A stretch of DNA of 64,000 nt from Eledone cirrhosa (lineage: Eukaryota), in the NCBI GenBank assembly GCA_964016885.1, contig OZ024740.1:163432001-163496000 (forward strand). Direction: 5' to 3'. This document shows, piece after piece, positions 1-64,000 of this stretch (the first letter of the stretch is position 1; each line of letters begins with the position of its first letter). The translations under genes were made by a program, and so were the position numbers. The notes below the pieces were generated by a model. It saw nothing but the letters and a program-made list of their open reading frames with translations. It was not told the DNA's origin and made no database searches.

Positions 1-788
1 CGGACTACTATTGTGGTTAGTTTAATTTTCATGGAAGCGTGGCGTTTTTCCTGTTGCCGCCGTCGCCGTGGTGGGATCATCACTGGTGTTGTTGTTGTTA
101 TTGGTGTTACCAATGGCTTAATACTGACATAGATGATACCACTACTACTGCGACGAACGGGATGGGTGATGGGCGGTGTTGGTGTTTGTTGTCGCTGTCA
201 TTGTTGTTGTTACTGTTTATGGTCATGGTGACTGATACCACCAACTCTGTGTACCCACCTACCTCTAAACTTCTTTTTATTGCTTTGGCGTTATCGCTGT
301 TTACGGTCAATAGGGTGGTACCGTCACTGCGACGACTACGACCTGTATACACGACGCTGGTCTGTGTTTTTGCTGTTGTTTGTTGCTGTTGTCGTTGTAA
401 ATGTTTTTACTGTAGCTGTTGTTTTAGTTGTTGTTGTCAATAGGGTGATTGTATCAGCACGACTATTGCGACCAGTGTGGATAACTTTGGTCGGCGGTTT
501 GATGTTATTGTCATTGTTGTTGTAGTTGTCGTTGTCGTTGTTGTTGTTGTCTATAGGTGGTCGTCAACTAAATATATACTCCCCCCCCCCCCCATCAGAA
601 CTCCTTGTGTTCCTTCAACTGTCTACTGGGTTTTAGTTACACACGGTTCTTCGTTCTTTTCGTCTTTTTTCGGTGATAGCTTTTTCTAACAAACGCGAAT
701 GGCTGGCAAACCCTTCAAGGAACTCATATGTATGCTGCTGGGCGTATAGGCGTTAGGATGTGTGTTTTCCTGCCAGCAGCATATCAAA

Positions 789-900
789 TATATCGATCTT
801 CATCTGAGGAAACCGTTCTCATAATCAACAGCAAATGCATGAAGGACATCTCGATTGCATGGAGAACCGTGGAAATAATTATTATGATTAAACGATATAT
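789..900 (+). ncRNA. Type I hammerhead-like motif with long stem II
   Basis: CTGAGGA at 804-810; ACCGTTCTC pairs with GAGAACCGT (one mismatch); GAAA at 872-875; palindromic ATAATTAT stem III; TCAT/ATGA stem I with outer ATATATCG/CGATATAT. Confidence 0.5.
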
Positions 901-1015
901 GTAACCTCAGCATCTTATTTTATTATTTTTATTAAATTTTCCATCGTAACTAAAACAACGATTGTTAAGAGCTTTCTCCTGCTTACTCCTGTTTTTACCA
1001 AAACAATATTTTCCG

Positions 1016-1085
<70 letters not shown>

Positions 1086-1301
1086 GGATACTATTTATGG
1101 TTATGTATATACTAAAACTTTTATAGTTATATATATTTTCAACCCTAAACAGTGAAGGTCAGTAATAGGTCATGTGTACAGACATTGGAAAATGTTCCGA
1201 AGACTTCAAGCCTAGGTTTGGATGAAACAATTGTAAGTTAATAAATGCTTTGAACATAGCTTTGATTCTTGTGAATTCTATATATATATATATATATTCC
1301 T

Positions 1302-1350
1302 GATTCCTGATGATTTCTCAAGAATGAAACAGTTCTCGTCCTGTAGAATC
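1302..1350 (+). ncRNA. Type I hammerhead ribozyme
   Basis: GATTC-CTGATGA-TTTCTCAAGAAT-GAAA-CAG..CTG-TA-GAATC: stem I GATTC/GAATC, stem III ACAG/CTGT, GUA triplet; in a short unit between (TA)n tracts. Confidence 0.75.
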
Positions 1351-1437
1351 TCATCTATATTAAAACTTTTATACTCTGCTATGTATTGAGTACCTTACTT
1401 ACTGTGGTTACCTCCGATTCAACCCGGAACAACTTAC

Positions 1438-1494
<57 letters not shown>

Positions 1495-1729
1495 TTTTAT
1501 TAGACAAGAACTTGTCTGATGACCCTATGCAAAACAGGCGAAACTCCAGAGTAGCAGAACTCACTATTTAGCCTTAATAAAAATGAATATTACAACTCTA
1601 CATCGGTATTGAGTACTCCTTTCACATGTAGAGTGCACTGCGCAGGCTTCCCTGAGAGGGCGAGTGTTTCAGTTTTCGCAGCACTGATTTTCATTCAGCT
1701 ATGTAACACTCCGCATCAAACCAATCAAG

Positions 1730-2540
1730 TGCACTTAACTTCTGTCGAGTAATACCATGTCGTCAGCAAATAAATTATTCTGGCAGACAATCCGCCGACT
1801 TCGTAATAAAAAGTCCTCCTCCACACCTGTATCAGGAATGCGCCTGGGGTACTCATCTCTTCAGAGAGGTGCATCCTCGCGAGGTGGAGAGAATACTTTG
1901 CTGATCTCATAAACCCAATCACAACAGCATCTTTGAGCGTACAGGAGGTGCATCTGGGAGTGGTGACTAATCTACATTATATTCCACTGGATTAGACAAG
2001 AGCAGTTAAAGAGCTCAAATGTGACAAGGCCGTTGGGGAAGATGAAATCCGACACGAGATATTAAAAGCCTTAAATAAAGAAGGTATTCTCTGGCTGACT
2101 CGTGTGTGCCGGGTGGCCTGGATCTCTGGAAAGGCACCTAAGCAATGGAAGTCGGTAGTGATAATCCCAATTTTCAAAAAGGGAGACAAGCGAGATTATT
2201 CCAATTACAGATGGGGGATCTCCTTGTTAAGCCTCCCTGCTAAAGCCGTTTTTAAGTGTCTGGCAAAGAGATGCAGGGACATTGTCGAGTCCTAGCTACC
2301 CCAGACTAACGAAGCCGACCAAATATTCACACTGCGGCAGGTCTTGAGGGATTATTGCCAAGAAGTATATTCTTGTTTTGTTGACCTCGATAAGATTGTG
2401 TTCCTCGGGACCTGCTGTGGATGGCTGTGCAGTAGCATGGGATCGATAGTCAGCTTCTTGCTGCCCTGATGTCTATATACGAATACCCGAATATTTGTGT
2501 TCGGATAAATGGTGTTAATGTCTCTTATTCCTGTAATATA
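1730..2540 (+). mobile_element. RTE-clade LINE relic (Expander/Rex3-like RT N-terminal part)
   Basis: Translates to KAVGEDEIRHEILKAL..WLTRVCRVAW..WKSVVIIPIFKKGDKRDYSNYR.GISLLSLPAK; frameshifts and stops. Confidence 0.85.
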
Positions 2541-5500
2541 TAATGGATTCTCCATCAGGTTTGACGTTAAGAATCCTGTCGTTCGATGAACTGAACGATC
2601 CACTCACGTGGTTGGACAGTTCACAGATGTGTGTATCAATAACCTAATTATCATGTTGAATCAGTGTCACACGATATGGCACAGCTGGATCTGTTGATTA
2701 AAAACACAATCCATCCAGCGGGTTTCTCCATAGTTTTCATTAACCCAATTTTATTCACAAGATTTGGGTAGACTCGAGGCTATAGTAAAGACACCCAAGA
2801 TGCCATGCAGTGGGATAGAACCTAGGATCTCATGTTTTCGTCCAAAGTAAATATATAAACGTAATTTAGACATATTATACGGTAGTATTCAAGTATCACA
2901 GATTAGTTGGGTTGTACAGCCAAATACACTTATGCGAAAAGCATGAATTTACCAGATAATTGACTAATTACAAAACCTACTTTATTAATGCTCTTCACAG
3001 TAGTGTTATACCACTCTATAACAAGTTGCTGATTTCCTTAGAAGTCAATTTGCACTGTGATCATTTTAAATTAGTGGACTACTCTTCCTATATGTACCAC
3101 AAGCAAATACATCTCAACGACGAATCAACGAAGTTGTTCTGCGTGGTAGATCGACTTTGTAAAAGTAGCAGCCAAATCGCCGTAAAAATATAAAACGCAT
3201 TAAATTTAAGATATCAAAATAAATGGTCAAAGCTAGATTGCCCGTTTATCATAGGTCCACCGGCTAAGAATTGACCTTGGGCTAAATAAATATAACTACC
3301 ACCAGCTTACCTTATCCAGATAATTGAACAAGCACTGAGTATTTCATTAGCATGTTGTATTGAGTTGGAATAGTCCAGTGGATATAAAACGTGTGATAGA
3401 TTAGTTTCCTTATCAGACCAGTGACATGTTTCTCATTAGCTTGGTGTACAAGTTAAGATAAACTGCAACGAATCTTGCTTCTTACAGTGCACGCCTCTGA
3501 AATTATTGCGACTCAAGCAAGTGCCTCTAGCAGTAGATACAGCTCATAGTAAATGCAATCGGCAACCCCATAATATTTCATTAATACGAAAGACGTTATC
3601 ATGTCTAGTAATGCGTTTATTAACAGTCGAGGAGCTATTTTCTAATTGATGAAAGCTATTTAAAATTGTGACAGTTGACACGATTTTAATCTTCTTGAGG
3701 CAGCACGTGATTCGTTTAACTAGCACTGAATATATTTAATTTTCATAAATTAATAAACAAAAAAAATTTTCTAATACAAAACTTTGTATTGAAAAAATTT
3801 AATTGTACTTGTATGTCATTTTCTCTCCATATTCTGATAATTAATTATATATCCCATCACCTCAAAAAATGTGAAAAGAGTTTCAAGAAAACGTTTATTC
3901 TTCAAAGATTTATAACGAAAGGAAATTGTAAAATTTACTTAATTACTGGGTGTCTATCTGATTTTATTACTGCGACTTATATAATCAACCTCAAAATATT
4001 TTGCATTATTTGGCGTCAAGACAAAGGAAGTTCTAATTTGTTAGAGAAAAGAGGAGGGAGGCATGGCATTAAAGTAATAAAATTTAGAAAAATTTAAATG
4101 TCACTCATCTAAGAGTACTATTTATTGACAATAATTGACGATTGGTGTTTTAGCATGAAAACTTATTTCTAAACGAGATAGAATTCATTTCAAAATTAAA
4201 TTCGAAGTCCTACTATTAGAAAACTGAAACAAATCGATTATCAATCATGCATTTTTATTGAACTCATAAAAATCAAAATTTTATAAATTGATTTTCAGCC
4301 TAATTTTTCTATTTTAATATTAAGAATTAATGACAATTATTCCTCCTGATTCAAATTGGCTTCAATATTTTGTAGTATTCCTGAGCAGTGGATTGGCAAA
4401 GTTCAGGTCTCACCGAGGTCAACTTTGCCTTTCATCCTGTCGGGATCGATAAAATAAAGTACACTCCATTTAAGTGACTAGCTAACTTGTAGTCTTGTTA
4501 TTATGTAATAATCAATATTTTGAAATATTCCTGGGGGAGGCAGTGGCATATTTAAAAGAATGCTTCACTAAATGTCTTCAGAGTCTTGTTACGTTTCATT
4601 ACATTCTCAGTTCAAATCCTATTAGAGTGTATTGAATATGTAACAGAGTTGTTTAAATCGACTCCGCTGATCCTTACATATTTGTTACCTTCTACCAAAG
4701 CTAGAAATTATAAATTGGACTAACCTATGAGTTAGTCCAACAATACCGTATCTTTTCTGTCGATCCGAAACCGTGATCCGGTTTCGATTCTCAACTGTTG
4801 TCAGTTCATTTCCGTCATCAAAAAAGGATGAATATCACAAATACCAACTGTTACTCTTCTTTCTAAACCCGTGACTTTATCAAAACAATCGATATTCTGA
4901 TGGCACCAGGCAGTTTTATCTGATCATATAAAGAATACTTTAAGTTGATAGTCAACAATATTGGTTGAGAAACGAATACAACTGAAGCGAATTAATCTCG
5001 GTAGAAGAGAATTAAACAAAGTGGAAGAGAGTTAATCACAGTGGAAATAAAGTAACATGTTTCTGAAGTGAATTAATTAGGTAGCAGTAGTCAATAGATA
5101 CGAGGTTTAGTTTATAGAATGTTGAGAATTTTCACTCAGTTTTTAATTATTATTGTTTCTTAATTAAAAGTATTGAATACTTAATGAAATTATAAAGGCA
5201 TTATTGCTTCAGTATTGTTTTTCGTTCGTATTTTAATATAAACTTTATAAAATGTATTAAGTATTATATAAATAAAGAACATTTATGTAGAAATGATTAC
5301 CCAATGTGAATAATCTACAGGATTGTATTTATTCGAGTGAATTTATAAAATAATATAAATCCTTACAAGATGTATACTATTGCAGATTCATTTGCTTAAT
5401 CATTCAAACTTTAGACTTTTCTAAAGGATTTCGTGATGGGTCCCCGTACATCATCGAGTCAGTGGAATATCATTGAATACTTAGATTTCATGCAGTGTTT

Positions 5501-6051
5501 CTGGGGTAAGCTAACCCAATGGAGCATTTACCTTCTCCAAAGATTCGCTTCGCAACTATATAGTTTTGATATTACATCTACCATAACCTCGAGTTGACCA
5601 AATACATGTTGATAACATTTGGTTGACGGAAACTAAGAGGACCATTACTCTTCTAGAATGGTATACTTAACCGTCCCGTTGTTCAACATTACTTTTGGAT
5701 GCATAGAAATTCGAGTCAGATCTTCGGTCTTAGAAAACGTTATCCCGTTACCTGCAACCAGTGTCAATGGGACTTGAAAAAGTAACGACCACAGCTCTAA
5801 CAAAGACATGTAGAAATATTTGAACTTAGCATTAACAGCTAATGAAATATCTTAAAATTAAATTGCGCTTCAGCTTCCTTTAGTGATAATCTGTGCTCAC
5901 CTACGCATAATACATATTTACGACTAGGTGAGCTGCACTATTTTAGGCTTAAGTTGCTTAGCCTTGGAAACAAAGTAACATAGGTAATATGAAACATATT
6001 TTCTATCGAGTTTCAAAGCTGAGACACTCTTGAAAACTTACACCAGGAAAA

Positions 6052-6240
6052 TAATTGTTTATATTTTTAGCACAAGGCCAGAAATTAACCAATACATTAC
6101 TGGCACTTTATTTTATCGACCCCGTAAGGATGAAAGGCAAAGTTAACCTCGGTGGGATTTGAACTCAGAATGGCAAGGGCCATGACTTTATGCGTCAAAG
6201 CATGACGTCCGACCCTCTACTGATACTGCCGATCCACCAG
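6052..6240 (-). mobile_element. tRNA-derived SINE copy
   Basis: B-box GAGTTCAAATCC and body TTTGCCTTTCATCCTTACGGGGTCGATAAAATAAAG shared with many copies in the window. Confidence 0.8.
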
Positions 6241-7095
6241 GAAAATGATACAAACAACTCAGAGACGTTTGTGGTCACGAGACCTATTAGATGTAGCAGC
6301 CACATTTCCCCCCAAGTCACGCTATTTCTTTTAAAAACGACACATTGATAATGTAGTCCACACAACGAAGCAAAGATCATGACTGGAATGGTTTTGATAT
6401 AGGCCTGATCGAACAAGTCTAACATAGAGCTAAATACAACAGCAAACAATGAGATAGGTTTCCCCCAGGGAAATTATCCTTTAAAAAACACAATATATTG
6501 ATTGGATCTTCTAAAGTATCATTAGGCAAAACTGGAAAACAACACACCGTATCTTTAATGATATTATTCTTCAAAATATTGATTTTATTTCCTTATACGA
6601 CATTTACTGAGGATATCACCATAGAAACGCTTTTCTATTCCTTAAAACCCTATTGAAACTCTGAAATAATTTAGATTCGTATCGTCTATGTTGAAATCGA
6701 TCATTTTAAGAATGAACACTTTAAGAATGTTGTCTCAACAGTAAGTCATCTTCCTTAACACTTGCGCCTATCATATAATCGATAATTCTATGTATGTTTA
6801 TTAATAGCAGCCACCACATTTATCAACGTCCAGAAGCAATCAAAGAAGTCATTCGCCGAAACAAAGTGCAAAAAATATAAACTAATAACTTTGTTGCTTA
6901 TAAGAACATCAAATGTTGTTTCTTAGTTCCAGTTCAATACTAATCAAGCACACCTATAATCAAAGATCTTCGGGCCGTGACCATCTTATCTCTATGTTAT
7001 CTTATACAACGTCTCCTTCCTTTTTCGGTAAGATAGTACAGTGTAATTTCAGAGATTTGACTGGTATTTATAACAGATCGAGCGACCACGAAGAG

Positions 7096-7288
7096 CATAC
7101 CTGCCAACCTCTAAAAACCCGAACGGAGAGTACCATGAAAAAAGTGCATAAACACGAGAAGAAATGGGGTTAAATGGAGACCTTTTACATAATGAAAGCT
7201 ATACCAATTTCTACAAGAAAGGCATCTCTCACCCACCCCAAAGTGGGTGGGAGATCTCCCCGTCGGACGGAGAGAGTTGACAAGTCTG
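7096..7288. mobile_element. MITE, probably hAT-derived
   Basis: Imperfect TIRs CATACCTGCCAAC / GTTGACAAGTCTG; flanks ACGAAGAG / GTGAAGAG resemble an 8-bp TSD; second copy at 19828-19991. Confidence 0.65.
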
Positions 7289-8401
7289 GTGAAGAGGCTC
7301 ACTCTGTTCCAGAATAGAGGATGCTGAATTATTCACTGAAATTCACTCGATCAAATTTCGTCACCGACACAACGATATCTTCATAGTCAAGACATTTAAG
7401 TTTAATTGACTCAGTTTACGTAACTGTAAACAGGTAACCTACACCTGTAATATTTTTACTGTAAGAAGCGGGAAAACTTTAAAAATTAATGTGCACTTTG
7501 TTAGTATATCATGTCGACATCTAGCTTGGGTCAGGATCATGATGATTTCTAATTTAAGCACAAGACCGGAAGTTTCGCGGGGAAGGGAAGTTGTTTACAT
7601 CTGGTACTATATTTTATTGAATTTGAATACGAAAAGCAAAACTGAACTTAGAACGTAAGGGGTCGTAACTAAATACCGCAAAGTTCTAACGATTCTGCTA
7701 ACTCATTTTCTTGATCTGGGTCATATTGGTTTCTCATTTAGGCACAAGACCAGCAATTTAGAGGAGGGCAAAATACCATTACATCGACTTCATTACTTGA
7801 CTGGAGAAAAAAAATCAAAGTTGTCTTCGGTGTGATTTGAACTCAAGATGTAAAGAGCCAGAACAAATGCCTCAAAACATTTTTCTGATGCTCTAACAGT
7901 TCTACCGATACATTACTCTGGCTTAACTTAGAATATAATCATTCACCATGCAACTTATTCTATTACAATGATTCCTAAATAGATTCAATATTAATAAGTA
8001 ATAGAAGTAGTAACTGAAAACCAGGTTAGAAAGTAAGATAATCTAATGGATCTTTGATGTTTATTCTAACGTTCATTTAGTAGCTTCTTTAGTGGCTATT
8101 AATTGCATATTAAAATTCAGTTAGTGAAGACTATTAAACTAAAAAGAGACCCACTTACTACAATTCATACTATCGATTTCCAGCAACGCAAAAATGAGAA
8201 AAATCTCCTATGTAGACCAACCGAAAGTAGTAACAGTTTATGAAGTTACTCTTGCAGACCAGCACAGCTAGGATATTATTAAAGAGATGATTTATTCAAG
8301 CATAGCAAGAGCTGCATAAATTATAATGCTAATTTTTCAAAGTTAAAAACACTGACAACTATATTTTCAATTCCTCTTGCCATATATGTTTTTTATATAA
8401 T

Positions 8402-8566
8402 TGTTTCTACTTTTGGCACAAGGCCAGTAATTACCAATACATTACTGGTACTTTATTTTATCGACCCCGTAAGGATGAAAGGCAAAGTTCACCTCGGTGG
8501 GATTTGAACTCAGAATGTAAAGGGACGTAACTATGCTGGAAAGCGACCCTCTACCGATACTGCCAA
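8402..8566 (-). mobile_element. tRNA-derived SINE copy with TSD
   Basis: Same SINE body; flanked by direct repeat TTTATATAAT. Confidence 0.85.
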
Positions 8567-8583
8567 TTTATATAATGTAAATA

Positions 8584-8585
<2 letters not shown>

Positions 8586-8617
<32 letters not shown>

Positions 8618-8696
8618 TGTTGTTGTTGTTGCTGTGGTGGTTGTTGTTGTTGTTGTTGTTGTTGTTGTTGCTGCTGCTGCTGATGCTGCTGCTGCT

Positions 8697-8729
<33 letters not shown>

Positions 8730-8761
8730 GCTGTTGCTGCTGCTGCTGCTGCTTTTGCTGC

Positions 8762-8793
<32 letters not shown>

Positions 8794-8810
8794 CTGCCGC
8801 CATTGTTGCT
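8586..8810. repeat. Compound trinucleotide microsatellite (TAG/TTG/CTG)
   Basis: Seen directly; explains the poly-L/V/A/N ORFs. Confidence 0.95.
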
Positions 8811-10615
8811 TTTGAGCCTCAGGCTAGCCTTAAAGCTTTGATTGGACAAACCTAGGCACCCATGCCATAAAAATCCTGTATTTTTTTCTTTTTTAATGAA
8901 TAGTTGTATTCCAGATTATATTGAATCCTTATAGTGAATCTCGACGAAATTTGAATTCAGAGAGCAAAAACCCCGAACAAACACACTTTATCCGTCACCC
9001 GAATGACTCTATCAATCGACTATCTTCAGCGACTATCTAATTTAATAGATATTACATATATCTAGAGATTCTATTAGCATTGGTATTACGTCTATCTTCT
9101 TTAGGGACAAAACATCTGCCCTTTCTTGTGTGGAGTCCTTCACCTTTTCCTATTCCTTAAATTCAACATTAATTTAATCACGTATTACAACACTAATCAT
9201 TTCAAATGCTTTTGGTGTTTTTCACAATATCAGGTCTGCCACTTTTATATAATTTTGTTGTTCGGCCCCAAACTTATAATCAAAGGTATTTTAATTTTTC
9301 TTTTCTTTTCCTACATATTTTATTTATTTGTTTATTTATATTGTATATTCAGGACTACTCAATGTATCCTTTTTTTTCAAAGACTGTAGGGAATAATTTG
9401 AGGAAGAATTGACTGCTATTTCTAGCAGGTTGAACAAACACATAGAGACGCCCTCATTGGCTTGTCTGTCATATGGTCACATTGGATGGGTTAATTCCCA
9501 AGGATTTCGATGTCATTAGATTCGATTATAATGAGAGACGTATGCTCATGCAAGTTCTTGGGTTTTTTACTTCCTATTTTCAATGGATGGTATGTACTAC
9601 ATTATCATGCATTCATTTATAATTTTTTCTTCTAAGCTAATTAAAAACGCAGCATGGCTGAATGCTTAAAGAAGTTCGCTTTGCAGTTATAAAAGTCTCA
9701 TCGTGGACACGTGGCATTTACCATAACCTCAGTTTGACTCCTCCCTTGGACAGGTGGAGCTTGCTGGAAGCACGTCAGCTAGGCAGTAACTATATTCCAA
9801 ATGGCCAGCCTTGTTACACACTGGATTTCTCTGAGAATTATATTAAGGGTATACGTGCCTATAGAATACTCAGTTACTTGCATGTAATTTAACGAGCAGG
9901 CTGTTCCGTTAATCAAATAACTAGATCAATCATCGTCGAAACTGACGGAGGCCGATTCTCTTCCATATGCTGTTAGTTTGACCTGTCAATAACTTATTGG
10001 AAGTCATGTTATTGGTCGAGAATTATCATCATTTTTGCTTTCGTTTGAGATCTTCAAACACTGAACAGTCCTACTTCATGTCATCCATTCCGAGAAAGAT
10101 GTTTACGTCATATGTGATAAATTCTATTGTTTGCTTATTCTTCTATGGCAGAAAATCGATTTCTTAGGACTATTTTCATTACAAATTCTCGATACCAGGT
10201 GTTCTCCAGCTGGTTAGTGTACTACTGTGTGTCTGACTTTAAGTTATCAATTATATGTAGTTGATTACCATTTCTTATACTATTTGTCTTGGATTTTGTC
10301 ACCATTAAGCAATTGTTTTGTCGTGTTTTGGATTTCTCTAAATCTTATTCAAATAAGCATTGTTAATTATTGGATATGACATTCGTATTATAACAGTTCT
10401 CGTTTATCACTTTTAGAATATGTGACATACGAATCTGTTTGTATTGTTTGGTATTTTGTTGAAATCTGTCTGGATGTATTTTCTAATACCAATTCCACGT
10501 CAGTTTCTCAAGTAAATCTGCAATGGTGATGATAAAGCCACATATGTACATCACTGAATTGGGAAACTGTAATGGTGATGATGAAGGTATTCATCACTAA
10601 ATAGATTAAACTGTT

Positions 10616-10653
<38 letters not shown>

Positions 10654-10949
10654 ACAAGTATATCACTGAATAGTGATCCATTTTATTTTCTGCAGAAATG
10701 TTTTTAGTTGTTTGACATCTTACACCTTCGAGTCGTTCATATACAAAAGTTGGTTGATTGTCTTCCCATAACATTGTAAATGGGTGAGAAGGAAGGGAAA
10801 TAGCAGTGTTGTTAAAAAAACGGACAGAATGCTTTACCGTATTAGTTCAATCACTCTGCGCTCTAAGTTCAAATGCTGTCGTGGTCAACTTTTCTTTTTC
10901 ATCTGTTTGAAGTCGATAAAAAAACGTACCGCTACAATGCTGAGTCGAT

Positions 10950-11340
10950 ACTTTCTCTATATCTTTTTCTCACCTCCTCTCCATCTCGGATGTGTTTAAT
11001 GTATCTTCCTATTATTAGTGCTACCTTACCTATAGGTCATGTTTCCAAGATTCACATGTGGGGAAACACTATCAAAAGCGATCTTGTAGTCAATCTATGC
11101 TCTGCTCTGATTTGTCTTGCTCTTCCTACAGGTTTGTTGACCAATAATTGAGCAGTTTGAGCCTATGCAACATCCCTTCTGCTGTTCTGGAAATAATTTA
11201 TTTTCCAGATAATTATATACTCTAAGGTATATTATTGCAGCTATGGCTTTGTAGGTTCTATGAAGGCAGGCTATAGATTTATAGATTTCGGGATTTGCTC
11301 TTTCTTAAGTTTTGAGACAGGTGCTGTCTGTGGCTCCGTC
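10950..11340 (-). mobile_element. Old R4/Dong-like RT relic
   Basis: Minus strand gives QKGC..LLVNK and IDYKIAFDSV, matching the EQLLINK..WLDYRKAFDSVPH region of the element at 61864-62775. Confidence 0.6.
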
Positions 11341-12659
11341 AGTGTCTACTTAGAACCATGAGCCGACAACGAAGAAGTCGAGGGTTTCCATCGCAGTGGT
11401 ATAATCCTAACCGTCTTGCGGAGATGGGTAGCAAATGGAGACAGAAAATGAATGGTAAACTGCCGTGGAAAGCAAGAAGGTCACAAAGGAAAACAATGAA
11501 CTCCAGCCGAAGGCGTGTAAGATCATAAAGAAGAACAGCGATCCTTGAGATGGTATGAGATTCACGGTTGTTCGAAGCACTAACAAGATCCACTAACAAA
11601 TGGTTTGAAAAAAGTGTAGGGGATGGTATGCTGATTGAAAAGGAGGAAATAGAACCAGAATTCAAAAGATGCTCCTACATAAACTATTGATAAAACTCTC
11701 AGTGATAATGTAATATCGCTTGAAACAATCTGGCCAGATGCCGTGGAATGTTTCTTGTTGCATCCAATATAGTGGATGTTCACGGGAACTTTTGCATTAC
11801 TAGTTCCTAGTTCCAAGAGTAATAGTCGGCCATGTATACATAAATCTTTTTGTGCGTTTTATCTAAACTTCTAATATTTCTTCATATATTGTAGAAAGTT
11901 TTGCCCCACCTCTCGTTTTTTGTATAATCATGTGTGTGTATGTATTAATTTCTTTCTCTAACACACTTTTGTTTAAATGTGCGAGCCCTGTAACGAATAC
12001 ATGCAATATTTATTATAGTTGGTGGTAAAGTATCGTAGATAGTAGAGTGTCAGATTAATTACAATAGTTAGTTATAGCATTTTACGTTCTGAGTTCGAAT
12101 CCCATCATCATCCACTTTACATTTATCTTACCGCGGAAGAATAAATAAAGTACCAGGGAAATACTGGTTCCATATAATCGTCATTCATCTCATTGTGTGG
12201 CCTTGTGCCTACGTCAGATATCTTAATTATTTGTTTTCTCTTTTCAATACAATTCTCTCCTTCACTACCAGGTTTCAACAATATTCCTTGAAAATAATTA
12301 TATTTTAATTCATTCAACATTAATGTCATTCATTTACTGCTAGATGTATATTATGTTCAGATCCGAGAAAAAATACTGAGGCATTCACCTTGAAGAATCT
12401 ACCAACGCACAGTGCCAGACGAAAAGACCAAATCAAATGAATAATTCATGCGGAAATATTGGAATAGATTCCGTTCGTAATGTATAAATTAACATCCTCT
12501 TGAAATACGAAGATACTGGAACCATGCTCTAAACGCTAGATTATATTGCATTACACTGCTGCACTAAATTATAACACGTTCTACGTTAGATTGCATTACA
12601 TATCCAATACCATTACATATATCCTTGTTTTCTGCTAAGGATAGAATTAACCGCAACAG

Positions 12660-12850
12660 CAACACGAGCAACAACAACAACAACAACAACAACAAAAGGA
12701 GTAGCAGTAATGACACCATCAGCAATAACATAAGTAGCAACAACAACAACAACAAAAGGAGTAGCAGCAATGACACCATCAGCAATAACATAAGTAGCAA
12801 CAACAACAACAAAAGGAGTAGCAGCAATCACACCATCAGCAATAACAATA
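12660..12850. repeat. Minisatellite, about 57-60 bp x 3
   Basis: (CAA)n-AAGGAGTAGCAG.AAT.ACACCATCAGCAATAACA repeated three times. Confidence 0.9.
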
Positions 12851-13316
12851 ACTTGCCATAATAGACTTTATGGCAAGTTGGTATTCGTACCACGCAAACA
12901 CCGACTACCAAATGTCCTACATTAAAAATTGCATTGAAGCAAGACCCCGATGCATTTGGTCCCAATTAAGATACGTGAGAAGCTACAGCTTCAAAGAGAA
13001 ATTTTTGAGGATTGTTAATCCTACAGACAGTAACAGGTCAAGTCCTAATACACACGGTAGTGTCTCACAGATGTAATATAGAAGGTTGAAAAACTTCCAT
13101 TAACTAAGATTATCGGTTCAATTAATAGTGTTTAAACTCTAAAAACAGCAAGTGAGTAGGATTACTCCGATAATATCAGCCAACCGAAATGTTTTGAAAA
13201 TAGAAACAATGTAGTTAAGAATGTAACTTGGCTTTAAAGCCTACTAGTAAAAGCAACGGACATGTTTCAATCTCATTAGACATTCTGAACGAAGTATGTA
13301 TGTGTATGTGTATATG

Positions 13317-13355
<39 letters not shown>

Positions 13356-13446
13356 CGAAGGAATTGTGGTAAGGAACCAGATGGACCATAACGCTCCAGA
13401 GTACTCAATACTTAGGGTAGTAGAGTGGGTAATAGGAAAAGGTATG

Positions 13447-13542
13447 ACTCCGACGGCAGAGCTCAAGCCGTTTCGACGGCTATTTCTGGACTAAATTAGA
13501 ATTTTTAGCCTGGTAAATAAATAGCCGAACTTGTCAAGAGGT
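13447..13542 (-). ncRNA. Hammerhead ribozyme, U3-A8 core variant, in PLE pseudo-LTR
   Basis: ACCTC-TTGACAA-GTTCGGCTATTT...AAATAGCCGTC-GAAA-CGGC..GCCG-TC-GGAGT; GUC triplet. Confidence 0.7.
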
Positions 13543-14550
13543 ACTTCCTTATATTGGAAGATTGTAGTTGTCAAGAGGATTGGTCAAAATTTGTTGTAAA
13601 CACAAATAAATCTATCATGGCATTTGGTGGGAGGTAGGGGTGGCTGAACTTGCCTGTAGAACAATGAGGGAGTGAGTGGAGTCGGTCAAGCGTTGAAAGT
13701 GATATGTATACAGCAGATTCTAAGGATAGTGTATGAAAAGTCGAAAAATTGTTCTGGAGAAAATGGAGGAGGGAAGTTATAGAATAGGTAAGTCAAATGA
13801 GAGTAGGAGACAATAAAAAATAATAGAAAGAAATATAAAAAGAATATATAAAATTAGATAGTGAGAAATGAATAAAAAAAAAACAGTAGGTCTAGAAACA
13901 GCTGCTATAATTAGTAGGTGTTGCTTGTACGGCTAAATATAGAAAAGGTTAATAAGTTGAGAATGGAAAATACTAAATAAGAAATTGTAGAAGTGGGTAG
14001 TAAAAAAATATAATGCACACTTTTCAGGGGTCTAACACAGCTGCTATAAATAGTTAGTAAAGCGTATTCCTCCAATGCTATCTTACAATTACAGATTAAT
14101 AAGTTGAGAATAGAAAATACTAAATAAGAAATTTTGAAATTGTGGAATTGGAGTAGTAACAAAAATGAAACAAAATTACAGGGGTCTAACACATCTGCTA
14201 TAAATAGTTACTAAAACGTATTCGGCCAATTCTATCTTAAAATTACAGGGGTGGGGGTACTGAGGCTACAGAAGCACATTGGGCTGCATCGGGGTAGGTG
14301 AAAGGGAAAAAACAGACGAGGAAGAAGATCGGGGGTGGAAGGGAGTGATAGGATGAGACAGGGGGAAGAAGAAAACATAGAGGAAAAGAAAAGAGGTACA
14401 TCTACCTATGTAAGCTGGGGTTTCCCCTAACTTATTCGGCAAGTGGGGGTATCAGCCCTTGTCTACCCACCCGGGTCATTAGGGGGTTTAGGGCGAGGTA
14501 AGTCCTACGCAATCTGCGTTTGCATGCGGTTACCAGTTCGTCTTTCTTGG

Positions 14551-16442
14551 TTAGGAGTTGGTCCTTCGAAACAGCATTTGTAATGTTTCCTCGGAGCATA
14601 AGTTACACGGACGGTATCCTCCTGTGTAAGAGTTAGCTCTGGACAGTAAGCTCCAAATGAGATTGTAGGTTATATTATTATCTTTGAGGTCCCAGATGTG
14701 GCCCGAAAGTGTAGTGGCATGTCGCCGGGCCGGGTTTCGGAGAGTATGTCGGTGTTGGTAGAGCCGGGTCTTGAAGTCACAAGCGGTTAATCCTATATAA
14801 GCTTTGTTGGAGGTGTCCCTCTTCACGTTGCACTGGTAGATCACGTTACGTTCTAGGCATCTGTTGTTGAGGGGGCACGTAGATCTATCAGGGCAGTTAC
14901 ACCTCCTGGTCTGCTCTCCACTGATGTCCAGGTTGTTTCTTCCATAGGGGTTGAGTTTTTTGTTGTTTAAGGAGATGATGTTTTGTGCGAAGTTAGGTGT
15001 GGTGCTGTAGGAGAGTTTGATGGTGTTTTTGTTGATTATGTTGTGGTAGCGGTGTTGTAATGGGAAGTGTTTTTCGAGGAGCCTAAAGAAGGTTTTCCCG
15101 ATAGGTGTTGTCACCTCGGCATTATGGGGAGGATTGAACCACGTTACGCTGCGTGAGCGACGTGTCGCCTGCTGGTTCCGCTAAGGGAAGCTGGATAAAA
15201 GGATATTTCCTCCTGGAAGCCACCCCACTTGAGGGCCTGGTTGTAATGAGGCGCATGTTCGTCGAATATCTGCTCATTAGCGGACAAACGAGATATGCGG
15301 AGGGAGATGTTTTTAACCAGGTTATTGGTAATGTTTCTAGGATGGTTAGAGCGGCGGTGGATGTAGTGCAGTTTGTCGTTTGGTTTCCTGTATGGGTAGT
15401 ACAGATAATTTTCGAGGTTAAGGGTAACGTCCAGGAAATTGACTCGAGTTAGGGACGTTTGTAGGGTGATTTTAAATCCCCAGTCCCGGAAGAAGTTGAT
15501 TAGTTGTTTACGGACCTGGTCTGTACTACTGAGGTTGTACCCTTTGAGGATGAGGGCCCCATCATCTCGGTACAATCCACCGCCCAATGCAGGAAACATT
15601 TCGGTGAGTTTAATTAGTAAGAATAATCCTATAAGATCTGTGACCTCAGCCGAATCCGTCGCGCCCATACTGACATCGAAGGGGGAGTCGGGAGTTCTCT
15701 TTATCCACTTGGTGTTGTCGAAAAGTAGGACTGTCTTCCTGGCGTGGAGAATGATATTCTTTCCTGGTCAGTGATAGGCGTGAGTGTTTCGGCAAAGTCC
15801 AAGGTGGCCGTAAGGAGCGGTAAGGTAATAGATGCATAGTAACACTCTCTGTCAAACTGGATGAATTTTGTGTCTCGTTTGTCATCCATATTCCTGAACC
15901 ATGAGATTACTTCTTGGGTGCTGACCCATATGCTAAGTCTCGCGTTTTGCTTAACTTTTGGTATAACGCGGTCTAGGATTTTTTTTACTGAATCTCCCTA
16001 TGTCCGACTTCGTTTGGTTTATAAGCCTGATGGATGGTTTGCGGTCGAAGTCGGATTTGTGGTCCTTCAGTGTGAAGTAGGGAGTCCATGAGTCTAGGGG
16101 TTCAGTGCGGTCGGTGACCCCGAGGCTGGAGGTAATTTGTTGTCCATCTCGATTTATGTCCTTGATAATTGAATGGTTAGCCTTTTTATAGGTGGAGTTT
16201 TGGCTGCTCCTGATCCGTGTGTGGTATCTGTCAGGGTTGACGAAGTAGCGGTTTCCAGTTTTGTCCGAGTACACCATGATGTTGTTGGTGTTTTCATACT
16301 CTGTTATTTTGCTACGGAGTTGTTGTGGGAATCTGTTGTGTCTGGGTTTGAATTTAATACTCTTGACCAGGTGGAAAAGGTCGTCCTCGAAGGGTGAGAG
16401 CATAGGGTTCGGAGGTGGAGATTTGTAGGTATTGAATCTGAA

Positions 16443-16446
<4 letters not shown>
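14551..16446 (-). pseudogene. PLE reverse transcriptase plus GIY-YIG endonuclease, frameshifted
   Basis: ORF pieces 15951-16446, 15701-15889, 15144-15668 (MGATDSAE..GLYRDDG..VNFLDVTL..SNHP) and 14551-15114 (CNC..CPL..NVIYQC..AYIGLT..FKTR..CNLC). Confidence 0.92.
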
Positions 16447-16516
<70 letters not shown>

Positions 16517-17250
16517 GAAGAGAGAAATAGAGAGAAAGAGGAGGCAACAACCTTGATTAAGAATACCAACCAAATGACCGTAAGCAAATACCTCAGATGG
16601 GCATTTAGCATACTAAATACACTAACGGTAGGGTCTGATATATGTAATGAAGTGATCTAAAAACTTTCGATTCATTTTGAATATCGATTAATTTTGAATA
16701 AACAAAAACTGCTTGTAGGGGTGTTTAAAATCTAAACTCAAACCAGTAAACAAGGGAGATAACACCAATAAAGTCAACCGGTGAACATCGCAGAGTAATG
16801 GGATAGCTAGCAGAGAACTAAGACTGGTGTCTGTTAACTGTTACCTCGTTTTGATTCCCCGTAAGTCGCTAATATCCTTTTGTAAGACTGAAACGTGAAG
16901 GTAAGCAATTCAAGTCATTTAAGTTAATTAAGCATATTAACTGTTGGTGTATACCTCTGATCACGAAAGACCATCTTGTTTATCTCCCGTGAACTAAATA
17001 ATTATCCCTTTAATATACCATTGGATAAAATCTTATAGAGACACACAAACACACACACACAACTTTCCGGTTTCACAAGGATAAAAGGGGTGGAGAAATA
17101 ATAATTAACTCCGTACTCGCACCACCAACTACACAAACGAAGACGGGTGAGTTGCATTACGTTGAGTACTCTCCATAATATTACATCGAGGTTGACCATA
17201 CGGAAAGACTAGTTCTATCCAGTGGTGAACCAACAAACCTAAATAAATAA

Positions 17251-17260
<10 letters not shown>

Positions 17261-17346
<86 letters not shown>

Positions 17347-17361
17347 ATATGTGTGTGTGTG
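17261..17361. repeat. (TG)n microsatellite
   Basis: Seen directly. Confidence 0.95.
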
Positions 17362-17949
17362 TAATTTCTTGCCGTACGAAATATTAGTTTTGCATCTCAA
17401 ATTTACGTGGCATCTCCCTAGCCAATCCATCTCGTTTGCACAAGCTCGAAAAGTTTAGAAAGATATTATTAAAACTTTCCAAGTCACACCACACTCATTG
17501 CACCACTCTCAAAATGCCTATATGTAGCCACTCGACATGCTACGTATATCTACCAAATCTCCCTCGAATCACAGTTTACCTTCTTAAACAAGTCAGAAAA
17601 TGTTAGATATATATTACGTGAAAAGAGTGAGGCTGTAGCGCCTTTTATCAAAGGTCTGCTCAATCAGTGCGATCAACTACTAACACACTATTCACAAACA
17701 TTACATTTAAAATACATGACTTGCTTCCACATAATATCCTTATATGCACCCTTCTAAGTTCCATTGACCAGCAAAGCTCTTCACTCCATTCTCTGTTTAC
17801 CATTTATACACAAAATATTCAACAGAAACAACGCAAATTATTGTTTTGTAAACTACTTCTCGTTTGACAAAAGCACATCTAGAATCTACAATTTCTCATA
17901 TGAATTACAATAATGATCTCTTCTTTGCTATACTTCCTTTAACCTGTAA

Positions 17950-18600
17950 CTACTCGACTTTCCTATATCTCTGAAAATACACACACATAGGTTTGTACGT
18001 AAATGACATCCCAAACATATCTTCCTTCCACACAGACACCCACTCTCACTGTAACATAATCGCACAACTTTTTACAAGCTTATTTGAATCACCGAGAAAC
18101 CTGGTTTCAAAACATAGATTTAAAGTATCACCTATCAAATGTATCATTTATATTCTAACCAAAGATTATAAATTCCAACCAAACATCATATTCAACAACG
18201 CAAAAACACCTCATAAACGGAAATAAAAATTGCTAGGAGATACAGACAACACCTCCATAACAGTTATAGAACACGTAGTAAAGAAAGAAACACGACTCAC
18301 AAACACATTTACAGTAATCACCGGCTCCACATCTGGCCAATACAGAGAAATAAAAGGCAATATACAAATAATACATTCGATGTTGGATTATGCCATTTCT
18401 GTCAGGGTCTCAATTCCTCCCATAACATATAACAAACTACAAAGAACACGAAATAACACACTTCACATCATTACACGCTACGGGGAGATAACATCCACAG
18501 ATCACATGTTTAACGAAACAAAGGTACCTAAAAACAAAAAAGCCACCTAACAAAAAGATGAACACAGTTTGTTATCGCAGCAAGTTCCAACCCTCACACT
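17950..18600 (+). mobile_element. Degenerate LINE RT C-terminal relic (I/Jockey group-like)
   Basis: LYVNDIP..; MLDYA..YNKLQRTRNNTLHIIT..TDHMFNETKV resembles the LDYA..KLQ..QN.ALR..T..HLH.ETK pattern of these LINEs. Confidence 0.6.
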
Positions 18601-19827
18601 CCCTAACACTAGCACAATCACGCCCGAACAAACAGACACAGTTACAGCTCTCCATATCACTACTTCGATAGCATCCTAAGAAGAGTATTCTCTAAACACA
18701 AACAAATCACACTAAAACACATACACATAAAATTGCAGCAGCACAAATAGCCCCATTAAGCTCAAATGCTGCACTTGTATGTACAGGATATATAATAAAT
18801 ATAGACAGGTAACAGTTTTCACGTTCCTTTGACTCAGCTGTTGCCACCACCATAATCTGCAAATAGTGGAGTGGGTACAACATGCTCAAAACGTCACCTC
18901 ATAGAAATAACTGTGTTCAAATGTGAAATGTGGCCTTAACTACATGAAGATATCACATATTCAGAGCTTAAAACTTTTGTATCTCATTTAGTCATTCGGC
19001 TGTCTACCTACTTGTTACAGGTCTGATGATCAAGGCTGACATAAGGCTAAACAACATCTACTGCTGCTTCTGCTGCTTCAAATTATCATCACGTTTAACA
19101 TTTTTTTCTCATTAACGAATAAACGTTTTAAAATACGAAAATAAGTTTCAAAGTGACAAAATGTATCTTATAATCATATAAATAGTAAAAGTTTGTATTT
19201 TATTTTTTTTAGAAATATGAAGGAAAGCTATAAAGACTGAGGCGCGTGAGAGAAAGATGATGTTTGTATTGATCTGTGTGTGACGGAATTTGTGTGGGAG
19301 TTACAAGAAATGGAAATATATGAAATGGGAAATGTTTAGTATTTAATCTCACTAACAGCTTCGATTGTTTCAATTTAACATGACATTTATAAGTCTATGA
19401 CTTTCATAAGCTGATGATGGGGTGGGAGAATGCGATAATCTAAGTGAAAACGAAAGACATTTTAAAATTGCTTTAATATATTCATATTTTTTAAAAAGTT
19501 GTTTCTTTTCTTATCTATTCAATGACGTCTTACACTGAAGTTCATACAATTCAGGTACAGTATAGTGCAGTATGTGAATATGCTCGCTGTATTCAATTGA
19601 AGCATTCTACATTCAATTTATGCTGTGCATAGTAAAATGTTTAGTTTATGATAACTGAAATATTGTGTATGCTTTTCGTCTATTTTCTCTGTTTTCTTTT
19701 ACCTCTCATACTGCTGTTATTATAGGGTCACGTTTAGAGTGCTTCAGAAACGGTAAAGTACTGGAACAAATGTCTTTAATCCCTTTGGCGATGCTAAAAT
19801 GCAAACGTACTAATGATCTAATATTGC

Positions 19828-19991
19828 CAGACCTGCCAACCTCTAAAAGCCCAAACGGGGAGTACCATGAAAAGAAGGGTAAAAAACGGGGAGAAATGAA
19901 AGCTATACCCATTTTCATAAGCGAAGATATCTCTCACCCACCCCAAAGGCTACTGCAAAACTTCGTCGGATGAGGGGAATTGACAAGTTTG
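19828..19991. mobile_element. MITE, second copy of the 7096 family
   Basis: CAGACCTGCCAACCTCTAAAAGCCC...TTGACAAGTTTG; homologous to 7096-7288. Confidence 0.65.
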
Positions 19992-21403
19992 GCAGTTGCT
20001 GCAATAAATTATATCTATTATTGTCTCATTATGAGGATCAGGCAGTAGAGTGGTTGAAACTGTAGTAATTGTGAATGGAATGCAATATTTAATTTTGTCT
20101 CTCCACGTTCTGAGTTCAACTACCAACGAAGTCGAACGTTTTATTTCCTCGGAGTCGATAAAATAAACATCAGTTACATATTGAGGTCACTATGATCCAT
20201 TATATATGAGAATTGTGTTATTGTACAAAATCATTATTAAGTGGATGGGGGGATGAAGAGTGGTGGACTGGCAGAATCATTAATATGTTAGATTAAATAC
20301 TTTGTAGTATTGTGTTACGGCTCTATACTTTCTGAGTTCAAATTCTAGCGACGTTAACTTTGCCTTTCATCCTTCCGACGCTTTACTTCTCTGTTATAAC
20401 TCATCTTCACTTTCTTATATGTTTGCTCAGATATATATTCCGTGCCCGTTACACCACCTGTTTTTTATTCTGATTTGGCAGTGTTTGCATATAACCACAG
20501 GGAAAATAACTCAATCGATTATATAGATTTTTTTAACCGTTTAGTCAGGGTGGGAACGGTAGTGTCCATAACGATTTATATTTTCAATAGCTCCGTGACT
20601 TGTGAGAGGAAGGGAGGAAGTAATCATCAAACAGGAGAACTGGCTCAAATACTTGCAACACGCTGAACTGCGCTCAAGATACCTAAGGACTATGCGGTGG
20701 TATTAAACCGGGCGAATGTTTAAGTCTACTACCCCAAAAATCAAAAATCGGAACATAAGTAGGCTGAACAAATACAGTACTCCGTGTAATTCTTTTTTTG
20801 TTGTTTAAATAGTTTAGTTCAGAGAAGGAAGGGCAGCCCCCATAAACAGTTTGGAGGCATCTGCGACTAGTGCGATGAAGTTATCCTCAGAACAAATACC
20901 TACCCCGAATATTCGCAATAAAATAGTATCAGCTAAAGGCACCCAAGGGCTAGATTGCAGTGTTAAATCAGGCGACAGGTTAAACCAACCAACGAACAAC
21001 TGTTTAAAATGATCATATATTGGTCATATTCTGGCATAATATAGCCACTTGTCTCTTAATGTTCACTGCACATTTAATATTTAGTATTTCCTATTTGTTT
21101 CATTAAACTTTTCATGCAGATTCTCAACCTGTAATTCTATTTTAAAATCAGAAGTACTTAGCAATAATTGACAGCCTAAGAAATTTGCGACTTGTACTGG
21201 CCTGGGACTGATCTATGTTTTCCAGCAATTCATGGATTTATAGTTTCATTTATTTTAGGTGATCTTTTTTCCATTTTCCATTTTGTCATTTTTCTTCATC
21301 ATAAGGTCTCTTTAGAACCTCGGTCTCATTGTCACATTTTATAAAATATTTATTTTGTTTCTATATGTATATATAAAAACTACTATACCATACCATACCA
21401 TAC

Positions 21404-22508
<1,105 letters not shown>

Positions 22509-22510
<2 letters not shown>

Positions 22511-22823
22511 CGAAGGAGTTGTGGTAAGGAACCAGATGGACCATAACGCAGATTTCACTTTCAACGCTTGACCGGCTCCACCTACTCCCTCATTGTTCTA
22601 CAGACAAGTTCACCCACCCCTACCTCCCACCCACTGCCATGATAGACTTAATTGTGTTTACAAGAAATGTTGATCAATCCTCTTAACAACTACAATCTTC
22701 CCATATGAGGAATTACCCCTTGAAAAGTTTGGCTATTTATTTACCACGCTAAATATTCTAATTTAGTCCAGAAATAGCCGTGGAAACGGCTTGAGCTCTG
22801 CCGTCGGGGTCATACATTTTCCT
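22509..22823. mobile_element. Solo PLE pseudo-LTR with internal inversion
   Basis: 22509-22549 matches 13354-13394 in the same orientation; about 22551-22823 matches about 13431-13700 inverted; (TA)n on both sides. Confidence 0.85.
22715..22810 (+). ncRNA. Hammerhead ribozyme, U3-A8 core variant
   Basis: ACCCC-TTGAAAA-GTTTGGCTATTT...AAATAGCCGTG-GAAA-CGGC..GCCG-TC-GGGGT; perfect stem I ACCCC/GGGGT. Confidence 0.7.
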
Positions 22824-22924
22824 ATATATATATATATATATTGTTATACTTGGGGAGGGTCATATTGTTGTAATAATATTGCCAGAAATAATAACAGAAC
22901 ATAGATGTATACAGATATGTATTG

Positions 22925-23192
22925 GAATTTCGTATTTCTAAAGAAATACGGTATGTTTATAAATAAATATATAGAAAGCCGTAGCTATGCAAAAACACCA
23001 TCGGCTATCGCCACATGGCGGTGTCCAGTAAGGGGGACGATCTTTGATGCATTTCGAACTGAACTGGTCTTGCAACTGCTGGATTTGAAAACAGGCGAGA
23101 ATATATAGTTTTCTCATCTGTGTAAATGAGGTGATTAATCCCATAAATCTTTATTTATAAACATACCGTATTTATTTAGAAATACAAAATTC
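22925..23192. repeat. 43-bp inverted repeat enclosing about 180 bp
   Basis: 22925-22967 GAATTTCGTATTTCTAAAGAAATACGGTATGTTTATAAATAAA versus reverse complement at 23150-23192 (2 mismatches). Confidence 0.85.
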
Positions 23193-23260
23193 ATATATAT
23201 ATATATATATGGGGGGGGCGTGTGTGTGTGTGAGTGTGTGTGTGTATATACACATACACA

Positions 23261-23441
23261 GGTCACTCTCGAGCACTACTGGTAACATGTAACACAGAAC
23301 AACCTGCTGCATCGTCGGGTCGTTCGTGACAAAGCCGATAACCCCATCAAGTATACTTCGTCAGGAGGGTGATCTTGGACATCCTGCAGGATGAAAAGCA
23401 AAACTCGCCAAAGGGCGGAGCAACTCACGAGAGCCATCCAA
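23261..23441 (+). mobile_element. 5' module of an RTE-derived short element
   Basis: Homologous to 59443-59630 (+) and 35195-35385 (-). Confidence 0.7.
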
Positions 23442-23649
23442 GAGTGTGTATATATGTATATAATTCTGTGTGACTGAGACTATAACTGGGTTTATTTATT
23501 TTTTGTTTATTTACTTTTTAAAATCTATCTTTTAACTTTTATCTTCTAACTCCTTTAACTTTTAATTCTTTTATATTTTTAACTTCCAAACTTTTTTCAT
23601 CTTTTAACTTTTAACTTCTTTTTATTTTTCATTTATTTAGTTGTTCATC

Positions 23650-26600
23650 TTTTCGAACACCTGGCCTTTACGTGTGGATTCGCCAGGTGAAGGGACGGGG
23701 ATAGGTCCTGGTGCCTTAAAACCAATGCTTGATCAAAGCAAACATCAATTGATCTAGGACCTGGTCTGCTTTTGACACGTGGGACATCGTGCACCAGTAC
23801 AGTTCTGACCAGTACAAGAAAAATCTACTATGATCAATTTTACAGTGCAGGTCGTTCAATGGAAGGAAAAAACGTAAACCCTATGGAGATGAAGTGATGG
23901 TGAAGAAGACTGGTGGAGAATGTCACTGGAGGTCTCTAGCCTGAACTTTGCATGTATGGAGGTAAGAAGTAGATGGCTGTTCTGAGAAACACCCCCGAAC
24001 AATTTCATAGTCCATATCCTCTTCTTAACTACAAAACAGCCCTATCTAGGATGGCACTGCTTTTCCGGAAATGAGGGGAAGCTAGAAAAGGTGCCCTAAA
24101 AATGGTTTGCTCACTTAATCCTGTCACCATGCTGCAGGTGACTAGACGTCCATTTTTTCATTCGAAACAATACTAGAAATAATTCAAACTCCAGAAATGA
24201 AAGAAAGAAAATGTATATGGTGACTTGGAATGTATGTAGGTTGCAAGACCACAGGAAACAACCTGAGCGGAGAACAGCCATTGTTGTACGTGATTTGAAG
24301 GGAAAAACGCATTGATATGACTACCTTGTCGGAAGCAAGACTTCTAAGCTCTGGTCACCTTAATGAAATACGAGTTGGTTACACCTTTTGGGTTGGCAAA
24401 CCTGAAACTGAAAAACGAGAATTTGGAGTAGGCTTTGCCATTAGAACTGGCATTGCAATCAACCTTGAACCATTGCCAACTGGCATAAATGAGCCTCCTC
24501 TACATTTACTACTCCCACAAACATATCGCCTCGAACTTTTCTGAGACAATCAAAATTTGATCTTCGTGAACTATTAAACCGTGTGCCAAGATATGACGGA
24601 ATTATACTCCAGGGTGATTTCAATGTCCACGTTGGTGCAGATCATTTTAACTGGAAAAATTGTCTCGGTAAACGCGACATAGGTAAAGTCAATTCAAACG
24701 GAATTTCTTTGCTTTCCTTGAGTAGTGAATTTAGTCTCTTTATAACAAACACCTTATTTCAACAGGCCAATAAACCAACTGGAGGCTCCCTAGATCAGGT
24801 CATGGGCATATGTTCGTCTATATTATGGTGCGCAGCCACGGTAAAAGTGACGTCATACTAACACGAGCCTTTCCATCAACGGAGTGTTTGTCAGACCATC
24901 CTTTAGTGGGAAGTTGAATGAAAATGAAGCTAAAGCCAGCAGTTAAACATAACCGGAAACAATTCCCAAATAAATTGAACATCGTTAAGTTCAAAACTGG
25001 TACGACAAGAAACTTTTTAGTTAATACTTTAAACAAAAATCTTCAGAACATAAATATCACGGGTAATATTGAGGAATCATGGACCCAGTTGAGAGATAAA
25101 ATCTATATCTTCGAAGGAGGTTCTTGGCTTTTTCAAAATGGAAGAACCAAGACTGGTTTGATGAAAATGATGAAATCATAAATGTGAAACTTCAAGAAAT
25201 ACACGGGCTTCACAAGAAATGGATAGCGGACAAAATTAATTCTCAAAAGAAAAAAAACATTCTTAAGTGACAAAAAAAAAGAAACACAATTCAAGCAAAG
25301 CTACGCAAAATGATGTAAGAATGGTGGGGGAGGGGTTGAAAAAGCGAAAGCTCTTCAGAAATCTTTTGACAAGCATGTCATGAAGTCTTTTTATCGACAT
25401 TTGAAGGGTGTGTTTAGATCAAATGATGGATGCTCTTCCATTCTATTAGTTAATGACGATCTATTGGCAATTAGGCAGGATATAATAAAGCGTTGGGCGG
25501 ACCAAGTACTCAACAGGGAATCAAACGCTGGTACAAATGTGATAGAAAACCTCCCCAGAGACCAATTATGGATTCTCTTGCAAATACACCATCCACAGCA
25601 GATGTGAAGGCAGATATTAAACAACTGACAAATAGAAACGCTTCTGGAGTGGATGGCATACCTGGAAATATTTTTAAGTGTTTAGGCAATGGTCTGATAC
25701 AGAAAGTCACTGAATTTGCTGTGCAGATCTGGAACTCTGGATCCGTTCCCCAATAGTTTAAGGATTCCATCATTATTCATCTGTACAAACACAAACACAA
25801 TAAGTATGATAACCACTGAGGCATATCATTATTTTGCATTGCAGGAAAACCTACTTGCGCGAGTCATGCTGAATAGAATCAATGAGAAATTGGTGCCTAA
25901 TGAGAAATTGGTGCCTTGAAAGTCAATGTGGCTTTAGGTCAGGCTGTGGAATTGTACATATGATCTTCAGTTTGTGGCAGGTACAAGAAAAGTCTTGTGA
26001 GCATGACAAGGATGCGTCTGTAGTCTTGTCGACCTTACAAAAGCATTCGGCATCATATCACTTGAGGCCTTATGGAAGGTTCTGAGAAAGTTATGTATTC
26101 CTGAGCAAATTCTCAAGGTCCTCATATCCTAACATAAAGATAAGAGAGCCTTTGTATACTCTAAGGGAGAACAATCAGAATCATGATGATAAAATGGTAG
26201 AAAGCAAGGTTGTGTATTGGCTCCAGAGCTCTTTGCCTTATTCTTCTCAGTAATGATTCAATATGCTTTCTCAGATGTTGCTGAAGGTGTCTTTTGGAAC
26301 ACTGAACTACAGGAGGTAACGCTTCAAGCAAGAACTAAAATAACATATCAAACATTATGAGATTTACTCTTTGCAGATGACTGTGAATTACATACACACA
26401 TCCTTCGAGACATGCAGTTCATTGTTGATAAGTTTGCTTCAGCAGTCCGAGCTTTCAGGCTAGCAATAAGCATAAAGAAGTCGAAACTTATGTGTCAACT
26501 AAGTCCGGGGAAATAGTTTCGAAACGCTGCCACGGATTTATGTTGAAAGCAAAATTCTGAAGACAGTCAGTAGTTTTACATACCTTGGATTAACTGTAAG

Positions 26601-27553
26601 TAATTGTTTCTACTTTTGGCACAAGGCCAGCAATTATCCAGTGTATTACTGGTACTTTATTTTAACTGTAAGTAATGATGTAAAGTTAGACAAGGAAATT
26701 GAAATACGCTTAGAAAACTTAAGTTCAGCTTTTGGTAAACTTTACGGTAGCCTATGGAACGCTCACGGTGTGTCAATTAAAGCAAAAATTGATATCTATA
26801 AAGCTGTTGTTCTTAAAACTCTCTTTTATGCAACAGAAGCCTGGACTCCCTATCGCAAACACATAAATCAAACGAAGAGTTTCCACATGAAGTGACTAAG
26901 GCATATATGTGGTGTAAAATGGGATGATAGAGTGAGGAATAGCGAAGTGCTATCGCAATGCAATATTTCTGGAATAGAAATGTTCGTGATCAAATTTGAT
27001 AATAAAAGATAAAATAATCCCAAAGCCAGTCAAGTTTGATCAACTTAAAGGTGCTCGTAGAAAGGTAGGCCGACTACTACTTCGCTATAAAGATAAACTT
27101 AGGGACAATTTGAAACGTCTGAATATGAATATTAATAACTGGGAAACGTTGCCAATAATAGGAATGAGAGGAGAAAACAATGTCATATAAAGCATGTTAA
27201 CTTTGAAGTAGAACATATTTGTCAAAACCAGCTGTATGTAAATCGAAAACAAAATTATCAACATAACCCCGTTTCTACAAACTATCATTATCTTCATTGC
27301 AATGTTTTAGATAGGTCGAATTATGGGCTAAAGAGACATCTCAGGATTCACACCCTTCCTGAAAGTTTGGAAAAGTTGATATGCCATATCTGTAACGATC
27401 CTGTAAAATACTACATGCCTGATGCTCATCAAATGGAATAATGTGGGGGAATTTTCTTTGCTGAAATCCATTAACCGATTCTTGCCCGGGAACTGCTTTT
27501 CTTTATCTTCTATTGAACACTCACAAGTCGTTTTCGACGGAAGACTCCATCAT
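23650..27553 (+). mobile_element. Near full-length degenerate RTE-clade LINE (APE endonuclease plus RT)
   Basis: TWNV..PERRTA, LSEARL, GVGFAI, GDFNVHVG, SDH (APE); ASGVDGIP, ESQCGFRSG, KQGCVLAP, LLFADD, FTYLG (RT); RTE-type 3' end TTTTCGACGGAAGACTCCATCAT; many frameshifts. Confidence 0.9.
26605..26661 (-). mobile_element. 5'-truncated SINE inserted in the RTE LINE
   Basis: SINE tail flanked by 15-bp TSD TTAACTGTAAGTAAT (26590-26604, 26662-26676). Confidence 0.9.
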
Positions 27554-27880
27554 AGATATAATATGGAATTTAGTGTTATTTTATATGAGGTATGTATTTA
27601 AAATCTTGATTTAGTTATCAAGATTTTCTGCGTAACGTGTATTTTTATAGATACCAAATTAATTTTAAAGTGTCATTATCGTCACTTTATGACTATCATT
27701 ATTGCAATTTTGTTCTCTTCAATATAATCATTATTAGTATTTATTGCTAATAGTGATTTATAATCTTGTTTTATAATTTTGTTTTATGTGACTTTTAAAA
27801 TTGTCATAAGTTTTTTTTTTTTAACTTTTCAAATTTTTTTTCAAGTCTGCTTCTATCGTTTTGCAAGGGAAGCACAAATC

Positions 27881-27909
27881 ACAGCAGCAGCAGCAGCATC
27901 AGCAGCAGC

Positions 27910-28003
<94 letters not shown>

Positions 28004-28068
28004 GCAGCAACATCAACAACAACAACAACAACAACGACAGCAGCAGCAACAACAACAACAACAACAAC
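27881..28068. repeat. (CAA/CAG)n microsatellite
   Basis: Seen directly; explains the poly-Q/T ORFs. Confidence 0.95.
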
Positions 28069-28479
28069 AGAAATAATAATAGTAATAGAAATGGTAATGC
28101 TCAGTTCAGTTAGTAAAGACTAAAGTTGCCTCTTTGATAGTTATATGAAGAAGATCGATTTTATACGAAATATGATTTTTATGAAGTTGCTAGAACAGGA
28201 TTGTATTACCAAAATGATGGAAGCTGAAAAAGTAACTCTAGTCGGTGCCCAGGTCACTGTGACATTGTGTTTCTTCTGCCTCCCTCTCTGTGCTTTCTTC
28301 GACCGCAAGTATTTCGGTTAAATGGAAACATACAGAAACCTTTCAACATTTGACTTTGAAGATGATATTCTTGTATTTTAAAATTTATCTTTATTTTCTT
28401 TGTTGCGACTAAGTTTAGAAATTAAAATTTTCGGTGTAAAAGCTTATGCTTAAAAAATTGATTGTTGGTTAACTTCACT

Positions 28480-28815
28480 TCATTTCACTTTTTGCCGTAT
28501 CCATTGGTGAGGATTAGTCTACCACGTCCATAAACCTGAGCTTTGGTTTTCACGAAACCTTTACTGGTCCGTTCTGTGATGTTATTGCTCATCTTTTTCT
28601 TCTGATGTCCATGTTTTATTTCCCCTTGAAATGTTCCTTGGAAGATGGTTTTAGTCAATCCCTCAGATCTTGTCATGTGAGCATACAATCTCATTTCAAA
28701 AAATCATGAGCATCTTCTTCATGAAACAGATAAGCAATAAAGCATTCACGCATCAATCATACAATATGTGCAACTACAAAGACCTACTAACCGCTGTAAA
28801 GGAACAAAATTATGT
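28480..28815. mobile_element. Short RTE 3' fragment with inverted 5' part
   Basis: Minus 28485-28694 HMTRSEGLTKTIFQGTFQG..; plus 28690-28815 ..YKDLLTAVKE, the segment that precedes it in RTE proteins. Confidence 0.7.
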
Positions 28816-29851
28816 AGTAAGCTGGATAACACTGACTAACAAAGATTTGCTGCCTTAATGGGGTTTTTTTTCTAATTGTCGGAGCATGAAATATAATGGT
28901 TGTAGTCAGATGACGTTTTTTCCCCATACTAATAATTGGGGCAAGTTGGTAGTTGTTAGGGTTGGGGTATAGCTTTGAAGGATGTGTTTTATTTCCCTTT
29001 ATCTTGTGCGATATGGATTTTGAATGCGGGGTTGAATGTAGGTTTAAGGTTTACTCTGGCTTCAGTTCGTGAATAGTATTGGATTTGTTTACGTGCAAGT
29101 TAAAGCAATTGACAGTCTTAGTTACATATATTTGGAGTACTGATTGCAAATATACTTTTAGTTTTGCCCTATCAATTCTAGTTCTACACTCTCAAATTAA
29201 ACAAAAAAAGGCTCAGATATAAGTCAGCAAAGATTTGTGTTGCCCTGTGTTATTGAAACTATGATTGATGGGATATCTGACGCTACTAAGGTTGAAACTA
29301 GGATTTTTCAGATTGTTCTCATAGATTAAACATACATGAAACCAAAACAATTTCAGTTAACCGAAGAAAATTTATATGTTAACAACATGTTTAGCCTTGT
29401 CGTGAAATGGGTTTTGGCAGATTCATATCTACTTCTTGACAAACATAATAAAGAAACAAGCATACCCGTTTCCACATAATTAGCCGTCTTACTTTCTGTT
29501 AAAACATATAGTTCTGACGAAAGACTACATATTACAGCTCCATAGAAAACTCTTATTTGTCTTAGAAATGTATGTTTGCGGCTGTAATTCCTGGTGGAGA
29601 CGTACGGGGTGCCATTTCGACATACGGTTTGTCTCGGGTATTTTAAACCTAACGGAGCTCATCTCTTTTCAGGTTTGAACACAGCCGATTTCATCCAGAG
29701 AAAGAGGTAAAGAGAAGGAGAGAAGAAAGAGATATATAGGAAGAATCAACCACAACACTGGACTGGTAATTTTTTATCAACCTCGAAAGGATGAAAGATA
29801 AAGTTAAAATAGGTGGGATTTGAATATATGTATGTATATATATATACATAT

Positions 29852-29933
<82 letters not shown>

Positions 29934-30062
29934 AGGAAGTTATAGTTAACTTGAAGCATTGTGTAATGGGGGTATAAACGTTTGTATTTGTAAAGCCAAA
30001 ACAATGCAGGTATGGACATAGAATATAAATGCAAATGCAAAAGATATTGTTGACAATTAGTC

Positions 30063-30131
30063 TTTTACCTTAAATTTAATTAAATGTCCTTAATTTTCGA
30101 GATAATATCTCTTCTTCGGAGGGAAGTAAAA
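30063..30131 (-). ncRNA. Degenerate hammerhead motif (CCGAAGA core)
   Basis: CCGAAGA-AGAGAT att ATCTC-GAAA-ATTAA ggacat TTAAT-TA; stem I weak. Confidence 0.45.
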
Positions 30132-30610
30132 CGGTTAAACCAGTGTTCTAAATAGCTTGCCAAGTCATGCTGACGGGAAATGGTATAGAGTATCTGTTCT
30201 GTCTCTAATGTCAAAGAGTGAAGGTTAGGTGGATAAAGAGTAGTCTCCCTTTAAAAGGGGTTTTGTACATGTATGTTTAAGTGTGGGAGAATACGTGAAG
30301 GTGTAAGTATGTGTGTGTGTGTGTGTGAGTGTGAGAAGATATGTCTATACGTAAATGTGGAGGATAGATGCTCTCTCGTGTTAGAACTGGTCTTTGTGTG
30401 TGTATGTGTGTGTGTGAGAGAGAATAAGTGGAGGTGTAAGCGTGTGTGTGTGCGTGTGTGTGTGTGCGTGTGTGTGTGCGTGTGTGTGTGCGTGTGCGTG
30501 TGTGTGGGAGGGGGTGTAAGTATGGGGCTAGGTGCTCTATCAAGTTATAAATTGGGTGTTGAGTTCTAGTCTATTATTGATTGGTGGTTGTGTTTTGTCT
30601 ATAATCAGTG

Positions 30611-30655
<45 letters not shown>

Positions 30656-30671
30656 TTGTCTATAATCAATG

Positions 30672-30710
<39 letters not shown>

Positions 30711-31476
30711 TATACATATACTATACATACACTAAGAAGTACAAACATGCATTTACAGGGATTCAGCATGGAGTCACACATCTTTTGAGTGTATACAGTT
30801 GTATGTAAGAAAGAGAAAGAACCACTGGACATGAGCTAGCGTGTGTGTATGTATCTATCTGTGTGAGTGCGTGTATGTATGTATGTGTATATGTGTGTAT
30901 GTGTGTGTGTTTGTGTGAATCAAAGAGAGCACTCATCGATTTAGTGATCAATTGATTTATTTAATGCCTGACAAAATAAATGACAGAATAATTGACAGAT
31001 ACACTGTTGACCTGGTACTGTTGATAATGATATTAGTGTTGGTTGATATCCATAATATCACCAACAATGTCTCTACACTGTTCTATGGAAAGACTTTTTA
31101 CTTCAGTACTACAAAGAAAGTTTCTTTACTCTTTTGAAATTAAAAACGATATTTATCCAACGTGAGTGTTGGATTGGTGGAATCGTTAGAACGTCGGATA
31201 AAGGCTTAGCAGTATTTGTTCCGTCTCTCTACGTTCTGAGTTCAAATCCCTCCGTGGTCAGCTTTGCCTTTCACTCTTCCACCGAAAGTATCAATGACTT
31301 GCCAGAACTAATATCACTAACAACTTACTGTAAAGATTTGAACTATTATAGAACACTAACCACCAGTGAAGTCACTCTTCTGTTTTCTCAAATTATATAT
31401 ATATAATATATATATATGTGTGTATGAGTGTGTGTGTGTGTGTATGAGTGTGTGTGTTTGTGTGTATGTATGTATA

Positions 31477-31931
31477 TCTATATATCTAAAACAGAGAATG
31501 TCTGTCTGTCTGTCTGTCCAATCACTAAAACTCGAGAACCATCCAACCGATTATTTTCAAACTTTGCACATGTAATACTTATAGTCCTGTGAGCAAAATT
31601 TCATCAAATTTTCAATGCCCTAGGGATCGCATTAGGCGATTTAGCGATCTCTCTCTATAATTCTTAGTCTTTCTCTTTTTAGATAGATACATAGATATAA
31701 CGTTGCGCCCTTGTAATATCTGTCTGTATGCCTGGCTGTCTGCATTACGACATTATGACGTAGCTGTGTGAGTGTGTGTATATATGTATATATAGTGTGT
31801 GTATATATATAGTGTGTAACGTTTTTCGAAATATTTACTTCTGCGTTCACAGATTGATTATTTTATTTTAGTTTCAGAAGATCCCGTTAAGGCTGAAAGG
31901 AGCGATTCTTTGCTTAAACTTTAATCTGTTA

Positions 31932-31998
<67 letters not shown>

Positions 31999-32452
31999 GT
32001 GTACAGATATTTTTGCATACACAATAACAAAATATAAACAAAAGTATTTATTTCGCGATAAAGTATTGATTTTCTTCGCACGGAAAAAAAACCCTGTAAT
32101 GTACGACGAATCTTTTTATAAGCACTAAATGTAGACACCGTCCCGAGGCCGAGGTATTCCGTACTTCTCTGTACTGTTATATATATATATATATTCGTGT
32201 ACAGATATTTTTGCATACACAATAATAAAATATAAACAAACGTATTTATTTCACAAGGCTCGATAAGGATAAAAATATATCATTTTTGCATACACAATAA
32301 CAAAATATAAACAAAAGTATTTATTTCGCGATATAGTATTGATTTTCTTCGCACGGAAAAAAACCCCTGGTAATCTACGACGAATTTCTTTTTATAAGCA
32401 CAAAATGTAGACACCATCCCGAGGCCGACGTATTCCGTACTTCTCTGTACTG

Positions 32453-32551
<99 letters not shown>

Positions 32552-32697
32552 TATATTCGTGTACAGATATTTTTGCATACACAATAACAAAATATAAACA
32601 AACGTATTTATTTCACGAGGCTCGATAAGGATAAATATATATCAAATATATAAGAACCCTAGAGCAAATCCCGAGCAACGCCGGGCCATTCTGCTAG
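31477..32697 (+). mobile_element. Non-autonomous Helitron carrying nested repeats
   Basis: 5' TCTATATATCTAAAACAGAGAATG(TCTG)n; 3' CCCGAGCAACGCCGGG hairpin plus CTGCTAG then T; internal duplication about 31995-32280 / 32283-32635. Confidence 0.8.
31871..31919 (+). ncRNA. Hammerhead-like motif with CAGAAGA core (family copy 1)
   Basis: GTTT-CAGAAGA-TCCCGTTAAGGCT-GAAA-GG..GC-TT-AAAC; homologues at 41861 and 50158. Confidence 0.45.
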
Positions 32698-33444
32698 TAT
32701 AATACAAATGACATGCATCCTTACCTCATCGAAAACTTTGCTGGCAATGTAGTTTCGCGTATTAAGGTATTGTGGTGCCAATTTGTGCAACATATCAATT
32801 TAATGAACTGTTGGTGGGATGCATGTGAGACAATAACAAAACAAAATAAAGAATGGACAAAGAAAATTACGGTAGTCTTTCCATAAAAAGGGAACTAAGA
32901 CGAATGTTATTTTAATGAGATTTGACTACTCTTTCTAGCAGGTTAAGGTTACCTGTAAATACCGCCTTGGTCCGAACGTATATAGTAATGATGATATTAA
33001 AACCAAGAATTCAGCTCATGCTATTTGCTTAGATAAATTACAAATTTAAGAAATATAATAAGAAATAAAGCAAAAGAAGTTTGGAAATCATGGCAAACCG
33101 AGAAACAAAAAATTTAAAATATATAAAATTGAAGGAAACTAGCGAATATTCGTTTTATAGTAAATTATTTCGTTGGAAAAAGTATTCGGGCTATAAGGAA
33201 ACTGTATCTTTATGGATGGACAAGTTAAATGTTTTGCTATTTATTTAAAATGTATGATACCGATTATTTATAATGGTGGTGGATTAATAGAATCGTTAGG
33301 GCGTAGGTATAAATGCATTGCGGTATTTAGTTACGGGTCTTTACGTTCTAAGTTCAAATTGCACTGAAGTTGACTTCGATTTCCGGAGGTCGATATACTC
33401 GACTCTTCTCTTCCCCAAAACTTTCTAGCCATGTGCCTATGTAA

Positions 33445-33930
33445 GAACCGGGGCTTGTCCGACTTCCTCGTCTTTGCACCGGTCGCCGTCGAGACCTCAG
33501 ATATCCTTGGACACCGTACTGCCGAACTCCTCCACAAAATCAGAACATCAGCGGTCCATCTCAGGAATGAGCCCCACGAGGTGGGATGACTGTTGCAGCG
33601 GGTGTCGCTGGCCATTGTCCGCGGAAACGCCTTTGCAGTTTTGTCCACGAGGCGCAGCCGAAACACCGCCTTGTCCTAGTCATAGAGCTCATCATCGTCT
33701 CCTCTTTCCTCTCCCTTTCTTCTGTGGCGCAAGAGTCCTTGTTTTTTCATTCCTTTTCTTTCCGTTTGTGGCATTTATAGTTTTTCCTCTTCTCTCCTAT
33801 ACAGCCAGATTTGCCCTTCTTCACCCCTTCCCCCTCTTTTCGTTACTTAACTTTGTTTTTATCTTTCTTTTTGATATTTCCATCATTGTATAATTTCTTT
33901 TTCTAAAATATAGTTGACATAATAAAAGTT
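33445..33930 (+). mobile_element. CRE-clade non-LTR retrotransposon 3' fragment
   Basis: Translates to FAPVAVETSDILG..LLQRVSLAIVRGNA, the typical CRE C-terminal RLE region; pyrimidine-rich 3' UTR. Confidence 0.75.
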
Positions 33931-34757
33931 ATGATACCCGTAAAAGATATACAGAAGGTTCTGTGAAAAGTATTATGTATAATATACAGTGTTTACTAAA
34001 GACGTTGCTTGCCATAAAAACAACGCTTTTAAGTACTCACACATTTAAAATGAATTAAGGATACAATTACAGTGAGGGCTTAGATAGGATTTACAATAGA
34101 ATTCACTGAACTTACTCACACGCCTTACTCTTGTTTGTTCAATAAGCCAACACTAATCCGAAATCTCTCGTTGGGTTTAAAGTTTTGTCCGAACGTACAC
34201 AAGTATTAAATATACAAAACCAAAACTCTTTTCATTCTAATAAAACCATCCTGAAAATTTAGTTTTATTGTATAACAATACAATTGACCTTTTCTTAACA
34301 ATATTTAAAACAGATAAATGGAAAATTTTATTATAGCCTTTATAATCTGATATATTTACATTCTGGAAAATCTCATACATTTAGAAATAAACGTAAATAA
34401 AGGTTATATAATAAAAGAAAATAGCGCTACATAAACACGAAGCTGACCGGTGTGAGAACAGGAATGACGTGGAAGGAAACCGAATAATAATTATCATTAT
34501 GATACTTTCTTTATGTGACTTTTACGTTGACGAATAAACACCATCTACTTAAATAAATCCAACAAAAATCTGCACGTTTATTACAGTCAAGGTAGTTCTG
34601 TAAATGAGTTAAAACTCTACTGAACAATGAACTGTGATTAAAATATACAATATTACTTTAACGAGCTATATGCGAGCGACATTTACCTTTTTCAACTGAG
34701 ACTAAGCCATTAACTTAAATATATATTTATATACCTATACTCATTCATACATACATG

Positions 34758-35108
34758 ACATGATGGCTGCCCCCTCGTTATCGAGTATGGCCATTGCACG
34801 ATATACCGTTATTGATAATTATTAATTAATTCTATCGTGCAATGCCTGTGCGTGAAGATATTTTTTAAAGTGAGGAAAGACTGTGCACTGAGTTAATCCC
34901 ACTCTCAGAGCGACAGTAGCTATAACCCCAAAAGAAGAAAAGATCAACATCATCGGTAACTACTGAGCCGCAGGTTTTATATGGGAGTTATCCCAGTTTC
35001 CTGAGTTGCCTTCTCCTAGAAGAATGCCTTGAGATAGGCTAGGGTCCTTCACTCCCAGTGGTTTAACCGCGCGATCGGGTGTCCAGCCCGACCTTTTCTA
35101 TGTCCCCG
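34758..35108 (-). mobile_element. RTE-derived short (bipartite) element with (TATG)n tail
   Basis: 5' part AAGGC..TCTAGGAGAAGGCAACTC shared with 59670-59700; RTE-like 3' end CTCGATAACGAGGGGGCAGCCATCATG; second copy 35453-35922. Confidence 0.7.
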
Positions 35109-35194
35109 CGCATATACATACACATGCACCCATGTATATACACATATACATATACATACATATGTACATGTGTATATACATATTTACACACTTG

Positions 35195-35385
35195 TGGATG
35201 GCCGTTGACTCTTATGAGTTTTTCCGCCCTTTGTCAGGTTTTGTTTTTTGTCCTGCAGGGTGTCCAAAATGACCCTCCTCACCAAGTAAACTTGGTGGGG
35301 TTGCCGGTTTAGTCGCCGACGATCCGACCATGCGACAGGTTGTAGTGGGTTACATGTTACCAGTAGCACTCAAGAGTGACCCGAC
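35195..35385 (-). mobile_element. 5' module of an RTE-derived short element
   Basis: Homologous to 23261-23441 and 59443-59630. Confidence 0.7.
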
Positions 35386-35452
35386 ATATATACATACATA
35401 CATACATACATACATACATACATACATACATACATACATACATACATACATA

Positions 35453-35922
35453 CATGATGGCTGCCCCCTCTTTATCGAGTATGGCCATTGCACGATATAC
35501 CATTATTAATAATCATTAATTAATTCTATAGGGCGGTGAATTGGCTGTATCAGTGGAGGGTTGGACGCCATGCTTTCTAACATAGTTACGTCCCTTTACA
35601 GTTTGAGTTCAAATCCCGTCGAGGTTAACTTTGCCTTTCATCCTTACGGGGTCGATAAAATAAAGTACCAGTAATGTACTGGGTAATTGCCTGCCCTGTG
35701 CCAAAAGTAGAAACAATTAATTAATTCTATCGTACAATGCCTGTGCGTGAAGATATTTTTTAAAGTGAGGAAAGACTGTGCACTGAGCCAATCCCACTCT
35801 CTGAGCGACAGTAGCTATAACCCGAAAAGAAGAAAAGATCAACATCATCGGTAACTACTGAGCCGCAGGTTTTATATCGGAGTTATCCCACTTACCTGAG
35901 TTGCATTCTCCTAGAAGAATGC
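35453..35922 (-). mobile_element. Second copy of the 34758 element, interrupted by a SINE
   Basis: Direct similarity to 34758-35030; the empty SINE site is visible near 34821-34835. Confidence 0.8.
35530..35715 (+). mobile_element. Full-length tRNA-derived SINE with TSD
   Basis: A-box-like TGGCTGTATCAG, B-box GAGTTCAAATCC, tail GTAGAAACA; 15-bp TSD ATTAATTAATTCTAT. Confidence 0.9.
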
Positions 35923-36004
35923 CCTGACAAACATACATACATACACACATAGATATATACATACATACATATACACACATACTTACCTACACACATACCT
36001 GCAT

Positions 36005-36142
36005 GCATACATACATACATACATACATACATCCATACATACATACATACATACATACATACATACATACATACATACATACATACATACATACATACAT
36101 ACATACATACATACATACATACATACATACATACATACATAC
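36005..36142. repeat. (ATAC)n microsatellite
   Basis: Seen directly; similar tracts at 36926-37045, 58826-58948, 59345-59440, 60043-60122, 60363-60472 and 63766-63820. Confidence 0.95.
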
Positions 36143-36596
36143 AAATATATATAAAAAGAATATGCTTATTTATCGACATACCTACCTACATTTATATTCC
36201 AATATAAAATGAATATCGTAAATAATTATTCCAGAATTTAACATACATATATACAACATGGATGAGTCAACGCTGGAACTTCTGCGTGGTCCCTCAGTTT
36301 ACAGGAAATAGCAGCCAAATTTACTTTAAATCGCACCCTACAGGCTAACCTGAAAAGAAAAGATTGGATAGTGATGACAGGAATATTTATTCAATCAGGG
36401 TCGACCTGTGTGTTAAACAACAACATATATGTCTAAAACGTAATATACATGAATGGCGTACGCAAAAGAAAATGAATGAATTAAAATTTATCTCTTCGCG
36501 AAAATAAATTTTAAAAAAGCCAGTGGCAATTGTTTGTAATTATTTTTCGACTTGTAGAAATGTATGTCAACTAATCAAACCATGCTTGAGAAGACC

Positions 36597-36643
36597 ATGA
36601 TTCGCTGATGAGGTCTAATTAGACAGAAACATGTTCGTAGTTA
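36597..36643 (+). ncRNA. Minimal hammerhead motif
   Basis: CTGATGA-GGTCT AATT AGACA-GAAA-CATG-TT; palindromic stem III ACATGT; stem I short. Confidence 0.55.
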
Positions 36644-37051
36644 CCACTGTGCATATTCAGAAAAGTTATATTTTCCTCACTAAGTAAGGAAATTAAATTT
36701 TCAGTGAAATAAATTCCTTATTTCTTAAAAGTATCTCCCCTTTACTTTACCTCGTATTGAAACAAGCATCGATGCTAACAGCGATTTCATTGAGTAGATG
36801 TGACAAATATCTCAAGATTATTCATGCCAATCCTTTTACAAATAAAACTACTCTTTCATGTCTTATGTATCTTTTACTAAATTCATGCAAATGTCCTCAA
36901 AGAACTGAACAGCCCTGTGTGAATATACATACATACATACATACATACATACATACATACATACATACATACATACATACATACATACATACATACATAC
37001 ATACATACATACATACATACATACATACATACATACATACATACATCATCA

Positions 37052-37089
37052 CGAGCTGAGGATCCGCTAAGGTGAAACAATTGTTCTCG
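37052..37089 (+). ncRNA. Minimal hammerhead motif
   Basis: CGAG-CTGAGGA-TCCGCTAAGGT-GAAA-CAATTG-TT-CTCG; stem I CGAG/CTCG; palindromic stem III ACAATTGT. Confidence 0.7.
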
Positions 37090-37187
37090 GTATGGTGAAC
37101 TAACAGTTGTGTAACCACTTCTACCTAACTCGTCCAATGGACTGAGTGTTCTACCACTACGGATATTACCTTCCAGTGTTCTACCAC

Positions 37188-37240
<53 letters not shown>

Positions 37241-37247
<7 letters not shown>

Positions 37248-38772
37248 AATATAGACATAGAATATTCGAAAATATTCTGTATGTTTATAATAAACATTTT
37301 GAAGACCTAATCGCTATAGAATAGAATACGTCACGTATTACAATTAGATTCTCGATAAAAGCAAGGGAAGTAAGTCTACGCGTTTCATTCTTGTTAGAAT
37401 TCATCAGGACTACATATCCAGTGCTTTTATCGAGAATGACACAGCTAGAGACTTATAGAATACTTAGCTGTGTACAGGAACTGGTTTGAAAGAGCGGTTG
37501 CCGGTCCGGCAGAAATTAGAAATTGGAATAAATGCTCTGAAATAGCGATATATATGTGAATATAGACATAGAATATTCGAAAATATTCTGTATGTTTATA
37601 ATAAACATTTTGAAGACCTAATCGCTATAGAATAGAATACGTCACGTATTACAATTAGATTCTCGATAAAAGCAAGGGAAGTAAGTCTACGCGTTTCATT
37701 CTTGTTAGAATTCATCAGGACTACATATCCAGTGCTTTTATCGAGAATGACACAGCTAGAGACTTATAGAATACTTAGCTGTGTACAGGAACTGGTTTGA
37801 AAGAGCGGTTGCCGGTCCGGCAGAAATTAGAAATTGGAATAAATGCTCTGAAATAGCGATATATATGTGAATATAGACATAGAATATTCGAAAATATTCT
37901 GTATGTTTATAATAAACATTTTGAAGACCTAATCGCTATAGAATAGAATACGTCACGTATTACAATTAGATTCTCGATAAAAGCAAGGGAAGTAAGTCTA
38001 CGCGTTTCATTCTTGTTAGAATTCATCAGGACTACATATCCAGTGCTTTTATCGAGAATGACACAGCTAGAGACTTATAGAATACTTAGCTGTGTACAGG
38101 AACTGGTTTGAAAGAGCGGTTGCCGGTCCGGCAGAAATTAGAAATTGGAATAAATGCTCTGAAATAGCGATATATATGTGAATATAGACATAGAATATTC
38201 GAAAATATTCTGTATGTTTATAATAAACATTTTGAAGACCTAATCGCTATAGAATAGAATACGTCACGTATTACAATTAGATTCTCGATAAAAGCAAGGG
38301 AAGTAAGTCTACGCGTTTCATTCTTGTTAGAATTCATCAGGACTACATATCCAGTGCTTTTATCGAGAAAGACACAGCTAGAGACTTATAGAATACTTAG
38401 CTGTGTACAGGAACTGGTTTGAAAGAGCGGTTGCCGGTCCGGCAGAAATTAGAAATTGGAATAAATGCTCTGAAATAGCGATATATATGTGAATATAGAC
38501 ATAGAATATTCGAAAATATTCTGTATGTTTATAATAAACATTTTGAAGACCTAATCGCTATAGAATAGAATACGTCACGTATTACAATTAGATTCTCGAT
38601 AAAAGCAAGGGAAGTAAGTCTACGCGTTTCATTCTTGTTAGAATTCATCAGGACTACATATCCAGTGCTTTTATCGAGAATGACACAGCTAGAGACTTAT
38701 AGAATACTTAGCTGTGTACAGGAACTGGTTTGAAAGAGCGGTTGCCGGTCCGGCAGAAATTAGAAATTGGAA
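37241..38772 (-). repeat. Tandem array of 311-bp HHR-containing monomers (about 4.9 copies), retrozyme-like
   Basis: Unit starts at 37241, 37552, 37863, 38174 and 38485; copies essentially identical (one substitution noticed at 38370); HHR on minus strand at 37370-37413, 37681-37724, 37992-38035, 38303-38346 and 38614-38657. Confidence 0.95.
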
Positions 38773-39355
38773 CAGTTCCTGTACACAGCTAAGTATTCTA
38801 TAAGTCTCTAGCTGTGTCATTCTCGATAAAAGCACTGGATATGTAGTCCTGATGAATTCTAACAAGAATGAAACGCGTAGACTTACTTCCCTTGCTTTTA
38901 TCGAGAATCTAATTGTAATACGTGACGTATTCTATTCTATAGCGATTAGGTCTTCAAAATGTTTATTATAAACATACAGAATATTTTCGAATATTCTATG
39001 TCTATATTCACATATATATCGCTATTTCAGAGCATTTATTCCAATTTCTAATTTCTGCCGGACCGGCAACCGCTCTTTCAAACCAGTTCCTGTACACAGC
39101 TAAGTATTCTATAAGTCTCTAGCTGTGTCATTCTCGATAAAAGCACTGGATATGTAGTCCTGATGAATTCTAACAAGAATGAAACGCGTAGACTTACTTC
39201 CCTTGCTTTTATCGAGAATCTAATTGTAATACGTGACGTATTCTATTCTATAGCGATTAGGTCTTCAAAATGTTTATTATAAACATACAGAATATTTTCG
39301 AATATTCTATGTCTATATTCACATATATATCGCTATTTCAGAGCATTTATTCCAA

Positions 39356-39363
<8 letters not shown>
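38773..39363 (+). repeat. Inverted block of the same 311-bp monomer (about 1.9 copies)
   Basis: Reverse complement of the left block starting from 38727; 45-bp non-palindromic spacer 38728-38772; ends in (TA)n. Confidence 0.95.
38843..38886 (+). ncRNA. Minimal type I hammerhead ribozyme of the 311-bp monomer (also 39154-39197)
   Basis: GTAGTC-CTGATGA-ATTCT AACA AGAAT-GAAA-CGC-GTA-GACTTAC; complete canonical core; palindromic ACGCGT stem III; predicted cleavage after 38879 and 39190. Confidence 0.9.
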
Positions 39364-39395
<32 letters not shown>

Positions 39396-39525
39396 GGAAG
39401 CAGAACATTGGTTATTGGAATCCAGTTCGTGGTTAAGATAGCCAGTTTCATGGACGGTTTCAACGTACGGTTAGGGGTAACTCCACAATTTTGTAAGAAT
39501 TCCGTTCAATCTTGGAGTATAATTT

Positions 39526-41620
39526 CTCCTAGTTAAGAACCTAAATAACCAGAGCATAGAAAGACTGCGTAAGAATATTAGAAAGACTCTCGGAAAACTA
39601 GGCCTTAGCATAACGTATGAATATAGCACTAAAATAGTTAACTTTCTAGACACGACGCTTAACCTAAATACGGGACATATAAGACCTTTTCACAAGATTA
39701 ATGAAAACATAACATACATCAACTGTAATTCGAACCACCCACTATACATAATTAAATCCGTTCCACGCAGCATATCCCTTAGGATCTCCCGCCTCTCGTC
39801 TAACCGACAAATCTTCGAGGAACATGCAGAGTACTACAATACCGCACTAGACAGGGCAGACACTTAGATAGAGTGGAATATACAGATGAGGGCCTCCGCA
39901 AAGCACACACGAACAGGCATAACACTAACTCCAGAAACACACGCCCACACGCATTTACGCATAGAACTACAAATTATACTATAAATAGAAATACAACATC
40001 GAAATCAAACAGGTCATGCAGTAGAAAATATATTTGATATAACCCCATATTTAACACCTCTATTAGTACTAACCTACCCTCTACGTTCTTTAGAATAATA
40101 AATAAGCACTTTCCAGATTCACATAGATACAGCAAAATCCTTAACACTAAATCTATTAGACTATCTTACTCCACGGCACCAAACATAGAGGCACACATTA
40201 AGATGCTTAACGCTAAAAAGATGCGTAACAACACCAGAACACAAATTTATAACAATAACAATACAATCACTATTTAACACAACACAATATCTAATACACA
40301 ACCACCCACTAATAGGCAAACAAAACGTAACACATTTGTGCAGGCATCGCAGCCCACCAATAATGCCAAAGTTGCCCATGACAAGAATTGTAATTGCCAC
40401 CTACCTCAAACCTGTCCATTACATAATAAATGTATGCAGTCTAACCTGGTTTACCAATGCACAATAGAATCAGACAGCCAGAAATGGTATTACATCGGAG
40501 CGACTGGGAATACATTTAAAGCTCGTTGGTATACACATCATTACGCAATGAAACATTCCCAGCATCATTATGTAACTACCCGCCGAGGTTGACTTTGCCT
40601 TTCATCCTTACGGGGTCGATAAAATAAAGTACCAGTAATGCACTGGGTAATTGCTGGCCTTGTGCCAAAAGTAGAAACAATTATGTAACTACCCTTGCAA
40701 ACAAGACCTGGCAACTGAGGGAAAGTAACCATCAATACACCCTGAACTGGAAAACATTATCGAACGTGCCCCCATATCGGAGTGGTATGAGAAGCTGTCG
40801 ATTATGTGACCTTGAGCTGTTCCACATTTTGAGTTCGAAGAATAAGTTACTCAACAATAAAATCGAAAGATCAATTTATTGTAACCATAGACTCAAAGAA
40901 AAGTTTTCGCACTACAAGTGCAAATCGAACACTTAACCTCTTACTACCACCTGACAAACTGCATATACTTAGACTTTCTACCCTCCTATTGTATCTAACC
41001 CCTTTAAGTACCCACAAAAACCAATACCTATATCCCTCCTTTCTCCTTCATTCCTTTTCTATTTCTTTTCTTCTCCCCCTTCTTTATTTTTATTTTTATT
41101 TTTTATATATATATATTTATCTCTCTATCTCTCCTCCTTCTCTCACTCTCTCTTTCTCATTCTCTCTCTCTCCATCCCTCCCACTATAAACAATTTAATT
41201 CCCTTTAACTCACTACACCGTAAATCGACGACATGAAGTCTACGTATCAAAACTAATCGAGGAATCCTTCCACCTCTACTCCTCCCTCTATCTCAGTTTG
41301 TCACTCTACTTTCTAATTCTTCTCCCCCTTCCTCTCTCTCTATACTACTCCGTTTGTCCCTCCACTTTCTAATTCCTCTTCCTCTCTCTCTATACTAGTA
41401 AATACAGTTCCAAAAAAATCTTTCTCTATATATTAAGAACTTTTCAAGAGTAACTTATTCACTATTTTCAAAATGTGGACGTGAACAACAATTATTATTG
41501 AGTGGCTGGTATTTGCAGTATAGCAATATAAGGTTGCACTTACCAATGAAACGGTCGTAAATACCTGGATAAAATCCTTTTTTTAATGCTTACCTGTGTT
41601 TTCTCGTTTATACTATATAT
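39526..41620 (+). mobile_element. 5'-truncated Penelope-like element (RT C-terminus, GIY-YIG, 3' UTR)
   Basis: IVNFLDTTLNL..NSNHP..SISLRISRLS; CNCHLPQTCPLHNKC..NLVYQC..YYIGATGNTFKARW; CRLC; coding part ends near 40935; pyrimidine-rich UTR. Confidence 0.88.
40582..40679 (+). mobile_element. 5'-truncated SINE inserted in the GIY-YIG region
   Basis: 15-bp TSD ATTATGTAACTACCC (40567-40581, 40680-40694). Confidence 0.9.
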
Positions 41621-41669
41621 ATATATACAATATATTAACAAATGGAAACTATATTTATAAAACCCTATT

Positions 41670-41735
41670 TATTAAATTATACATATTTCAAGGGCCACCA
41701 AGGCAGATTATGGTGCGCTTTCATCAGATAAAATA
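41670..41735 (-). ncRNA. Hammerhead motif
   Basis: TTAT-CTGATGA-AAGCGCACCA..TGGTGGCCCTT-GAAA-TATG-TA-TAA; a more decayed relative lies at 43578-43642 (-). Confidence 0.55.
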
Positions 41736-41860
41736 TAATATAGATTAGTTTTATAAATGAATATTGACATATCCAGAAAAATGCAACCTTCACGGTTGGA
41801 GTTTCCTGGATATTAATATATATATAAATATATATATATTTATTCAAATAACAGATTAAA

Positions 41861-41909
41861 GTTTAAGCAAAGAATCGCTGCTTTCACCCTTAACGGGATC
41901 TTCTGAAAC
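41861..41909 (-). ncRNA. Hammerhead-like motif with CAGAAGA core (family copy 2, best preserved)
   Basis: AGTTT-CAGAAGA-TCCC GTTAA GGGT-GAAA-GCA..TGC-TT-AAACT. Confidence 0.5.
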
Positions 41910-42762
41910 TAACAAAGTCAATCTGTAAACGCAGAACTGGATATTTAAAAAAACGTTGCAACCGGAGGAAGACAGGAAGACGATACTTTGGTTCGTGGTA
42001 ACGTTCGCTGGCAAAGAACGGGAAAAAACGAATAATACGTCATTAATAGGAGCGGTGAAAAACAATTACGCGCAAAGACAGAACCACGTTTATGGTATAA
42101 AAGAGGTCGTAGACTAATGTTCTCTTAGGTGGTGCATAGAGACGTTCTCTGGCAATGAACGAAAAAACGAAGATAATAAGTCATATGTGGAGCGTGGAGA
42201 ACAATAGCACGCAAAGACAAAACCACGTAAATGGTATAGCAGAAGTTGTAGACTAAAATTCTAACTAGGAGACCAAATGAATCTCCGCTACAGAGTTAAG
42301 AACAGAGTAAATAAATACAATACAGAAGTAATAGAAACAAATAAATACATACACGCAAACAAATACGTACATACACAAGCATACGCAAAACCTTACCATG
42401 GGTATACAAAACCACGCACATATAAATATGTGTGTGTGTGTATGCTTGTGTACAAATAAATAAATAATTATATAAACGTATATAAGTAAATAAATACGTA
42501 TATAACAAGCGCACACACATACCTACAAATAAATACACGAATGTTCGGAGACGTAAGTCAACTAAAACAAGAAGTAGACATATACACACACCCACCATAC
42601 GTACGAACCTGCATACTCACGCAGACGCAAAACTCCCGTATACACATAGCCAAACCCTAAATGCCAGAATATGTAAAAATTATACGCCATAACAGTTAAA
42701 TATACGTACGAGAAGGTATACATACCTTCACAAAACATACGGGTAATATATACTTACCTATG

Positions 42763-42823
<61 letters not shown>

Positions 42824-42854
42824 ATAATATATATGTATATATATATATAGATAG

Positions 42855-42930
<76 letters not shown>

Positions 42931-43506
42931 ACTTTTGTGTTTGTATCGCTTCGATATTTGTATAGCCTTGACAAAAAGAGATTTTAAAAATACTCTTGAA
43001 AAATAAGTACTCGATTAGATAAGATCGACTAAATCAAGGCGGCGTCCCAGAATGATTGCAACCTAATGTCCGTACCCAGTAAAACGAACAAAAGAGTAAC
43101 TAATCAAATTGACTGTATATTTAATGATACATTTCAGAAATAGTACCACTTCTCACAAACAGTTGTAACACAATATCATCCAAGCAACGTGATCATATGA
43201 ATAGCAACAGAAGTAGCTGTAGGATCGAGCCACAAAACAATAGAAATACACGATATATTTGGGAAAACTGGTTTAAAAGGAATCTTATTTATAATATGAG
43301 AAAGTCTACTTTGATTGTTATATTTTTTCTTCTTTTTTTTCGTCTTGCTGTTGTTGTTTTACGTTTTTGCTATAATCTTTTTGCCACAATCTACGTCTAG
43401 GATATTTTCGTTTCTAATTTCTCAGTCCTCTGTTCAGCTTTATCTCACCACACACATCTTATATGGAGATTTTGTGCAGTTAAAGACAAAAGCTGGTTAT
43501 TTAGCG

Positions 43507-43537
<31 letters not shown>

Positions 43538-45394
43538 TTCAAATATTAACAAAATAGATATTCTTGTGATCAATTAAATTTTATTATACATATTTGAGAG
43601 GTACTTAATTAAGTTCAACAGTACGTCCTGATCAGATAAAATAAAATGATACGACATACCCTGACATGTTAGATGGTTAATATTTAATCAAGGTAGTGAT
43701 TAACTTATGAGAAAACTCAATATTTATACCCTAATATTGAGAACGTGAGAAAAGGTAATAGTATCAATAGAGAGAGAGTGTGAGTAAGAAAAAACATTGC
43801 CTTAATGCAACAGTTATAGAGTTTTTAATATTTGAAATACTACTATGCGGTAGAGGAAAGTATAGAGGAAGACGTATCTGGAGTTATAATTTATTTAGTA
43901 TTTAGCTTGAGAAGACAAATGACAGATAATTAAAGAGAGGGAGAGACAAAGGGGAGTAATTTTATGCTCAAATTTCTTTACACACACACAATCATATATT
44001 GCTTTGGCGGTTAAATTTCAAAATATTTAATTTATGTTATTTCAGGGTAAAGAATCAAAGTTTTAGGTTTTAAAAGTTGATGGGTATTTGTATTAATATT
44101 ATAATATAATTATGTTAAATTTCTAAAATTCAAAATTTTATGAAGACAAATTTAAAGAATTTACGAAGCCCGCGATAGAAAGAAAATATACATATAATGT
44201 TCAATATTCCCACAATATTCCCACAATATTCCCACAATATTCCCACAAAATTACTGATAACACTGACAACATTTTCTATAATATAATTTATGAGATATTT
44301 AAAGAATTTATTGTTAAATAGTGCCTAAAGTATTAGCAGGTCTTATAATTAAACCTAAAGAGGTCAGAGTTTTCAACTATATATATATGTGTGTATTGAT
44401 CATAATACCAGGACTATAATTTATTATTTGTTCATATATTATATTAAGTAAGTGATTATATAAGTTCGACCTTCTAGGGAAAACCGAACTATAATTTATT
44501 ATTAGTTCATATATTATATTAAGTAAATGATTATATAAGTTGGACCTTCCAGGGAAGACCAAACACTTATAATAATGTCATTTGGGTGTTTACATTATCT
44601 ATATAAGTGTAACTACGATTATGTTATTATCCTAGATAAAAATATTTGTATAAAACTATATATAGATGTACTAGGTATTAATGAAATGGTAAACATTTAA
44701 TAAAAATAGTAATTATAATCATTGTTATTAGTTTTATACAAATGTAACTATGATTATGTTATTATACAATATAAATATATTTGTACAAACTATATATAGA
44801 GATATACTAAGTATTAATGAAACGGTATACATTTAATAAAGAATAACGATTATAATCTTTGTTAGTAGTTTCATATATGTGTTACTAAGATTATGTTATT
44901 ACACTAGATAAAGATATTTGCACAAACTATACATTGATATACTAGATATTAATGAGACGGTATATATCCAATAAAAAATAGCGATTACAAACACTGTTAG
45001 TAGTTCTACCTCCAGTTTAGTGGAGAGATAAACCAATATTTGTCTGCTCATATAGTTTGTTAAATATACATAAAAAAGCAAAGCGCAAAACCAACTTTCT
45101 GAGTCCTCAAAAAACATCTCAAAATCAGTAAAATATATATATATATATAAAAATATATACATATATATAAAAAATGTAAACGCATGAATGATCCACAGTT
45201 CAAATTAAAGTCAGTAAAATTTACAGGTTAGATATCTAAACTATATATTTAAAACAGAGATAGAGAAATAAAGATCTGAATCAAAGTTAAAAATATCCCC
45301 AAACCATAGGTTATGCATCCAGCAAACTGTTTCCAATCTACAGTAAAACTCATTCTTTGATGTACTACTCATTGAATCTTGTTTAACTCTTTAA

Positions 45395-45450
<56 letters not shown>

Positions 45451-45451
<1 letters not shown>

Positions 45452-48400
45452 TAGCAGTTTAGCCCAGCGTTGCTCGGGTTTGTTCATTTGCTATGAAAAG
45501 TTACAAACAGGTAAACGTAGCTTGAAAGCGCATAAGCTTATCAATTAAGTGCATAAAGCAGTTGAACCGGTTATTAATAGTTACGAACCAATTACCATTT
45601 TTGACAATCAATGATGGGTTAATAATCTTCCAATAGTGAATTTAGTAGACCAAAGTTGCAATATGGTGGCCCTGATGCCGCTGGGTGTCAGATCTGTCCG
45701 TTATGGGTGACCCTACCAGTTTTCCAGATGGCATAGCTCCAACACCTCTAACGCCTGCACCAACATCTATAGCACCTCTTTGTAGACGATATTGCATCTC
45801 ATCCCTTGAGGAGTGTAAGCAAAAAGCCCATTCCTGCTCCCTACGCGGGAACAGGCAACATAAAGTTGGCCATGGGAGAAGCATGGCTCCCCCAAATGGA
45901 TGCCCGCCACCGACAATGTTTGCCCTTGTGACTTGTTAATGGACATGGCAAAACATGGTCTCACCGGAAATTGGGATCGCCAGAAATCGAACGGAATATC
46001 TGACGCCGAGGGGAAAAGGTTCATCCTTGGAATGAAGACATTCTCCCCTCTCCCGCACCCCGTTACAATGGTGGCCTCAATCAAGTGGGGCGTCAGAGAC
46101 TTGACGACCATGCGAGTACCGTTGCACTGCTTTGGTGGACGCAAGTTCCTTATTAGCATAATGGGACAGCCAACCCTAAGCTTAAGAATGTGAGGTGAGA
46201 GCCCTGGGGGCTCAAGGGAATTTAATAACTCAACCGGATAATTAACGATATCGTCGGGGTGTGATGTCCGATCGATAGATTTTAAGATGTGCTCTTTACT
46301 GGGAATCTTCTCAATCAGCTGCTCGTTAATAAAATTAACCATGGTATTTTTCGGAGCAAGGATGGCTCTTTCGCTGAGTCAATCGAGATTTTTAAAGATA
46401 GATGAGACATTAGGAAAAACTGCTTCCCAAAGGTCAGAAGGGTTGCTCACAACGTTGCACAGGGAGTCGATTGCTATGCCGCCCTTGTCATCCGCAGGGA
46501 CCTTGCCCTCACCAAGTGCTAAAATATTCTGAGCAAATGCTGCAGACATGTTGTCACTATCCAAATGAGCACTTATATTTGTGCTCAGGTACAAACTCTT
46601 CACCTGGAGCCACAACATGGATGACTTAAGACAGGCACGCACTTCATCAGCTCTTGTCCCTTTGGGGATGACAGGCAGCGTTTGTCGAAAATTCCCTGAT
46701 AGCAGAAGGGTTACGCCACCCATAGGAGCCGTAGAATCCGTAATGTCTTTCAGGGTCCTGTCCAATGCCTCAAGGGCACCCTTGTGTGCCATTGTGCACT
46801 CATCCCAAACAATGAGGCAACATTTTTTGAGAACCAGAGCTTCGTGTGAACTCTTGCTGATATTGCATGTTGGTGTCTCAGTTTTTATTAAATCCAAAGG
46901 GAGTTTAAAGGTTGAATGTGCTGTCCTGCCTCCCGGCAGCAAAGTACCAGCGATCCCGGACGATGCAACGGCCAACGCAATTTTTTTTTCTCCTGAAGAA
47001 TCTTAGCGAGAATCAATTTCGTTAGATAAGTTTTTCCGGTACCCCCAGGAGCATCGAGAAAGTAAATACCCCCAGTCTGATTTTGAACCGCGTCAATGAT
47101 AGTTAAATAGGCCAACCTTTGGTCCGACAGAAGTTTGGGCTCATTTTCCTCTAAGTATTGGGAAAGAGATTCGATGTCATATGCTGTTTCCCGCAACAAA
47201 TCCGGGGCCAGCGTGTTAGCTTCCTCTCTGACGGTTGACGGCAAGCCATACGTCACCAACTCACTCCCACCCATATCGAGGAGGGCGTCCTCAATATCAA
47301 TGAGTGCCCTGTTGTACATAATGTCGCTGTAACCAACTTCCACTGAAGTATACTGCAGATGAGCCAGGCGCAGGAAGTCCTCAGAGATGGAGTCTCTGTA
47401 CTTGACCCATAAAGATTTGGGATCACCCAATTCACACTTTTGAAGCAAAATAACAAAGAGTTCCCGTAGACCTTTAGGTGATTTCAACAAAGCACCCTCT
47501 GCTAAAGCGGAATCCCATTACGAATCATCTTCCAAAAGACCACGCTTAAAGCAGGCTTCCCGGTACGTATCACATATTTCTCCATCAACAGTTTTGATGT
47601 CCTGAAATCTTTGTGGGTCTACAACTTCATGCAGAAGAAGGCGGAGATGAAAGCACTCGTGCTGAATTGGGGGCACAGTGTAAACCCTTCCAAGACAGCT
47701 GTCAAATTTTACACCAGGATGTCTTTCAGCAGCCTGACCTGACTTTCTTCGCACCCAAGTGTTTTTCGACCATATAAAGTAGGATGGAACCTGGGAGTAC
47801 ACAATTGTTTGCGCAAATGTATCGAACTGGCAAAGTTTGAAGAAACCTGTCAGAGTGGTCTCTTTCGGATCGGCGGCCAGCTTGGCGGCGGTTTGGTCCG
47901 TAAAGTAAACCCTTTGCCCATTTTCCAAATGTACCACAAGCTGTACGATGGCGGGGTGACGTTGGTGTAGGGGTAAATCAAATAGGCGCCAAAAAGCTTC
48001 ATTACTACTGATGTACCGCTTCTCAGGTATTCTGTGACCTCGTCCCTACTATTTTCAGCTTGAAATGCGAACATTGCGGCATCAGAGCCCTTATTTACAT
48101 ATTTGCATATGTATTTTATCGACTTGACCTCCCCTTACTGTTGTGGTGAAGCCACCGTTCTCGGGCCGTCTCCGCCTGTACAGGGGGTACCCGTTGCCAT
48201 CAGTCTGAGTCTGGTCAACAAATTTTTGGGGGTATTCCTTACTGCACGACCCCCCCCCCCCCTCTTTCAGACACGTGTGATGCTCATTAGGACCCGACGC
48301 ACACGGACCATGAATCATGTTACCTTTGACGATGTCATGTAATTTCTGGTCAGTTGCTGGGTTAGGGATTTCAGCCGAAATGAAGCTGTCTATGGCATTT

Positions 48401-49772
48401 GAATTGATTTTATCAACTAACCAAATCAAAATGTGAGCATGTGGCAGCCCTCGTTTTTGCCATTCGACGGTGAACATGTCACATTTTACAGCTCCAAATA
48501 CCTGACCTTTTTGATTAAAGCCTTGAGTTTAGCCAGTTTCAGTCTTAACACTCTGGCAATGAGGTCATGTCTGTTCGAATAATCTTGCCCAGGAAAAAGT
48601 TCACGGGTTACATTCCGATTCATATGTTCATAGCATTAATCTGTTATATGAAGTGTTATTTTGCGGGTTATTATTTGCAATAAGCCGATTGAAAATGCCC
48701 CAGATGAGCCGTATGTCAATACGGAACGCTCCACTGCAGTGTTGTCATATAGGGAGTGAAGAGCGACAGAAAGAGTAAAGCAGTTAAATTATAGAGAGGG
48801 GGAATATATGGAACGCTCCATTTAATCATATACATTGTTTCTCTATCTGCAGTGGTCTTTGTTGAGAATCATGTAAATAAATGCTTAAGCGTCGTTATTG
48901 TTACGTTTGTTGTTTTATAAATTCATCTGTTGCTTTTGAATATTTGTTATTTGATGTAAAATGTAAGTGTGTAAAATGTAAGTGTGTAAAATGTAACGTT
49001 GAGAGAGCAGTATGTATTTAGTGTTATCGGCTTTTTAAATTTTGATATTTGATGTATGAGTGTCGTTATGACTGTTTGTTGTTGTATAAAATGATGTGTT
49101 GCTTAGTTATCAAAGTTTTTTTCGCGTTCCCGAACGAATAGGGGGAATGATCTATTATATATAGAGAGAGAAGAGCGACGGATAGAATGAAGCATGAAGA
49201 GCGTAAAGCAGTTAAATTATAGAGAGGGGGAATAATCTATTGTAGAGAGAGGGAATAGCGACGGAGAGAGTAAAGCTATGGTTGTTGTGTTGCTTAGGTT
49301 TCAAAGTTTGTGTCACGTTCCTTCAAAAGAAGTTTTGATGTTATAAACTGTAAAGGGTAGTAGACGGAGGCAGTAACCTTTTAAAGAGAGTTACACAGGA
49401 GATTGAGGGGGGGAGTAGAGAGAGTGATGAACCTTTTAAAGAGAGTTGCAGAGGAGATTGAGAGAGGAGTAGAGGAAAGGATGAACCTTTTAGAGAGAGT
49501 TGCAACATGTATGTAGTTTCATATATTTTTGATGGTAGTAGTGAGAGGAATGAAGCGTGTAAGAGAGAGGGTTACAGCATGTATTTAGTTTTATCGATTT
49601 GTTTTCATAGAAGCAGGAAAGATTTAGCAAAAATAATTACGCGTTGACCTGCCCTGGTAAATTTGGAGCACATTTTAAAAAAATCATCAAAATCGGTAGA
49701 GAAATGTGGAAATGCATAAAAATCATGCACACACACAGACAGACATCTACCGTTTTATATATATATATAAGA
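45451..49772 (-). mobile_element. Helitron with both termini and an internally deleted RepHel
   Basis: 5' A|TCTTATATATATATATAAAACGGTAGATGTCTGTCTG at 49772; 3' CCCGAGCAACGCTGGG hairpin plus CTGCTAG|T at 45451; no TSD; AT target. Confidence 0.92.
45767..48600 (-). pseudogene. Helitron RepHel (HUH Rep plus Pif1-family helicase), frameshifted
   Basis: VEWQKRGLPHAHIL, IKYICKYVNKGSD, FLDAPGGTGKT, IVWDECTM, GNFRQTLPV, FAMSINKSQGQTL, FSHGQLYVACSRV. Confidence 0.95.
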
Positions 49773-49773
49773 T

Positions 49774-49977
49774 GTCAAGGGAAGGCGACGAAAAGGCCGA
49801 CAAAAATAATTCTGGCCCGGCAATATCAAAGACTGGGCAGGTTACAACACCGAAACCCATCTATGCATGATATAGAATGAGACAATTGGCGACTGCTGAC
49901 TACGAAAGCTTCTAGTGAATTCTAGCGATTCAGACATGTAAATGACGAGCTAAATGTATATATATACACACACACAC

Positions 49978-50043
<66 letters not shown>

Positions 50044-50218
50044 ATAATAATAAATTTGAAGACTAAAATTCAAAGAGGGCTCGATAAGGATAACTAATAG
50101 AATATTAGTCTACGACTTCATTTATACCATGAACGTGGTTTTGTCTTTGCGTGTATAGTTTCAGAAGATCCCGTTAAGGGTGAGGGCACCGATTCTTTGC
50201 TTAAACTTTAATCTGTTA

Positions 50219-50280
<62 letters not shown>

Positions 50281-50491
50281 TACATGTGTGTGTGTGTGTA
50301 TATATATACATTTTGCTCGTCATTTATATGTCTGAATCGCTAGAATTCACTAGAAGCTTTCGTAGTCAGCAGTCGCCAATTGTCTCATTCTATATCATGC
50401 ATAGATGGGTCTCGGTGTTGTAACCTGCCCAGTCTTTGATATTGTCGGGCCAGAATTATTTTTGTCGACCTTTTCGTCGCCTTCCCTTGAC
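49774..50491. repeat. Inverted duplication of about 210 bp (RTE 3' end plus flank)
   Basis: About 49774-49985 is the reverse complement of about 50278-50491 with few mismatches. Confidence 0.9.
50158..50206 (+). ncRNA. Hammerhead-like motif with CAGAAGA core (family copy 3, GAAA decayed)
   Basis: GTTT-CAGAAGA-TCCCGTTAAGGGT-GAGG..TGC-TT-AAAC. Confidence 0.35.
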
Positions 50492-51263
50492 TCTTCCCTG
50501 AACAATAGTTTTAGACATGGAATCGTAGCGGGATGCGTGATCATGACAGACAAGCTTTCGTCTTTTCACCATCGCAAAGAGAGTGGTTCCTGACTGCTAA
50601 AGTTTCGTTGACTTGTTGCGTGACAAAGTTGTTTGTTTTGTACTCCGTGAACAGGATGAGTAGTAGTCTTCTGAGAGACTTGTGCTCGAATGTCTGGATT
50701 ATTTGTTCCATCTCAACTGTAACAATCCAACTCTCACACCCATACAGAAAAAGCGAAGTTATCAGGGTCCAGTATAATTTGTGCCTTTGTTTTCGTTAGC
50801 ATTTTGAGGGTTTCATAAGCAAAGTTGTTGTTCCCCTTATTTATCCCAGCTACGATATTTTTGCACTGATCTATGATCCAATTCTGTTTTGCTTCACACT
50901 TTCTTCCTAACCTTCCTATTCATGGTGATGTATTGCTGTCTTGCCTCCTGATCCGTTAGCTTGGTCTTCCCCAAGTCCCGTCTTTAATGACAGAGGTCCA
51001 AGATGTCTTCAGTGACCCAAGGTTTCTTTTCTTTCTTCTCAACACTTCTAGTACTGTCTCATATCGTGCTTCCTTGGTGTTGTTGGCCAGGGAGCTAATA
51101 TCTTCTTCTATACGGTTGAGGGCTGCAAACCTGTCGTTTAGGTTTTCTTTAAACATTGCTACAACTTTTGGATTTTTCATTTTGTTTACATCAAACCTAA
51201 TACGTGTTGCTCCCTTATGTTTTTCAGTTTAAACTTCAGTGCCATCAGAACCAAATCATTATC
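50310..51263 (-). mobile_element. Internally deleted RTE LINE fragment
   Basis: KNPKVVAMFKENLNDRFAAL..; LFLYGCESWIVT..IQTFEHKSLRRLLLILFTEYKTN; VQGRVKGRRRKGRQK near the 3' end. Confidence 0.8.
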
Positions 51264-51284
51264 ATTATTGACATCTTCACTAAG

Positions 51285-51392
51285 TTCAAATCCCGCCGAG
51301 GTTGACTTTGCCTTTCATCCTTACGGGGTCGATAAAATAAAGTACCAGTAATGCACTGGGTAATTGCTGGCCTTGTGCCTAAAGTAGAAACA
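51285..51392 (+). mobile_element. 5'-truncated SINE with 21-bp TSD
   Basis: TSD ATTATTGACATCTTCACTAAG (51264-51284, 51393-51413). Confidence 0.9.
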
Positions 51393-52106
51393 ATTATTGA
51401 CATCTTCACTAAGGAAGGTCTTAATCGTGACCTTATTGATACTGGCCTTGAACCTTTGATGTGCAAGGATGAAGTCAAATTGGCTGTGAGTCGTACCACT
51501 GGGTGCATGCCTCTGCGACGTCCCATGTGGAAATACTGTATAAGCTAAGGCTAGCTTATGGGCGCTAGCATATTCTAGGAATCGAAATCCACGATCGTTG
51601 GTTTATCTAATCCCAAATCGTCCCATTGTCGCAACCCATTGATCATATTACTCGGGCCTACTTTAACATTCCAGTCTCTCAAACCGATGAGGATGTCTTT
51701 TTAAGTGATGACATAATGATTTCTCCACTGGGAGTATGTAGCATGTGTAGATTTCAGGGAGAGAGAGAGAGAGAGAGCGGCCAGACTGACAGCCAGAGAG
51801 AAAATGTGTGGGCTTGTGAGAGAAATGGGGGGGGGGTAAGATAGAGAGACAGGGAGAAGAGAAAATGGGGGAAAAAGAGAGAGAAAAATTTCTTCGGTAA
51901 ACTTGACATGAAGCAGTTTTCTGGTGCATAGTTTCATGAAACCTCCAATTACACTGTATAACTTATACCAACCTTATCAATTAAATACTTTGTGGTATAT
52001 AGTTACGGCCTTTGATGTTCTGAGTTCAAATCACGCTGAGGTTAGTGTCGCCTTTCATCCTTACGAGGTTGATGAAATAAAGATCTAAAAACACACTAAG
52101 GGTCGA

Positions 52107-52137
<31 letters not shown>

Positions 52138-52874
52138 ACACCTCAAATTTCTGGCCTTGTGCCAAATGAAGAAACAATCATTAGGCATGCGTGAGGGTGG
52201 AGGATTGGCAGAACAGCTAAAGTTTTGGGTAAATAATTTGAAAAATTTGTTCCGGGTCTTTACGGTCTGAGCATCATCTTTGCGGTCTTAGCATCATCTT
52301 TGCGATCTTAGCATCTTGTGAAAGAATGACTTGTAAATATTGAACTTATCGACTAGGGTGGCAAAGTACAACTGTAGCTGTTCTTTGTTTGTGTAAAATC
52401 ATGTTGATAAAAGTGAAACACCCTACGACACTGTTGAATTCTTTCAATTGTAGACATCGAAATCTCATATACAAAATATTTGTCAGAGAAGGAAGAATAA
52501 ACCCTATGACCTTTTTTGAAGCCTCCAAGATTATTTGAAGGAAAGGCGAAATTTATCTTCAGATCGTAGCTCTGGGTCGAATAAAAGCACCCAATGACCA
52601 ATTAGTGGGATTAAACGGAAGTAGATATTGTTGACATGGCAGCAACCAACAATAATACAGCACCGTGACTTGAGTTTTCCCGTCCTGTAGATCTAGTTGA
52701 TTGAATTTAGTCTAAGTTGGACGGAAACAATCATGAAGTTCATAAAGGATCTGGGGGATAAAAGCACTAGTTCGTGCGATATAATCTCTCCTTTTGAAAA
52801 ATCAGATGTAACTGAATGACCAACTTCGCAATCATGATAAACGAGAAAGATATAATTGCAAAACTCATAATAAT

Positions 52875-53049
52875 TGTTTCTACTTTAGGCACAAGGTCAG
52901 CAATTACCCAGTGCCTTACTGGTACTTTATTTTATCGACCCCGTAAGGATGAAAGGCAAAGTCAACCTCGGCGGGATTTGAACTCAGATCGTAAAGGGAC
53001 GTAACTATGCTGGAAAGCATGGCGTCCGACCTTCCACCGATACTGCCAA
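52875..53049 (-). mobile_element. Near full-length SINE with TSD
   Basis: Same SINE body; flanked by CATAATAAT. Confidence 0.88.
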
Positions 53050-53599
53050 CATAATAATGCCAGTCTTTAGTGTTTGCCAATTGGTAGTGTAGTGCTGGGT
53101 AATGAGACATCTAAAAACTGAGATGAAGTAATTGATCGTGATGTATTTGATGTTGAAGAAGATCTGAAAGAAATCAAGGTCAATGCAGTTGAGTTCGCGC
53201 GAAATTAGTCAAAAGGAAAACACTGCCCATATGTAATTCCCATTTCTGATAACTGGCAGACATTATAAGCATTCCAACTATTCTGTTCATGTTCAAGACG
53301 GTGATGGACTCATTTATCGATACCTCTATTCAAAATCAGGAATTCCTAAGTATGACACTAAGGAATAATTTCCTTCTGGCACTCAGAAGAGAAATCAGAT
53401 AGACGCATTCGACTCATTCTTGTTTGATATCTAAATGATATGTTTCACGCACCCGACTCGCAGTACAAAGTCATGCGGCTAAAATCGCCAAAATGGATAT
53501 AAACTACTTGGAGAACAAAGAGATGTTTATTCAGCTGGTCTTGTAATATTAAGGGATTCAGTGGATGGGTTTGTACCTAGGGAGCTAGTATATATATAT

Positions 53600-53725
53600 A
53601 TAGGAAAATGTTCAGGACCCCGACGGCAGAGCTCAAGCCATTTCGACGGCTATTTCTGGACTCCAAAGTATTGAGTACTCTGGTGCGTTATGGTCCACCT
53701 TTTCCTTACCACACTTCCTTCGTTA
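53600..53725. mobile_element. Short solo PLE pseudo-LTR fragment with inversion
   Basis: 53600-53662 matches 13431-13492 directly; about 53665-53725 matches 13354-13412 inverted; TA tracts on both sides. Confidence 0.8.
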
Positions 53726-54049
53726 TATATATAGTCGATTGACTTTCGTCAAATCGGACCGAGGAAAGAAAACTGTGCCATGTCAACATCGGTTGACTTT
53801 CCATCATTAACATAGAGAGAATAAGGCAAAGAGAAAAATATGATCCGTCGGAAATATTTTAGTAGTCATTTATTATTAGCATTATCTGTCTGCCATGAGA
53901 ACTCCCTCCACATGTGCGATGAGGGTATAGTCTAACTGATCTGATTATTACTTCTAATGGGTTTCATTTATCTTGATGGGGAAGTGGGGGTAATATTTCT
54001 ATAATATTTATATTCTAAAATACAACTTTATAGTGCAATACATTAGATA

Positions 54050-55300
54050 TATAAATCCAACAATTCATATTTATAAAACTTAAAACTGTTGAATTTGATG
54101 GGAATGTTTTTAAAAAGTTTTTAAACTGTTGAATGTCCATATATTTTGTTCCCGTATTTTTGACGGTTAGGAGAATAAGTTGACATTTGCAGTTTTTAGA
54201 GCATGGATTAGTGCTGAGACTGTCAATTCTGGCAAGTGTTGAAAATGAAATCTCATACATTGCAGCTGAACATGGCAATTTAGCCAAGATTGCCATGAGT
54301 TTGTATAAGTCTTAAAATGCCACTTTATGCAAATATTGCCCCAAGAATTGATGTCAACATTGGTGGTCAAATGTTTACAATAACTATTTATTCTTCTCAT
54401 TGAAACAGCTCAGGGATTTCAATTTTCAATCAAAAGGGGTTTCAAATGAAAAAATTAAGAAAATCTTCTGATATAATAGAATATTATGATTGCTTAAAGA
54501 TCTATTAAATGATCTTTAAAATGAACAAGGAATTGGTCATCTGCTCTATTGTTTCCAGTCAGCATTCATCAGTATAATGCATACCGGGCATGCGCATTCA
54601 CTTTGGTTTAGTAACACATTTTATATCAGCTTTTCTCAACACTTCCAATATTTTCTTTGCCATATCAAAAAGCGACATTTTACGTAACAAATGTCAATGG
54701 AAACATTCTCAGTCTTCTTTTAAAGTAATTACTAAAGAAAACCTGATACTTTTTTTAATTTTTTAATTACTACCGTAGTTTCCTCGAAATTCGATTTCAC
54801 TGAATAGCTAAAATTGTACTACTTTAACATTATATGTAGGGTAGTAACTGATCCGTTTAAGAAGATTTTGTATATATAAATGTTGATGCATGAAGATCAA
54901 ACGAACTGCAGAAATCATTCTCTCTTCATATGGACATAGCTACTATGACTTCAGCTTGCTTCATTCAGTGAAAAACCTTTGTTTGATGGACTTTTGCATG
55001 TTTTCTAACTAATGTTAAAGTACTTTCTTTTGAGCATTTACTATTAAAACCCTGCAAGGAAAACAGAAAGTAACATCTTTAATGACTGAATATTCTAGTC
55101 ATTTTCTTTTTAAATGATCATCCATTATTTTACTTTGGATATTGAATAACCGAGCAACAGTAGCAGAAGTGAAGTCTTTCATATTTGCTTCTGGTATCCT
55201 CATAGCTGCACTTGGATTTTAATCAACTTTGTATATTCTTGTTACAAGTTTATCTACAATCTAAATGGAAGAACATTGTTGTTGGATTTTGTTATGTTAA
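54050..55300 (-). mobile_element. Possible old hAT transposase relic
   Basis: AILAKLPCSAAMYEISFSTLARI resembles the hAT dimerisation motif P.SS..ERSFS; otherwise very decayed. Confidence 0.35.
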
Positions 55301-55499
55301 CTAAATGAATACATTTATATAACTATAAAATGTTAAGTTAAAATAATTTTTATTGTTTTACACACTTTAGCTCTTAACTTAATGTTAAATTACGTGAAAT
55401 ATACATAAATTATAAAGTCCATTATCATTATTTGAAAGAAAATGTACTATTTATATTTCATAAGTGTAATAATTGCAGGAGGTGGTGCAGTAATGCGCC

Positions 55500-55913
55500 A
55501 GCTTCAGCACTCGGTCATCAGACAAAGAAAAGTAGATGTAATAGCTAAACTCGATATCTTCAATTTGGTATTCGTGCCAACCATTACCTATGATTATGAG
55601 TCTTGGATAATGACCGAACGAATACAATCGCGAATACAAGCGACCGAAATGGGGTTCCCCAGAAGGATCATACTCGATAGAATACGTAACTCGGAGATCA
55701 GAGAGTCGCTCTATGTAGAGCCGCTACTTTTCCGAATTGAGAAATCTCAGCTCCGATAATATGGGCATATGTTTAGAATGCCTCAGAAAAGAATCGCTGG
55801 ACAGATCAAAATCAACCGACTGGAGATGGTTGCTTCTGACAGGACACGCTGGAAAGAGTGTTTGAGGACTCTGCACCCCCTCACAATCCTCTCAGGAATA
55901 AGTGGGCGAAGAA
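55500..55913 (+). mobile_element. RTE (Expander-like) 3' fragment
   Basis: AKLDIFNLVFVPTITYDYESWIMTERIQSRIQATEMGF..RNSEIRESLYVEPLLFRIEKSQLR. Confidence 0.85.
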
Positions 55914-55914
55914 G

Positions 55915-55957
<43 letters not shown>

Positions 55958-57082
55958 ATTAGTGCAGGCATATTGTGCAGGCACCTTCGGACTCACACCG
56001 CCACATGATCGGGTTGGGTCAAAGCCTCAAATGCGTTGTCTCATACAAATACTGTGTGCACCATCTACGCAGCGGTGCGTGGGAAGACGGATGAGTATAT
56101 GCCTCCGGTGTGGGAGCGCGCGAGTGCATGCATGTATGTGTGTCCACACAGACGTGCATGAGCACGGATGTGCGCATGCCTGTGTCGATGTATTTTTCTG
56201 AGTATGTCTGCGTGGGGGTACGGATGACTTTCCATGGATTTTTCTTTTCTCATCTGTCTATATATGTGCGGTGTCTTGGCTATGCGCGCTCCTCTGAGTC
56301 CAGTGTGTGAGTGTAGAATTGGGTGTATTCGTTGTAAACACCTTTGATATAGCCCTTCTGTTTGAAAGGCTGTTGAAAGCTTTCTTTTAAAAACGTTTTT
56401 AAAAACGTTCTTAATACAGGTTTTTTCGTTTTCTTTTTCTTTTTTAAATAAGTATGACGGAGTGTATCCTAAGGCTATGTCCTACAAATGTTATGCTAAA
56501 CATCCCTATGATGTTTTTTTTTTAATTCTCGCAAAACATTATTTATGATGAATGCCGCATACAGCATAATTGCGGGTGTGTACCTGACCGGTGTAGACTA
56601 AGGCGCCTAGGAGCAATGAAGACGTCGAAGTGATGCCAGCCGTTCAAGATTACAGCCCCTCTCCCACCACAGTAGTAATTCTGATACATGAAGAAATCTG
56701 ATTGACATGTGGGGAACGAGAAGAATAAAAAAAGTGAGCAATCATGAGTGGCTAGAATTACCGATGACGTGTACAATTCTTGACCACTCATAGAATGACA
56801 ACAGGAATGAAATCAACAAAGAAATTCGATGTTAAAGGACATTAGGAAAATCTGCTTCGTAGAATCGTGACGTATCCGACGACCGTGCGATTTCAGAGTC
56901 AGGTTTGATCACCATATCGATCGTGCCTCGAGGTGGTCGCCCGAGAAAGAATTGTAATATGTCCAATAAATTCCTTTCGTCGCAACAATGATTCTCTTTT
57001 TTCTGTGATATCATACTCTGCACTACGAGGGTATTGAGTGCTCATACGGCCTACCGCATACGGACGCTTTACGCATCCAACA

Positions 57083-57154
<72 letters not shown>

Positions 57155-57171
57155 GTATAATAAACAATACA

Positions 57172-57249
57172 ATATGATTACCTCATTACCAGAGGTTTCC
57201 CGAATAAGACGAATACAAAAGACGTTCTTATTCGTTCATCGGACAAGGC
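57172..57249 (-). ncRNA. Hammerhead motif with CCGATGA core
   Basis: CCGATGA-ACGAATAAGA..TCTTATTCGG-GAAA-CCTC..GAGG-TA; 9-bp stem II; stem III ACCTC/GAGGT; GUA; stem I weak; between (TA)n tracts. Confidence 0.55.
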
Positions 57250-57278
57250 AATTTAAAACATCTATATATTATAGACAG

Positions 57279-57363
<85 letters not shown>

Positions 57364-58873
57364 TGTGCGATGTGTGTGTACTGAATGTTTTAAATATATT
57401 TTCTAAATTTGAGAATACATACAATTTATTTCTTGTTTTCTTCTGTAATCTAATAAGAAAATTAGCTAGTTTTATAATCCGACAGTTGTTTCTTTACTAT
57501 TATTATCAAACTTCAATTAATTAAATTACCGTGACAGAATATGAAATTATAATTCAACATTGATTTAACAATTAGAAAGTTAAAATGTACGTTGCATTGT
57601 TAAGGTCATAATATTGGTTTTCACTCTTACTAAAAGAATTTTTTCATCACATAATGCTTAGCCATAAAATGTTACTACGTTATTCAAATATTGATTACCA
57701 TTGATTAGGCGCAAGGCCAATATCAAAGTGGCGGGCATACAATCAATCGATGTAACCACCACCTGTTTATTATTGGTACTTATTTATCGATAGAGAAGCA
57801 GTGTAATGTACAGCTGATTCCGTCAGAATATGAACTTTAAATACAACAAAAAAATAATAATAATACATTCAGTCTGTCGTTTTACTACTGAGCCAAATCC
57901 TCTCTTCTCGACATTATTAAAATGTGAAAAAAAAAACTGTTTTCCTAAAATAAGATCAAATTAGATTATTAGAATCCTAGCCTCTAAAAATAAGCTGCAC
58001 TTGAAGCCCAAATTATCATGCACAATTGCCACTGAACGTAGTTAGCAATCTATGTTTGAAATTATTAGGTTACTTGTTAACAGAAATGTTGTATAGCATT
58101 AAATTTTTTCTAATGGATTCTCGTTAGTCTTACTTCTTTTAAAGTAACATACATAATCGTACAGAAAAGGATTGCTATGAGTGATGTATATAAGCAAAAT
58201 ATTCAATTAAGTTCATACATAAAAACAGATTTTATTTCACTCGGTACATCTTAGGATTAAACTTCAAATTTCTATACGGAAAGACTAAATATGTCATTTA
58301 TTTATTAAATATATACATTTCAAACAGTTCTAATACTTCTCTTCAATGAAATAAAAAAAAAAAATCTCAGCTACTTTGCACAATACCCCTCAAATACATA
58401 TCACTTATGAATTAGTCAAAATTATTCTTAGTCTATTGTCAAACAAATTATCAGAACTATTCTGTAGTCGAAAATATAAATGATATAGTCGACCTCCTGT
58501 CTCTATCTAGATACTACTTATTCCAAGTGGTGGTAGTTATTCTGTGATAGATGCCAGTATATATGTGACACAAGGTTGGTATTGAAGTGCAGCATGCTAG
58601 CATTAAATTGATTTACAAAAATCTCTCAAAATCAACATACTATCGATTAAATAGTTATCATCTCCGGACGAGAAATACATGGTACTTGACTTTAATTCTG
58701 TGGAATGGCTAACAGACTACATCTTTACTCAAGTGGAAATCCTGTTGAGCTGAGTTAATCCAGCCTGTTATTTCTATAGTTATACTGGCATGAACGTTCC
58801 TTTTATCAATACAAACAGATCACTGTATGTATGTATGTATGTATGTATGTATGTATGTATGTATGTATGTATG

Positions 58874-58907
<34 letters not shown>

Positions 58908-58947
58908 TGTATGTATGTATGTATGTATATATGTATGTATGTACGTA

Positions 58948-59341
58948 TGTTCTTCTGGTTTTATAATTTCACAAAGTTTTACCAATAGAGAGAGAGTCGG
59001 TTTCTAACATAGACACAAGACTCTCTCATTGGAATTTACACAACATCAACTAGGTAGATATGTATGTATGTATGTCTGCATGTGTAGATATGGATGTTAT
59101 TGTATGTGTGGATGTGGATGTTTTGAGTTGTATGTGTGCATGTGTATATGCTTTGTATCTGTACATGTGTATATGCAGTTATTAGATGCAAAATCTTTGG
59201 AATGTTTTACATATTTTTACTGTTCTATTAATGGATTGTACTTGTAATTTCCTAACTAGTTGTGTTCTTTCTGTTCCTGTGAAGCCTAGCTTCTCAAGAT
59301 TTGTATTGAGACAGTTACTAACATACCCCAGTGCCCCAATG
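58948..59341 (-). mobile_element. 5'-truncated copy of the R4/Dong-like element
   Basis: Matches 60471-60821 (IGALGYVSNCL..KICK plus 3' UTR); (TATG)n on both sides. Confidence 0.9.
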
Positions 59342-59442
59342 CTTGTATGTATGTATGTATGTATGTATGTATGTATGTATGTATGTATGTATGTATGTAT
59401 GTATGTATGTATGTATGTATGTACGTACGTATGCATGTATGT

Positions 59443-60042
59443 CAGGTCACCACTTAGTGCTACTGGTAACATGTATCCCAGTACAACCTGTCTCATGGTC
59501 GGGTCGTTGGCGACTAAACTGGCAACCCCACCAAGGTTTCTTGGTGAGGAGGGTGACTTTGGACATCCTGCAAGACTAAAATCAAAACATGTCAAAGGGC
59601 AGAGGAGCTCTTAAGAGTCAATGGCCATCCAAAATCACCGGGAGAGATGACTCCTTAGCCTTTGTCAAGGCAGAATTCTAGGAGAAGGAAAACTCTGATA
59701 TAACACCTGCAACCCTGATGGTATCCAATGATGTTGATTTGTTCTTCTTTTTGGTAAATATCATCTTGGTTAAGAGAGTGGGACTGGCTTTGTGCAGTGC
59801 CTTTGCTCACTATAAAAGCTTCACGGCACAGGCATTGCTTTGTATCTGGAGATTCTCTGCACTTACGACACATGGTACCATGTACACTATGTCTCAATAA
59901 TTGTCACAAGTGTAGTGTTTGTGCCAGAGTTTTCAAGTCGCTGGCTGGACTAAAAAGTCACACTCGTTCAGCGCATCGGTAGGGGTTCTCCTACATGGAT
60001 ATAAAGTAGTAGCCGTACTCTAAAACGAGTTGGCAGCCACCA
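59443..60042 (+). mobile_element. RTE-derived non-autonomous element (5' UTR joined to 3' end)
   Basis: Structured 5' module, CTAGGAGAAGGAAAACTCTG motif, terminal C2H2 finger remnant HKCSVCARVFKSLAGLKSHTRSAH, RTE-like tail ..CGAGTTGGCAGCCACCATG(TATG)n; 3' part repeated at 60126-60362. Confidence 0.75.
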
Positions 60043-60378
60043 TGTATGTATGTATGTATGTATGTATGTATGTATGTATGTATGTATGTATGTATGTATG
60101 TATGTATGTATGTATGTATGTATATGGGACTGGCTTTGCTCACTATAAAAGCTTCACGGCACAGGCATTGCTTTATATCTGGAGATCTCTCTGCACTTGT
60201 CGTCACATGATACCATGGGCCCAACCCTATGTGTCTGTTTGTACCAGAGTTTTCAAGTCGCTGGCTGGACTAAAAGGTCACACTCGTTCAGCGCATCGGT
60301 AGGAGTTTTCCTACATGGATATAAAGTAGTGGCCGGACTCGAAAACGAGTTGGCAGCCACCATGTATGTATGTATGTA

Positions 60379-60410
<32 letters not shown>

Positions 60411-60470
60411 CGTACGTATGGATGTATGCATGTATGTATGTATGTATGTATGTATGTATGTATGTATGTA

Positions 60471-63400
60471 TGTTCTTCTGGTTTTATAATTTCACAAAGT
60501 TTTACCAATAGAGAGAGTCGGTTCTAACATAGACAAGACTCTCTCATTGGAATTTACACATCTGTAGATATGGATGTTATTGTATGCGTGGATGTGGATG
60601 TTTTGAGTTGTATGTGTGCATGTGTATATACTTTGCATCTGTACATGTGTATATGCAGTTATTAGATGCAACATTTTTGGAATCTCTTACATATTTTTAC
60701 TGTTCCATTAACGGATTGTACTTGTAATTTCCTAACTAGTTGTGTTCGTTCTGTTCCTGTGAAGCCTAGCTTCTCAATATTTGTATTGAGACAGTTACTA
60801 ACATACCCCAGTGCCCCAATAATCACAGGCATAAATCTGAAGGTGTAATCAGGGTGGAGTATCTGCAGATTTCTCATCAGTTCTGCATAAATATTCTCCT
60901 TTTCACTAATCTTGGATATTATATCGGCATCTGCTGGGCAGCTAACTTCCACTACTGTACATGCTTTCTTCTCCCTGTCCCATATCATAATATCTGGTCT
61001 GTTATGCCTGCATTTTATTGGGGTTTTTACTGGAACATTCCACCGGTATTCTTTCATATTATGTACATGGATGTCTTCCACATTGCTGTAGCTTTTAATG
61101 TGTTTATTATCGGGGCTATCTTTTTTACGAACTGTATTGTACAGTGTTTTGGCCACTACATCATGCCTCATAGGTAGATAGTACCGCGATGACATCTTTG
61201 GACAGCTGCTGATGACATGGGTGATATCCTCGATGTTAGTTCTGCAGAGTCTGTACTTGTTATCACATCTAGGTGTTTTGCCTGCATCTCTATCTCTTTT
61301 GTGAATCAGGTATTTCGTGTTAATCTCCTGTTCTTGGATTTCAAAAGCGTATCCTTCAAAGTGGGAGCCAATATAGCGGTTGTTGGTCCAAGATAGACTA
61401 CTTTCCTTATCTATATTACTCTCACTCTGGAGCTTCCTGGCAACATATCCATGCATGAATTTTTGCTGATGTTCTCGGAGAGATATGATGCGACATTCAT
61501 ATGTTGTCTGGACTGATGTTAGGCCTCTGCCTCCCTGCTTACGTTTCAAGTAAAGGCGGTTTATGTCACTGTTGATGTGGAGGTTTCCGGTGTTGTTTAG
61601 TATTTTTTGAGTTCCAACATCAACTGCTCGGATTTCGTCTATTGTCCAATTGAGTATTCCAAACGTTGGTGTTAGGACAGGCACAGCAAACACATTGTGA
61701 GCCACTGTTTTGTTTTGCGTAGAGATTTCAGATGAGCAGATCTTTCTTAATCGGGTGTAGTATTCCCTGGTTACACGTTCTTTATTACAGATACCATTAT
61801 AGGATATGTTCTCATCTATCCCCAGGTATCTGTAGCAGTCCTCATCAGATATCGGTGAAACAGTTAGGCCATTGATGAAAATGTTGCTAGATTGGGTTCC
61901 CGCTTTACAGTCATGTATGAGCATTTATCTTGGCCAAACTCCATTCCTATATCTTTTGAGAACGTTGTAACCAGGTCAAGATTTTTCTTCATCCCATCCA
62001 TGTTCTTGGCATAGAGTTTCAGATCGTCCACAAAGAAGTTATGGGTTAGGTTCGTATTTCTGTCCTCCTGTGAGCCAATGATGTATCCCTCACATTTCTT
62101 GAGCAGAAAGGACAAGGGGTTTAATGACAAGATGAATAATATCACAGAGAGACTGTCCCCCTTAAATATACCTCTGCGATATTTTATTTTATCAGTGAAA
62201 ATAGAGTCCTCCCTCTCTGTCTTTAACCTTAGGATAGTAGCCCAAGAAGAAGACAGCCTCTCTATGTCTCTGACAATAATGTCTGGGACTTTAGCAAGTT
62301 GGAGGGCCTCTATCATCCAAGAGTGGGGAACAGAATCGAAAGCTTTCCTGTAGTCCAGCCAGACTGTAGCCATATTCCTCCTAAGTTGTCGCACCTCCGA
62401 CATCGCAGTTTTGTTGATTAGGAGTTGTTCAGCACATCCCCAAACCCCTTTCTTTCCAGCTGCTTGTTCATCTGTGATGAAGTTATTATTTTCACAGTGA
62501 TCTTGGGGGAATAGGTTCAGGCAGGCTGTATACATCTTATACATCAGGTTCTGGCATGCAATGGGTCGGTAGTTTTTTGCCAAGTAGGTGTCTTTGTTCT
62601 TGGGGACCAGTAATGTTTGTGCTAATGTCAACCATTCTGGTATAAGTGTATCTCCCTTAAGAACTTGTTGGTAGAGGTCAGTAAGATACCTCCGATAGAA
62701 TATCAGTTTTTTGTACCAGTATCCGACAATCATGTCTCTTCCTGGTGTATTCTTATCTTGGAGTTTTCCTATCACAGTCTCAAGAGTACCCTCACTTATT
62801 TCGTATGTTTTTTGTTGTAGTGTCGGGGCAATAGTTCTTTTGGATTTCTCTTAGCCACACTGCATCTTGGTTGAAATTCTTCTTTTCACCCCATATTTTG
62901 CTCCAAAAGGAATCCATTTCTTTCTGGGATGGGGCCTCAGTGACACTTATTATTTTGCCCTTCATATCTCTATAGACTAATGTTTGGTTTCGTCTGAATC
63001 TTTTATTAAGCACTTTTCTCTCATCTACCTTCTTCAGGTATCGGCGTTTTTCGCTAACAGCTCTCAATTCTTGTTTGAGGGTGATCAGCTTATATTGGAG
63101 AGTTCTGGTTCTACTGTTACCAAACATCGTCTCTATTTTATTTTTCACTCTTTTCACTCTGAGGAGTGAGGTTTTTTTTAGTTTGTTTGCATATAAGGAG
63201 CATTGTCACATATCCTATGTTTTTTCGTAGGTCAGCAATCTTTTTTTCTATTTTAGTTATATATGATGGTATTTTTGGTGGTGTTCTGTTCTTGTTAATA
63301 TCTCTGCTATCACCAAGATAATGCTTCACTGTCGTTGCTAAGATATATAAACAGGCGTTGATTTTCCAAAATGTTGGGGTTTTTATCCGTCGTAAATATT

Positions 63401-63760
63401 CATCCCCTATTTTGTCAATAACACGTAATATTTCATTATTTGGTTTTTTATTAAACATTGTCGTTTTAATACGTTCAGCAAGAGAGATATTTATACATGA
63501 GTTAATTTCTCTCTGGAAGATTTCGTTGAGGGAAAATTTCAATTGTTTATACTTTTGATTATTATCATTATCGATAGTATTTTCCACAATAGTCGAGGTA
63601 GACTCGGATGGTACACGTGGTGTCAAATTTCTTCGATTATTATTATTATTTCTTCGATTATTATTATTATCGATAGTGTTTTCCCCAGCATTCGAGGTAG
63701 CTTAGATGGTACAGGTGGTGTCAAGTTTCTTACAGGCATAGTTGTTTCAAGGCGCTATAT
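60471..63760 (-). mobile_element. R4/Dong-clade non-LTR retrotransposon (RT, zinc knuckle, restriction-like endonuclease), frameshifted
   Basis: NYRPIAC, WLDYRKAFDSVPH, GIFKGDSLS, FFVDDLKLYA, YRYLGI; RLC..THVISSC, RHD, RPDIMIWD..VEVSCP..K; flanked by (TATG)n. Confidence 0.9.
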
Positions 63761-63825
63761 GTATTATGTATGTATGTATGTATGTATGTATGTATGTATG
63801 TATGTATGTATGTATGTATGTGTGT

Positions 63826-64000
63826 GTTCTTCTGGTTTTATAATTTCACAAATGTTTGCCAATAGACAGAGTCGGTTTCTAACATAGATACAAGACTCTC
63901 TCATTGGAATTTACACATCAACTAGGTAGATATGTCTGCATGTCTGCATGTATGCATGTATGCATGTATGCATGTATGTGCAGATATGGGTTGTTGAATG
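63826..64000 (-). mobile_element. 3' UTR of a further tandem copy of the R4/Dong-like element
   Basis: GTTCTTCTGGTTTTATAATTTCACAAA..GACTCTCTCATTGGAATTTACAC as at 58948 and 60471; runs off the window edge. Confidence 0.85.

Follow-up and report, generated by a model that had tools for sequence, protein, structure and literature searches.

A 311-nt hammerhead repeat of Eledone cirrhosa forms inverted tandem arrays best explained by Penelope-like double priming on a likely circular RNA

Metazoan non-LTR retrozymes consist of AT-rich tandem units of 170-400 nt, each with a type I hammerhead and no open reading frame, and they occur alongside Penelope-like elements (PLEs); their RNA circles have been demonstrated (PMC7229834; bioRxiv 10.64898/2026.07.22.740005). 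Priming on circular RNA with synthesis of tandem cDNA by a PLE reverse transcriptase (RT), and the partnership with PLEs itself, are proposed in the main text of one study as hypotheses (PMC7229834), while another supports the PLE origin and calls the mechanism of mobilisation open (bioRxiv 10.64898/2026.07.22.740005). PLE insertions are described as carrying partial tandems, an inverted 5'-truncated copy at the head, joined head to head, a 30-40-bp tail at one end and 8-10-bp target duplications, often at (TA)n (bioRxiv 10.1101/2021.04.23.441226, PMC3846280). Purified PLE cuts and extends both strands in vitro from two RT start sites on the RNA, which delimit the tail and need no homology to the cut DNA, and its main substrate in those assays is unprocessed RNA (PMC11167929). 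The origin of the tandem or inverted ends and of the tail is called undefined in the PLE papers (bioRxiv 10.1101/2021.04.23.441226, PMC3846280, PMC11167929). In L1, priming by both target strands yields inverted arms, and 'dual priming' by two RNAs has been proposed (PMC2837659).

The array found in the window, the 64,000-nt stretch of Eledone cirrhosa DNA analysed here, is a single insertion of a 311-nt repeat that carries a type I hammerhead and, judged by its motifs, is a non-LTR retrozyme. Monomer positions are numbered from the first base past the predicted cut (GAAACGCGTA^). Arm A occupies 37237..38772 on the minus strand, its ribozyme sense, and comprises 4.94 units (1536 nt, with one mismatch) running from monomer 160 to 140, with hammerhead cores starting at 38651, 38340, 38029, 37718 and 37407. 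Its 3' end, at site A, is fused to the left (TA)n target tract (37191..37236) and can be placed anywhere within 37237-37245 because the monomer's ATATATAT tract merges with genomic (TA)n. Arm B (38773..39363, plus strand; 1.9 units, 591 nt) runs from monomer 205 to 173, with cores starting at 38849 and 39160, and its 3' end at site B is fused to the right (TA)n tract (39364..39390). The two 5'-truncated arms meet head to head at 38772..38773 (monomer 160/205) in a blunt joint without microhomology. Both 3' ends point outwards, neither lies at the cleavage site, and one outer end only bears a 'tail' (39322..39363, plus strand), which is monomer 132-173, the segment between priming sites A and B. 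An array of this kind, inversion included, is far beyond chance, and the RT plus GIY-YIG reading frame of an autonomous PLE is absent from it. The original prediction had set the limits of the two blocks correctly, together with an overlap of 14 nt (monomer 160-173, present at the inner start of the left block and at the outer end of the right block), and its placement of the 3' end at the ATATATAT tract joined to genomic (TA)n, off the cleavage site, holds within the range given for Arm A.

The minimal hammerhead motif, predicted from sequence and fold at 38843..38886 on the plus strand with a cut after 38879, combines stem I, CUGAUGA, a 5-bp stem II, GAAA and a palindromic ACGCGU stem III, and its core and stems are found in 7/7 copies of the window array. 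No Rfam family matches the monomer at gathering score, the best being a sub-threshold HH9 (17.8 bits vs 52), so the hammerhead is assigned by motif only. The monomer folds better than shuffled sequences (z -2.9), is 34% GC and tandem, and has no LTR and no coding frame of note. It thereby shares with metazoan non-LTR retrozymes the size range, AT-rich tandem units, one type I hammerhead in each, absence of an ORF and accompanying PLEs; the published circles have been demonstrated, whereas for the present family, known here from DNA, no RNA data set is listed as containing the repeat (PMC7229834; bioRxiv 10.64898/2026.07.22.740005).

The family is abundant, with 16,727 exact genome-wide matches to an internal monomer 22-mer and 1,144 to the window's hammerhead variant. 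At site A, end patterns match 533 and 1,197 times, though one subfamily inflates the latter count; at site B there are 765 matches in the forward direction. Arrays were collected by exact patterns in the first 186 Mb of contig C1, eight through an internal motif and the others through an A or B end; one sister-family array (L071.0) and one for which the wrong side had been fetched (L093.0) were left out before counting, and an assembly duplicate (L058.1; L058 is duplicated across an assembly gap) was kept in the end census and excluded from variant analyses. The resulting 110 separate arrays on one contig comprise 96 with two arms, every one of them head to head, and 14 with a single arm. Two of the two-armed arrays have one end out of view, and all of the remaining 94 pair one A end with one B end (49 AB, 45 BA, 0 AA, 0 BB). 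Site A ends fall at monomer 122-140 with a mode at 131 (54/94) and site B ends at 156-173 with a mode at 166 (60/94), giving a modal tail of 35 nt, from 131 to 166, at one end only. Because the census picked arrays by their ends, an end-independent control was run on 18 arrays found through the internal 22-mer (0-36 Mb; five of them new): 14 were two-armed with A/B ends and four single-armed (one at an N gap), and 32/32 outer ends were A or B. Flanks are (TA)n-like at 200/206 ends, a figure partly built into the selection by ends, and one array (L143) is flanked by plain AT-rich DNA. The original claim that the insertion was retrotransposed with both outer ends primed in (TA)n holds. Its corollary that arrays do not end at the cleavage site extends to the family, since tabulated 3' ends lie within 10 nt of the ribozyme cut in 0/202 cases and the cut site fused to (TA)n has no match genome-wide. 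Arms of at least 2 units are the majority (143/184), reaching about 27 units per arm; Arm A is longer in 43/92 arrays and Arm B in 49/92, and therefore neither arm is a copy of the other.

Taken with the published PLE insertions and reactions, these ends indicate that PLE-type double priming very probably produced the arrays. Both share an inverted 5'-truncated copy, a 30-40-nt tail at one end, a (TA)n target, duplications and two bounding start sites; unlike the PLE insertions described in those sources, the cargo here is non-coding, a monomer of which each of the two arms can contain up to about 27 copies, and inversion is the rule (96/110). The same two-ended plan recurs in this genome in a PLE family (tail about 130 nt), in a second hammerhead repeat (65 nt) and in a sister retrozyme. 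Within the monomer, site A matches (TA)n best (9/10), in line with the original proposal of (TA)n microhomology priming at both ends; site B matches at 5-6/10, at odds with that proposal for the second end, and 59 monomer positions reach at least 6/10. As site B is not the best (TA)n match, it is likely set by the enzyme.

The array's right-hand (TA)n tract is shared with an older, frameshifted, head-to-head PLE at 39391..41619 (inverted head 39391-39522, main arm on the plus strand), whose family has two fixed ends about 130 nt apart (here the long end at 39391 and the short end at 41619), 41,387 first-look candidates in the genome and open frames of up to 768 aa. Pfam left the PLE pieces and two long PLE frames unnamed; we take both to be PLE from their RT core, CxCx5C and YYIG motifs and architecture. 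This family was rejected as a partner, its tail being about 130 nt long and its alignment scoring 44.5 against 44.3 for shuffled sequence, and judged from sequence, the flanking PLE is probably not the one that mobilised the array. Neither the 28 loci compared from one PLE family nor the other fetched flanks yielded an autonomous PLE with the tail of the array, and the genome contains further PLE families beyond the one compared. A second, more distant PLE fragment lies at window 14572-16448, with 35-44% identity to the frame at L167. To the left of the array, 37047..37190 (plus strand) is the 3' end of a different repeat family, which also carries a hammerhead and whose 3' ends are fixed at two points 65 nt apart (37123 and about 37188). 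This repeat is high-copy, forms short head-to-head arms, occurs also at L124, L084, L079 and L108, and is possibly the terminal repeat of another PLE. The sister family (L071:466-773, L098:3068-3568) is 73-80% identical over the tail region, has A/B-type ends and a hammerhead-like core reading UUGAUAA instead of CUGAUGA, and further hammerhead-like cores lie in the window at 1307, 1516, 6607 and 36605.

The original prediction had read the 14-nt overlap as an L1 twin-priming signature, in which a second primer anneals by microhomology to one long RNA near the stop of the first cDNA. Under L1 twin priming, the outer end of the inverted arm is in register with the start of the direct arm. The census does not bear this out: 10/94 arrays are in L1 register within 15 nt vs 9.4 expected (p=0.46), and the window's overlap is a chance meeting of fixed end B with a random inner start. 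Three arrays have an offset of exactly +1 and, with the window's overlap, fit the L1 scheme, as does an excess in reverse register within 10 nt (12/94, p=0.02 uncorrected), which is one of eight tests, falls to 13/94 within 15 nt (p=0.14) and is gone at 15-30 nt. Against it, the second site is fixed at 156-173 rather than opportunistic, and site B matches (TA)n poorly. Inner 5' ends scatter round the monomer while both outer ends stay fixed, so un-inverting the right block, which had been expected to restore a near-continuous multimer, does not do so in general; random inversion breakpoints, named beforehand as evidence against L1 twin priming, are what is found. The scatter departs somewhat from uniformity, with Kuiper p=0.007 in arm A and 0.49 in arm B, the excess falling at 14-130, away from site B and the cut. 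The arrays share with L1 twin or dual priming the use of both target strands as primers to give inverted arms, and differ in the absence of poly(A), a second site that is fixed and not internal or opportunistic, and inner ends out of register (PMC2837659). We regard the L1-type explanation as highly improbable and retain PLE-type double priming.

The inner joints resemble repair-type joining of two cDNA ends. In the 71/96 joints that are free of inserts, 44/71 overlap by at least 2 nt, vs 18% by chance (p=3e-16); 23/96 carry inserts of 1-60 nt, and among these 8/9 inserts of at least 5 nt are mostly templated from the monomer; 2/96 have larger inserts. Foreign sequence is captured between the arms in L052 (272 nt) and L123 (54 nt). 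Two inner joints recur in separate insertions, one at 251/14-22 in L035, L045 and L071, at a 16-bp monomer stem, and one at 168/257 in L032 and L077. Dispersal by retrotransposition with target duplications, as in retrozymes, is seen in the 110 separate insertions and in strict 9-11-bp duplications at 5/110 loci vs 0.75 shuffled, most flanks being uninformative; this strict criterion replaced a looser test that discriminated poorly (28 vs 19 shuffled). Such duplications together with outward 3' ends point to a staggered cut with 3' overhangs. That the inversions are instead chimeric-read or assembly artefacts is suggested by the duplication of L058 across an assembly gap and by the listed records of public runs X1, X2, X13 and X24, none of which bridges 38772/38773, but an artefact would not produce A/B ends, target duplications or templated inserts. 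Moreover, X1 and X3 contigs, at a depth of about 12-35, and raw Illumina reads from X22 contain 13 further head-to-head joints, which are scattered in position and overlap by 0-5 nt. Because public contigs and raw Illumina reads contain such joints, the architecture is not a long-read chimera, and we give an artefact next to no weight; the window insertion itself may be missing from the individuals behind X1, X2, X13 and X24.

The original prediction also held that the geometry implies a circular template. By its geometry, an array does not distinguish a circular template from a long linear one, so that part of the claim falls, but the circle survives as the best reading, for which unit variants argue. 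Among two-armed arrays (1390 units), counting pairs with at least 4 copies and at least 2 carriers, 117/131 array-by-substitution pairs are fixed in every unit of both arms. Fixed changes seen in one array only include 89A>T (25/25), 120T>G (18/18) and 217A>G (18/18), and 98 arrays hold 42 haplotypes. Across 93,304 bases shared between arms there are 3 in-register mirrored events and 67 unmirrored deviations. At the cut, 4/206 5' ends fall within 3 nt vs 4.6 expected, and deviations number 12/1012 passes vs 1-19 per ~1000 elsewhere. Fixed variants, few mirrored events and no pile-up at the cut thus indicate that each insertion was made mostly from one monomer read repeatedly without a stop. 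We consider it likely that a circular monomer is the main template, the closed circle fitting the variants best. Of the 117 fixed pairs, many mark lineages and could have been inherited from homogeneous source arrays; as roughly a twentieth of the units were seen, unsampled homogeneous sources may explain fixed variants. The mirror test is less powerful if single-unit changes post-date insertion.

The same PLE double priming might usually act on RNA transcribed from an existing array, either linear and uncleaved or circular and multimeric. This accounts equally well for the geometry, agrees with the unprocessed RNA that is the main PLE substrate in vitro (PMC11167929), and fits a mosaic 46A>G in L052 and a 7-unit periodicity in L051. 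It also fits the three mirrored events, namely a two-haplotype switch mirrored in register in both arms of L111 and single-unit variants mirrored between the arms of L067 and L099; these show that multimeric templates or coupled switches occur, since a pure monomer circle would not yield them. As the usual template, a multimer without a monomer step cannot fix a new change in up to 38/38 units, and A>G pairs are 19 fixed vs 3 mosaic. The 3 mirrored events, moreover, are fewer than the 17-33 expected had the sources borne between half and the whole of the present load (Poisson p 4e-5 to 2e-11); an expectation of only 8 would give p=0.04. We therefore judge a usually multimeric template unlikely. 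Less likely still is a cleaved linear monomer, its ends held by hammerhead stem I, with a telomerase-related RT jumping the gap precisely in each round; it would yield the same monomer bottleneck, and lineage-level indels close to a fixed site occur only at positions 2-3, beside the cut, but neither 5' ends nor errors show an excess there.

Alternatively, unequal crossover and conversion might have expanded and homogenised short PLE-type insertions in place, or the arrays might derive from DNA circles; one retrozyme text leans towards local amplification of tandem arrays (bioRxiv 10.64898/2026.07.22.740005). Variants repeated within one arm (L048, L051, L052) are compatible with it, and an unmirrored switch at position 277 in L060 could be conversion. 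Three observations speak the other way: both inverted arms are multimeric, sharing variants to their ends; the arrays are very young, with 603/687 full units identical to their own array's modal unit; and the strand-biased A>G changes point to an RNA step. We hold such local growth to be very improbable, and a circular monomer remains the preferred template. In L060 (G000:C1:61292800-61297600), the four outer units of arm B have A at position 277, whereas its two inner units and 7/7 units of arm A have G, a pattern that could reflect editing, a template swap during synthesis or later conversion.

The fixed changes lean towards A>G on the sense strand. A spanning haplotype network, which replaced an earlier hand count (20 vs 5), gives 15 A>G vs 4 T>C (p=0.003), and by distinct sites the lean is 10 vs 5 (p=0.08, not significant). 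Single-unit changes lean the opposite way (T>C 22 vs A>G 8, p=0.03, a strand bias that is only suggestive), and the two classes differ (Fisher p=5e-4). A>G at 21, 260 and 277 recurs on 4, 3 and 5 backgrounds, respectively, and each of these sites follows a U within a predicted stem; A-to-I editing is expected at a paired A after U. Whether RNA editing was written into array DNA is, on this pattern, about evenly balanced. At a loose end behind window 38771, run X13 has a contig in which the monomer's antisense strand shows about ten A>G changes within 30 nt, a cluster that resembles hyper-edited double-stranded RNA and whose motif is absent from assembly G000.

As a whole, the arrays are best explained by PLE double priming in (TA)n on a likely circular 311-nt retrozyme monomer, an account we hold to be reasonably probable. 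The transcript would self-cleave, as predicted from its hammerhead, and ligate to a circle, and a Penelope-like RT/endonuclease would make a staggered double cut in (TA)n that leaves 3' overhangs. Both cut ends would then prime at two fixed RNA sites about 35 nt apart, and the circular monomer RNA would likely be copied many times. The two independent cDNAs would stop at random, and host microhomology-mediated repair would join their ends. A-to-I editing of the circle may be the source of recurrent A>G changes, and a minority of insertions likely derive from multimeric templates or template switches. Conversion of a short RNA to a head-to-tail concatemer by an RT reportedly occurs also in DRT2, a bacterial defence that uses programmed template jumps and involves no genomic integration; the likeness is limited to concatemer synthesis from a short RNA, the arrays here being integrated in the genome.

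The repeat is a new addition to the non-LTR retrozymes, and the circle and PLE models for such repeats were already published as hypotheses. Searches of the two retrozyme texts turned up no arms joined head to head, no pair of fixed ends, no tail and no variants fixed across arms (PMC7229834; bioRxiv 10.64898/2026.07.22.740005), and in the mostly open-access literature searched no earlier report described retrozymes with inverted arms of PLE type, a tail or edits fixed arm-wide; supplementary Fig. S9 of one study (PMC7229834) may bear on novelty. The findings join two open questions, how PLE ends and tails form and whether retrozyme circles template genomic arrays. Both can be tested directly in this family, which is young, numbers its units in thousands and has two priming sites precise to the base, inner ends that are free and variants fixed across whole arrays; the substrate RNA (310 nt), its priming positions (131-140, 166) and the product to expect are defined. 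The findings also argue that arrays are born full length and not grown like satellites. More tentatively, each array may be the DNA record of one circular RNA, with a PLE dimer priming both ends, both enzymes rolling round the same circle and its edits appearing in every unit. If that is true, the inverted head and tail of PLEs would arise from symmetric double priming, and RNA editing would partly drive the evolution of retrozymes.
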